Shown in pieces: positions 1 to 64,000 of a DNA stretch of 64,000 nucleotides. The notes beneath the pieces were generated by a model. It did no database searches. It saw only the letters and a program-made list of their open reading frames with translations, and was not told the DNA's origin. The stretch is from Octopus vulgaris (taxonomy: Eukaryota): contig OX597821.1 of assembly GCA_951406725.2 (NCBI GenBank), positions 66,836,001-66,900,000 on the forward strand. Direction: 5' to 3'. A program made the position numbers and the translations under genes. Position 1 is the stretch's first letter, and each line of letters begins with the position of its first letter.

Positions 1-14651: not shown

Positions 14652-14807
14652 AGCGTGCCTGTGTGCTAAGAAGCTTTCTCCCCAACCACATGGTACTGGG
14701 TTCAGTCTCACTCCATGACACCCTGGGCAAGTGTCTTCTAATATAGACTCAGCCCGACCAAAGCCTTGAGAGTGGATTTGGTAGACGGAAGCTGAAAGAA
14801 GCCTGTC

Positions 14808-14874
<67 letters not shown>

Positions 14875-15097
14875 GGTGTGTGTGTATATGTTTGTGTGTC
14901 TCTGTTTGCCCCCCCCCCCCAACATCACTTGAGAACCGAATGGTGGTGGGTTTACGTCCCCGTCACTTAGCGGTTCGGCAAATGAAACCGATAGAATATG
15001 TACTAGGCTTACAAAGAATAAGTCCTGGGGTCGATTTGCTCGACTAAAGGCGGTGCTCCAGCATGGCCGCAGTCAAATGATTGAAACAAGTAAAAGA
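14652..15097 (+). mobile_element. Near full-length tRNA-derived SINE S1
   Basis: Head CCCAACCACATGGTACTGGGTTCAGTC, GGGCAAGTGTCTTCT core, (TA)n(TG)n middle, tail GGCGGTGCTCCAGCATGGCCGCAGTCAAATGATTGAAACAAGTAAAAGA. Confidence 0.9.
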
Positions 15098-16722
15098 CAC
15101 GCACACACGTATATATATAATATTCGTAGCCACTTTAAAATGGCTGTCCCTACGAGCAAACTCTAGGTGTTAAAAATTCGCAGTAGAGTCCGCTTGAACG
15201 CATTTTCTGTTGTGGGGAGCGCCGCAATTTTGAATTATAAGTATAACTGACGGCCTTCTTATGGTTCCACAGTTTCACTATCATATATTAGTCCTACCCA
15301 TACATGTAGAAAATTGTATAATTCCAAGATATCACGCAAATGATCTAACTAGAGATTTTATGGGTATGAATTACTCAGCTTAATCATTGCACCATATGAG
15401 ACCTAGATACTGCGTGTCTGGTTAGGTCATCGATAGCCTGAGTTGGAAGTATTTAAACAATCAGAAATCACAAGAAAACACCTTAACACACTAAGGAGCA
15501 AAAGGCTAAGATCACAGGACATCAAAGGAGAAGGCAAAGTCTTGGGTACCCGGTGATAACAGGAAAACTGTAGATGAGAAGCAGGGAAAATCAGGGAAAC
15601 AAAAATATAAAAACGTGCGAGTAAGGTAATCGGAGATTTTACCAACTCGCTATAGGAATCAAGAATGAGCCAGTGGTTTGGTTGTGCAGGGAATCAGGAG
15701 GGGCGAAAGTCCATTCTGTACAACTCATACGAACATAACACATTAAGAAAACGAAAGTTAGAAACCTGCTAAAGCACTTCTGAGTAAGTACTTATAACAC
15801 GACTTTCTACTTAGTGCAAGATAGAATAAGAATTCAGATTAAATGTCTTGACCACGGAAACATCGATGCGTCAGTGAGAAAATACAAAGTACCGACTCTT
15901 CCTTTGTTACTTTATCGACATTTGACATCCGTGATTTTAGATGTCAGTACGTAAATCTCTGCACAAGATTTCCCAGAATCGTATAGTTCTTTCAAAGTCA
16001 AACGCACATTTTAATGTATATACGTGCCATTTACTTTGCTTAACGTTTTGGTTTGATTTGACTAAATAATCAGCTGTATCGATTTCAGTAAGTAGTTAAG
16101 TAGTTACTTATCTCGATTGGGCATTATGCCCAACTCATATAACTAACTAGTTTGTCATAGCTACGAATAGTTACCATTTTTCCCAGGTATTGGCAACGAT
16201 AGATCGCATAGACTATATTCTTTTGGATGACATCGACTGCACAATCTGAAAATGCTATTTAACTGTTGCTTTGTTATTTTACTTCTGTTGTAATTTAGAG
16301 TAGAAAGACTTACAGTGTAGCTAATGTGAGGCTTACATTTTGGCTTGATTCCGGAGCTTTTGTGCCATTGTTGGCTTTCATACGCAAAACCGTTGAATTT
16401 AGATGAGCATTTATTGGAAAGTCTATGCACCATCACAAACTGTTATCTCCATAGAATCTATGATTTTTTTTCCTTCAGACGGTGGCCTTTCGTTTTGGTC
16501 AATTTCCTGATTTCCGCCATTTTTGAAGTTATATAATGAAATTGTTATATAATTGTACAATAAACACTCTTTATTTACATGTAATAGACGGAAGGAAGGG
16601 TATTTTCTGCATCCTGTGTTTCTATGTATATAAATGCAGACGCAAACGCACATACGTGCACACACACGCGAATACATATAAATATATATATATAAATCCT
16701 TCTCTCACTCGTTCTCTCTCTG

Positions 16723-16777
<55 letters not shown>

Positions 16778-16813
16778 CTCTTCCTTTGAGTTTGTGTGTA
16801 TGTTTGTGTGCAC

Positions 16814-16850
<37 letters not shown>

Positions 16851-17112
16851 CATATATACGTATGTATGTGAGTATTTATGCATGTATGATTGTATGTATG
16901 TATATACATTCTTTCAATTACCAGAGCCAGTTCTGTTTGTTTTTTTTTCCTTTCCAAGCATTACTTTTGAATAACGCACAAAATAGAAAAGTATGATCAA
17001 GAATTACGAAAATTAAGAATTGCTTCTTGCTAAGGTAGAATGCCGAAAAGAAATATATTTGAATTAATGCTGAAAAAAAAATATTTGAATTACAATATTA
17101 TGTTGATATCTA

Positions 17113-17346
17113 TTTCTTTATTACCCACAAGGGGCTAAACATAGAGGGGACAAACAAGGACAGACATAGGTATTAAGTCGATTACATCGACCCCAGTGCG
17201 TAACTGGTACTTAATTTATCGACCCCGAAAGGATGAAAGGCAAAGTTGACCTCGGCGGAATTTGAACTCACAACGTAACGGCAGACGAAGTACCGGAAAG
17301 CATTTCGCCCGGCGTGCTAACGTTTCTGCCAGCTCGCCGCCTTCAT
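17113..17346 (-). mobile_element. Full-length SINE, family S2, with 12-bp TSD
   Basis: Minus: GGCGGCGAGCTGGCAGAAACGTTAGCACGCCGGGCG...GAGTTCAAATTCCGCCGAGGTC..CCTTTCATCCTTTCGGGGTCGATAAATTAAGTACC...AGCCCCTTGTGGGTAATAAAGAAA. TSD TGTTGATATCTA at 17101-17112 and 17347-17358. Confidence 0.92.
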
Positions 17347-17998
17347 TGTTGATATCTACCGCCCCTCTGCCGTTACTGCGGTTGTTATCTAGAATTATTT
17401 GGTGACGTGCTGAATCATAAACAATCTACCATGTTCTTCGATGGTGCTACTAGCACAATGTCCACGGTAGAGAAACCATGCGTGTATGTTTACGAAGCAT
17501 TTTCCTCATAAGTGTTCACAATAGTCTCTAAACTGAATATATATATATATATATATTACTTCAAAAGCAAGCGGCTAAATATGGAGAATATTACAGTGGT
17601 TATAGTTTATTTTCAAACATGTATCAATGAAACTGAAGATATGAAAGGTTGAACGTTTTAACTATAGGAGGTATTTATATGATTCAGTCTTACCGTTATA
17701 CATTGTCGAGGAAGGAAAACGAAATTGCCGATTAGCTGAAAATCTCTGTATATTATAGTAATTCCAGCACTTTCATCTTGGTAATGTTTCCCCACAGAAA
17801 GCAATTGATATTTTTGTGTTACCTTTACATTCACACCTATTTTCTTCCTCTGATCAACTGCAATTTTTTTAAAGTAATCTCTGAATTGGAAAATAAATAA
17901 AACACTAAACTGCGTTGTTTTATTGCTTTCAAATCTCTCAGTCTCATTGTTGAAGTGTCTTCGAAATAACCTTGGTTAACGGTCACCGCTCTCATATA

Positions 17999-19631
17999 CA
18001 GTTGCGGCCAAAATGTTAAGAACGGCATTGTTTTCGTTAGAAAAGTAGGTATACGTTTTTATCAAAGTTGTTTTATATTTTATAATTTTCACGGACAATA
18101 AATACGATATTAATTATTATTGTCTGAGATTTTGGTGTAATTTGAGAGGATAATACAAAAGTTATGGATGATTTAGTGATTTACTGCAAAACCCATGGCG
18201 GCCAAAATGATCAGAACAGTTGAAAAAAATAACAAAATAATCAAAAATGACAGAGAATACTGGAATTATTTGATATTTAGTGTGAAGCCCTTTAGCTTCA
18301 ATCACACTTTGACATCTTCGACTGCATGAGGAAATTAAATTTTCAATTTCTTGCTGGGTGATATTCCATTCTTCCCGAAGGGCATTCCATAATTGCTCGG
18401 TTGTTTTAGGATTTCTGGCTTTCGAACGTTCTCCTAGAATATTCCACACATTTTCAATAGGATTGAGATCTGGGCTTTGAGCAGGCCAATCCATAACAAT
18501 AATCTTTTCAGCCTTAAAAATGTTCATGACCACCTTAGCCTTGTGACATGGAGCATTGTCCTGCATGAATATGGGTGGTCGCTTAGTTGAATTTCTCAGC
18601 ACAGGCAGGACATGATCTTTTACAAGTTGTTTATAAACTCCTGCATTTACCTTTCCATGTAATCGCACCAAAGGGCCCACACCATCTCCAGATATCATCC
18701 CCCTAGACCATGACACTTCCTTCCTCCACCGAATTTAACACTAGTCTTAAGGCATTTAGGCGACAATTTTTCACCTACTTTTCGACGAACGTACCTTTTC
18801 CCATCTAAGCCAAATAACATTAATTTAAATTCATCACGGAAATGCACCGTTTGCCATTTTTCTTGAGACCACAACACATGTTCGGTTGCAAAGGTAAGAC
18901 GACACTTTTTATTCTTGGAGCTGATCAGTGGCTTCACTGCAGGTGCTCTTGCTTGTAGGTCATGTTCAACTAAACGACGAGACACAGTTTTTCGAGATAA
19001 AGTTTTCTTCAGTACAATGCTCATTTCCCCCAGAAACAGCAGCAGCAGTTTTAAATCTGTCCTTTTTAACCAACTTTACCATAGCACGATCTTCTCTCTT
19101 GGTCGTTTTTCTTGGCCTATCTGTAGACTTTCTTGCTTCACATGAACCACAATCATCGAAGACCTTAGGAATACCGTGAACAACACTTTTTGAGTTGTTA
19201 ACAATCTTTGCAATAGACCCAATACTTAAATTATCCTTCTTTCGAAGCTTAATAATCTGCTGACGAATTGGTAACGGAGTAAGTGGCATCATATTAACAA
19301 AGTACACTGCAGATATTCTTACTAATGTTTAGTAAAAAAACCGTCAGGTACACAAATTCAAAACATTACAGTTCACCGGTTAAATATACTAAAACACGGA
19401 GTAAAAGCAACCGTTCTGATCATTTTGGCCCCCATGGGTTTGGCGGTAAATCCCTAAATCATCCATAACTTTTGTATTATCCTCTCAAATTACACCAAAA
19501 TCTCAGACAATAACAATTAATATTGTATTTATTGTCTGTGAAAATTATTGAAACTAAAACAACTTTGATAAAAACTTATATCTACTTTTCTGACGAAAAC
19601 AATGTCGTTCGGAACATTTTGGCCGCAACTG
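17999..19631 (-). mobile_element. Tc1-family DNA transposon, IR-DR type, 1633 bp
   Basis: TA-flanked ~220-bp TIRs (CAGTTGCGGCCAAAATGTT...), each with inner and outer GGCCAAAATGnTnnGAAC direct repeats. Internal DD34E transposase. Confidence 0.95.
18270..19292 (-). pseudogene. Tc1 DD34E transposase, two frameshifts and lost stop
   Basis: Three overlapping ORFs: HTH region with (G)RPRKTT, WQTVHFRDE and VKFGGG, then MQDNAPCH...SPDLNPIENVW with 34 residues between D and E, ending KGLHTKY. Confidence 0.92.
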
Positions 19632-19649
19632 TATATATATATATATATG

Positions 19650-19990
19650 TTACGGAGGTGTACTCGCATAGCAAGTAATTTGATCTGAGATCGTGTGCTG
19701 AAACGAAAACAATTGCAGCGTGGAAGGTGTTTATAAACCATTTAAGAAACACACAAAAGCCGTTCGATTCACTTCAACATTTAAGTTTAATTTGTCAAAA
19801 TATTTTCGTCGCTAAAATCCGCGACCTGTTCACTGACAAAAATCCGTGCTGCATCTCTTAAAATAAAGAGGCCCTCGCAAAAGTGAAGAACTTACTTATT
19901 TTGACAAATTAAACTTAAATGTTGAAGTGAATCGAACGGCTTTTGTGTGTTTCTTAAATGGCTTATAAACACCTTCCACGCTGCAATTGT
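19650..19990 (-). mobile_element. Penelope-like pLTR with ~90-bp inverted duplication
   Basis: 19710-19801 is the near-perfect reverse complement of 19898-19990. Flanked by (TA)n and contains a hammerhead motif. Confidence 0.7.
19791..19840 (-). ncRNA. Minimal type-I hammerhead ribozyme with G3:C8 swapped core
   Basis: TTTGTCA-GTGAACA-G-GTCGC GGATTTTA GCGAC-GAAA-ATAT-TT-TGACAAA: 7-bp stem I, 5-bp stem II, palindromic stem III AATATT. Confidence 0.7.
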
Positions 19991-20100
19991 ATTGTATATA
20001 TATATGTATGTATGTATAATTAGGAAAGGAAACACACAAGTTGATATATATGGAAAAACAGTCAAGATAGAAAATGCTACAATAATTTTATAAAAAACAT

Positions 20101-20141
20101 TTCATTACCGGTTTCAGTCATTAAGACTTTTTCAACTGTAA
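20101..20141 (-). ncRNA. Hammerhead-like motif with U3:A8 core (stem I degenerate)
   Basis: TTACAG-TTGAAAA-AGTC TTAAT GACT-GAAA-CCGG-TA, within a pLTR-like island at 20020-20200. Confidence 0.5.
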
Positions 20142-20347
20142 CAATTAAATAATTAAATTTAGAAAACTTAAAAGGAAAGTTCTTTTTAAAGAATATTTGT
20201 ATAGTGTTCAAATACAAGTGGCATTTTCCTTGTTTCTGCCTGTCTCTGTCTCTCTTGTTTACTCTTACATATATGTATGTATGTATGTATGCATGTATGT
20301 ATGTATGTATGTATGTATGTATGTATGTATGTATGCATGTATGTATG

Positions 20348-20512
20348 TCGCTAGCCACTACACATTCTTTATTTTCTCTCCTTGTTTCTTTCTGTGTTCC
20401 TTTCTGTGGAAGAGCGTAGGCTCGAAACGTTAAAGACTATTTCAATTCCCGAGCGTTATACTAATACATCTGTTTGTTGTCTACACCACCTGTCTTCGTT
20501 GTGAATTCACCC
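20348..20512 (+). mobile_element. Repeat family A (pLTR-like) with hammerhead-like motif at 20400-20435
   Basis: CTTT-CTGTGGA-A-GAGC GTAG GCTC-GAAA-CG-TT-AAAG. Homologous to 55055-55265. Confidence 0.7.
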
Positions 20513-20515
20513 GTA

Positions 20516-20570
<55 letters not shown>

Positions 20571-21074
20571 GCAGACACACGCACACACACATATATATAC
20601 ATGCGCACACATATACATATATATCTACACATATTCATATCGGTGTGTGTGTGTCCGTGCGTGCGCGCGAATGTATTTGTATGTGTGCTTCCGTGTCGCA
20701 GAATTAAAGTGCTCCTGGCTCCAAAGGGAAGCGAAAGAAACGAAGTCCTTCACATAAGCATAACCTTCAAACGTTCGATGACTTCCGAGTCATGCTACCT
20801 GCTTTCTCCTCGATGCAACGTCAGTCTTACAGCATGCTAAAATTAGGAAATGAATCTTCCTCAAACTGTAATATGATTTCTGGAAAAAAGATAACATTGA
20901 TTACTACCGTAGTCGGTACATTATTGATGAAAAATCTTAGGACGGCTTGAATTCGTGATCAGAACAGACTTGATGAGAAACAGCTACAGAAACGATGAGA
21001 AGCCCTGCACGCGTCTTCAATAATAAATATCAGAGCTTATCATTAGCATCAACAAATTACAACAAATCCACAGA

Positions 21075-21430
21075 TAGAAATGCATGGGTTAGTGGTTAGG
21101 GAGTTGGATTCACGATCGTAAGTTTGTAGTTTCGATTCCTGTACCGGGCGATGCGTTGTGTTCTTGAGCAATGTACTTCCCTTTTCTTTACTCCTGTCCC
21201 CTCATCTGTCGAAATCTGTACCACTTGTGGAAGCGCATCGCTTAGAGCTTGGGGTGTTGCAATCATGACCATAAGAATTTTGTTTCGATGCCTGGACCGA
21301 GCGATCGGTTGTTTTCTGAGCAAAGCACTTTACTGCACTTTGCTTCAGTTCACTCGGCTGTAGAAATAAGTTCAGCCTGGAGAGGGATAGGCTCCGCCAG
21401 GCTTTCTCGGCCTAGATACTCTGCACCCCA
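21075..21430 (+). mobile_element. Two tandem S3 SINE heads plus partial body
   Basis: TTAGTGGTTAGGG...TTCGATTCCTGTACCGGGCGATGCGTTGTGTTCTTGAGCAA, repeated degenerately from ~21230. The downstream GGCTCCGCCAGGCTTT is shared with 13680. Confidence 0.7.
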
Positions 21431-21689
21431 ATGACCCCCCACGTAGTTAATGTACTTATCAATTGTCAAATAACCATCACAATTTGATGACCTTTCTTCG
21501 GGAATGCATCATAATCTAAGACGACCTCTTTTGGGGAACCCTTAGTTTGTTTACTAGCTTTGAGGCTAGGACCTGACAGAAAATCTACTGACGCTGCTTT
21601 AGGAGTTACCAACTCCTATTCTAGTTACTGTGCCAGACGTCTTTCTATACTTTTACACTGTACGACACTTAGTGGTGATAATGAGGTTG

Positions 21690-21799
21690 AGATAGGGATC
21701 GGGGCCTGGAACCAACCCCGTGAACGAGGAATTCCCGGTAGGCGCGGGTCATCAGCCCGCGTTGATCACGTCCCTGCCCTTTGTACACACCGCCCGCCG
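21690..21799 (+). pseudogene. Isolated fragment of 18S rRNA (3' major domain end)
   Basis: GGGATCGGGG...GTGAACGAGGAATTCCCGGTAGGCGCGGGTCATCAGCCCGCGTTGATCACGTCCCTGCCCTTTGTACACACCGCCCG contains the universal SSU motif TTGTACACACCGCCCG and eukaryotic GAGGAATTCC. No other rDNA flanks it. Confidence 0.9.
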
Positions 21800-22294
21800 T
21801 TTCCACATACACGCATGCACACAAACACACACACATACACAGGAGAATGCACATACACACACACACACATTCACTTCCACACACAGGCACGCATCCTAGC
21901 ACACACACATACACACGCACACATCTACACACACATACATACGTACATTCTCATACACACACGCAAACACATCTACACTTGCACGGACGCCCACACGCAC
22001 GCGCATCCACACACACGCACACACAGACACACATCCACATAAACACTAAAACACATACACACACACACACGCTCGCACACAAATACACAAATACAAACTA
22101 TCACTTTCACAACCGCACGCGCACAAAAAAACACGCACACGCACACAAATACATTTTCTTTTCTTGATAGTGTTGCTAATATATATTTCAAATAACTCGT
22201 TCATTATATAATCTAAGAGACCAGGTGTTGATAGTAATTCTGAATGTAATGTCTAATGTGCACAAGATTATGCTATATCATACTTATATGTATA

Positions 22295-22347
<53 letters not shown>

Positions 22348-22446
22348 GCTAATATACATATTTACACAGACACAAACGCACACAAACTCACACACATATG
22401 TATATATACAAAAATACATATAAATATGCATATAACCCCCTCCCAC

Positions 22447-22477
<31 letters not shown>

Positions 22478-22504
22478 CATATATATAACTACATATATAT
22501 ATTA

Positions 22505-22548
<44 letters not shown>

Positions 22549-22567
22549 CTATCTCTCTCTATATATA

Positions 22568-22612
<45 letters not shown>

Positions 22613-22656
22613 GTATTCATATATATATGCATATATATACATATATATATAAGTAC

Positions 22657-22687
<31 letters not shown>

Positions 22688-22694
22688 CACATAC

Positions 22695-22741
<47 letters not shown>

Positions 22742-22985
22742 CACACACACAGATATGTATATATAATATCGACCCAAATGAGTTGATGTCTGCATCGAAA
22801 CAATATATTGTCACTGGAGTTATTTATGAGGCAGTATATTTCTATTGTATTTATTATGATATGGAAAACATTTCTTCCGGAGTATTTCTACACACAAGAG
22901 ACTTATGTCTCAGATCCGACTTTCCTTTTTCTCTCTCTGTCTCACACTTTGTCTCTGTCTGTCTGTATATCTGTCTATCTATCTA

Positions 22986-23083
<98 letters not shown>

Positions 23084-23099
23084 GCAGCTGCCTGTCTGC

Positions 23100-23174
<75 letters not shown>

Positions 23175-23880
23175 CCTATTTATCTATCTATCTGTCTCTA
23201 TCTCACCGTTTGCCTCGTTTCTCTATCTCGAAGTACATATGTCTATGATTACGTGTGCGTGTGTCTGTGTGTGTATTATAAGATATATTTATTATCACAA
23301 AATTAAAAAGATACCCATAATTTCATTTAATAAGCATACCTATCCGTTCTTTCCAATGTATAGCGTTCGATATTAGATAATCCTTGCAGTGTACAATGTA
23401 TATTAATACATTTTGTTACACAAAGGAAAGACAGATGGAACGTCGGAACAGATTTTGCACAGCCTGTTAACGATTTTGCGAGTCATCCATCTATGTGTGT
23501 GTGTGTGTGTGTCTGTGTGTGTATATGTGTGAGAGAGAGAGAGAGAGAGAGAAAAGAGAGAGTGTATGCGTTTGTTTATAGATATAGAGAGATAGAAAAT
23601 AGATAAATAAAATTATTGAATATATACATGTGTCTACGTATATATAGATGCATATATATGTATATGTGTTTGTGTGTGTGACAGAGCGGGGTAAGGAGAA
23701 AGAGAGACAGACAGACAGAGTGTGTATGTGTACATACACATTGCTTCCCAACCACATGGATCCTGGTTCAGTTCCACTGCGCGGAACCTATGTTATGTGC
23801 CGTCATATACATACATACATACTTTGTTATGTTCGTCATATACATACATACATATATACATACATATATATATATATATT

Positions 23881-24330
<450 letters not shown>

Positions 24331-24360
24331 AAAGTTGGTTTGTGAAAGCACGTGGTTGAA

Positions 24361-24710
24361 TATATAGAAAATAGTAAAAAGTGAAAAGACTACAGAAGGC
24401 TTAAAGGTTAAAAAATATATATATTTACGTCAATATGTCTGAAGAATATTAAAATTTTTTTTCTTATAATGACATAGTTTTGAAGAAAGACCAGTTTCGC
24501 GTTTAGCTTTTCAAATTTCTTACGACGTTATGTTTATCTTGATAAACAAAACGTCGTAAGAAATTTGAAAAGCTAAACGCGAAACCGGTCTTTCTTCAAA
24601 ACTATGTCATTATAAGAAAAAAAAATTTAATATTCTTCAGACATATTGACGTAAATATATATATATTTTAACCTTTAAGCCTTCTGTAGTTTTTTTCACT
24701 TTTTACTATT

Positions 24711-24719
<9 letters not shown>
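24361..24719. repeat. Near-perfect ~360-bp palindrome (2-nt loop) carrying a hammerhead on each arm
   Basis: Arms of ~178 bp meet at TTTATC-TT-GATAAA (24539-24540), with only a few mismatches. Confidence 0.95.
24558..24596 (+). ncRNA. Minimal type-I hammerhead with U3:A8 core (mirror copy 24483-24521 on minus strand)
   Basis: AAGAAA-T-TTGAAAA-GC TAAAC GC-GAAA-CCGG-TC-TTTCTT. GUC cleavage triplet, palindromic stem III ACCGGT. Confidence 0.65.
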
Positions 24720-24743
<24 letters not shown>

Positions 24744-24746
<3 letters not shown>

Positions 24747-24980
24747 GGGTCATCCAATGAATAATGCGGTTTTTTAATTGTGTGAACTAAAAGTCGGAGG
24801 AGGACGAGATAAACTACATGCTTCAACTTGCTATAAAAACAGGTAGTGATTTTAACTTGGACTTATTCTTAGTGCAAAGTTTTGAAGAGTGCAGTTCCGT
24901 ATTAACAGTTATCTTTTCAAAGCTATAATAGAAGTGACGAAGGAAAATTTCTGGCACATGTTGCTTTGAGTTCAATTTGA
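24744..24980 (+). mobile_element. Mariner 5' fragment (TIR, 5' UTR, decayed N-terminus)
   Basis: TGGGTCATCCAATGAATAATGCGGTTTTT resembles a mariner TIR after TA. (I)EVTKENFWHMLL resembles mariner N-termini (KxHxRHxLLYEF). Confidence 0.55.
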
Positions 24981-24994
24981 GTTAATTTCGTCAG

Positions 24995-25460
24995 CTCATT
25001 TGTATATTGCATGCCGTTTTGCAGTTTTATATATCATCAGGGTTCTTGATCGCCTGAAATACTTTTGCATCATCAGCGTAGCCGGTGAGTAATACTGACC
25101 ACGACAGAAAGCATGCCTGAGAGAGCCATTACAAACAGTAGTGGTCCCAGTACAGTTTACTGAGGAAATCCGCTGCAGATTGATGTCAACCCAGAGAGAG
25201 CACCATTGGCTGAAATTGCCTGACTTCTGTCTTTTAAAATGTCGTGCAACCACGCTTTCCAGTTTTGCAGCGATACCAACGTCACGTTGTTTGTAACATT
25301 TCATCCGATGATCAACTTTGTCAAAGGCCTGGGCAAAGTCGAGATATATCACATCCACATTTGAGTGGTTGGGCTACAGTTTCAGTACCCAATCATAAAG
25401 TTGTAGTAGTTGTGTGAAGCCGCTCCTCCCTGAGCGGAAACCACGTTGTGTGTTTGTAAG
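24995..25460 (-). pseudogene. LINE reverse transcriptase fragment (CR1/L2/Jockey group)
   Basis: QRGFRSGRSGFTQLLQLYDWV...DVIYLDFAQAFDKVDH, a degenerate PQGTVLGPLLF, and YADDAKVF in shifting frames. Confidence 0.85.
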
Positions 25461-26399
25461 TTATTCTCTTCCAGGTACGCGATCAGTCTTCATTAGTTTA
25501 GAAAAAAGCACGATGACTGGGTAGTGGTTTAGCAGACGAAAGATGGCACAGGTTTTGAATGACTTTATATGAGTAGTGACAAACATTTTTGAAGCTAACT
25601 CTTGAAAGAAAATCAGAGCAAAGGGTGAATTATTTATATTGAGAATTGCCAAAAACATTCAATTATACGCCAATCAAACTCTGTAACATTATCGATCAAA
25701 AACGCGGAGAAGAATTGCTTGAGAATAGGGGTAAAATCGGTAAATAGCAGAACGAAAAAATTGCGGCATTTGAATATGGCCCTTTGCTGTTGAATGTAAA
25801 TCCTGCAGATATCAACTTTGTCTTTCATCCGTCCTTGTTCGTTAAAATAATGTACACGTTAAATAACGGGATTGATTTAATATTCCTAAAAGACATCCAA
25901 GACGTGAATGGAATTATGATGAAAGAAGAAATATATGTTCAGATAGAAATTATATTATTTCTATATAGCTTGCCGTAAACGAGAAAGTAGATAAAGTGCT
26001 AAAATACTGCCTTTAAGTATTAATAATAACAATAATTATCCTGATTCCCATGATAGTAAAGGAAATATAACGTCCACGGAATAGAAAACAAACGCCTTAT
26101 AATGAAGTGAATGCTTAAAAAGATGTAAGTTTATCTGTAAAGGAACGTAAGCTATTAAGATACGGGTGATCAGCACCCACTTGGCCTATGTTGTGTCTTG
26201 GGAGAGTAATTCCTACCAGAACCAATCCTCATCTCAGCAAAGCCTATTTCTTCGAGAGAAAAAGCAGATGTATGATCGCTCTTTTACCGGACTGGTAATA
26301 TATATTTTTTGGTTTCACATTTTGGCACACGGAGAGTAATTTCAAGAGAACTGTTGAGTCGATTGCATAGGCCCTATTGCTCAACTGGTACTTATATAC

Positions 26400-26449
<50 letters not shown>

Positions 26450-26470
26450 GTATATGTATATATATGTATT

Positions 26471-26546
<76 letters not shown>

Positions 26547-26679
26547 AATGTTAGATGCGGGATGGAAATTATGAAGCAAGCCGAGGTTGGATTATCAGTG
26601 ATTGATAACTCAAAGTTACCAGGTAAATATAAAATGTGGTGCTTATAGTTCGGCTTATATATATATATATAATCTTTTA

Positions 26680-26890
26680 TCTTTAAACTTGTTTTATTTC
26701 GGTTTATTCAAATGAATCGACCCCGGAAGATATATTTTTAAAGTCTCGTACTTATTCTATCTATTATTTTTGATGGAGCTGTAAGTTACGGAGACGTGAA
26801 TACGCGAGCAGTTCCTCGCAGTGGCACGCAGTGGGACTAAACCTGAAACAAGATCCATGCCGTTGGGAAGCAAGCTCCTTACCACAAACC
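26680..26890 (-). mobile_element. Degenerate S1 SINE
   Basis: GAATCGACCCCGG...GTAAGTTACGGAGACGTGAA...GCACGCAGTGGGACTAAACC...TTGGGAAGCAAGCTCCTTACCACA. Confidence 0.6.
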
Positions 26891-27135
26891 GATATATATA
26901 TATGTATGTGTGTGTGTGTGTGTGTGTATACTTCTTAGGCTTCTAAAATGAATCCATAAACACATATAAAGCATCAAAGGGTGTATTTTTCCCCCTCTGA
27001 AGATATTATGCCCAGGTCATACACATTTAATATTTACTAACTATTTGCTGAGAATTAATTGAAATAGCTGTAATTGATAATCAATTTAGTGTTAATAAAC
27101 AATTATTAACTTCCCAATCTCCATTTTCCTTTCCT

Positions 27136-27230
<95 letters not shown>

Positions 27231-27322
27231 TAGATATAGATATAGATACACATCCCTCATATATATATATATACATATATATGAGGGATGTGTATATATC
27301 TATATATATATCTATCTATCTA

Positions 27323-27390
<68 letters not shown>

Positions 27391-27830
27391 TATATGAGGG
27401 ATGTGTAGCTACGCTTTCTGCGAGGACGAACAACATAGGAACATGTTATCGCTCCTTAGATCTACATGTACCTTTTGCTTACTGTTGTTTAGCCGTAGAA
27501 TGTTCACGAGTGAGCAGTCCTTTGATGAGCAGTAACCATCCCTTTATTTTTCCCTATGTGTAATGGACCCACAACTATTGCACTCATTATGTTACTTTCG
27601 AAGTTTAGTTGCTATTTCCAGCAGTTAGAACCACAACGTAGCGACTCCTTCTGTGCCTCTCAATTACTGCGATCACCTTAATATTCCTACAAAGAATTCC
27701 TATGAACGGAAATATAATATAACGAAGTGCAAGCACCACTGGCTACAAACACCCTGAGTCACTGCAAAATGTGTGACCGTAGACGCAATTATTGTTTATA
27801 ATTTAGAAATCATATAGAAAAATTGTATTA

Positions 27831-28017
27831 CAATAATCCCTCGATTATCGTAAGTGTTACGTTCCAAACCACCTGCGATAAGTGAACAAAAATATTTTTT
27901 TTACTATTTTTATAATTTGTATATATTTATAAATGCAAAACAACACCACGGAGGAATCGACATAAGCTTCAATGATAAACCGCGATAAGTGAGCGGCGAT
28001 ATGGCGAGGGATTACTG
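27831..28017. mobile_element. Tigger/pogo-type MITE, 187 bp
   Basis: TA-CAATAATCCCTCG ... CGAGGGATTACTG-TA, with internal repeated GCGATAAGTGA motifs. Confidence 0.85.
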
Positions 28018-29014
28018 TACATTGCTACTGTGGTAATTGTTGCGTTGCTGTTTGTATTACAATGTTGCCATCATCATTATTATCGATGCAGTTATCCCTC
28101 CGAGTAGACTGTTCCGTTGATCAGATCAGCTGGAACCTTCGTCGCCATAACCGATGGAGTACCATTCCACAACCTGTAATACACTTATCACTGTTATAGT
28201 TACTACAGCCAATTCTCTTGTTTGTTCTTTTTGCAGCTAATACAGCTGCTGCTGCTGCTGATGATGATGATGGTGCTGATGCTGATGCTGATGTTGGTAT
28301 TAGTTGCGGATGTGTGATTATTCATACTGATATTCTTGTAGACGATTTCCTTGTGTTGTTTTTTTCCCCTTGTATTTAACGTTTCTTCAAAAACTTCAGT
28401 TGAGTGTCTCGGTCAATTTATTTAAAATAATGGTTCGGTTTATCTCGAGGTCATTTCTGGCAGAAAGATAAGGCTAAAATGACCAGTCTTGTTCTACTTA
28501 GGATGACATCTTTATAGCAAATGGTCAATTCAATAGACAAGAAGCACCAACATCAACCAACACCATCAGCACTACCACCACCAACAACAACAACACCACC
28601 AGACTGATTTATAAATATTTGGGGGAGAAGGGAAAGATTAACCGATTGTATTAAATACACATACAAATACAATCATAAACACACACATACAAACGGATAT
28701 ATGTATGTGTGTATTTGTGTGTGCATATGTAGTTGTGTTTAACTACACAGACATACGTATATATGCATATGCATGCACGAATTCAGATGTGTGTACCAAG
28801 AGTATAAACAACAGATATAAAGATATTCTCAATCTTAGGCAAATAGAGAGGTACAACAGATTTTCATTTCTTGTTTTTGGGAAGGTTTCCTTTATCTTTT
28901 GTTTTGCTTTGTTTTTTTTTCAATATACACGTTGTGTGTGTGTGTGCGTATGTGTAAAGAGAATGATATAATGGTAGAGCCAAGCACATATCCATATCTA
29001 TAATATTCTATGTT

Positions 29015-29139
<125 letters not shown>

Positions 29140-29173
29140 ATGTTTGTATGTAAGTGTGTATATGAATGTGTCT

Positions 29174-29214
<41 letters not shown>

Positions 29215-29297
29215 TACATATATGTGTGTGTGTGGCTGTATGTGTACATTTATATAGGTAAGCATTTATATGCGTGTGCTCGTGTGTATGCGTGTGT

Positions 29298-29337
<40 letters not shown>

Positions 29338-29696
29338 AAGAGTGAGAGAGACAGAGTGAAAAAAACGAGACAGAGAATTTATATGTGTATCTGTTCATGT
29401 TTGTGTGTATGTAAAATGGCAATACTGAAATAATTCTACAAAATATTATTAGTGATGAATAGGATGAAGAGAACGAGAAGCAAACGTCGGATTATGAGGA
29501 TTATAATGATGATAATATGATATCAGTAACTATAATAACAAGAATAATATAACAATAAACAATAGCAGTGATAATAATATCATAATGGTTACTGTGATTT
29601 CTTTCTTTGCCGCAAGGAGACGAAATCAAAAGACGAAAGATATAAGCGAACAAGCGAACACCAAGCAATAGATAATGGAGTGTTACATAGTGATAT

Positions 29697-29794
<98 letters not shown>

Positions 29795-30069
29795 AAATAT
29801 ATATACATATATATGTATGTATATATATATGTATATATATTTAGATATATATATTCGTACGTATATATTATTTAATTACGTACGTATATACATACATATA
29901 ATGGATAGATGAAAAAGTATTAATTCACACATATTTAAACACACTAGTGAGCGACCGCTTACACACGCCTGGATAGTCACAAAAATATTAGGAATAGCAT
30001 TAATGTTAATAACAAGATTAACACAGATTTATTTCGGTTGTCACAAGACTAATAATTATACAAGGCTAT

Positions 30070-30365
<296 letters not shown>

Positions 30366-30770
30366 TACCTTAACCAGTTGAGCATGTCCCTTAGTGGCTG
30401 ACGATATGCATCTCTGATCATGAGCAGAAGTAGTGGGGGAGCATCATAGCCATATGCTGAGAGGGTTTCTTTGGGGTTCGAATAATTCACCTCTGGAAAC
30501 ATGGGTGTTTTGTTCAACATCCTTAAACAACCAATATTCAGGGACCTTTTGGGCGGGATGGGCTACTCGACCAGAAGAAAATTCTAACTGGGCCCCACCA
30601 GCAAGATCACGTGCTGTTTATCTTGATATGAGATTACTATGTCGCGCACATATGGTTGTGACGCATGTGCCTAGTATACACTAATCAGACGGGAAGTCAT
30701 GATGGGTATACTGGGCTTCGTATATTTTACCCCAGTCTCACTTTGATGGCATGCACTGCTCTCTCACTCA
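30366..30770. mobile_element. Non-coding interspersed repeat embedded in (AAT)n (family R)
   Basis: Highly similar to 51640-52004 (GAGCAGAAGTAGTGGG...CCAGAAGAAAATTCTAACTGGGCCCCACC...GGGTATACTGGGCTTCGTATATTTTACCCC). Both copies are flanked by AAT repeats. Confidence 0.8.
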
Positions 30771-30784
30771 ATAATAATAATAAT

Positions 30785-30950
30785 CTTGAAATTGAAGTAT
30801 TCAGGATGAGGGGCATGAAGTGAAAACAATACCAATAATAAATAGAACACTGATTATGTTAAAAACCTGGACTCTCAACACTACACACATTCTCAAAAGT
30901 TGCCCTACTAGGAACATCCCACATCCTACGCAGGATATTATTAATTCAAT
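30785..30950 (+). pseudogene. Decayed 3' end of R4/Dong-like element
   Basis: LEIEVFRM...KVALLGTSHILRRIL in broken frames, homologous to 31730-31925. Confidence 0.65.
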
Positions 30951-31044
30951 AATACCACCCTAACAAAACATTCCACGAACGCAAGGCACACTCTATATAG
31001 TAAATAACTAATAAAATAAACAATGACAACACGTAGTCACAACC

Positions 31045-31157
31045 ATATGAGCATTTCATCCGAATCCATCTAGTGATTCTTGAGATATCTTGCCAACGGA
31101 CAAACAAACCAACGTGACAGAAAATAATACCTCCACCTTCGGTAAAGCGGAGGTAAT
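31045..31157. mobile_element. Helentron-associated (HINE/DINE-1-like) end fragment
   Basis: TTTCATCCGAATCCATC...GAGATATC...(ACAA)n...AATACCTCCACCTTCGGTAAAGCGGAGGTAATAA terminal hairpin. Confidence 0.45.
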
Positions 31158-31164
31158 AAAACCT

Positions 31165-31365
31165 TTCTGTCATAGGTACAAGGTCTGAAATTTGATGGTG
31201 ATGGGGCGGGGGGCAGTCGATTAGATCGAACTCAGTCGCAAATGGTACTTAATTTACTGACCCCGAAAGGATGGAAAGCAAAGTCGACCTCAACTTAGAA
31301 CGTAAAAACAAATGAAATACTAGGATTACGCCCGACGTGCTGACGATTCTGCCAGGTCACCGCCT
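31165..31365 (-). mobile_element. SINE S2 (alternative-tail variant)
   Basis: GTACTTAATTTACTGACCCCGAAAGGATGGAAAGCAAAGTCGACCTC core. The tail reverses to TTTCAGACCTTGTACCTATGACAGAAAGG. Confidence 0.7.
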
Positions 31366-31383
31366 CACTACTACTACTACTAG

Positions 31384-31483
<100 letters not shown>

Positions 31484-31501
31484 TATAATTATAATAATAA
31501 C

Positions 31502-32021
31502 AACAGGAAAAAGATGGTATAGGCACACACCAGAAAAGGTCACAGAAAACGAGAAAGTAACCATACTCTGGGATATGCCGATACACACAGATATAGAAAT
31601 TAAGGCCAACAGACCAGATAGAGTTGTCAGAGATCATGAAGAAAAAAATGCTTTCTAATTGATGTATCAATACCGGCAGATGACAACGTGTCTCTAAAAG
31701 AAATGGAGAAACTTTCAAAATACAAAGACCTGGAAATAGAGGTAACCAGAATGTGGAATCTAAAAACAGAAACAATTCCTATCATAGTAGGTGCATTAGG
31801 CATGATAAAAAAATATTCAGACAAATACATAACAAAAACACCAGGACTTACAAATATATATAACTTACAGAAAATTGCACTACTAGGCACAGCACACATC
31901 CTACGCAGAACACTTTCCATGCAATAACCATCAGAGCATCACAACAAATCACAGCACATACCCAAGGCACACAGAGCTGCGCTCGGTAGTGAAGTGAAAG
32001 CACACTATAAAAATAAAACTA

Positions 32022-32025
<4 letters not shown>
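31502..32025 (+). mobile_element. 5'-truncated R4/Dong-clade non-LTR retrotransposon (restriction-like endonuclease domain plus 3' UTR) in (TAA)n
   Basis: WYRHTPEKVTENEKVTILWDMPIHTDIEIKANRPD-(frameshift)-CFLIDVSIPADDNV..KEMEKLSKYKDL..PIIVGALG..LQKIALLGTAHILRR is an RLE PD..D motif domain. (TAA)n on both sides. Confidence 0.88.
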
Positions 32026-32059
<34 letters not shown>

Positions 32060-32079
32060 TGATGATAGCAATAATAATA

Positions 32080-33735
32080 TTTTCTTTATTTGACACACGG
32101 CTGAACACAAATCAAAGGCTGAACACAAAACAAAAAGACGATGCAAAAACAAGGAATAATTGGGACTTGACACGAAAATGTTTACAGTAAAACAATAGCT
32201 ATTAAAATAAAATTTAAACAGTAAGATTCGTCAGTATCGGGATCCGTCATACAGGCGACAGCAGCTGTTCGATTTTATCAAGACATCGGACAAGCGCATG
32301 CAGAACGGTTTCATTACACTCGGATAGGCCCGTCAGACAGGCCTTCCGTTCTCTCTGAGCTTGTCACGAACTAGCAGAATGTCTCCAGTAACGCTACCAG
32401 GCCATGGATTTCAGGAAATTATCCATAGGTCCTGGCCCGAAAGATCTCTGGAAAATAACAGCTAATTGATTTCCCCTGACACCGCGAGACTTCCAGAGGA
32501 CGACGTGGCAGTTAGTCGCCATCAATCCCTCTAGAACTCGAATGTAGGATTTCCATTCACAGCATTGCCCGACTAGCTGAGGACAGTAATCGCTTGCCGA
32601 TAGTCCTGGTGCCAAGAACCTTTACTCGGTGTACACTTGATCCAGGACTTCAGCTCCTTGAATGCAATAAGCTGCAAAAACTCCCTTCTGACAACAGCGA
32701 CCACACCTGCTCACCGTTAAGGAAACGCCGGCAGCATCGCAACCTTAGCTCATTTCTGCTCTTCAATATCCACAGCATGCCGCCCAGCTTCTGCAAGAAG
32801 AAGAAGAGTAAGAGATCCAGCTTTAATAGCAGGGCAAGGCTCGGCAATTAGGAGGTAGTAGATGATAATGGAAAGGATATACGCATTCGTCACCTCTTGG
32901 AACTGGTTCCTCACATCTTGTTTCTGGATGAGAGTTGTCGCCCTACGTGTCACCCCCGTGCCACTTCCTGGCCTCCTGAAAATGGAGACCAAACCAAGAC
33001 TCCAATAGATTTAATTGGTCCTCCCGTCGAGCGCTCTATGTCGCAAACTGACGGCATATACCTGCCTCTTCAGCTGCCGAGCTGCAGACCCACCGAATTC
33101 TGGTTAATCTTTCTTTCTGTCACGTCTTCGTACTACTTTTGGGTAGTACCTATTACCCTTTTTGCCGAGATATTTGAAGCTATTACGATGACATCTCGCA
33201 TCAACCGAAACGAACCTCCCGCTTCCATGCTCATATGGGATTCCCCACAAAATACCCAGCTACTGTAGCAATGGTTCAGAAGCCAGCACGCTCAGAAGGG
33301 GCGAGAGTGGGCATACTTGAGGAACCGAACGTGCGATGCTAACATATTCTAAGCTCCCATTTACGTTGATTATCGAATAGTTGTCGCTATACATTGCAGC
33401 GATCCAGCCTCTGGAAACGGGACTGAAGTTTGCCGCCACGAGGACAGTCCCCTAGTACTGGTAGTCGACCCTATCAAAAGGTCTCGATTCAAATTGATCA
33501 GGATTAATCCCATCCCAGGCTCCTTACCATCTTTATGATATGATCGTGAAGTAGAGGTTGTCATCGTTAGATCTGTTTGGGATAGAGCATTTTGGGGGCA
33601 TCACCGACCAGTTTATCGACGACAGCGTCAATCTTTTGCTTAACACGTTGGCCAAAATCTTGCGCTGCGTTTAACAAAGTTACGGGTCTAATATCATCCA
33701 TATGTCCCCCTTGTTCGAGTCCTTTCTCAGCAGTA
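32080..33735 (-). mobile_element. Decayed Tx1/L1-clade LINE (RT to 3' end)
   Basis: Minus frames: IRPVTLLN, SIPNRS..DNL, a degenerate DRVDYQY, and FGPGPMDNFLKSMAW shared with 59184-59744. Ends GTGTTCAGCCGTGTGTCAAATAAAGAAA. Confidence 0.8.
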
Positions 33736-34344
33736 CAAACCTGTTTTCTGAGAATTAGGAAATTGAAGTTGGATAAGCATGGTTAACTAGTATGAAATAA
33801 AATAAATATCGCTTAGACAAGGAAGAGGATGCAAGTCTTGTTCGAACATGTACCGGTTTTCTTGGAGTATCTACATGTAACGTAATTTGAAAAGTTCACC
33901 ATTTTCTAGATGGATTTATGTTGACACTAAAGGAGGAAGAAATAAACGTTTTCATTTACGAGGAATTGGGTAAAAAGTATCAGGCAATCGAAAAGGCTTC
34001 AAGGTTTATAAACACTGCATCATCAAACTATCAACAACTAGGGGATCACGGGTCAGAATGTGCAGAACCCTTCAAAACTTGACCTACGATCGAAATAGGA
34101 GAAACGTAAGAGGGTCCATGTCTCGTGTCGGTAGTTACCTATATTTTATATAATTTTCAACTGCTGTACGAAATTTTTTTCCTGACTTGATATAATGTGT
34201 TACGTTTGTCTCTTCGTTTTCCTCCTTATTATAAACGAACGCACACACACACATAAACACACTTTCTATGTACAAAAAATTTCGTTGAGCTCTTGTGCCT
34301 GACACGTTTCGTTTTGCAATATGTGACCCTGTGGCTAATAAAGA

Positions 34345-34420
34345 TACTACTACTACTACTGCTATTACTACTACTGCTGCTGCTGCTTCTACTACTACTA
34401 ATACAACTGCTGCAGCTACA

Positions 34421-34469
<49 letters not shown>

Positions 34470-34492
34470 CTATTACAACTGCTGCTGCTACA

Positions 34493-34529
<37 letters not shown>

Positions 34530-34765
34530 CTACTACAACTGCTGCTGCTACTACTACTACTAATATAACTGCTGCTGCTACTACTACTACCACTGCTGCT
34601 GCTGCTGCTGTGACTGCTACTACTACTACTGCTGCTGCTACTACTACTACTACTACAACTCCTGCTCCTACTACTACTACTATAACTGCTACTACCACCA
34701 CCACCACAACCGCCACCACCACCACCACCACCACCACCACTACTACTACTACTAATACTACTACT
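34345..34765. repeat. (TAC)/(TGC)/(CAC) compound trinucleotide repeat
   Basis: Direct reading. Explains the poly-T/A/V/L ORFs. Confidence 0.9.
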
Positions 34766-34970
34766 GAGGTGGCGAGCGCCGGGCGAACTGCTGAACAGTA
34801 TTTCGTCCGTTTTTGCGTTCTGAGTTCAAATCCGTTGAGGTTGACTTTGCTTTTCAGTTTTTCGGGGTCGATGAAATGAGTACCAATTACGCAGTGGGGT
34901 CGATATACCCAACTAGTCCTCCCCACCTACCGTCCCGCAAATTTCAGGCCTCGCGCCTTTAGTAGAAAGG

Positions 34971-34972
<2 letters not shown>
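34766..34972 (+). mobile_element. SINE S2 (alternative-tail variant) ending in (ATT)n
   Basis: GAGGTGGCGAGC...GAGTTCAAATCCG...TCGGGGTCGATGAAATGAGTACC...AATTTCAGGCCTCGCGCCTTTAGTAGAAAGGATTATT. Confidence 0.8.
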
Positions 34973-35041
<69 letters not shown>

Positions 35042-36282
35042 CAGACGAAGAATAATACCAACAATACAACAATAACAACAACAACATCAACTTGGACAGC
35101 AAGAACGAAAAGTAGAATAACAAAAAAACTTCAGAAGCTAAAATCGAGAAAGAGAATGATTGGCCAAGAAATCTGCGAATGAAGATGAAGATGATGCCAT
35201 GACTCAACTTTTAACGAAATATAAAAGTATTTCTTTGAGAACAGTTCCATAGAAGACCTGACATTTCTTGCGATTTCCCATAATTCTATTACAGTCTGTT
35301 GCATCACTTCTCTTGCGAGACGTAATTAGTTCATTCCTTGTTTGTCCTTTTCCCTTTCTACTTCCTCTTGTTATTGTTTTCATTGCTGTTTCCCTAGTGG
35401 TGAGTGTATGAAGCCATATTACAGTGATTTCCCTGGGGGTAACTTTCCGAAACATTTCCTCCCTTGAAACACTGCCAAATTAAGAAGATAAATGCTCTGC
35501 TCTTCAACACGGAAAAACCTCGAGGAAATGTGTATTTACATAATCGATATTTGAACCTGGTAAGAATGTTTTACGATATATTATTTATAGCCTCTACCTC
35601 GAGAGAATAAAGAGATGAGTTAGCGAGTTGGGAGAAGCAATAGATTGCTTCACTGGATGACTAATCAGATATAACGCACTGGGTTCAAACGACTTCGAAG
35701 GCAGAGAGTGTGGGATGGGAGGTATTAATTTTAGTATTTCCCTAACCTATGGTGGATTATGTACTAGTAATGCATTGCGGGAAACATTTTGAAATAAAGT
35801 ATGGTTAACATATATCTATTCTGAGTTCAAATCACATACGAAAAGGAAGAGAGAGACTGGGTGACCCGGTTAGTATATTGTTACCCCAAGGTCCGTTCTG
35901 CGTGTACCGGCAATAAATTGGAGTCAAGATTTTCAAATATACTCTTGCGGTAGGATGAGATATCCTCATTATATACAGAGTACCAATGGAGTGCCATGGA
36001 TCTGCAGAATTGTAGAAAAGTCAGATAAAATGTCTCACGTTATATCTTCAGGCTCATTACGGTCTGGGTTCAAATCCAGCCGACGTCACATTTTCATTTT
36101 TGCATTTCAGTCCTCAGTACTCGATGAAATAAAGGATCACTCAAGTACTGGGGTCGAGAGAATCAACTATCTGTCTCTCCACTTATCTTAAGTCTTCAGC
36201 TTATGCGAAAACCATAATATTATGGTGGAAAATTAGAATTTATGAACTACCGGTCAAGTGAGAGAGACAGATTGAAAGAGAG

Positions 36283-36328
<46 letters not shown>

Positions 36329-36517
36329 AAAGAAAGAGCGAGAGAGTCATACATATGCTCATTGGTAGTAAAAATGTTATCACATGACAGATTAGAATCA
36401 CACTATGCGGTCAGCTTCTGATGCAATGCAGTGATATGTTAGATTCTACATAATCACGATCGCTAATTTCCGGATATTTCATGATCTCGTAGCTTAGTGT
36501 TTAGGTTTTACACTCCC

Positions 36518-36550
<33 letters not shown>

Positions 36551-36562
36551 TAGATAGATAGG

Positions 36563-36628
<66 letters not shown>

Positions 36629-36929
36629 CATAGGTATGTATATATATGTGTGTGTAAGCAGATATACATATATCGATGTATATACACACATGCATGTTTA
36701 TATGTGTGTATATGCACACACATACACGCACACACACACACACGCACACACACGCCCACACACACGCACACACACGCACACACACGCACACACATACGCA
36801 CATACACGCACACACTCACACACATTCACAGACACATAAGATTACATTACCCTTACTGTAATACAACTTATCCTGAACTCGGTGATACAGTATATGCGTA
36901 CATGCATATATTTAAGTACACACACACAC

Positions 36930-36974
<45 letters not shown>

Positions 36975-37033
36975 TATACATATATATATACATACATATA
37001 TGTAAATATACATATATACATATATATATGTAT

Positions 37034-37069
<36 letters not shown>

Positions 37070-37424
37070 AGCCAAATATCTGTATATATACATAAGGGTG
37101 TATATGTCTGTGTATATATACTACATGTAAGTGCAAGCGAGAGAGAGAAAATGTGATTGTTTTACACATGAATTTGTTCGAGCAAAGGAAAGACAAATAC
37201 CATATTTTTTTCTCTAAATAATAAATAAATAGAAAATTGCAGGAATAATGTTTCAAATTGTATGTGATATATAAGATGAAAAAGTTTCTGAATTTATAGT
37301 TTGCTAGATTAATAATTATACATTGTAGTTTAAGGGTCGTAATAGTGTTGGGAAATCCTCTCAGCGACCGTGTATATCTCTACGACTTCATTTCCATTTC
37401 AGATGTGCATGAGGCCATTATCTT

Positions 37425-37820
37425 ATTACTCTATTGCCCACAAGGGCCTAAACATAGAGGAGACAAACAAGGACAGACATACGCATTAAGTGTGTAACTG
37501 GTACTTATTTGATCGACCGCGAAAGGATGATAGGTAAAGTCGACCTTGGCGGAATTTGAACTTAGAATGTAGCGGCAGACGAAATACCTATTTCTTTACT
37601 ACCCACAAGGGGCTAAACACAGAGAGAACAAACAAGGACAGACAAAGGGATTAAATCGATTATATCGACCCTAGTGCGCAACTGGTACTTAATTTATCGA
37701 CCCCGAAAGGATGAAAGGCAAAGTCTACCTGGGCGGAATTTGAACTCAGAACGTAGCAGCAGACGAAATACCGCTAGGCATTTCGCCCGGCGTGCTAACG
37801 TTTCTGCCGGCTCGCCGCTT
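37425..37820 (-). mobile_element. Tandem dimer of SINE S2 (full unit plus 5'-truncated unit)
   Basis: Two successive CCCACAAGGG..CTAAACA.AGAG..ACAAACAAGGACAGACA...GGCGGAATTTGAACT units at 37435 and 37600. Confidence 0.88.
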
Positions 37821-39039
37821 TCATCTAATGATCATATTGATCATTAGATGATGGCCTCATACCATCATATTTAAAAGACATCTGGAAAGAACAGAGATAT
37901 GTATTTTCTTGAAGTACTAGTAATGTAGTGTAATACCATTCCAAATTACCATTCCAAAATGAAATCTATCCATGAACGGATATTCCCGGCAGATAGCATG
38001 TCCTCTTTAATTCGTGGTTTTAAGAAAGGAATTTTAATTTTCACTATTTTCGGTGTAAGAAGAATTCGAATAAATTTTGAACCCTGGAATAAAAAGCGAG
38101 TCTCATTTCTCGATTCACCTGTTCAGAATTGATTTCTAATTTACAGAGAATTACTATTTCCTTGAAATTGATTTAGAATTATCATACAACCTGCTACCTT
38201 TGCTCTTAGAAGACATGAGTTAATATTTCCTAACTATTGACAGGCGAAGACATTTCACGTTTGTATATCCTCAGTAATCCTAATGTTTGAAACTAACAGG
38301 AAAACTACATTTAAGCTTCTTCCTTCCTGAGTAACAATAAGCGTTAGAATATCTTTTAGTATTTATAAGTTTCCTTTGCTTAATTCCAAAATTTCAGAAC
38401 GAAGATGAATTGTTCGTTGCCTCCAAGATGATAATGACATGAGGAAGTTCATTGTTCTGATGAATAGAAGTACATCTTCACACGATGGTGTGTTGAAAAT
38501 ACCTCACTTCCTGACTAGCAGTGAAATGTGTCTAATGTCGGACAACGGAGTAAATATTTTTCTCTTTCTTCCTTCAAAATGCTATAATGTCAATTTATAG
38601 CATATAAAAGAAACTGGAACTTGGCCAATTAATGTTAAATGACATCAGGATAGATTCAACTAAATCATTCAAGTAAAATATTGATATTGTTGATAGTTCT
38701 CTCCTGACCAATATAACTCATCTGAAATATAATCGATAAAACCTCTACATTCAAATTTCACAAATATTTTTTCCTTCTTACTTGACATATATTTATATTA
38801 AGAAAACTGAATGATTCTAATTACAATTATTGTCACCGTAATTAAATTAGCGACGTTAGAGAATGGATTTAACGATGGACTGAATGAATATCGTGTAAGG
38901 TTTCAGTTACGTTAGTTTCTCTCTTTTAAGTCTTGCCATTTGTTAACGTTTTGTCGCCTCTGTTATTGATTCACTTCATTTATTTATTTTACTGTACCTC
39001 GTTCGTTGAAGCTATTCCAGTTACTTTTATAACTAGTGG

Positions 39040-39410
39040 TTTCGAGTTTAATCCCACAACGCATTATCTTGCCCACATAGCTTCTGCTATAGCCAGGGGC
39101 TGACCAGTGCCTTGTGAATGATGTGTTAGAGAGCAAACAGTGGGGAATCCCGGCGTAAATATATATGTGTGTGTTTGTGTGTGTGTGTTTTGCTCCACCC
39201 TACCGCTTGATAACCTCCGCTGGTTTATTTACGGACCAGTAAGTTAGCAGCTGAGCAAAACAGGGGGTTAGAATAAATATGAAACTCCAGGAAAATAAGT
39301 TCTGACATTGGACAAAACAGAAAGAAAGCAAAAAAAAAAAGAACAAAAAACGCTTCATAGTGGTGCCCCAGTATTGACCGCAGTGGAATGGCTTAAACAA
39401 TTAAAAGGTA
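39040..39410 (+). mobile_element. Old degenerate S1 SINE
   Basis: GACCAGTGCCTTGTGAATG...CGCTTGATAACC...GGTGCCCCAGTATTGACCGCAGT. Confidence 0.6.
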
Positions 39411-39734
39411 AGACATGATTAAATCGTTGAGAGAAATGTATTTTTGGAAATGGATATTATAGCTTTGCATTCTGCGTATTATGTGGAACTAGTTTGGTTT
39501 CATTTCCAGGTTTCTGTGATTCGTTTCCTGTTATTTGCTCTTCTAATGAAGTCACCGACAGATTGTCTCCTCTCTCTAGCCACCTTACTGCTACTATAAT
39601 ATTCTCTGCTCCTGGAAGCTAGGTGAACTCATGGTACTTCTATTGAAGCATATCCGTTCACTCAACTCAGTGTAATTAACTAAACAATTGCAGCCAAACT
39701 CAGGCTTTGTACTTACATTTTTCCTTCCTTTGCT

Positions 39735-40065
39735 TTTTCAGTCACTGGACTTCAGCCATTCTGGGGCACTGCCTGTAATTATTTTCAGTCGAACGAATCG
39801 AATCCATTGCTATTTTAAGGCTGGTACTTATTTTATCTGTCTCTTATTTTCAGCGCTAAATTACGAAGACGTAAACACACCAACACCGTATGACAAGCGT
39901 GCACACACAAACACGCACAAATATATATACGACAAAATCCACTCACGAAACTTTGGTCGGTTCGAGGTTATAGGAGAAGACACTTATCCATGGTGGCACG
40001 TATTGGAAGTGGACCCGCAACCATGCGGTTCGGAAGCAAACTTCTTACCATACAGCAATGCCTGT
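39735..40065 (-). mobile_element. Old degenerate S1 SINE
   Basis: GCCATTCTGGGGCACTGCC...GACGTAAACACACCAACACCG...CTTTGGTCGG...AGAAGACACTT...GGAAGCAAACTTCTTACCA. Confidence 0.6.
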
Positions 40066-40069
40066 CTTT

Positions 40070-40361
40070 AGTTTGTTTGTTCCTTCTCGAGCCAGGCCTG
40101 GCTCATATGGACAGGTTTCCCGGCTTCTTTTGCGTATAGGTTCTCCACCTGGACGGGACGCCGGTCCGTAGCAGGTGAGCTGCAAGATGCAGGAGGAAAT
40201 TGTGAGAGAAAGTTGTAGCGAAATAGTCAGCAGAAGTTCGCCATTACCTTCTGCCGGAGCCGCGTGGAGCTTAAGTGTGTTGCTCATAAACACACACACC
40301 GCCCGGTCTGAGATTCGAACCCGCGAGTCTGCTGCTCTAACCACTAGGCCATGTGCCTCCA
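40070..40361 (-). mobile_element. tRNA-derived SINE (S3-related)
   Basis: Minus: TGGAGGCACATGGCCTAGTGGTTAGAGC (A box)...GGGTTCGAATCTC (B box)...GTTTATGAGCAACACACTT...(ACAA) tail. Confidence 0.75.
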
Positions 40362-41663
40362 CTGTGTCTTTAGTAACGCGAGATAAATATATTTAAAATG
40401 GTTGTAATGTATTTCCTTCGTCGTCCATGGTCATTAACACATGTCAGCTTCACACTACAAAGTAACGAAATAGATGCCAATTTAATTTCGTGTGGCATTT
40501 TACAGCACCGAATCATTTCCCATATGCTTTCAACGCGTAGCGAAATGCAATGAGGCATGAAAAAAATAAGTATGTTGGACATGGGCAACACAGTGTTGCT
40601 GACAAGTTATAAGCAATTGATTTATCGGCTGATTCGTTGATACCCATTGGTTAATTATAATGAAGCTTATCAAATTTCTTTGTAGTGTTCAATGGATTAA
40701 TCAAGCGCTCGTGGCCATTTTTGGAGTCTGCAAAGCGAGTGGGTTCAAGGGAGAAAGGTAACTACAAACCAAAGACCTAGCCCGAAACATTGCAACAAAG
40801 GGGCTTAATTTAAAGTTTCTCAGGAGTGAGGCAAAACGTGCATTGGACGATGTCGAGCGCTCAGGATAATTGCTAATACATTCGCAAGCTTCCAATGCGT
40901 ATTGTGTCTACCCATTTTCATTCACCAAACTTGAGTCAGTCCAAGGCTATAAAACAAAGTTTTAATTCAAAATGCGTAACAATACGTTTGAACCCGAACC
41001 TATGTACTTTCAAAGCGGATGATTTGAATCATACAGTCTTGCTCTTTTCTGTTTCTCTTCTTTTCTTTACTGTTATCAGAAAAGAGAGTCTGGTGAAGAT
41101 TTAAGTCCCTCGATGTTAACAAATAAGTAAGGGAAGATAATTTAGAATTGGGATCGAACTAAGGATTGAAACAGCAATACTGTTTTTATCATACATTTCG
41201 CTTTGTGGTACTAACATGATCGTGAACATAAAAGATTATTATTAAAAAATCGTAGATGATAAAACAGGGTGGAAATAATGACGGACTACTTGAATGAATA
41301 AAAGATTAAACGAATTAATTAAAAAGATAACAAGTATTGGCAGTGTGGGTGGAGGTATAATTAGTATTGCATTGTTATTTTCTAATCGTCTCCGATTAAC
41401 GGCTACATCATATAGCTGTCACTGAGTCAAGCAGAAATAGCCATTATGACTAAATAGATTAACGCTATTAAGGATATCTTTATAGGCTTCACCGAAATTA
41501 ACTGTGTTAAACAGAATAGTGAGGTCATCTGAAGTCAACCGGTTGGCGTGTGCCGGCAGAATAACCTGCAGCCACATTAAACTACCTCGCAATTCAACCA
41601 CAGAAGGTTAGTCATTAAAACGGCCAATACTCGATGGAGGCCATTACATGCAGTTTAATAACG

Positions 41664-41713
<50 letters not shown>

Positions 41714-42554
41714 GTGATATCGGTGATGGTGGTATTGGTAGCGGTAGTTTCTCGTGGCGATGGTAGTAGCAAATTTAAGGATTGTTATAACATGATTATT
41801 TGTTTGTGTTATTGTTTTTGAACATCGATTTTTCATGTACTTTAGTAATAGACAAACTATCTTACGGTTTAAAAAACACTGCTATGTCATTGAGCACCCT
41901 TAATAGAGTCCACTCTACAGCATGTACTCAGGCAAGTTAGTATAGTTTCCGTCTGTTGTCCTATGAGCCTTCGTGGTCCTTAAAAATGTCCTAGGTATTG
42001 CCATTCCTTATTTGTGTAAAAGAACGCTTGATTGAAGTGAAATAAGTAGCTAGATAAAAATTGATATTGCTTAGTTCAATTGTTTACCTTTTGGAAATTA
42101 TCATTGAGAAACAGGATATTTTCAACAAGATGAAAGAAACGTCTAACTGCTCTAATGATGAAAGTTATCGACGATGACGCTGGGGAACACATGGATTCAT
42201 GCGACGCTAATTACCGGAATATAAATACCTTAATATACACACCTGCTATCACTCAAATAATACCTTGGAAAAATCTGAAGTAAACATAGTAATGAAATTA
42301 CTAAATGAAATCACCGTAAATGGAAAACAAAACTTGAAGAAAATATCAACACTCTGTGTCGCCATATTGAATGGTTAAGAATGATAATAAAATGTTCGGG
42401 GAATAATAAGATCACACTTCACAAGTTCTTTATGGCAAATGTTCACACCAAGCTCTTGAGAGAAAGCTAATTACTCTAACTCTCGAACTCACGACGCTGA
42501 GCGAAAAACTCGGTTACTTTAGGAAAATTTTTGAACGAATTAGTATAAACCACA

Positions 42555-42760
42555 AATTCATTAACACAACGTTTCGGCTGATGTACTCTCCAGCCTTCAT
42601 CAGGTGTCCTGGAGGAACTATGAACCCGGATTCTCATTCCTATGGTATTTTTCCGATGTTATTATTATTATTGTTATTCAGGTCACTGCTTGGAATCGAA
42701 CTCGGAATCTTGGGGTTAGTATCCGCGCTCTTAATCACTATACCATATACACACGAGCAT
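42555..42760 (-). mobile_element. tRNA-headed SINE-like element carrying a hammerhead
   Basis: Minus: A box TGGTATAGTGATT (42733-42745), B box GAGTTCGATTCC (42692-42703), (AAT)n linker, then a hammerhead. Confidence 0.65.
42564..42607 (-). ncRNA. Minimal type-I hammerhead ribozyme, canonical core
   Basis: ACAC-CTGATGA-A-GGCTG GAGAGTACAT CAGCC-GAAA-CG-TT-GTGT. Palindromic stem III (AACGTT), GUU triplet. Confidence 0.8.
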
Positions 42761-43019
42761 CTTCCATAGTGGTTAAGTGGTTAAGTGTGAGTGTGTATGC
42801 ACATATACATACATACAAAATCATACACACATATAGACATCCAGAAATGTCAAATTATTGCTTTCTCCGCAGAGTGTAAAAAAATTACTTTTTTGCCCTT
42901 ATTTGGGTTTCATCAAATGAGTGTACATCAACTTGAGCAATCCCTTAGAATCAATTTCACAATCTATTTATATATACATCATATCCCGCAGCTCAGGAGA
43001 ACTGGTAACTTGTATATTC

Positions 43020-43160
43020 TTTTCTACTCTAGGCACAGGACCCGAAATTCTGGGGGAGGGGTGCCAGTCGATTAGATCGACCCCAGTGCGCAACTGGTAC
43101 TTAACTTATCGACCCCATAAGACTGAAAGGCAAAGTCGACCTCAGTGGAATTTGAAGTCG
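43020..43160 (-). mobile_element. SINE S2 3' half (alternative tail)
   Basis: GATCGACCCCAGTGCGCAACTGGTACTTAACTTATCGACCCC...GGCAAAGTCGACCTCAGTGGAATTTGAA. Confidence 0.75.
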
Positions 43161-43347
43161 TGAACTTGTATATTATAAGTGTTAAACGCTTTATTTACTA
43201 TTAAAGGCCTTTCAAATGTGAACTCAGGAAACAGGCCATCGGGTTGTGATACATGCGACCTTACAAAGTAGACGTATAAACATATTTTTCAAATGTAACA
43301 AATGACACTGTCGGCTTTTGTTCAACTAATACAACTTTACAGAAGTT

Positions 43348-43408
<61 letters not shown>

Positions 43409-43465
43409 GCGTGTGTATATATATATGAACATATACATGTATACACACATACATATATGAGTGTG

Positions 43466-43505
<40 letters not shown>

Positions 43506-43997
43506 ATATGTTTGTGTATGTGCGTGTGTGTGTGGGGGGTGATTATTGACTCGGTAAAAACTAAATTATAAAGTTGTTTGCGGCGCTGGCCTTCAATACT
43601 GGTTGTAGAAAAACATCGTCGTCGGAATTGTGTCAGATAGTTCATCTGGTGTTCTTTACTTCCAGCCACTCCAAACACTTTTAATTGTAATCTCCTTATT
43701 CCTAGACTAATAATAATTAAACAACCAATCGTTTAATTATATAGGAGAGTTCAAAAATAAGTTCGATAAACACAAATGTCCCCGGGAATGAAGAATCGAT
43801 CGCAACAAAGTCCTGGCCTAATGTCCTTGGTCTGAAAGCGAGATCCAATCTATTAATTAATTCAGAGATTAGAAAAATAGAATTTTTGATAAATATTAAA
43901 ATAAATGTAATTGCAACAATTTCGTTCTGTTGGTCATTACACTATGATTATTTACCAAGAAAATAATAACGATAATCAGCCTCAAAATAACATGGTA

Positions 43998-44078
<81 letters not shown>

Positions 44079-44299
44079 AGTGTGTATTTGTATAAGTATT
44101 TGCGTTGAATTTATATTTCTCTGTATATATATATGTCTGTCTGTCCCTGTCTGTCAGTCAGTCTCTTTCTTTTTCGTCTGTTTGCTTGTTTGTCAGTCTC
44201 TCTCCTCCTTCCATACACACCCTTGTATGTATGCATAAATGCATACATACATAGATATGTATATATACACCCACACATATAATATATATATATGAATAA

Positions 44300-44356
<57 letters not shown>

Positions 44357-44367
44357 GCATAATAGTG

Positions 44368-44700
44368 AAGGAGCATGGCTCAGTGGTTAGCGCATCGATC
44401 TTACGGTCGTGTGGTTGTGAGTTCGATTCCTGGACCGGGCTACACGTTGTGTCCTTGAGCAAGACACTTTATTTTACGTTGCTCCAGTTAACTCAGTTGT
44501 AGAAATCAGTTACGACATCACTGGTGCCAAGCTGTATCGGCCTTTGCGTTTCCCTTGGATAAAATCAGTGGTGTGGAGATGGAAGGTTCGTATGCATGGG
44601 TGACTGCTAGCCTTCCACAAACAACCTTGCCCAGACTTGTCCCCGGAGGATAATTTTGTAGGTGAAATTCCATCGTCATTGACGACTGAAGGGGGTCTCC
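44368..44700 (+). mobile_element. Full-length tRNA-derived SINE S3
   Basis: A box TGGCTCAGTGG, B box GAGTTCGATTCC, GTTGTGTCCTTGAGCAAGACACTTTATTTTACGTTGCTCCAGT core, distinct 3' body. Confidence 0.85.
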
Positions 44701-44829
44701 TATACATAAAGTTATATATATATATATATATATATGTCCCGGGTTGAGTCGGGGTTAACCACAGTAAATAAGGTACTCAATACATAGCAGAGTAAATTAA
44801 TTTACAAAAGAAATCATCAGGAAGCTCAG

Positions 44830-44880
44830 AGCTTCCTGATGATTTCTTTTGAATGAAACAGTTCTAGTCCTGTAGAAGCT
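44830..44880 (+). ncRNA. Type-I hammerhead ribozyme with complete stem III, in a TA-flanked island (44735-44900)
   Basis: AGCTTC-CTGATGA-T TTC TTTT GAA T-GAAA-CAG TTCTAGTC CTG-TA-GAAGCT: 6-bp stem I, ACAG/CTGT stem III, GUA triplet. It overlaps a perfect palindrome at 44805-44851. Confidence 0.8.
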
Positions 44881-44891
44881 TCTTCTATATA

Positions 44892-44935
<44 letters not shown>

Positions 44936-47099
44936 CACATGCAACGGTTGAATTCTCCCTCTCTCCTTGTATACATATATAATATATATATGCATGAATG
45001 TATGTGTACGAGCGTGTGCGTGCGTATGCGTGTGTGTGTGTGTGTGTGTGTATGTGTGTGTGAATAAAAGTTAGATTTTTGCGATCGCGCGTCCTATTAG
45101 TACACGAAAGTTTAAGCCATATGGCGCTACGTCAAGCTGTTATATATATCAAAATAATATATATAACTCTTACAAAATGTGTTGAGGGTCATTTCGTTTC
45201 CTTTGTCCAGCCATCAGTATGCACACACGCATACACGCATGTGTCTCTCTAGCACACGCACTTACACACATACAACACACTCTCATACACCCAAACGCAC
45301 ATACACATACGTGTCCGAAGAAATTAGTTTCTTAAATACCGACATCACCTCTTTAAGCGCAGGAGATAGACTATACGTTAAACGCGTCTCCTACAGCCTA
45401 TGGAATCACAACTGTATGCCATCACGAGCGAGGAATCATCAGAAATAATAGTTTTCCCTCTGGCAGTTGTGCATGATACTCCGAACTCCAAAACGACAAC
45501 AAACACGTTTAAATGGTCTTTATATCTGTTCTGGTTCGAGGAGGTACCTGTGCAGAGAGTTGGTTGTAGTGAATAAAAAAAGACACATATTTAGAAGATA
45601 GTAGTGTATCAGAACAGCTAGTAGTGTCTCAGAACATAAGAAGCCTTACTTTTATAAAATGGGAATCTTCTTCATTACAGATGTTTTTGATTAGAAGTTG
45701 AGGATCCAGCTAGTTTCCCATCCCGATTATTTGTAACCCTTAGCTCTACTGCTGGATAGACTTTCGTCCTCGCTTTATCCATTATTTTAATATATCTTGG
45801 TGTCTGTTATGTCGAGCTTCTTAGCAATAATTTTGACCAGACAACCCAGTTGAGAACACAGTTTTGTTATTGATGATCCTGCCATGTAACGGTTTGTCCT
45901 GGTCGACCTAACGGTAATCGCGTACACCGAAAAGCCGGTATACATCCAATTGGAAGCACACTTACGCATACGGTACTCCAAATATGCAAACATAAGTCAA
46001 ACACACATGCACATAATACAAAGATGTATTAGCGATTTTCCCAAATCACCAGTTTTGATGACTAAAACGACCCACTTCGCATTGTACATAAGTCGCATCG
46101 CAGTCAAAATTAGAATTTTTCTACGAAGTGTTAGAGTAAAATTATCAATAGACAATGAAATCAGCATGGGCTCTAAGCCAGACAGAAACCGCGTTGAAGT
46201 CTGCACAATGAAGTTTACCTTTGATTGTATCACTGTGAGTCTGCATAAAGGTTATATCAAGTCTGCATGTGTCTGTGGAATATTCAGCCATTTCAACAAT
46301 GATTTACTGAGCAGTTATTTCAGTTGCTTGAAGGACTCATGAAGACAAGATCGAAACGAAGGGATGGAGGTATGAGTAGATCATTAGCTTGGACGGCTGT
46401 TAATTTGCGCATCATGTAATTTAGACAACACCGACTGAACAGCAAAGAGAGAAATGAGTACTTCGCGTGAATATTCGATACGATAGTAATGGTAATAACA
46501 TTACTGAAATTAGGTGAAATCTCCTGAACGAGTACTTTTAGCTTATATGCGCACCAGATATGACAGCACTGATTTCATGAACTAGAATCTTAGAAGAGAA
46601 CCATTCCTCGTTCTAGTGAAGATTATGCATAGAATCATATCCCATAAGTTACATTGACAGATATTGTAACCTCTTCTGATCAAAGGAAAGGTACATCATA
46701 TCGCACCAAGAAAGCAATGTCTTTGCAATCCAAGAACTGGTGGTAATACTAAATACATGATCAACAGATGAGAATTAGGCTGGCTGTGGACTTTCACGAC
46801 GTGAAATAAAATGTCGATTGTACCATACCAGTGTGGATAATATCACACACACCATAAATAGCACTAGAAATATATCTGCAAGACACTACATATGATATCG
46901 TCGCTTAAACAGTCTACCAAGGCAATTTCTCGAGGAGTTACACATTTAAATTCTGCAGATACAAAGCTGTCTTCACTCAAACAAAAGAGCTTTGTCATTA
47001 GGCTAGTGACCGGCTAGAATATCTGCCGAACAAAGACATGAAAATAAAAACCAAAGAAACACACACATGTATGCATATATATATATATATATATATATA

Positions 47100-48355
47100 C
47101 ACTACTATTCAAAATTTTAAGCTCACTTAAGTTAATTTTGAAAAAAAAATCAAAATGGAAACAACTGAGAGATTCTGGGGAAATATTTCATTAATATACA
47201 GTTACTTTCATTGGATGAAATAACTCAGCAACTAAACAAAACTGAAAAATCTGAGAAAAAACTCTAAATCTTAGACTCATCGAAATATCTGCCCTTGGCC
47301 TTGATCGCAGCTGAGCATAATCTGGGCATTCTTTCGACCAATGAAAGCAAATATTCGCTGGTTGTCGCATTTTTATTCTGCTTTCCAATTCATCCCACAC
47401 AATTTCTATGGGTATTGTAATCGGGGGATTGGGCTGGCCATTCAATTACAGTCAACATTTTATTATACATTTTCTACTGTAAATAGTTTTTGCATAGGTT
47501 AGAAATATGTTTAGGATCGTTATCTTGCATCAGCCGGAAATTATCACTGATCAGCCTCATCCCGGATGGAATGGCATGATGCTAGAGGATAGAGTGTTAA
47601 CCGTTTTGGTTCAATATTCTTGTTACTCGATGAATATCCTCAACACACACCCGATCATCACACTTCCCTCACCATGCATTACAGTTGGAACTATACACTT
47701 AGGAGTCAGCTGTACACCGATTCTTCACTTCAAATAAATTCTACGCCGAGATCCGAAGATTTCAAACGTTGATTTATCAGCTCAGAGAACTCGTTTCTAT
47801 TGATCAACGGTCCAGGTTTGGTGTTTTCTGGCCCATATGATTCGCTTACGATTGCTCAGAGGTGAAAGCAGTGGTTTTCTGGCCATTTAGACGGGCAGCA
47901 ATGTGACAATGCTTTGTCACTTTTCAAGTGATAAATGACTCGTTTTCCCCATATTCAGGTTGATTTTAAGGAATTTCACTAACTTTACATATTTTTGATA
48001 ACTGAACCTGAAAGAAACAATAAAACAGTTAACGCAGTCATTAAGTGATGTTATCTCAACCGGCAGCACATAAGGATTGGAAATAATCGAAATGTATTGC
48101 AATGTTGCCAAGAAGAGGACGCTAAAATATTTTTGACAACATTCCCAAATAGGTTTGTTGTCAAGAAATAAAATTATTTGCATATAAATTATGTATAAAT
48201 AGTGTTATTCCTTATCGAATATAACCCAAACTTTATGCAGCATGTTATTCCATATTTTTATACAAACAGATTATCTAAATCGATGGCATTGAACTAAAAA
48301 TTCCACTTTGAAACAATTTTTTGTAAGCTTTCTTAAACTTTGTGATAGTAGTATG
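47100..48355 (-). mobile_element. Decayed, internally deleted Tc1 element
   Basis: TA-flanked imperfect TIRs CACTACTATTCAAAATTTTAAG / CTTAAACTTTGTGATAGTAGT. Remnants MGKTSHLS, WTVDQ*KRVL*ADKSTFEIFGS, PTVMHGEGSVMI and PIEIVWDELE. Confidence 0.85.
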
Positions 48356-48361
48356 TATATA

Positions 48362-48399
<38 letters not shown>

Positions 48400-48402
<3 letters not shown>

Positions 48403-48915
48403 TAAATCCTCGAGTATAGTCCGCCCTTGAGTATAATACGCAGGGGATTTTTAGGGGGGTGTACTTCTGAAAAAACCTAAACCTTGTGTATAATACGCAC
48501 CCCTTCTCTAACTTGAGTCAAGGTGATTATTATAACGTCCTTGGTTTGTAAAACTGTATACGGTAATGTCCTTTATTATTATTGTATATATAACATAATG
48601 CAAACGTGTAGCTTTTATGTGCATTTTGTTTGCAGAAAATAAAGAAATAACAGTAATAATGTGTAATAAATGTTGTTTTCTGCAAGTTATGGATGATTCC
48701 TTTATGACTTCATTGCTTTCAGGCTTAGCTTAAGGTATTTTCGCGCCCGACATCACAAAATGATGCGTCTGAATAAACATTGCCGGACAGCAGATAGAGA
48801 CTCAGACATTGCTTAGAAAGTAGTTTTCATTTTTAACCTCGTATATGGAACGCACTAGGGATTTTGACCCTTAAATTTTGGAGAAAAAATGCGGATTATA
48901 CTTGAGAATTTACGG
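48400..48915. mobile_element. pogo/Tigger-type MITE, ~516 bp
   Basis: TA-(T)CGTAAATCCTCGAGTATAGTCCGC ... GCGGATTATACTTGAGAATTTACGG-TA, with internal repeats of GTATAATACGCA. Confidence 0.85.
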
Positions 48916-49472
48916 TACATATGTATGTATATATCTCCCAGCAATTTTGGGGAAGCTGTATTCTTTGGTCGTTATAAAGTGTAAGCTGGAACAAAAGCTC
49001 CGGCAATCTCCCAAATGACTTATGGAACATTTTCACAATTCACTGCTGAACTCTTTAAAGTCATCAAACGAGATATATATATTCTTGCAGTGCTTTTATA
49101 AAACGTATCACTTCTAAGATTTCGAAATGGCTAAACACCAGAGATCTAGTTGCTTAGATAGCTATTGAGTTTATTAACTTTCGCTTGCTTACAGTCCCCC
49201 ACCACTTCTTTTTATCTGTTTCTTTCTTTCCCTGTTGATTTTCACTTGACTCTCATCTCGCTTCACGTAATCAATCTTTCCACAAAATTATTCTCTCGCA
49301 CTTTCTCTCTCTCTCTCTCTGTCTCTTCTTCATTCACTCTCTCAAAAAGCCGGGTCACATGTCACACTGTATAACTATATGTATTTATACAACTCTGTAT
49401 GAAAATAAAAAAGACATACAGTCATACGTGTAAAATTTATATCAGTATACATATTTGCATAGACAAACACAC

Positions 49473-49524
<52 letters not shown>

Positions 49525-49922
49525 ACATACACAGAAACAAACTCGCAAACACACACGTACAAACACGCGTACAAACATATCCACACGCGTATATCGACGA
49601 GCCAAACCTAATCGATACAGCCGATAATGTTGAAATAGAAAATGAAAAATTACTGAAAAAGATCTTTTTAAAAGAGAATGGGAATGAGATGGAGAAAGAA
49701 AACTGTCAATTTAAATACTGTTAAATGTGGCGCAGAATTAATTGAAATACGGAGACATAAAAAGAGCCAAATATCAAGGTTAAATAATGGAAGCGTTTAT
49801 GATGCCATGTGTCAATATATTTGTACGTACATAAACACACACACACACACATATATATACATACACATACATATACACATATATATATCTGTATATATAT
49901 ACCATATATATATGTGTATGTT

Positions 49923-49966
<44 letters not shown>

Positions 49967-50220
49967 CATGCATATTTGTATATTTTTAAATATATATTTG
50001 TAGGTATATATCTTTGCATATATCAGTAATTATGTATACATATATATACCGGAGTGTGTGTGAGTGTGTGTATATTTATATATGCATTTAGGCGTAAGAG
50101 TAACGAGTATGTATGTATGTAGGTATATCTATCTATTTATCTATCTACCTATCTATCTATATGAGATTGGTGCATATGTCTCGGTGTGTATGCATGTGGA
50201 CACATACATGCAATATATAG

Positions 50221-50332
<112 letters not shown>

Positions 50333-51487
50333 TTGTATGTATATGTATATATTATATTTGTATGTATTGTTTGTATATGTATTTGCATATTTACACAAAT
50401 AGATTCATTCCTATCGACAACATATATACATACACTCAAGCATACATACATACACACACACGCGCACATACATACATACATACATACATACATACATACG
50501 TACATACATACATACCTATATACATACATACCACATTTTTCTTTCAGCACTCGCCTGCAATGGTAAGCCCATTTCTTCATAAGCAATTTCACATGCACAC
50601 ATACAAACGCACAGACATACGCACGCACACGTACATACACACACGCATACACACATGTCAACATACTCACACACAAACACACATACACAAATATTTATTT
50701 GTTAATATGTATTTGTTCTTTTAAGCATTACACTCACATATACACAGAAATAATAATATTTTTATACATATATAATTTCATATATATGCATGGTTATAAT
50801 TTGTAATTGACATTTCACATATTAATTCAATGTAATGTAATATACTAAATGATAATTTAATACGCTGTTATATTATATTAAATTTTATTATATTCAGCTA
50901 TATTAATATCTGAAATATAAGCTGCAGTTTTAGCCTCCCTTTACGGAAAGTAGTCTTATTAAATCTTTTATCTCTTCTGAAGAAGATAGAATAAGACTAG
51001 AATCTGTCAAGATAAATATGTACTTTATTTGTAAGCGACGCTGAAATTGTGTTTTTTTTTGTTGTTTTTTTTTTAACAGAGGCCAGCATTCAGCTTCAAA
51101 CAAAATCGTGTACTCTGTTGTAGACTAATAATAAATATCTAATGAAGTCACGTTGTACCGCCAGTCCCTTTATTTAATATGCAGTAACCTGTTTGATGCT
51201 GGCAAGGTTTGCGGTTTGCTTAGTCTATTAATATATGTTACAATCGATTCAATTCGTGGATAAAAGTAGTGAACCATATTTTTTTTTTTTTTTTCTCTCT
51301 GATATACGTTTAAGAACACAAGAAGATAAGTCAACTCGTGTTCTCCCTTTCCTCTTGATAAAACACTTGGTGAAACGAATTTATTTACGTTTTACGATGA
51401 CACAAAACAACAACAACAACAACGACGACGATAACGACGATAATAATAATAATAATAACAATAATAATAATAAAAATAATAATAATA

Positions 51488-52003
51488 AATACCCTGATGC
51501 AGTACCAGGCAGTGGCTCTCATGGCTTCTGATCTTAACTGATTGGAAGTGTTATCGTGTACATTGTTTTGTCTTGGTATAAAAGACGGGCTACAGCAAAT
51601 ATTCTGCTCAATACCACATTTGCATGTCAGTCGTTTGATCTTAACAAGTTGAGCTTGCCCATTAGTAGCTGACGATATGTGCATCTCTGATCACGAGCAG
51701 AAGTAGTGGGCGAGCATCATAACCATGTGTTGAGAGGGATTTCGGGTTTGAATAATTCACCACTGGAAACATAGGTGTTTCGTTCAACATCCTTAAACAA
51801 CCCTTATTCAGGGACCTTTGGAACGGGATGGGTTACTCGTCCAGAAGAAAATTCTAACTGGGCCCCACCTGCAAGGTCATGTGCTGTTTATATTGATATG
51901 AGATTACCATTTCGCGCACATACGGTTGTGATGCATGTTCCTAGTGTACATTTATCAGACGGGTAACCATGATGGGTATACTGGGCTTCGTATATTTTAC
52001 CCC

Positions 52004-52004
<1 letters not shown>
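51488..52004. mobile_element. Family R repeat in (AAT)n, longer 5' part
   Basis: Homologous to 30366-30735 over ~360 bp. AAT tracts on both sides. Confidence 0.8.
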
Positions 52005-52038
<34 letters not shown>

Positions 52039-52368
52039 TAGCGAATAAATTAAAATAACAAAATAAGAGGATGTACATTAAAATGTACCCCTTATTTTTG
52101 AAATGAAACAAATCACAGTTTAGCTGTGAAAGAAGCTTAGCGGATCGAAACAATATTCTCATAGAAAGAATGTGGCCAACAAGCTGCTCATGCGATATCA
52201 ATACATAACAGTTCATGTTCCATGTATTCGTGCTTCGTACTTTTTTGTTGTACACGTTTAATGATATCCTGTGCCCACATATGCATATATATATATATAT
52301 ATATTATTCTACCATTAGTATTTGAGTACTCATTTTTCCACCTTGTTTCACATTTATGTGTTTACTCC

Positions 52369-52430
<62 letters not shown>

Positions 52431-53985
52431 TGGTGCGGAAAATATTCCAGGCAAATTATGTTGGATTCACCTTCAAGATATAACCAAGGTATGGGCCCTG
52501 TGCTATCCGCCCACAGCATAAGTCACACTCACATCACGTAACAACAATACAGCATAATTATCTTACCTCAGTTGGTTCTGCTCTCTTGAACATTACACCA
52601 AAACATATCATACGCAGAAACAGACCTCATAAAGTGCAATAAATCCTCTATGAACCTCCTACACCCGGATATGTCTCCGTAAAAAATAACTCTCTCTTTC
52701 AGTGGGCCATGTTGTCCAAATAGTGATTTGAATAATTTCACTAAGTGGTGCTATTTAGGCATGACCTGGGCCAATACTGGCCGAAACGTATCAAAGCACC
52801 AAAGTAGATATACAGGGTCGAGGCCTCTGTCTGAAACCATTGGAAGGATAACGATAATACACACACACACACACGCACACACACGCACACACACACACAC
52901 ATATATATATATAAATAAATATATATATATATATAGAGAGAGAGAGAGGAGAGAGTGAGATAGAGCGAGAGTCATTCAGACATAAATATATATATATATA
53001 CATATATATATATACATATAAATATACATGCGTACCTAAAAACCTAAATACATACATAGACAAACATACATACATACATACATACACACATGCGTGCATG
53101 CATACATACATGCATATATATATGCAAACATAGAACCATACATACATACATACATGCATGCATACACACATACATGCATACATACATACAGAACTTTCAA
53201 TGTTGCTCTTTTCGTTTAGTTATTCCTAAATTATATTCACAAACATTCAGATCATAGACATATCTCATTTAGCCGTTTTCTCCCCTCCTTTTTCTACACA
53301 AAATAAAATGGGAAAAATTTATAAAATTACAAATCGAAAGTATACGTATATATATGTATATATATGCATCTCTTTTCCTCAGAGAGAGAGACAGTGAGAA
53401 GAGAGAGAGAGAGAAATAGATATCATTTGAGCAAGTGTGAGGAAAAGGACAGAAAATAAAAATAGAAATTTCAAGTTGAACCTAAAAAAGGAAATAACCG
53501 TTTTTATTGAATAGTCTCTGAAACGATTGGGGACATTTACGATCTTCTGGTGAGCTAGAAAAATTATTTCTTGTTCACCTTCCTTATTTTCTTTCAAATA
53601 AAGACATCATTATTTTATAGGAGTTTTTTTTCGTTCGTTTTATTTCTGTCATTAAATCATTTCATTCTTATTTCGTTTAAACTTACACATACATACGCAG
53701 AGATTATTACACGCACATATATATACACGTGAGTGTGATTGTGTGTGTGTATTGCGGCCATCATTTTCGCATCCGTTTTAAAATTTCTGTATCGAAGTCG
53801 CTTTCGCAATCTTTTGTATAACTATTTTATATTTTATGTTCTTTAGATTCATGGTAATTTCAGTTGTTTATGTTATGCTTTGTATTAATATTTTTTTACA
53901 TTTCATTTTATCATTATTATTTAGAATTATTGTTGTTTACCACCTTGCTTTCAATTTTCCTTTTTTCCCCAGATCTTAAATGACA

Positions 53986-54058
<73 letters not shown>

Positions 54059-54221
54059 CATTATTGCTTTCATTATTCATATCAGTTCAAGGCTTGAAAC
54101 AGTAGGTTCAGGAAACTGTCTACTCTAAAAGAGAAAATGACGATATTTGAGGCAGCAAGGACAGAACACTATATTCAACTCTTTCGCCATTTGCGGTTTT
54201 GCTTTTACACACACACACGCA

Positions 54222-54310
<89 letters not shown>

Positions 54311-54392
54311 ACATACGAGAATACGCGTATATATGTTTGTGCGTATATATCTGTGTGCATATATATGTGTATAGATAGATGGTTAGATAGAG

Positions 54393-54458
<66 letters not shown>

Positions 54459-54485
54459 ATAGATAGAAAGATAGAAAATGGATAA

Positions 54486-54560
<75 letters not shown>

Positions 54561-54643
54561 CATATATACATAGATACATACATATGCACAGGCATTTTGG
54601 CTGCACACACAAAAGTAAAGATACAGAAGCTCTTTTAATATAC

Positions 54644-54687
<44 letters not shown>

Positions 54688-55054
54688 CATGCGTATATAC
54701 TCCTGTATATGCGAAAATACGTAAATGCTGTCATAATTGAAAATGCAGACAGATAACTGCCCGTTTGTATTTCGCATAGTATATGTTCATTTAATATGAG
54801 CGTGGATATAACGGTATTTCTGTGCATCTATCTTTTTATAGTGTATATATGCGCACATGTATGCCTATGAGAGAATTTTTATATAATTGAAATGAAATTT
54901 AAATAAATCAATGAGTCTAAAGGAATTTCGTCTGTGTCTGCCGCCATTGTCATCCGTATTTAATCGTCTTTATCGCCTTCATCTTGCTCTTTTCACACTT
55001 TCGTTCCGTTTTTCTTTCTCTCCGGTGGTTTCTCTAACCACTTATATATATAGA

Positions 55055-55263
55055 TCGCCATGTTGATTCGCTAGCTTTTGCACGCATTATTTTTCTTCCT
55101 TGTTTCTCTCCGTGTTTCTTTTCTGTGTATCTTTCTGTTGAAGAGCGTAGGCTCGAAACGTAAAAGACTTGTTTTATTTATATTCCTGAGCGCCATACTA
55201 ATACAATTGTTTGTTTGTATTCCACCTGCCTTCGTCTTTTGTTTATTTTCATAAAGCTCTCCG

Positions 55264-55265
<2 letters not shown>
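55055..55265 (+). mobile_element. Repeat family A (pLTR-like) ending in (TA)n
   Basis: Homologous to 20348-20512 and 11745-11870. Confidence 0.75.
55130..55167 (+). ncRNA. Hammerhead-like motif with A6U core variant
   Basis: TCTTT-CTGTTGA-A-GAGC GTAG GCTC-GAAA-CG-TA-AAAGA. Confidence 0.6.
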
Positions 55266-55328
<63 letters not shown>

Positions 55329-55416
55329 TATATATATGTAGGTACGTGAGTGTATGTGAGTGTGTATATGTGTGCGTGCGCGTATGTTTCTCTCTATATA
55401 CATAATACTTTGTTGC

Positions 55417-55448
<32 letters not shown>

Positions 55449-55466
<18 letters not shown>

Positions 55467-55831
55467 AAACTCAACTTGTGTGTCTGTGTCTGTATCTGTG
55501 TGTATGTCTGTGTGTTTAAATTCCCGGCACATCTCCTCCTAGCCAACAAATCGTAGAACCACAAAAAATGGGTCACTTAAAGTTTAGGCGAATGAAAATT
55601 GAACTGCGCTATTTCTATTCCGAAATTCATCTCGCAAGTGCGAAAATCGATAATGTGTTTGTTTAGGCCTTATCCCATGTATTGAATAGTGAACTTTACT
55701 CAGTCACCTGTTTGACGTAAACTGTGTTCACCACGCAAGCATGCGTAAATTGCATGGAAAATAAAAAAATCAAGATATAAAAATGAATCGGGATGTAGCC
55801 TGGAGGTTTTTTTCGTATTAATATATATAGA

Positions 55832-55894
<63 letters not shown>

Positions 55895-55925
55895 TCATAT
55901 ATATATATATCATCATATATATATG

Positions 55926-55987
<62 letters not shown>

Positions 55988-56261
55988 TACATATATACAT
56001 ATATATGAGAATATGATAGACGAAAGCTAACTCTTCCTTCCGTAGAAGAAAAATTTCAAATCAGACCATGTTAACACCAAAAATTATTTACATCAAACAG
56101 GTAAATCCCTATTTTTTACGATGCTTTGACTGCTGTGTCGCCATTTTTTGGTGTCTTTCCGTTAAAGAGAATAACAAGCTACATACTGCCAAATTTTTAC
56201 TTTTCAAAAATTCCAATTCTAATGAGTTTAAACAAACCGCAACGCCGGGCGATACTGCTAG
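55449..56261 (+). mobile_element. Non-autonomous Helitron-like element
   Basis: 5' TC-TATATATATAAAAC..TTGTGTGTCTG. 3' CCGCAACGCCGGG (degenerate hairpin) followed 7 nt later by CTAG|T. No TSD. Confidence 0.6.
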
Positions 56262-56313
56262 TATATATATATATTTATATATACATATACATTCATATAT
56301 ATATACATCTTTA

Positions 56314-56386
<73 letters not shown>

Positions 56387-56445
56387 CACACATCCATAGA
56401 TATCTATCTAACTATCTATCTATCTATCTATTTATATATAGAGAG

Positions 56446-56959
56446 ATTAACACCAGACCTTGAAGCAATCCAGAGAAGATTCACAATGAAGATCGTCTCT
56501 TTGCAACTGCTCAGCTACTGGGAAAGGTTGAAACAGCTAAGACTCTACTCCCTAGAGAGAAGACGGGAGAGGTATGCAGTAATATATGTCTGGAAGAAAC
56601 TGGAAGGAATTGTGCCAAATTTTGGCATTGAAAGCTACACCAATGCCAGAACGGGACGACACTGCATAGTGCCAAAGATCCCAGCAATGCCATCACGCTT
56701 CAGGACCAGCTACTGCAACAGCCTGAGTTTCAAGGGCCCACAGCTTTTTAATGTTCTCCCAAAGAGTCTGAGGAACTTTCACAAAGATGTAGGGTTTTTT
56801 AAGTCAAAGCTGGACCTCTTCCTGTCGAGAGTCCCAGATGAACCTACCTCACGGCAAGAGGTGCAAATGAGGGTAGCTATATCAAACTCCATTCTTCACC
56901 AAGTGCCACATATTAAAGGAGGCTCTTAGTAATAACAGTGTAGCACAAAACGGCGGTGC
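56446..56959 (+). mobile_element. 5'-truncated CR1-group LINE ORF2 C-terminus
   Basis: LEAIQRRFT...[22 protein letters not shown]...FKSKLDLFL, open to the stop at 56929. The 3' UTR is cut just after GGCGGTGC. Confidence 0.88.
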
Positions 56960-56960
56960 A

Positions 56961-57961
56961 TCTGTAATGTTTGGTCTATCAAGAAGTACTGCCTCGAAAG
57001 TAATCACAGACTTTGAGTGAAAGAGGGAAAAACCTTGTGAAAACAAAACGCTGAAAGAAAACCAAAACTTTTAGAAAGGGGGCGTCGGAGTCTTACGCCA
57101 ATTGTTAGAAAGGATCACAAAAGTGCAGCTCTCAAAATTAATTCAGAGCTTAATGACCACATCGAGAACGAGTTTCCACAAAAACTATTCTCTGCACAAA
57201 GCCGGATTTCGCGGGAGTGCTGTAATCAGAAAAACCACTACTTTCAAAAGCAAACATTGCAAAGCGCTTAGATTGGAGTAAAATCCTACAGAATTGGTCC
57301 CTAGAGCAGTGGGAGAATGTTATTTTCTTGGACTAATCATCCTTTACCTAATTTCCGATAACGAGCCGAGTATATGTGTGGAGACAGCCAAACGAGGCAT
57401 TTGACCCAGACTGCCTTCTTCCAACTGTTAAACATGGAGTAGGATCGGTGACGATCTGGGGGGGCTGTATCTCGGAAATCTGCCGGCCCAATAGTTTCCC
57501 TTCATGGCAGAATTAATAGTCAAGACAATTTAAGCGTTTTACCTTATCAAATTCATCCTATGATCGCAGAACTGTTTCCGGGGGCAAACGCAATCTTTCA
57601 GGATGATAATGCACTAATTCACACAGCTAAAGATGTTACTGAATGGCACGACGAACATAGTAGTGAAGTTGAATATCTTATCTAGCCACCAAAGTCTCCA
57701 GATCTCAATATTATTGAACATTTATGGTGCATTTAAAAAAACAAGTAAGGAGTCGATATCCTCTACCATCATAACTAGAAGAAGTAGAGACTCTTTTAGT
57801 TGAAGAATGGACAAAAATTACTTTGGAAATAATTCGAACTTTGTATGAGTCCATACCGCGTAGAATTCAAGCTGTAATTACTGCCAAAGGCGGTCCTACT
57901 CCATACTGAAATAAATTTGTTTGAAATTTTAACGTATTTCCATTATTTTGTCCAACCCCTG
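56961..57961 (+). mobile_element. Tc1-family transposon lacking left end, DD36E transposase pseudogene
   Basis: WENVIFLD*SSFT, PTVKHGVGSV, FQDDNALIH...SPDLNIIEHLW, IPRRIQAVITAKGGPTPY*. Right TIR TTTCCATTATTTTGTCCAACCCCTG-TA. Confidence 0.9.
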
Positions 57962-58008
<47 letters not shown>

Positions 58009-58124
58009 CTGATGTTTCGGTGTCATCGTACTCGAAACACTTCACTTACAACTATAATGAATGGTGTGAAACTATTAGGTTGAAAAGTCCACAAGTGATG
58101 GTTGGACACGAACATACTTACACT

Positions 58125-58655
58125 TTCTTTTACTTGTTTCAGTCATTTGACTGCGGCCACGCTGGAGCACCGCCTTTTAGGCGAGCAAATCGAACCCAGG
58201 ACTTATTTGTTGTAAGCCTAGTACTAAATTTACGGGGACGTAAACACACCGCCATCGGTTGTCAAGTGATGTTTTATTTTTTTGAGGCTCAAGTCTTTTC
58301 ATACACCCCTCGTACGCGTGCCTTATTTTTGTTGTTGTGTAACTGTCTTCCGTTGCTCATTTAGCTTCTTTGACATGGCCGTCATTTTAATTCGGGAACT
58401 GCTATCATATATTAGCAAACTCCATTAACATCAGCACTACTTTTAAGAAAGCCCTTCCCCCACCTCAAACCATACTACACAGACACACAAACGACGTGCT
58501 TCCTTCAGTTTCCGTCTACCAAGTCCACTCACAAGGCTTTGGTCGACCCGAGGCTCTAGAAGAAGACACTTGCCCAAGGTGCCACGCAGTGGGAATGAAA
58601 CCGGAACCATATGGTTGGTAAGCAAGCTATTTACCATACAGCCATTCCTGCGCCT
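58125..58655 (-). mobile_element. S1 SINE split by a ~210-bp insert (58271-58480)
   Basis: Head at 58490-58655 (CCTTCAGTTTCCGTCTACC...TTGCCCAAGGTGCCACGCAGTGGG) and tail at 58125-58270 (GCGGCCACGCTGGAGCACCGCC) are in the same orientation. Confidence 0.85.
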
Positions 58656-58773
58656 AATACTTCTCGACTTTGTTGTAAATATGTCTTTTCAATTCAATAT
58701 TTACATGGTATTCTTCATAGCTGTGTGTGTGTGTGTATGAGGGAGATAGAGAGAGAGAGAGAGAAAGAAAGAA

Positions 58774-58832
<59 letters not shown>

Positions 58833-58833
58833 T

Positions 58834-59797
58834 GTTTCTTTATTAGCAACACAGGGCTGCACACAGACAGGACAAATTACAAGATAGAGCTTTTCTTTTG
58901 GGTGTAAAAAAGGGGGTTTGGTTTTCGATCAAAAGGGATCGTAAAAGGAAAGAAAGAGGACAAAAAAGGGGGTGGGATAGAAAATAAAAGGAAAAAGAAA
59001 AAGATCGATCAATAGGGATCGTTATCACAGAAATGTCAATATAAAGTGTACAGGGGAGGACAGGTTAGGTTTACCAGTGGAAAGAAAAGCCTACGGAAAA
59101 GACCACGGTAACCTCGTTCAATGAAGTCACATGTTATATATTTTTTTTACAAATAAGCAACTCTCTGTATTAATTTTTACGGTTCATAGGATCATAGTCA
59201 AGGTGGCTTCGTCATTCATACGTGCCATCCTTGCTAGATTCACCCATCTTTTTTTAAAACATTCACTAGACAAAATTTGCCTCTCTACTCTCACTTTCCT
59301 CTTCAAGTGATACTTGAAGAAGTTGATGAGAGATTGACCAGAGAGGAAAGTGTTTGTCTCTAATCCTTTTAGGCGCATCCACCAGATACATTCTTTCGCC
59401 ATAGCCAGAAGTATGATAAAAATAGCTCTTCCTTCCCGTTTGAAGGAAGGAAGCGTGTCGACATTAACGATAGACTCGGCTGATAAACCGACACGTGCCA
59501 CACGTGACAGCAGTCGTTCGACATAAGCCCACAGGTCGGAGATTGTTAGACAATGCACGATTGTGTGCAGAACGGTTTCGTCGCTTGGCCCGCATCTCGG
59601 GCAGGTCAGCCCGGTGTTTCTCGAGCCATGTCTATAGAGCTTATCCCGAACATGTAGCGCTTCTCGGTAGCACTGCCAGACAAGGGATCTCTGGAAGTTG
59701 TCCATAGGTCCCGGCCCGAAAGTCGTTTCAAACAGGCGGGTCAAGTATTCCTCGTCGACACCCAGGTTTGCCCTAAGATCGTCGTCGTACCTCCCCT
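58834..59797 (-). mobile_element. 5'-truncated Tx1/L1-clade LINE (C-terminal CCHC domain plus 3' UTR)
   Basis: ORF 59184-59744 with W.CYREAL.VRDKL...CPRCGPSDETVLHTIVHC (zf-RVT-like) and IWWMR. Pyrimidine-rich 3' UTR ending AATAAAGAAA next to (TATC)n. Confidence 0.88.
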
Positions 59798-59820
59798 ATA
59801 GATAGATTTATCTGTTTATA

Positions 59821-59936
59821 CGAGGAGTTTATGAAAAGTTTTGAGCCTTCAAGGCCTTTAAGTTTTGTACCTTTATCAGAAGCTTTGTACCGGGTTTTGA
59901 TTTTTTTGCGGTTCAAGACTTTTCATACACCTCTCG
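59821..59936. mobile_element. Mariner-type MITE, 116 bp
   Basis: TA-CGAGGAGTTTATGAAAAGTTTTGAGCC ... GGTTCAAGACTTTTCATACACCTCTCG-TA. Confidence 0.75.
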
Positions 59937-60869
59937 TACGCGTGCCTTTTGTTCATTGTTGTGTAACTGTCTTCCGTCGCTCATTCAACTTCTTTAACAC
60001 AGCCGTCATTCAACTTCTTTAACATAGCCGGGAGCTGCTATCATATATTAGCAACATTAACTCCATTAACATCATCAATACCGTTAAAAAAGCCCTTCCC
60101 CCATGCCAAACCACACTACACTGTCATATCCACTCCATTTTCACTGCCTTTCTTTCCCCTAATTTTCCCACATAGACAACTATCTCTTGTATTGCCAACA
60201 ATTCCGCTAATGGTGTTGTAACAGCTGCAGTTAAATGGCCACGAACGTAATTGTTATATCTTAACTCCATTATCAATACAACCACCGAATCTACAACCAC
60301 TGTGAGAACTTCAGTTACCGTTTCTCACTATAAACATTTGATAACAGAAATAACAAATAACAGTGTCAGCAGAATTAACAATAATACAATATTATGATCA
60401 CAATGGGAATTTATAAATCAGCGGTTCGAATCGATACCTTTCATGAGAAATAGTTTTGATCATAGCGAACTATTGGTGAGTAGCATCTATAAGTGAGTCA
60501 GTCTCAACTTCATTCATTCGCGTCATCGAGATTTATGTTGCAGTATAAACTCAAGGATAGATTTGGTTGCACATAACTATCATGAAATTATTCCAGCCGA
60601 AACGATTCTGTTTCATTTCAGTATAATTTTTTTGCAATGTCATCTTTGTCTGACCAAAGGCAATACAACTTATTTTCATGCACGACTTTTAATAATTTCA
60701 GAAATTATCTATGAAAGACGATGGCTTCCATGTTTTTATTTAATATGTTCTGAGAGAATTCGACCGTAAATATGCTAATCACTGTTAGGTCTAGCCACAA
60801 GAATAATTTGTTCCTTACGACGAATATATGCTGATAGCACCCTCTATTCATTAGTACAAGGGATTCTTC

Positions 60870-61095
60870 CCTCTTTCTCGAGTCGCTTTCAATGTGTCCA
60901 TGGTGTAGATATTCTCCCCCTAGACGGGAAGCCGATCCGTCGCAGGATCACACTTTTTATATTATCAGCTGAGTGGATTGGAACAATGTGAGATGAAGTT
61001 TTTTGCTCAAGAACGCAACGCGTGACCGGTTCAGGTTCTAACCCACAATCTTACGATCATGAGTTAAACACCATAACCACTAAGCCACGCGCCTA
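60870..61095 (-). mobile_element. SINE S3
   Basis: CAGCTGAGTGGATTGGAACAATGTGAGATGAAGT..TTGCTCAAGAAC...CTTACGATCATGAGT..AACCACTAAGCCACGCGCC. Confidence 0.75.
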
Positions 61096-62643
61096 CTCCG
61101 TACAAGAGATTCTGGAGTAGCCAGTATTTCTACATTGTTGTGTCTCATCAGTCGGGAACATCCAGATCTATGAATCTCACAAGAGCCGATGGTTATATTT
61201 ATAACTTACGTGTACAAAACTTTACTGATCCGTGCTGAAATCTGTCATCCGATAATACATTATTCTATGCGCGGTGAAAATCACGAATCAAGATTATAGC
61301 TTACATATTTATACTTAATAAGTTGAGCGTGGATATGCTGATAGCCGTTGTGTTTCGTCATAGGAGACAAGCTCAGCTTTTTACGACTATGGTTAATGTA
61401 CACATTTATGAGGAAAACCGAATTTGCAAGTGAATACACATGGGTTTTAATAACACTTACTAAGAAACCTTACTGGGTCAACGAAGAGTGGGAAAATTAT
61501 TTCCATGAAAATATAGAAGTAAAATTCATAATTTAAATTTGTCCATAAACTTGCAAGAAAATTTGAAGCATGATAACATGATACGCTATGAATGTTTGGC
61601 AAATTGTTGATGCCCATTTTTTTAAATTTTTACTTTTGTGTACGAGGAACATTGCTTTAATGTTCATATTTAGATATGACGGGAAAAATATACGTAGAGT
61701 GCATATATGTTGAGGAGCCTGGAAGACAATTTGTCAACGTGTAATGGAACTGAATAGGAAATTCATGTAGTTATTGATGATGTTATCAACCTTTTATGTG
61801 AAAACATTTGTACTATGGCTCTTTTAAGATAACGGTAACGAGTCCTGAAAAAGAGCGTTACTACGTCTGCGACCAGTTTTCTCTTGCTAGAAGTCGTATC
61901 TATAATTGCCATATCTATAATTGGTTAATACTGCTTTTTGATAACAAAATACCAGAATTAACCACATTTGTGCTGTGGTTCATTTGAGTTACTAAATGGC
62001 AATGAGTTTTGAAAATAGCGTCACTGAATTTGCAAACAAGTCTCTCTCTTCCTAGAAGTTATAATGCTCCATTAGCTCCAAAAAGCATTAGTAGCGCCAT
62101 CTATGATCAGTCAATACTAATTTTAAAAACAATTTGGTAAGATTAAAGTCGTTCCTGCGACTTTCAAGGAAAAAATAATGACACAAGTAGTACCTATTTG
62201 ACGTCAATGAAGGGTTATGCAACCAGTGCGTCGGCACGAAAAGAGCTGAATAATGATGATCGGCAATCGATGATAATTACCAATATGTTTATGCATATGT
62301 TTTTTATATTCTACAGTAATGTAGCTTGGTTTTTGGCCACCTAGTGCAGTTCGCATATCCTACACAACACAGCCTAATCCACACACATCTTTTTTGTAAA
62401 TGCAGGATAACTTATGAAATGCCATCAAAAACACAATTGCAGCTGCGTATCTAGAATGACACAAGTTACATCAACTTGCGACCAGTGGTTAGGGGGTTAC
62501 GTTCCCGATCGTGTGTTGTTTGCTCATGCAGAATAATCCATTTTACGTTGCTCAACAGTAACTGAGTTCCAACAACAGCTAATGAATCAATCCTGCAACG
62601 GACTGGCGTTCAGTTCAGAGGGAAGTGATAATTACCCTCACAT

Positions 62644-63033
62644 ATATTCTATAAAACCGAGCTATGCTCCGAACGTGAGATATCTTGAGATTTTAAGAGA
62701 CTTGGGTCTAAATCAAAGGAAATCGTTCGGGGAAAAATTGCCTGCTATTTGTAGCAAGTCGAAGGGAATATCTAGTTGTTTCTGCTTCGATTCATATCCA
62801 CCTAGAAAATATGGATCGATATTGTTTTAAAGAGTGCGATGATATTCCATAAAACCGAGCTATGCTCCGAACGTGAGATATCTTGGGATTTTAAGAGACT
62901 TGGGTCTAAATCAAAGGAAATCGTTCGGGGGAAAATTGCCTGCTATTTGTAGCAAGTCGAAGGGAATATCTAGCGGTTTCTGCTTCGACTCGTATCCACG
63001 TAGAACATATGGATCGATATTGTTTTAAAGAGT
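62644..63033. repeat. Tandem duplication, two ~198-bp units
   Basis: ATATTC.ATAAAACCGAGCTATGCTCCGAACGTGAG...GGATCGATATTGTTTTAAAGAGT starts at 62644 and again at 62842, with few substitutions. Confidence 0.95.
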
Positions 63034-63585
63034 ACGGTTACGCAAGCCAACATGATGATGGTAGTACCATCGCAAGAAATGCGTCTACATTTTAATGACT
63101 CACATCACCATTGTCGACTGGATTTGAAAATCGATCTTAAAAACCTTATATTCAATGTCATGTCATCAACACTACAACCACCATAAACCATCCAGCACCA
63201 CTGCCAGCTTCATAAATCTATATCCTATACTGTCATCAGCACCGCAACATCTACCACATTTACCGCCACCTTTACAAGTAGCATAAGCATGGCACTGTCA
63301 TCATCAACGTTGTCACCGCTGTTCCCACGACAACTATCAGCACCTTCGCAGCTACCCCTATCTTTACAACCTCTACAGCCACCCTTACTTCCACTACCAC
63401 ATCAACCAGCACCGTCGCTGCTTTTACAACCTTTTCTTATTATTATTTATAATACATTATTTATAATCTACTCGATCGGGGATAAATTGAAGATAGATCA
63501 GGATTTGAACTCAAGGGATGCGGTTATTTCAAATTTTATACATAATCTATAATGACAGCAATAATATTAATATCTTACTATTGGA

Positions 63586-63775
63586 AGATAGCGAGCTGGC
63601 AGAAATGTTAGCACGCCGGGCGAAATGCTTAGCGGTATTTCCTCTGCCGCTACGATTTGAGTTCAAATTCCGCCGAGGTAGACTTTACCTTTCATAATTT
63701 CGGGATCGATAAATCATGTACCAATTACGTACTGGGGTCGATCTGAAATTTCAGGCCTTGTGCTTAAAATAGAAA
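63586..63775 (+). mobile_element. SINE S2 (alternative-tail variant)
   Basis: GCGAGCTGGCAGAAATGTTAGCACGCCGGGCGAAATGC...GAGTTCAAATTCCGCCGAGG...GAAATTTCAGGCCTTGTGC. Confidence 0.85.
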
Positions 63776-64000
63776 TTAATATCATTTTGGAGAGTCGACA
63801 AAATCATTATCGTGCCGAACAAATTGCATAATAGCATTTCTTTCGGCCTATTTACTGAGTGCAAATGCCGCCGAGTTTGTCTTAAAATCCTTTTATCGTC
63901 GACAAAATATATAGACGTTGCGCTCTAATTTTTTTGTAATAAACCTTACCTAGTCTCAAAAATTGCTGGCGTTAAGTAACAGCAATATTATGAAAAATAA

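What the first reader, a model, noticed from the sequence alone, without database searches (positions are those of the whole stretch)
19791..19840. Natural G3:C8 reversed-pair hammerhead with perfect stems
Seen (minus): TTTGTCA GTGAACA G GTCGC-GGATTTTA-GCGAC GAAA ATAT TT TGACAAA. All other core nucleotides (U4, G5, A6, A9, G12, A13, A14, A15.1, U16.1) are canonical while positions 3 and 8 are both swapped. Stem III is a palindrome (AATATT), suggesting dimeric folding. It lies at the inner edge of a ~90-bp inverted duplication. Established: the C3G/G8C double change is a laboratory rescue experiment. Inference: this is a naturally fixed version, and I cannot tell whether it is already catalogued.
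Basis: partly seen in the sequence, partly recalled or inferred. Interest (0 to 1): 0.75.

Follow-up and report, generated by a model that had tools for sequence, protein, structure and literature searches.

The report
Jumping-gene ribozyme with swapped core pair
Thousands of copies of a Penelope-like jumping gene in this animal genome carry a hammerhead-shaped RNA motif in which two paired core letters are swapped (G3:C8 instead of C3:G8), a natural version of a laboratory rescue mutant that likely still cuts itself slowly and that the usual search patterns miss.

Summary
Window 19791-19840 (minus strand) is a minimal type I hammerhead with 7-bp and 5-bp stems, nine canonical core bases, and G3:C8. 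It is not a single-locus oddity. It lies in the terminal repeat (pLTR) of a Penelope-like retrotransposon (RT plus GIY-YIG, Neptune-type linker), 56 nt upstream of the ORF start. Genome-wide, 6460 of 7079 pattern matches read G3:C8, and no family copy with C3:G8 was found. A sister family (67% identical in an RT segment) has C3:G8 at the homologous site, with compensatory changes in all three stems, so the fold is real and the swap is a natural covariation. The inverted duplication is ordinary Penelope insertion anatomy. Cleavage is not shown: copies span the site intact, 5' ends do not pile up there, and the stem III palindrome is energetically marginal. I found natural U3:A8 in print but not natural G3:C8; one key paper (Lunse 2017) was unreadable. 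This scan had already noted G3:C8 hammerheads in phages and protist elements (unchecked AI notes). Verdict: new variant of a known kind, moderate interest.

The parts
19791..19840 (-). Minimal type I hammerhead motif: stem I 7 bp, G3 (19833) : C8 (19828), extra G at 9a, stem II 5 bp with 8-nt loop, palindromic 2-bp stem III, U17; predicted cut between 19798 and 19797
   Evidence: homology to the sister family's C3:G8 hammerhead
19650..19856 (-). Long arm: 207-nt copy of the 3' end of the pLTR plus the 'tail' (start of the ORF) of a Penelope-like element; carries the hammerhead
   Evidence: 96.6% identical over 207 nt to the 5' pLTR/ORF junction of full-length copy L081
19650..19741 (-). First ~30 codons of the element's ORF (ATG at 19741), cut off where the insertion meets the target
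   Evidence: same reading frame continues into the RT ORF in L082
19857..19857 (-). Extra G at the 5' edge of the long arm, absent from full-length elements; likely copied from the RNA cap or from a tiny first exon (inferred)
   Evidence: G precedes this boundary in 26 of 35 non-intronic copies counted; source has T or C there
19867..19898 (+). 32-nt piece from further inside the same element's ORF, captured at the junction of the two arms
   Evidence: 96.9% identical to L085 and L086
19897..19990 (+). Short inverted arm: second, 5'-truncated copy that starts 5 nt upstream of the predicted cut site and ends at the family's other common 3' end
   Evidence: 97.9% identical to L081
19630..19649 (.). 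(TA)n microsatellite target, left side (a TA-rich run also flanks the right side, about 19991-20018)
   Evidence: the same flanks in most of 30 aligned copies

Best explanation
This is the terminal-repeat hammerhead of a Penelope-like retrotransposon family whose source elements fixed a G3:C8 pair in place of C3:G8, and it likely remains a slow self-cleaving ribozyme that would need a partner RNA or the element's own protein to cut. Shown: the motif sits in both pLTRs of full-length RT/GIY-YIG elements, 56 nt upstream of the ORF start; about 91% of pattern-matched copies carry G3:C8; the sister family has C3:G8 at the same site with compensatory changes in stems I, II and III. From established chemistry: G8 contributes its 2'-OH while its base pairs with position 3, so a swapped pair keeps the geometry and partly rescues activity. 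Inferred: selection on source elements keeps the active-site fold; U17 suits this core because C17 would pair with G3 and trap an inactive fold; cleavage is rare or late, so most RNA is reverse-transcribed uncut. The window copy itself is a short insertion: reverse transcription likely started at two internal sites in the ORF start, on opposite strands of a (TA)n target, giving a long and a short inverted arm.
For: Context: L081 has 1.1-kb direct repeats (304-1421, 4581-5682) around an RT ORF, motif in both; GIY-YIG Pfam hit E 1.8e-5 above cut-off. Fixation: G3 6861 vs non-G3 218; G3 with non-C8 401; 50 of 61 copies picked without using the 5' half are G3:C8 and 0 are C3:G8; 85 of the first 100 of 1239 matches in the older upstream context are G3:C8 (counted by eye). 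Covariation: sister family has C3:G8 in 13 of 13 distinct motif hits; 5 of 15 pairs change on both sides, including 3:8. Constraint: 0 of 37 core and stem columns vs 17 of 165 loop and flank columns carry a subfamily-level second allele. Literature passages: C3G/G8C partly restores cleavage in the Anolis Penelope hammerhead, which cleaves only with protein, and uncut RNA is the main template (PMC11167929); G3-C8 is more active with G17 than C17 (PMC3884650, 'data not shown'); extra base at 9a, palindromic stem III and U17 are common in Penelope hammerheads (PMC4209133).
Against: No cleavage footprint: copy 5' ends are spread over the 11 positions around the site (10 of 100 listed rows at the site vs 3-13 at neighbours, by eye; 6 of 30 by script), and thousands of copies span the site intact. 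The monomer prefers a G3.U17 extension of stem I; the AAUAUU duplex is only -0.2 kcal/mol. The sister family carries another core change (C at position 9), which may mean the core is under relaxed selection in this clade. About 6% of G3 copies have a non-C8 base, with more G8 than decay alone suggests (about 35 of the first 100 of 401), and one old full-length copy is G3/G8 (L086). Covariation rests on only two lineages; the 7-row alignment was hand-picked. The column count is partly biased by how copies were picked.
Confidence: 0.62

Rival explanations
1. The motif keeps the hammerhead fold but no longer cuts in vivo; it is kept as a structural element of the 5' leader (protein binding, positioning of internal RT start sites, splicing or translation control), and the 3:8 pair is kept for shape only.
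For: No 5'-end pile-up at the site; the sister family has a fixed C9; catalytic mutants do not affect insertion in vitro in the Anolis element (PMC11167929); the motif lies between a splice-acceptor-like sequence and the start codon.
Against: All nine other catalytic-core bases are kept across subfamilies, and eight of them are shared with a sister family 33-45% diverged in protein; a purely structural role would not obviously need them. A few insertions show repeated restarts exactly at the predicted cut site (L241, L243/L244).
Confidence: 0.27
2. A neutral relic: the ribozyme died in an ancestor, positions 3 and 8 changed by drift and pair by luck, and the family amplified because cleavage is dispensable.
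For: Once both positions change, a Watson-Crick outcome has a fair chance (1 in 3 for the second base, inference); G3/G8 copies exist, including one old full-length copy; transposition does not need cleavage in vitro.
Against: Loop II and flanks changed repeatedly between subfamilies while core and stems did not (0 of 37 vs 17 of 165 columns); G8 copies do not form a clade once the site itself is removed (12 changes for 13 rows, 151 of 500 shuffles as low).
Confidence: 0.09
3. A chance resemblance inside a hairpin-type (MITE-like) repeat, not a hammerhead homolog.
For: No Rfam hammerhead match; short copies look like inverted-repeat elements.
Against: 0 hits in 150 random 64-kb sequences; position in the pLTR of a Penelope-like element; alignment to a C3:G8 hammerhead at the same site in the sister family.
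Confidence: 0.02

Closest known systems
Minimal type I hammerheads in the pLTRs of metazoan Penelope-like elements (Cervera & de la Pena 2014, PMC4209133)
   Same: Position in both pLTRs; type I layout; extra base between 9 and 10.1; G10.1-C11.1; short palindromic stem III; U17 frequent; mostly dispersed short copies, some in inverted pairs.
   Different: G3:C8. None of the 56 representatives in their Fig. S3 has it (they show C3:G8, U3:A8 and one U3 with G8), but their descriptors were built on the canonical or U3:A8 core and would not have retrieved it.
Natural U3:A8 covariants (Perreault et al. 2011, PMC3088659; Schistosoma Cercyon elements, PMC4209133)
   Same: A natural Watson-Crick exchange at positions 3:8.
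   Different: U3:A8 keeps pyrimidine-3/purine-8 and is reachable through a U.G wobble; G3:C8 reverses the polarity and needs an unpaired intermediate (inference).
C3G/G8C laboratory double mutant, including in the Anolis Poseidon (PAc) hammerhead (PMC11167929)
   Same: Same core change; hammerhead near the ORF start; two internal RT start sites giving two 3' ends; both target strands extended; AT-rich targets.
   Different: Here the change is natural and fixed in thousands of copies; the element has a Neptune/Nematis-type Zn-finger linker and the motif lies wholly upstream of the ATG.
Neptune/Nematis clades of Penelope-like elements (as described in Craig et al. 2021, PMC8557442)
   Same: Single ORF with RT then GIY-YIG, a C-X3-C-xx-C linker motif, pLTRs, inverted 5'-truncated copies, optional tail, (TA)n targets.
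   Different: No tree with reference elements was built, so Neptune vs Nematis is open; whether Repbase or Dfam list this family could not be checked.

Membership tests
Hammerhead ribozyme (type I, minimal) | Three-way junction with stems I and II and an A15.1-U16.1 pair | tested here: met
   7-bp and 5-bp stems; compensatory changes against the sister family in all three stems
Hammerhead ribozyme (type I, minimal) | U4, G5, A6, A9, G12, A13, A14, A15.1, U16.1 and a non-G at 17 | tested here: met
   mean non-majority share 0.027 over the 11 core columns
Hammerhead ribozyme (type I, minimal) | Watson-Crick pair between positions 3 and 8 | tested here: met
   G3:C8 in 6460 of 7079 matches
Hammerhead ribozyme, canonical consensus | C at 3 and G at 8 (CUGANGA); match to an Rfam hammerhead model | tested here: not met
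   G3 and C8; no Rfam hammerhead match. Filed as a variant, not as a canonical member
Hammerhead ribozyme (type I, minimal) | Self-cleavage 3' of position 17 | not testable with these tools
   Indirect genomic test negative; only contigs available for RNA-like runs
Penelope minimal hammerheads | Cleaves as a dimer through a palindromic stem III | tested here: inconclusive
   Palindrome present; duplex -0.2 kcal/mol and not the predicted cofold
Penelope-like element (EN+) | One ORF with RT and C-terminal GIY-YIG endonuclease | tested here: met
   1025-aa open frame in L083 with RT motifs read from the sequence; Pfam GIY-YIG hit at 915-1005. Pfam gave no RT hit
Penelope-like element (EN+) | Direct pLTRs carrying a hammerhead; inverted truncated copies; optional tail | tested here: met
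Neptune/Nematis clades | CX2-5CxxC linker between RT and endonuclease | tested here: met
   C-X3-C-xx-C motif read from the translation against the definition in PMC8557442
Neptune clade | Placement in an RT tree with reference elements | not tested
   No reference sequences fetched
Non-LTR retrozyme | Head-to-tail tandem monomers each with a hammerhead | tested here: not met
   Short copies seen are single or head-to-head, not tandem arrays

The most novel reading that the evidence does not exclude
A whole animal retrotransposon family runs on a deliberately weakened ribozyme: G3:C8 with a co-adapted U17 was selected so that most transcripts stay uncut for reverse transcription, the element's protein switches cleavage on, and the sister family reached the same end with C9. 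Non-canonical-core hammerheads would then be a large, uncounted class hidden from CUGANGA-based searches.
Probability: 0.3. Interest if true: 0.68.

Novelty: new variant of a known kind. Interest (0 to 1): 0.42.

Why it matters
The C3-G8 pair was established by a double-mutant rescue. A natural G3:C8 fixed in about 6,500 matches, beside a sister family with C3:G8 at the same site, is the evolutionary version of that experiment and shows the pair, not the base identity, is what is kept. It also bears on an open question: what Penelope hammerheads do, given that they cleave poorly and are not needed for insertion in vitro. Two young sister families with intact long ORFs and different non-canonical cores give a ready test system. 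Practically, descriptors and Rfam models built on the canonical core miss this family entirely.

Tried and rejected
1) Rfam scans: no hammerhead match. 2) Genomic footprint of cleavage: the first pattern gave 62 matches, about 14 of 20 inspected starting at the site, but its control (273 matches) was swamped by a subfamily with a 2-nt insertion; the better-designed test (301 matches, 100 listed; 30 scripted) showed no pile-up. 3) 'G3/G8 is a surviving intermediate subfamily': a first tree clustered G8 copies only because the site itself was in the alignment; without columns 3 and 8 the clustering vanished, and only 3 of the first 100 old-context matches are G8. G8 copies are enriched in the older upstream context (12 of 21 vs 5 of 44); the excess is unexplained. 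4) A spliced first exon: no longer shared upstream exon or matching donor was found, and no such joint in contigs. 6) Expression: no RNA holder listed; contigs cannot show RNA ends. Runs labelled as four organisms hold the family; positions 3 and 8 showed no difference row there, but 22 rows were hidden, so inconclusive. 7) A second hammerhead-like string on the plus strand near 19685-19710 does not fold (z +1.29). 8) One search used a mis-registered structure string; one search is the corrected count. 9) Literature: nine completed full-text searches plus an empty one found no natural G3:C8; Lunse et al. 2017 and a 2012 review were not held.

Full report
Observation. They form a type I hammerhead layout: stem I of 7 Watson-Crick pairs, then positions 3-9 reading GUGAACA, one unpaired G, stem II of 5 pairs opening with G10.1-C11.1, GAAA, a 2-bp stem III in a palindrome, and U17 (numbering; G3 = 19833, C8 = 19828, predicted cut 19798/19797). 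The fold is more stable than 199 of 200 shuffles. A descriptor that accepts any Watson-Crick 3:8 pair found 2 hits in the window and none in 150 random sequences of the same length and composition. Rfam finds no hammerhead here.

What it belongs to. The window is part of a 2.8-Gb genome. The 336 nt around the motif had 1905 candidates, of which 40 were scored, all at about 89% identity or more. Thirty aligned copies share an element of about 205 nt that ends sharply at one of two 3' positions and usually sits in (TA)n. One copy held a coding fragment, which led to full-length elements. L081 has 1.1-kb direct repeats around an RT ORF, and the motif lies near the 3' end of both repeats. L083 has a 1025-aa open frame ending in a GIY-YIG domain (Pfam E 1.8e-5; Pfam gave no RT hit, the RT motifs are read from the sequence), with a C-X3-C-xx-C linker that Craig et al. 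assign to the Neptune and Nematis clades (PMC8557442, passages). The predicted cut site is 56 nt upstream of the ORF's ATG. So this is the pLTR hammerhead of a Penelope-like element.

The window copy. It consists of a 207-nt long arm (19650-19856, minus; 96.6% to L081), a 32-nt captured ORF piece (19867-19898, plus) and a 94-nt inverted arm (19897-19990, plus). Inverted 5'-truncated copies and an optional tail are standard for these elements. In the Anolis element the protein nicks and extends both target strands from two internal start sites in the ORF's beginning (PMC11167929, main text read). That explains the two 3' ends and the head-to-head arms seen here (inference). In several insertions the two arms come from different subfamilies (L058, L130, L165), which suggests two template RNAs per event.

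Fixation of the swap. With positions 3, 7 and 8 left free in a 20-nt pattern, 6861 matches have G3 and 218 do not; 401 of the G3 matches have a base other than C at 8. So 6460 of 7079 (91%) are G3:C8. These are motif matches, not insertions, since many insertions hold two. A pattern for C3..G8 gave 3 matches against 3 in its control, and none is a family member. Among 61 copies picked by their 3' flank or ORF, 50 are G3:C8 and none is C3:G8. In the older upstream context (1239 matches), 85 of the first 100 are G3:C8 (counted by eye), so the swap predates the oldest subfamily I could see (copies down to about 85% identity).

Covariation. A protein search found a sister family, 67% identical over a 170-aa RT segment and 55% over 815 aligned residues, with many long open frames. 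At the matching place in its pLTR it has a hammerhead with C3:G8, in 13 of 13 distinct hits. Against the focal family, 5 of 15 pairs change on both sides: two in stem I, one in stem II, one in stem III, and 3:8 itself. The alignment has 7 hand-picked rows, three chosen for being unpaired at 3:8, and represents two lineages, so its shuffle statistics are not probabilities; the pattern of changes is still what a conserved fold predicts. Within the focal family, 0 of 37 core and stem columns but 17 of 165 loop and flank columns carry a second allele at 15% or more (partly biased by how copies were picked). The sister family has its own oddity, C instead of A at position 9.

Does it cut? Not shown. 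For: any hammerhead chemist would predict partial activity, since the double mutant partly restores cleavage, including in a Penelope hammerhead. U17 is a sensible partner, because G3-C8 was reported to be more active with G17 than with C17 (PMC3884650, discussion read, stated as data not shown), consistent with a G3-C17 trap. Against: the monomer's best fold adds a G3.U17 wobble, the palindromic duplex is worth only -0.2 kcal/mol, and two copies are predicted to swap stem II instead. Copy 5' ends do not pile up at the cut site: 10 of 100 listed rows by eye, 3-13 at neighbouring positions (301 matches in all), and 6 of 30 by script. A few insertions do restart repeatedly at the site. The Anolis study also saw no RNA ends at the site and cleavage only with protein, so this negative does not separate slow from dead. 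Instead, many copies begin at one upstream boundary with an extra G (26 of 35), which fits uncut, capped or spliced RNA copied to its end (inference). G8 copies are more common than simple decay suggests (about 35 of the first 100 of 401 non-C8 matches, against about 11 C3 in the first 100 of 218 non-G3; by eye), but do not form a clade.

Comparison with print. Cervera and de la Pena describe exactly this kind of minimal hammerhead, with natural U3:A8 in Schistosoma; none of their 56 representatives has G3:C8 (PMC4209133: first two of four text parts and two of three supplement parts read; figures in the PDF are garbled). Perreault et al. report natural U3:A8 only (PMC3088659, section read; its supplementary alignments not opened). 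I also saw passages of PMC6765202, PMC6155905, PMC10085705, PMC2377424 and PMC2920678, and the first part of a 2026 preprint on retrozymes; none mentions natural G3:C8. Ten searches found none (listed under Tried and rejected). Lunse et al. 2017, the largest survey of Penelope hammerhead variants, was not readable and may contain it. Earlier notes of this scan report G3:C8 in phages and in protist Penelope-like elements (AI notes, not verified; my narrow viral scan found 0 of 120); none covers this genome or family.

Verdict. A real, naturally fixed core variant of a known ribozyme in a known class of element. Its value is the scale, the sister-family covariation and the testability; activity is unproven. 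Novelty: new variant of a known kind. Interest 0.42.

Noticed in passing
L211:1131-1180 (+) and 12 other hits: The sister Penelope-like family, young and with many 1310-aa open frames, has a hammerhead with canonical C3:G8 but a fixed C at position 9 instead of A; older copies have C17, younger ones U17.
   Followed up: partly
window 42564-42607 (-): A canonical minimal hammerhead (C3:G8, extra A at 9a, CG palindrome) of a different repeat family; a similar one in L009, and two further canonical families in L004/L006/L042 and L221.
   Followed up: no
window 17994-19636: A Tc1/mariner-like DNA transposon with 229-nt terminal inverted repeats and broken transposase frames on the minus strand; the Penelope copy landed in the TA run right beside its end.
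   Followed up: no
window 19857; L081:1195-1222: Short copies often start with an extra G at a boundary where full-length elements have a branch-point and splice-acceptor-like sequence: either a cap-derived G at a transcription start or a tiny spliced first exon.
   Followed up: partly
L058, L130, L165: The two inverted arms of one insertion belong to different subfamilies (different loop II), suggesting two RNA templates per insertion event.
   Followed up: no
G000, 401 matches; L086:1225-1292: An unexplained excess of G at position 8 (unpaired G3/G8, and a few U3.G8) in older copies, without forming a clade.
   Followed up: yes
L246-L265: An old subfamily with a 2-nt insertion in the 3' strand of stem I keeps a 5-bp stem I and mostly G3:C8.
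   Followed up: partly
L215:1270-1330 (-) (= L122): A lone, degenerate hammerhead-like motif sharing the focal family's stem I start and stem II opening but reading U3..G8, in unrelated flanks; possibly a relic of a third family.
   Followed up: partly
L085:584-3443 (-): An LTR-retrotransposon-like stretch (protease, RT, integrase-like frames) interrupts one older full-length Penelope copy.
   Followed up: no
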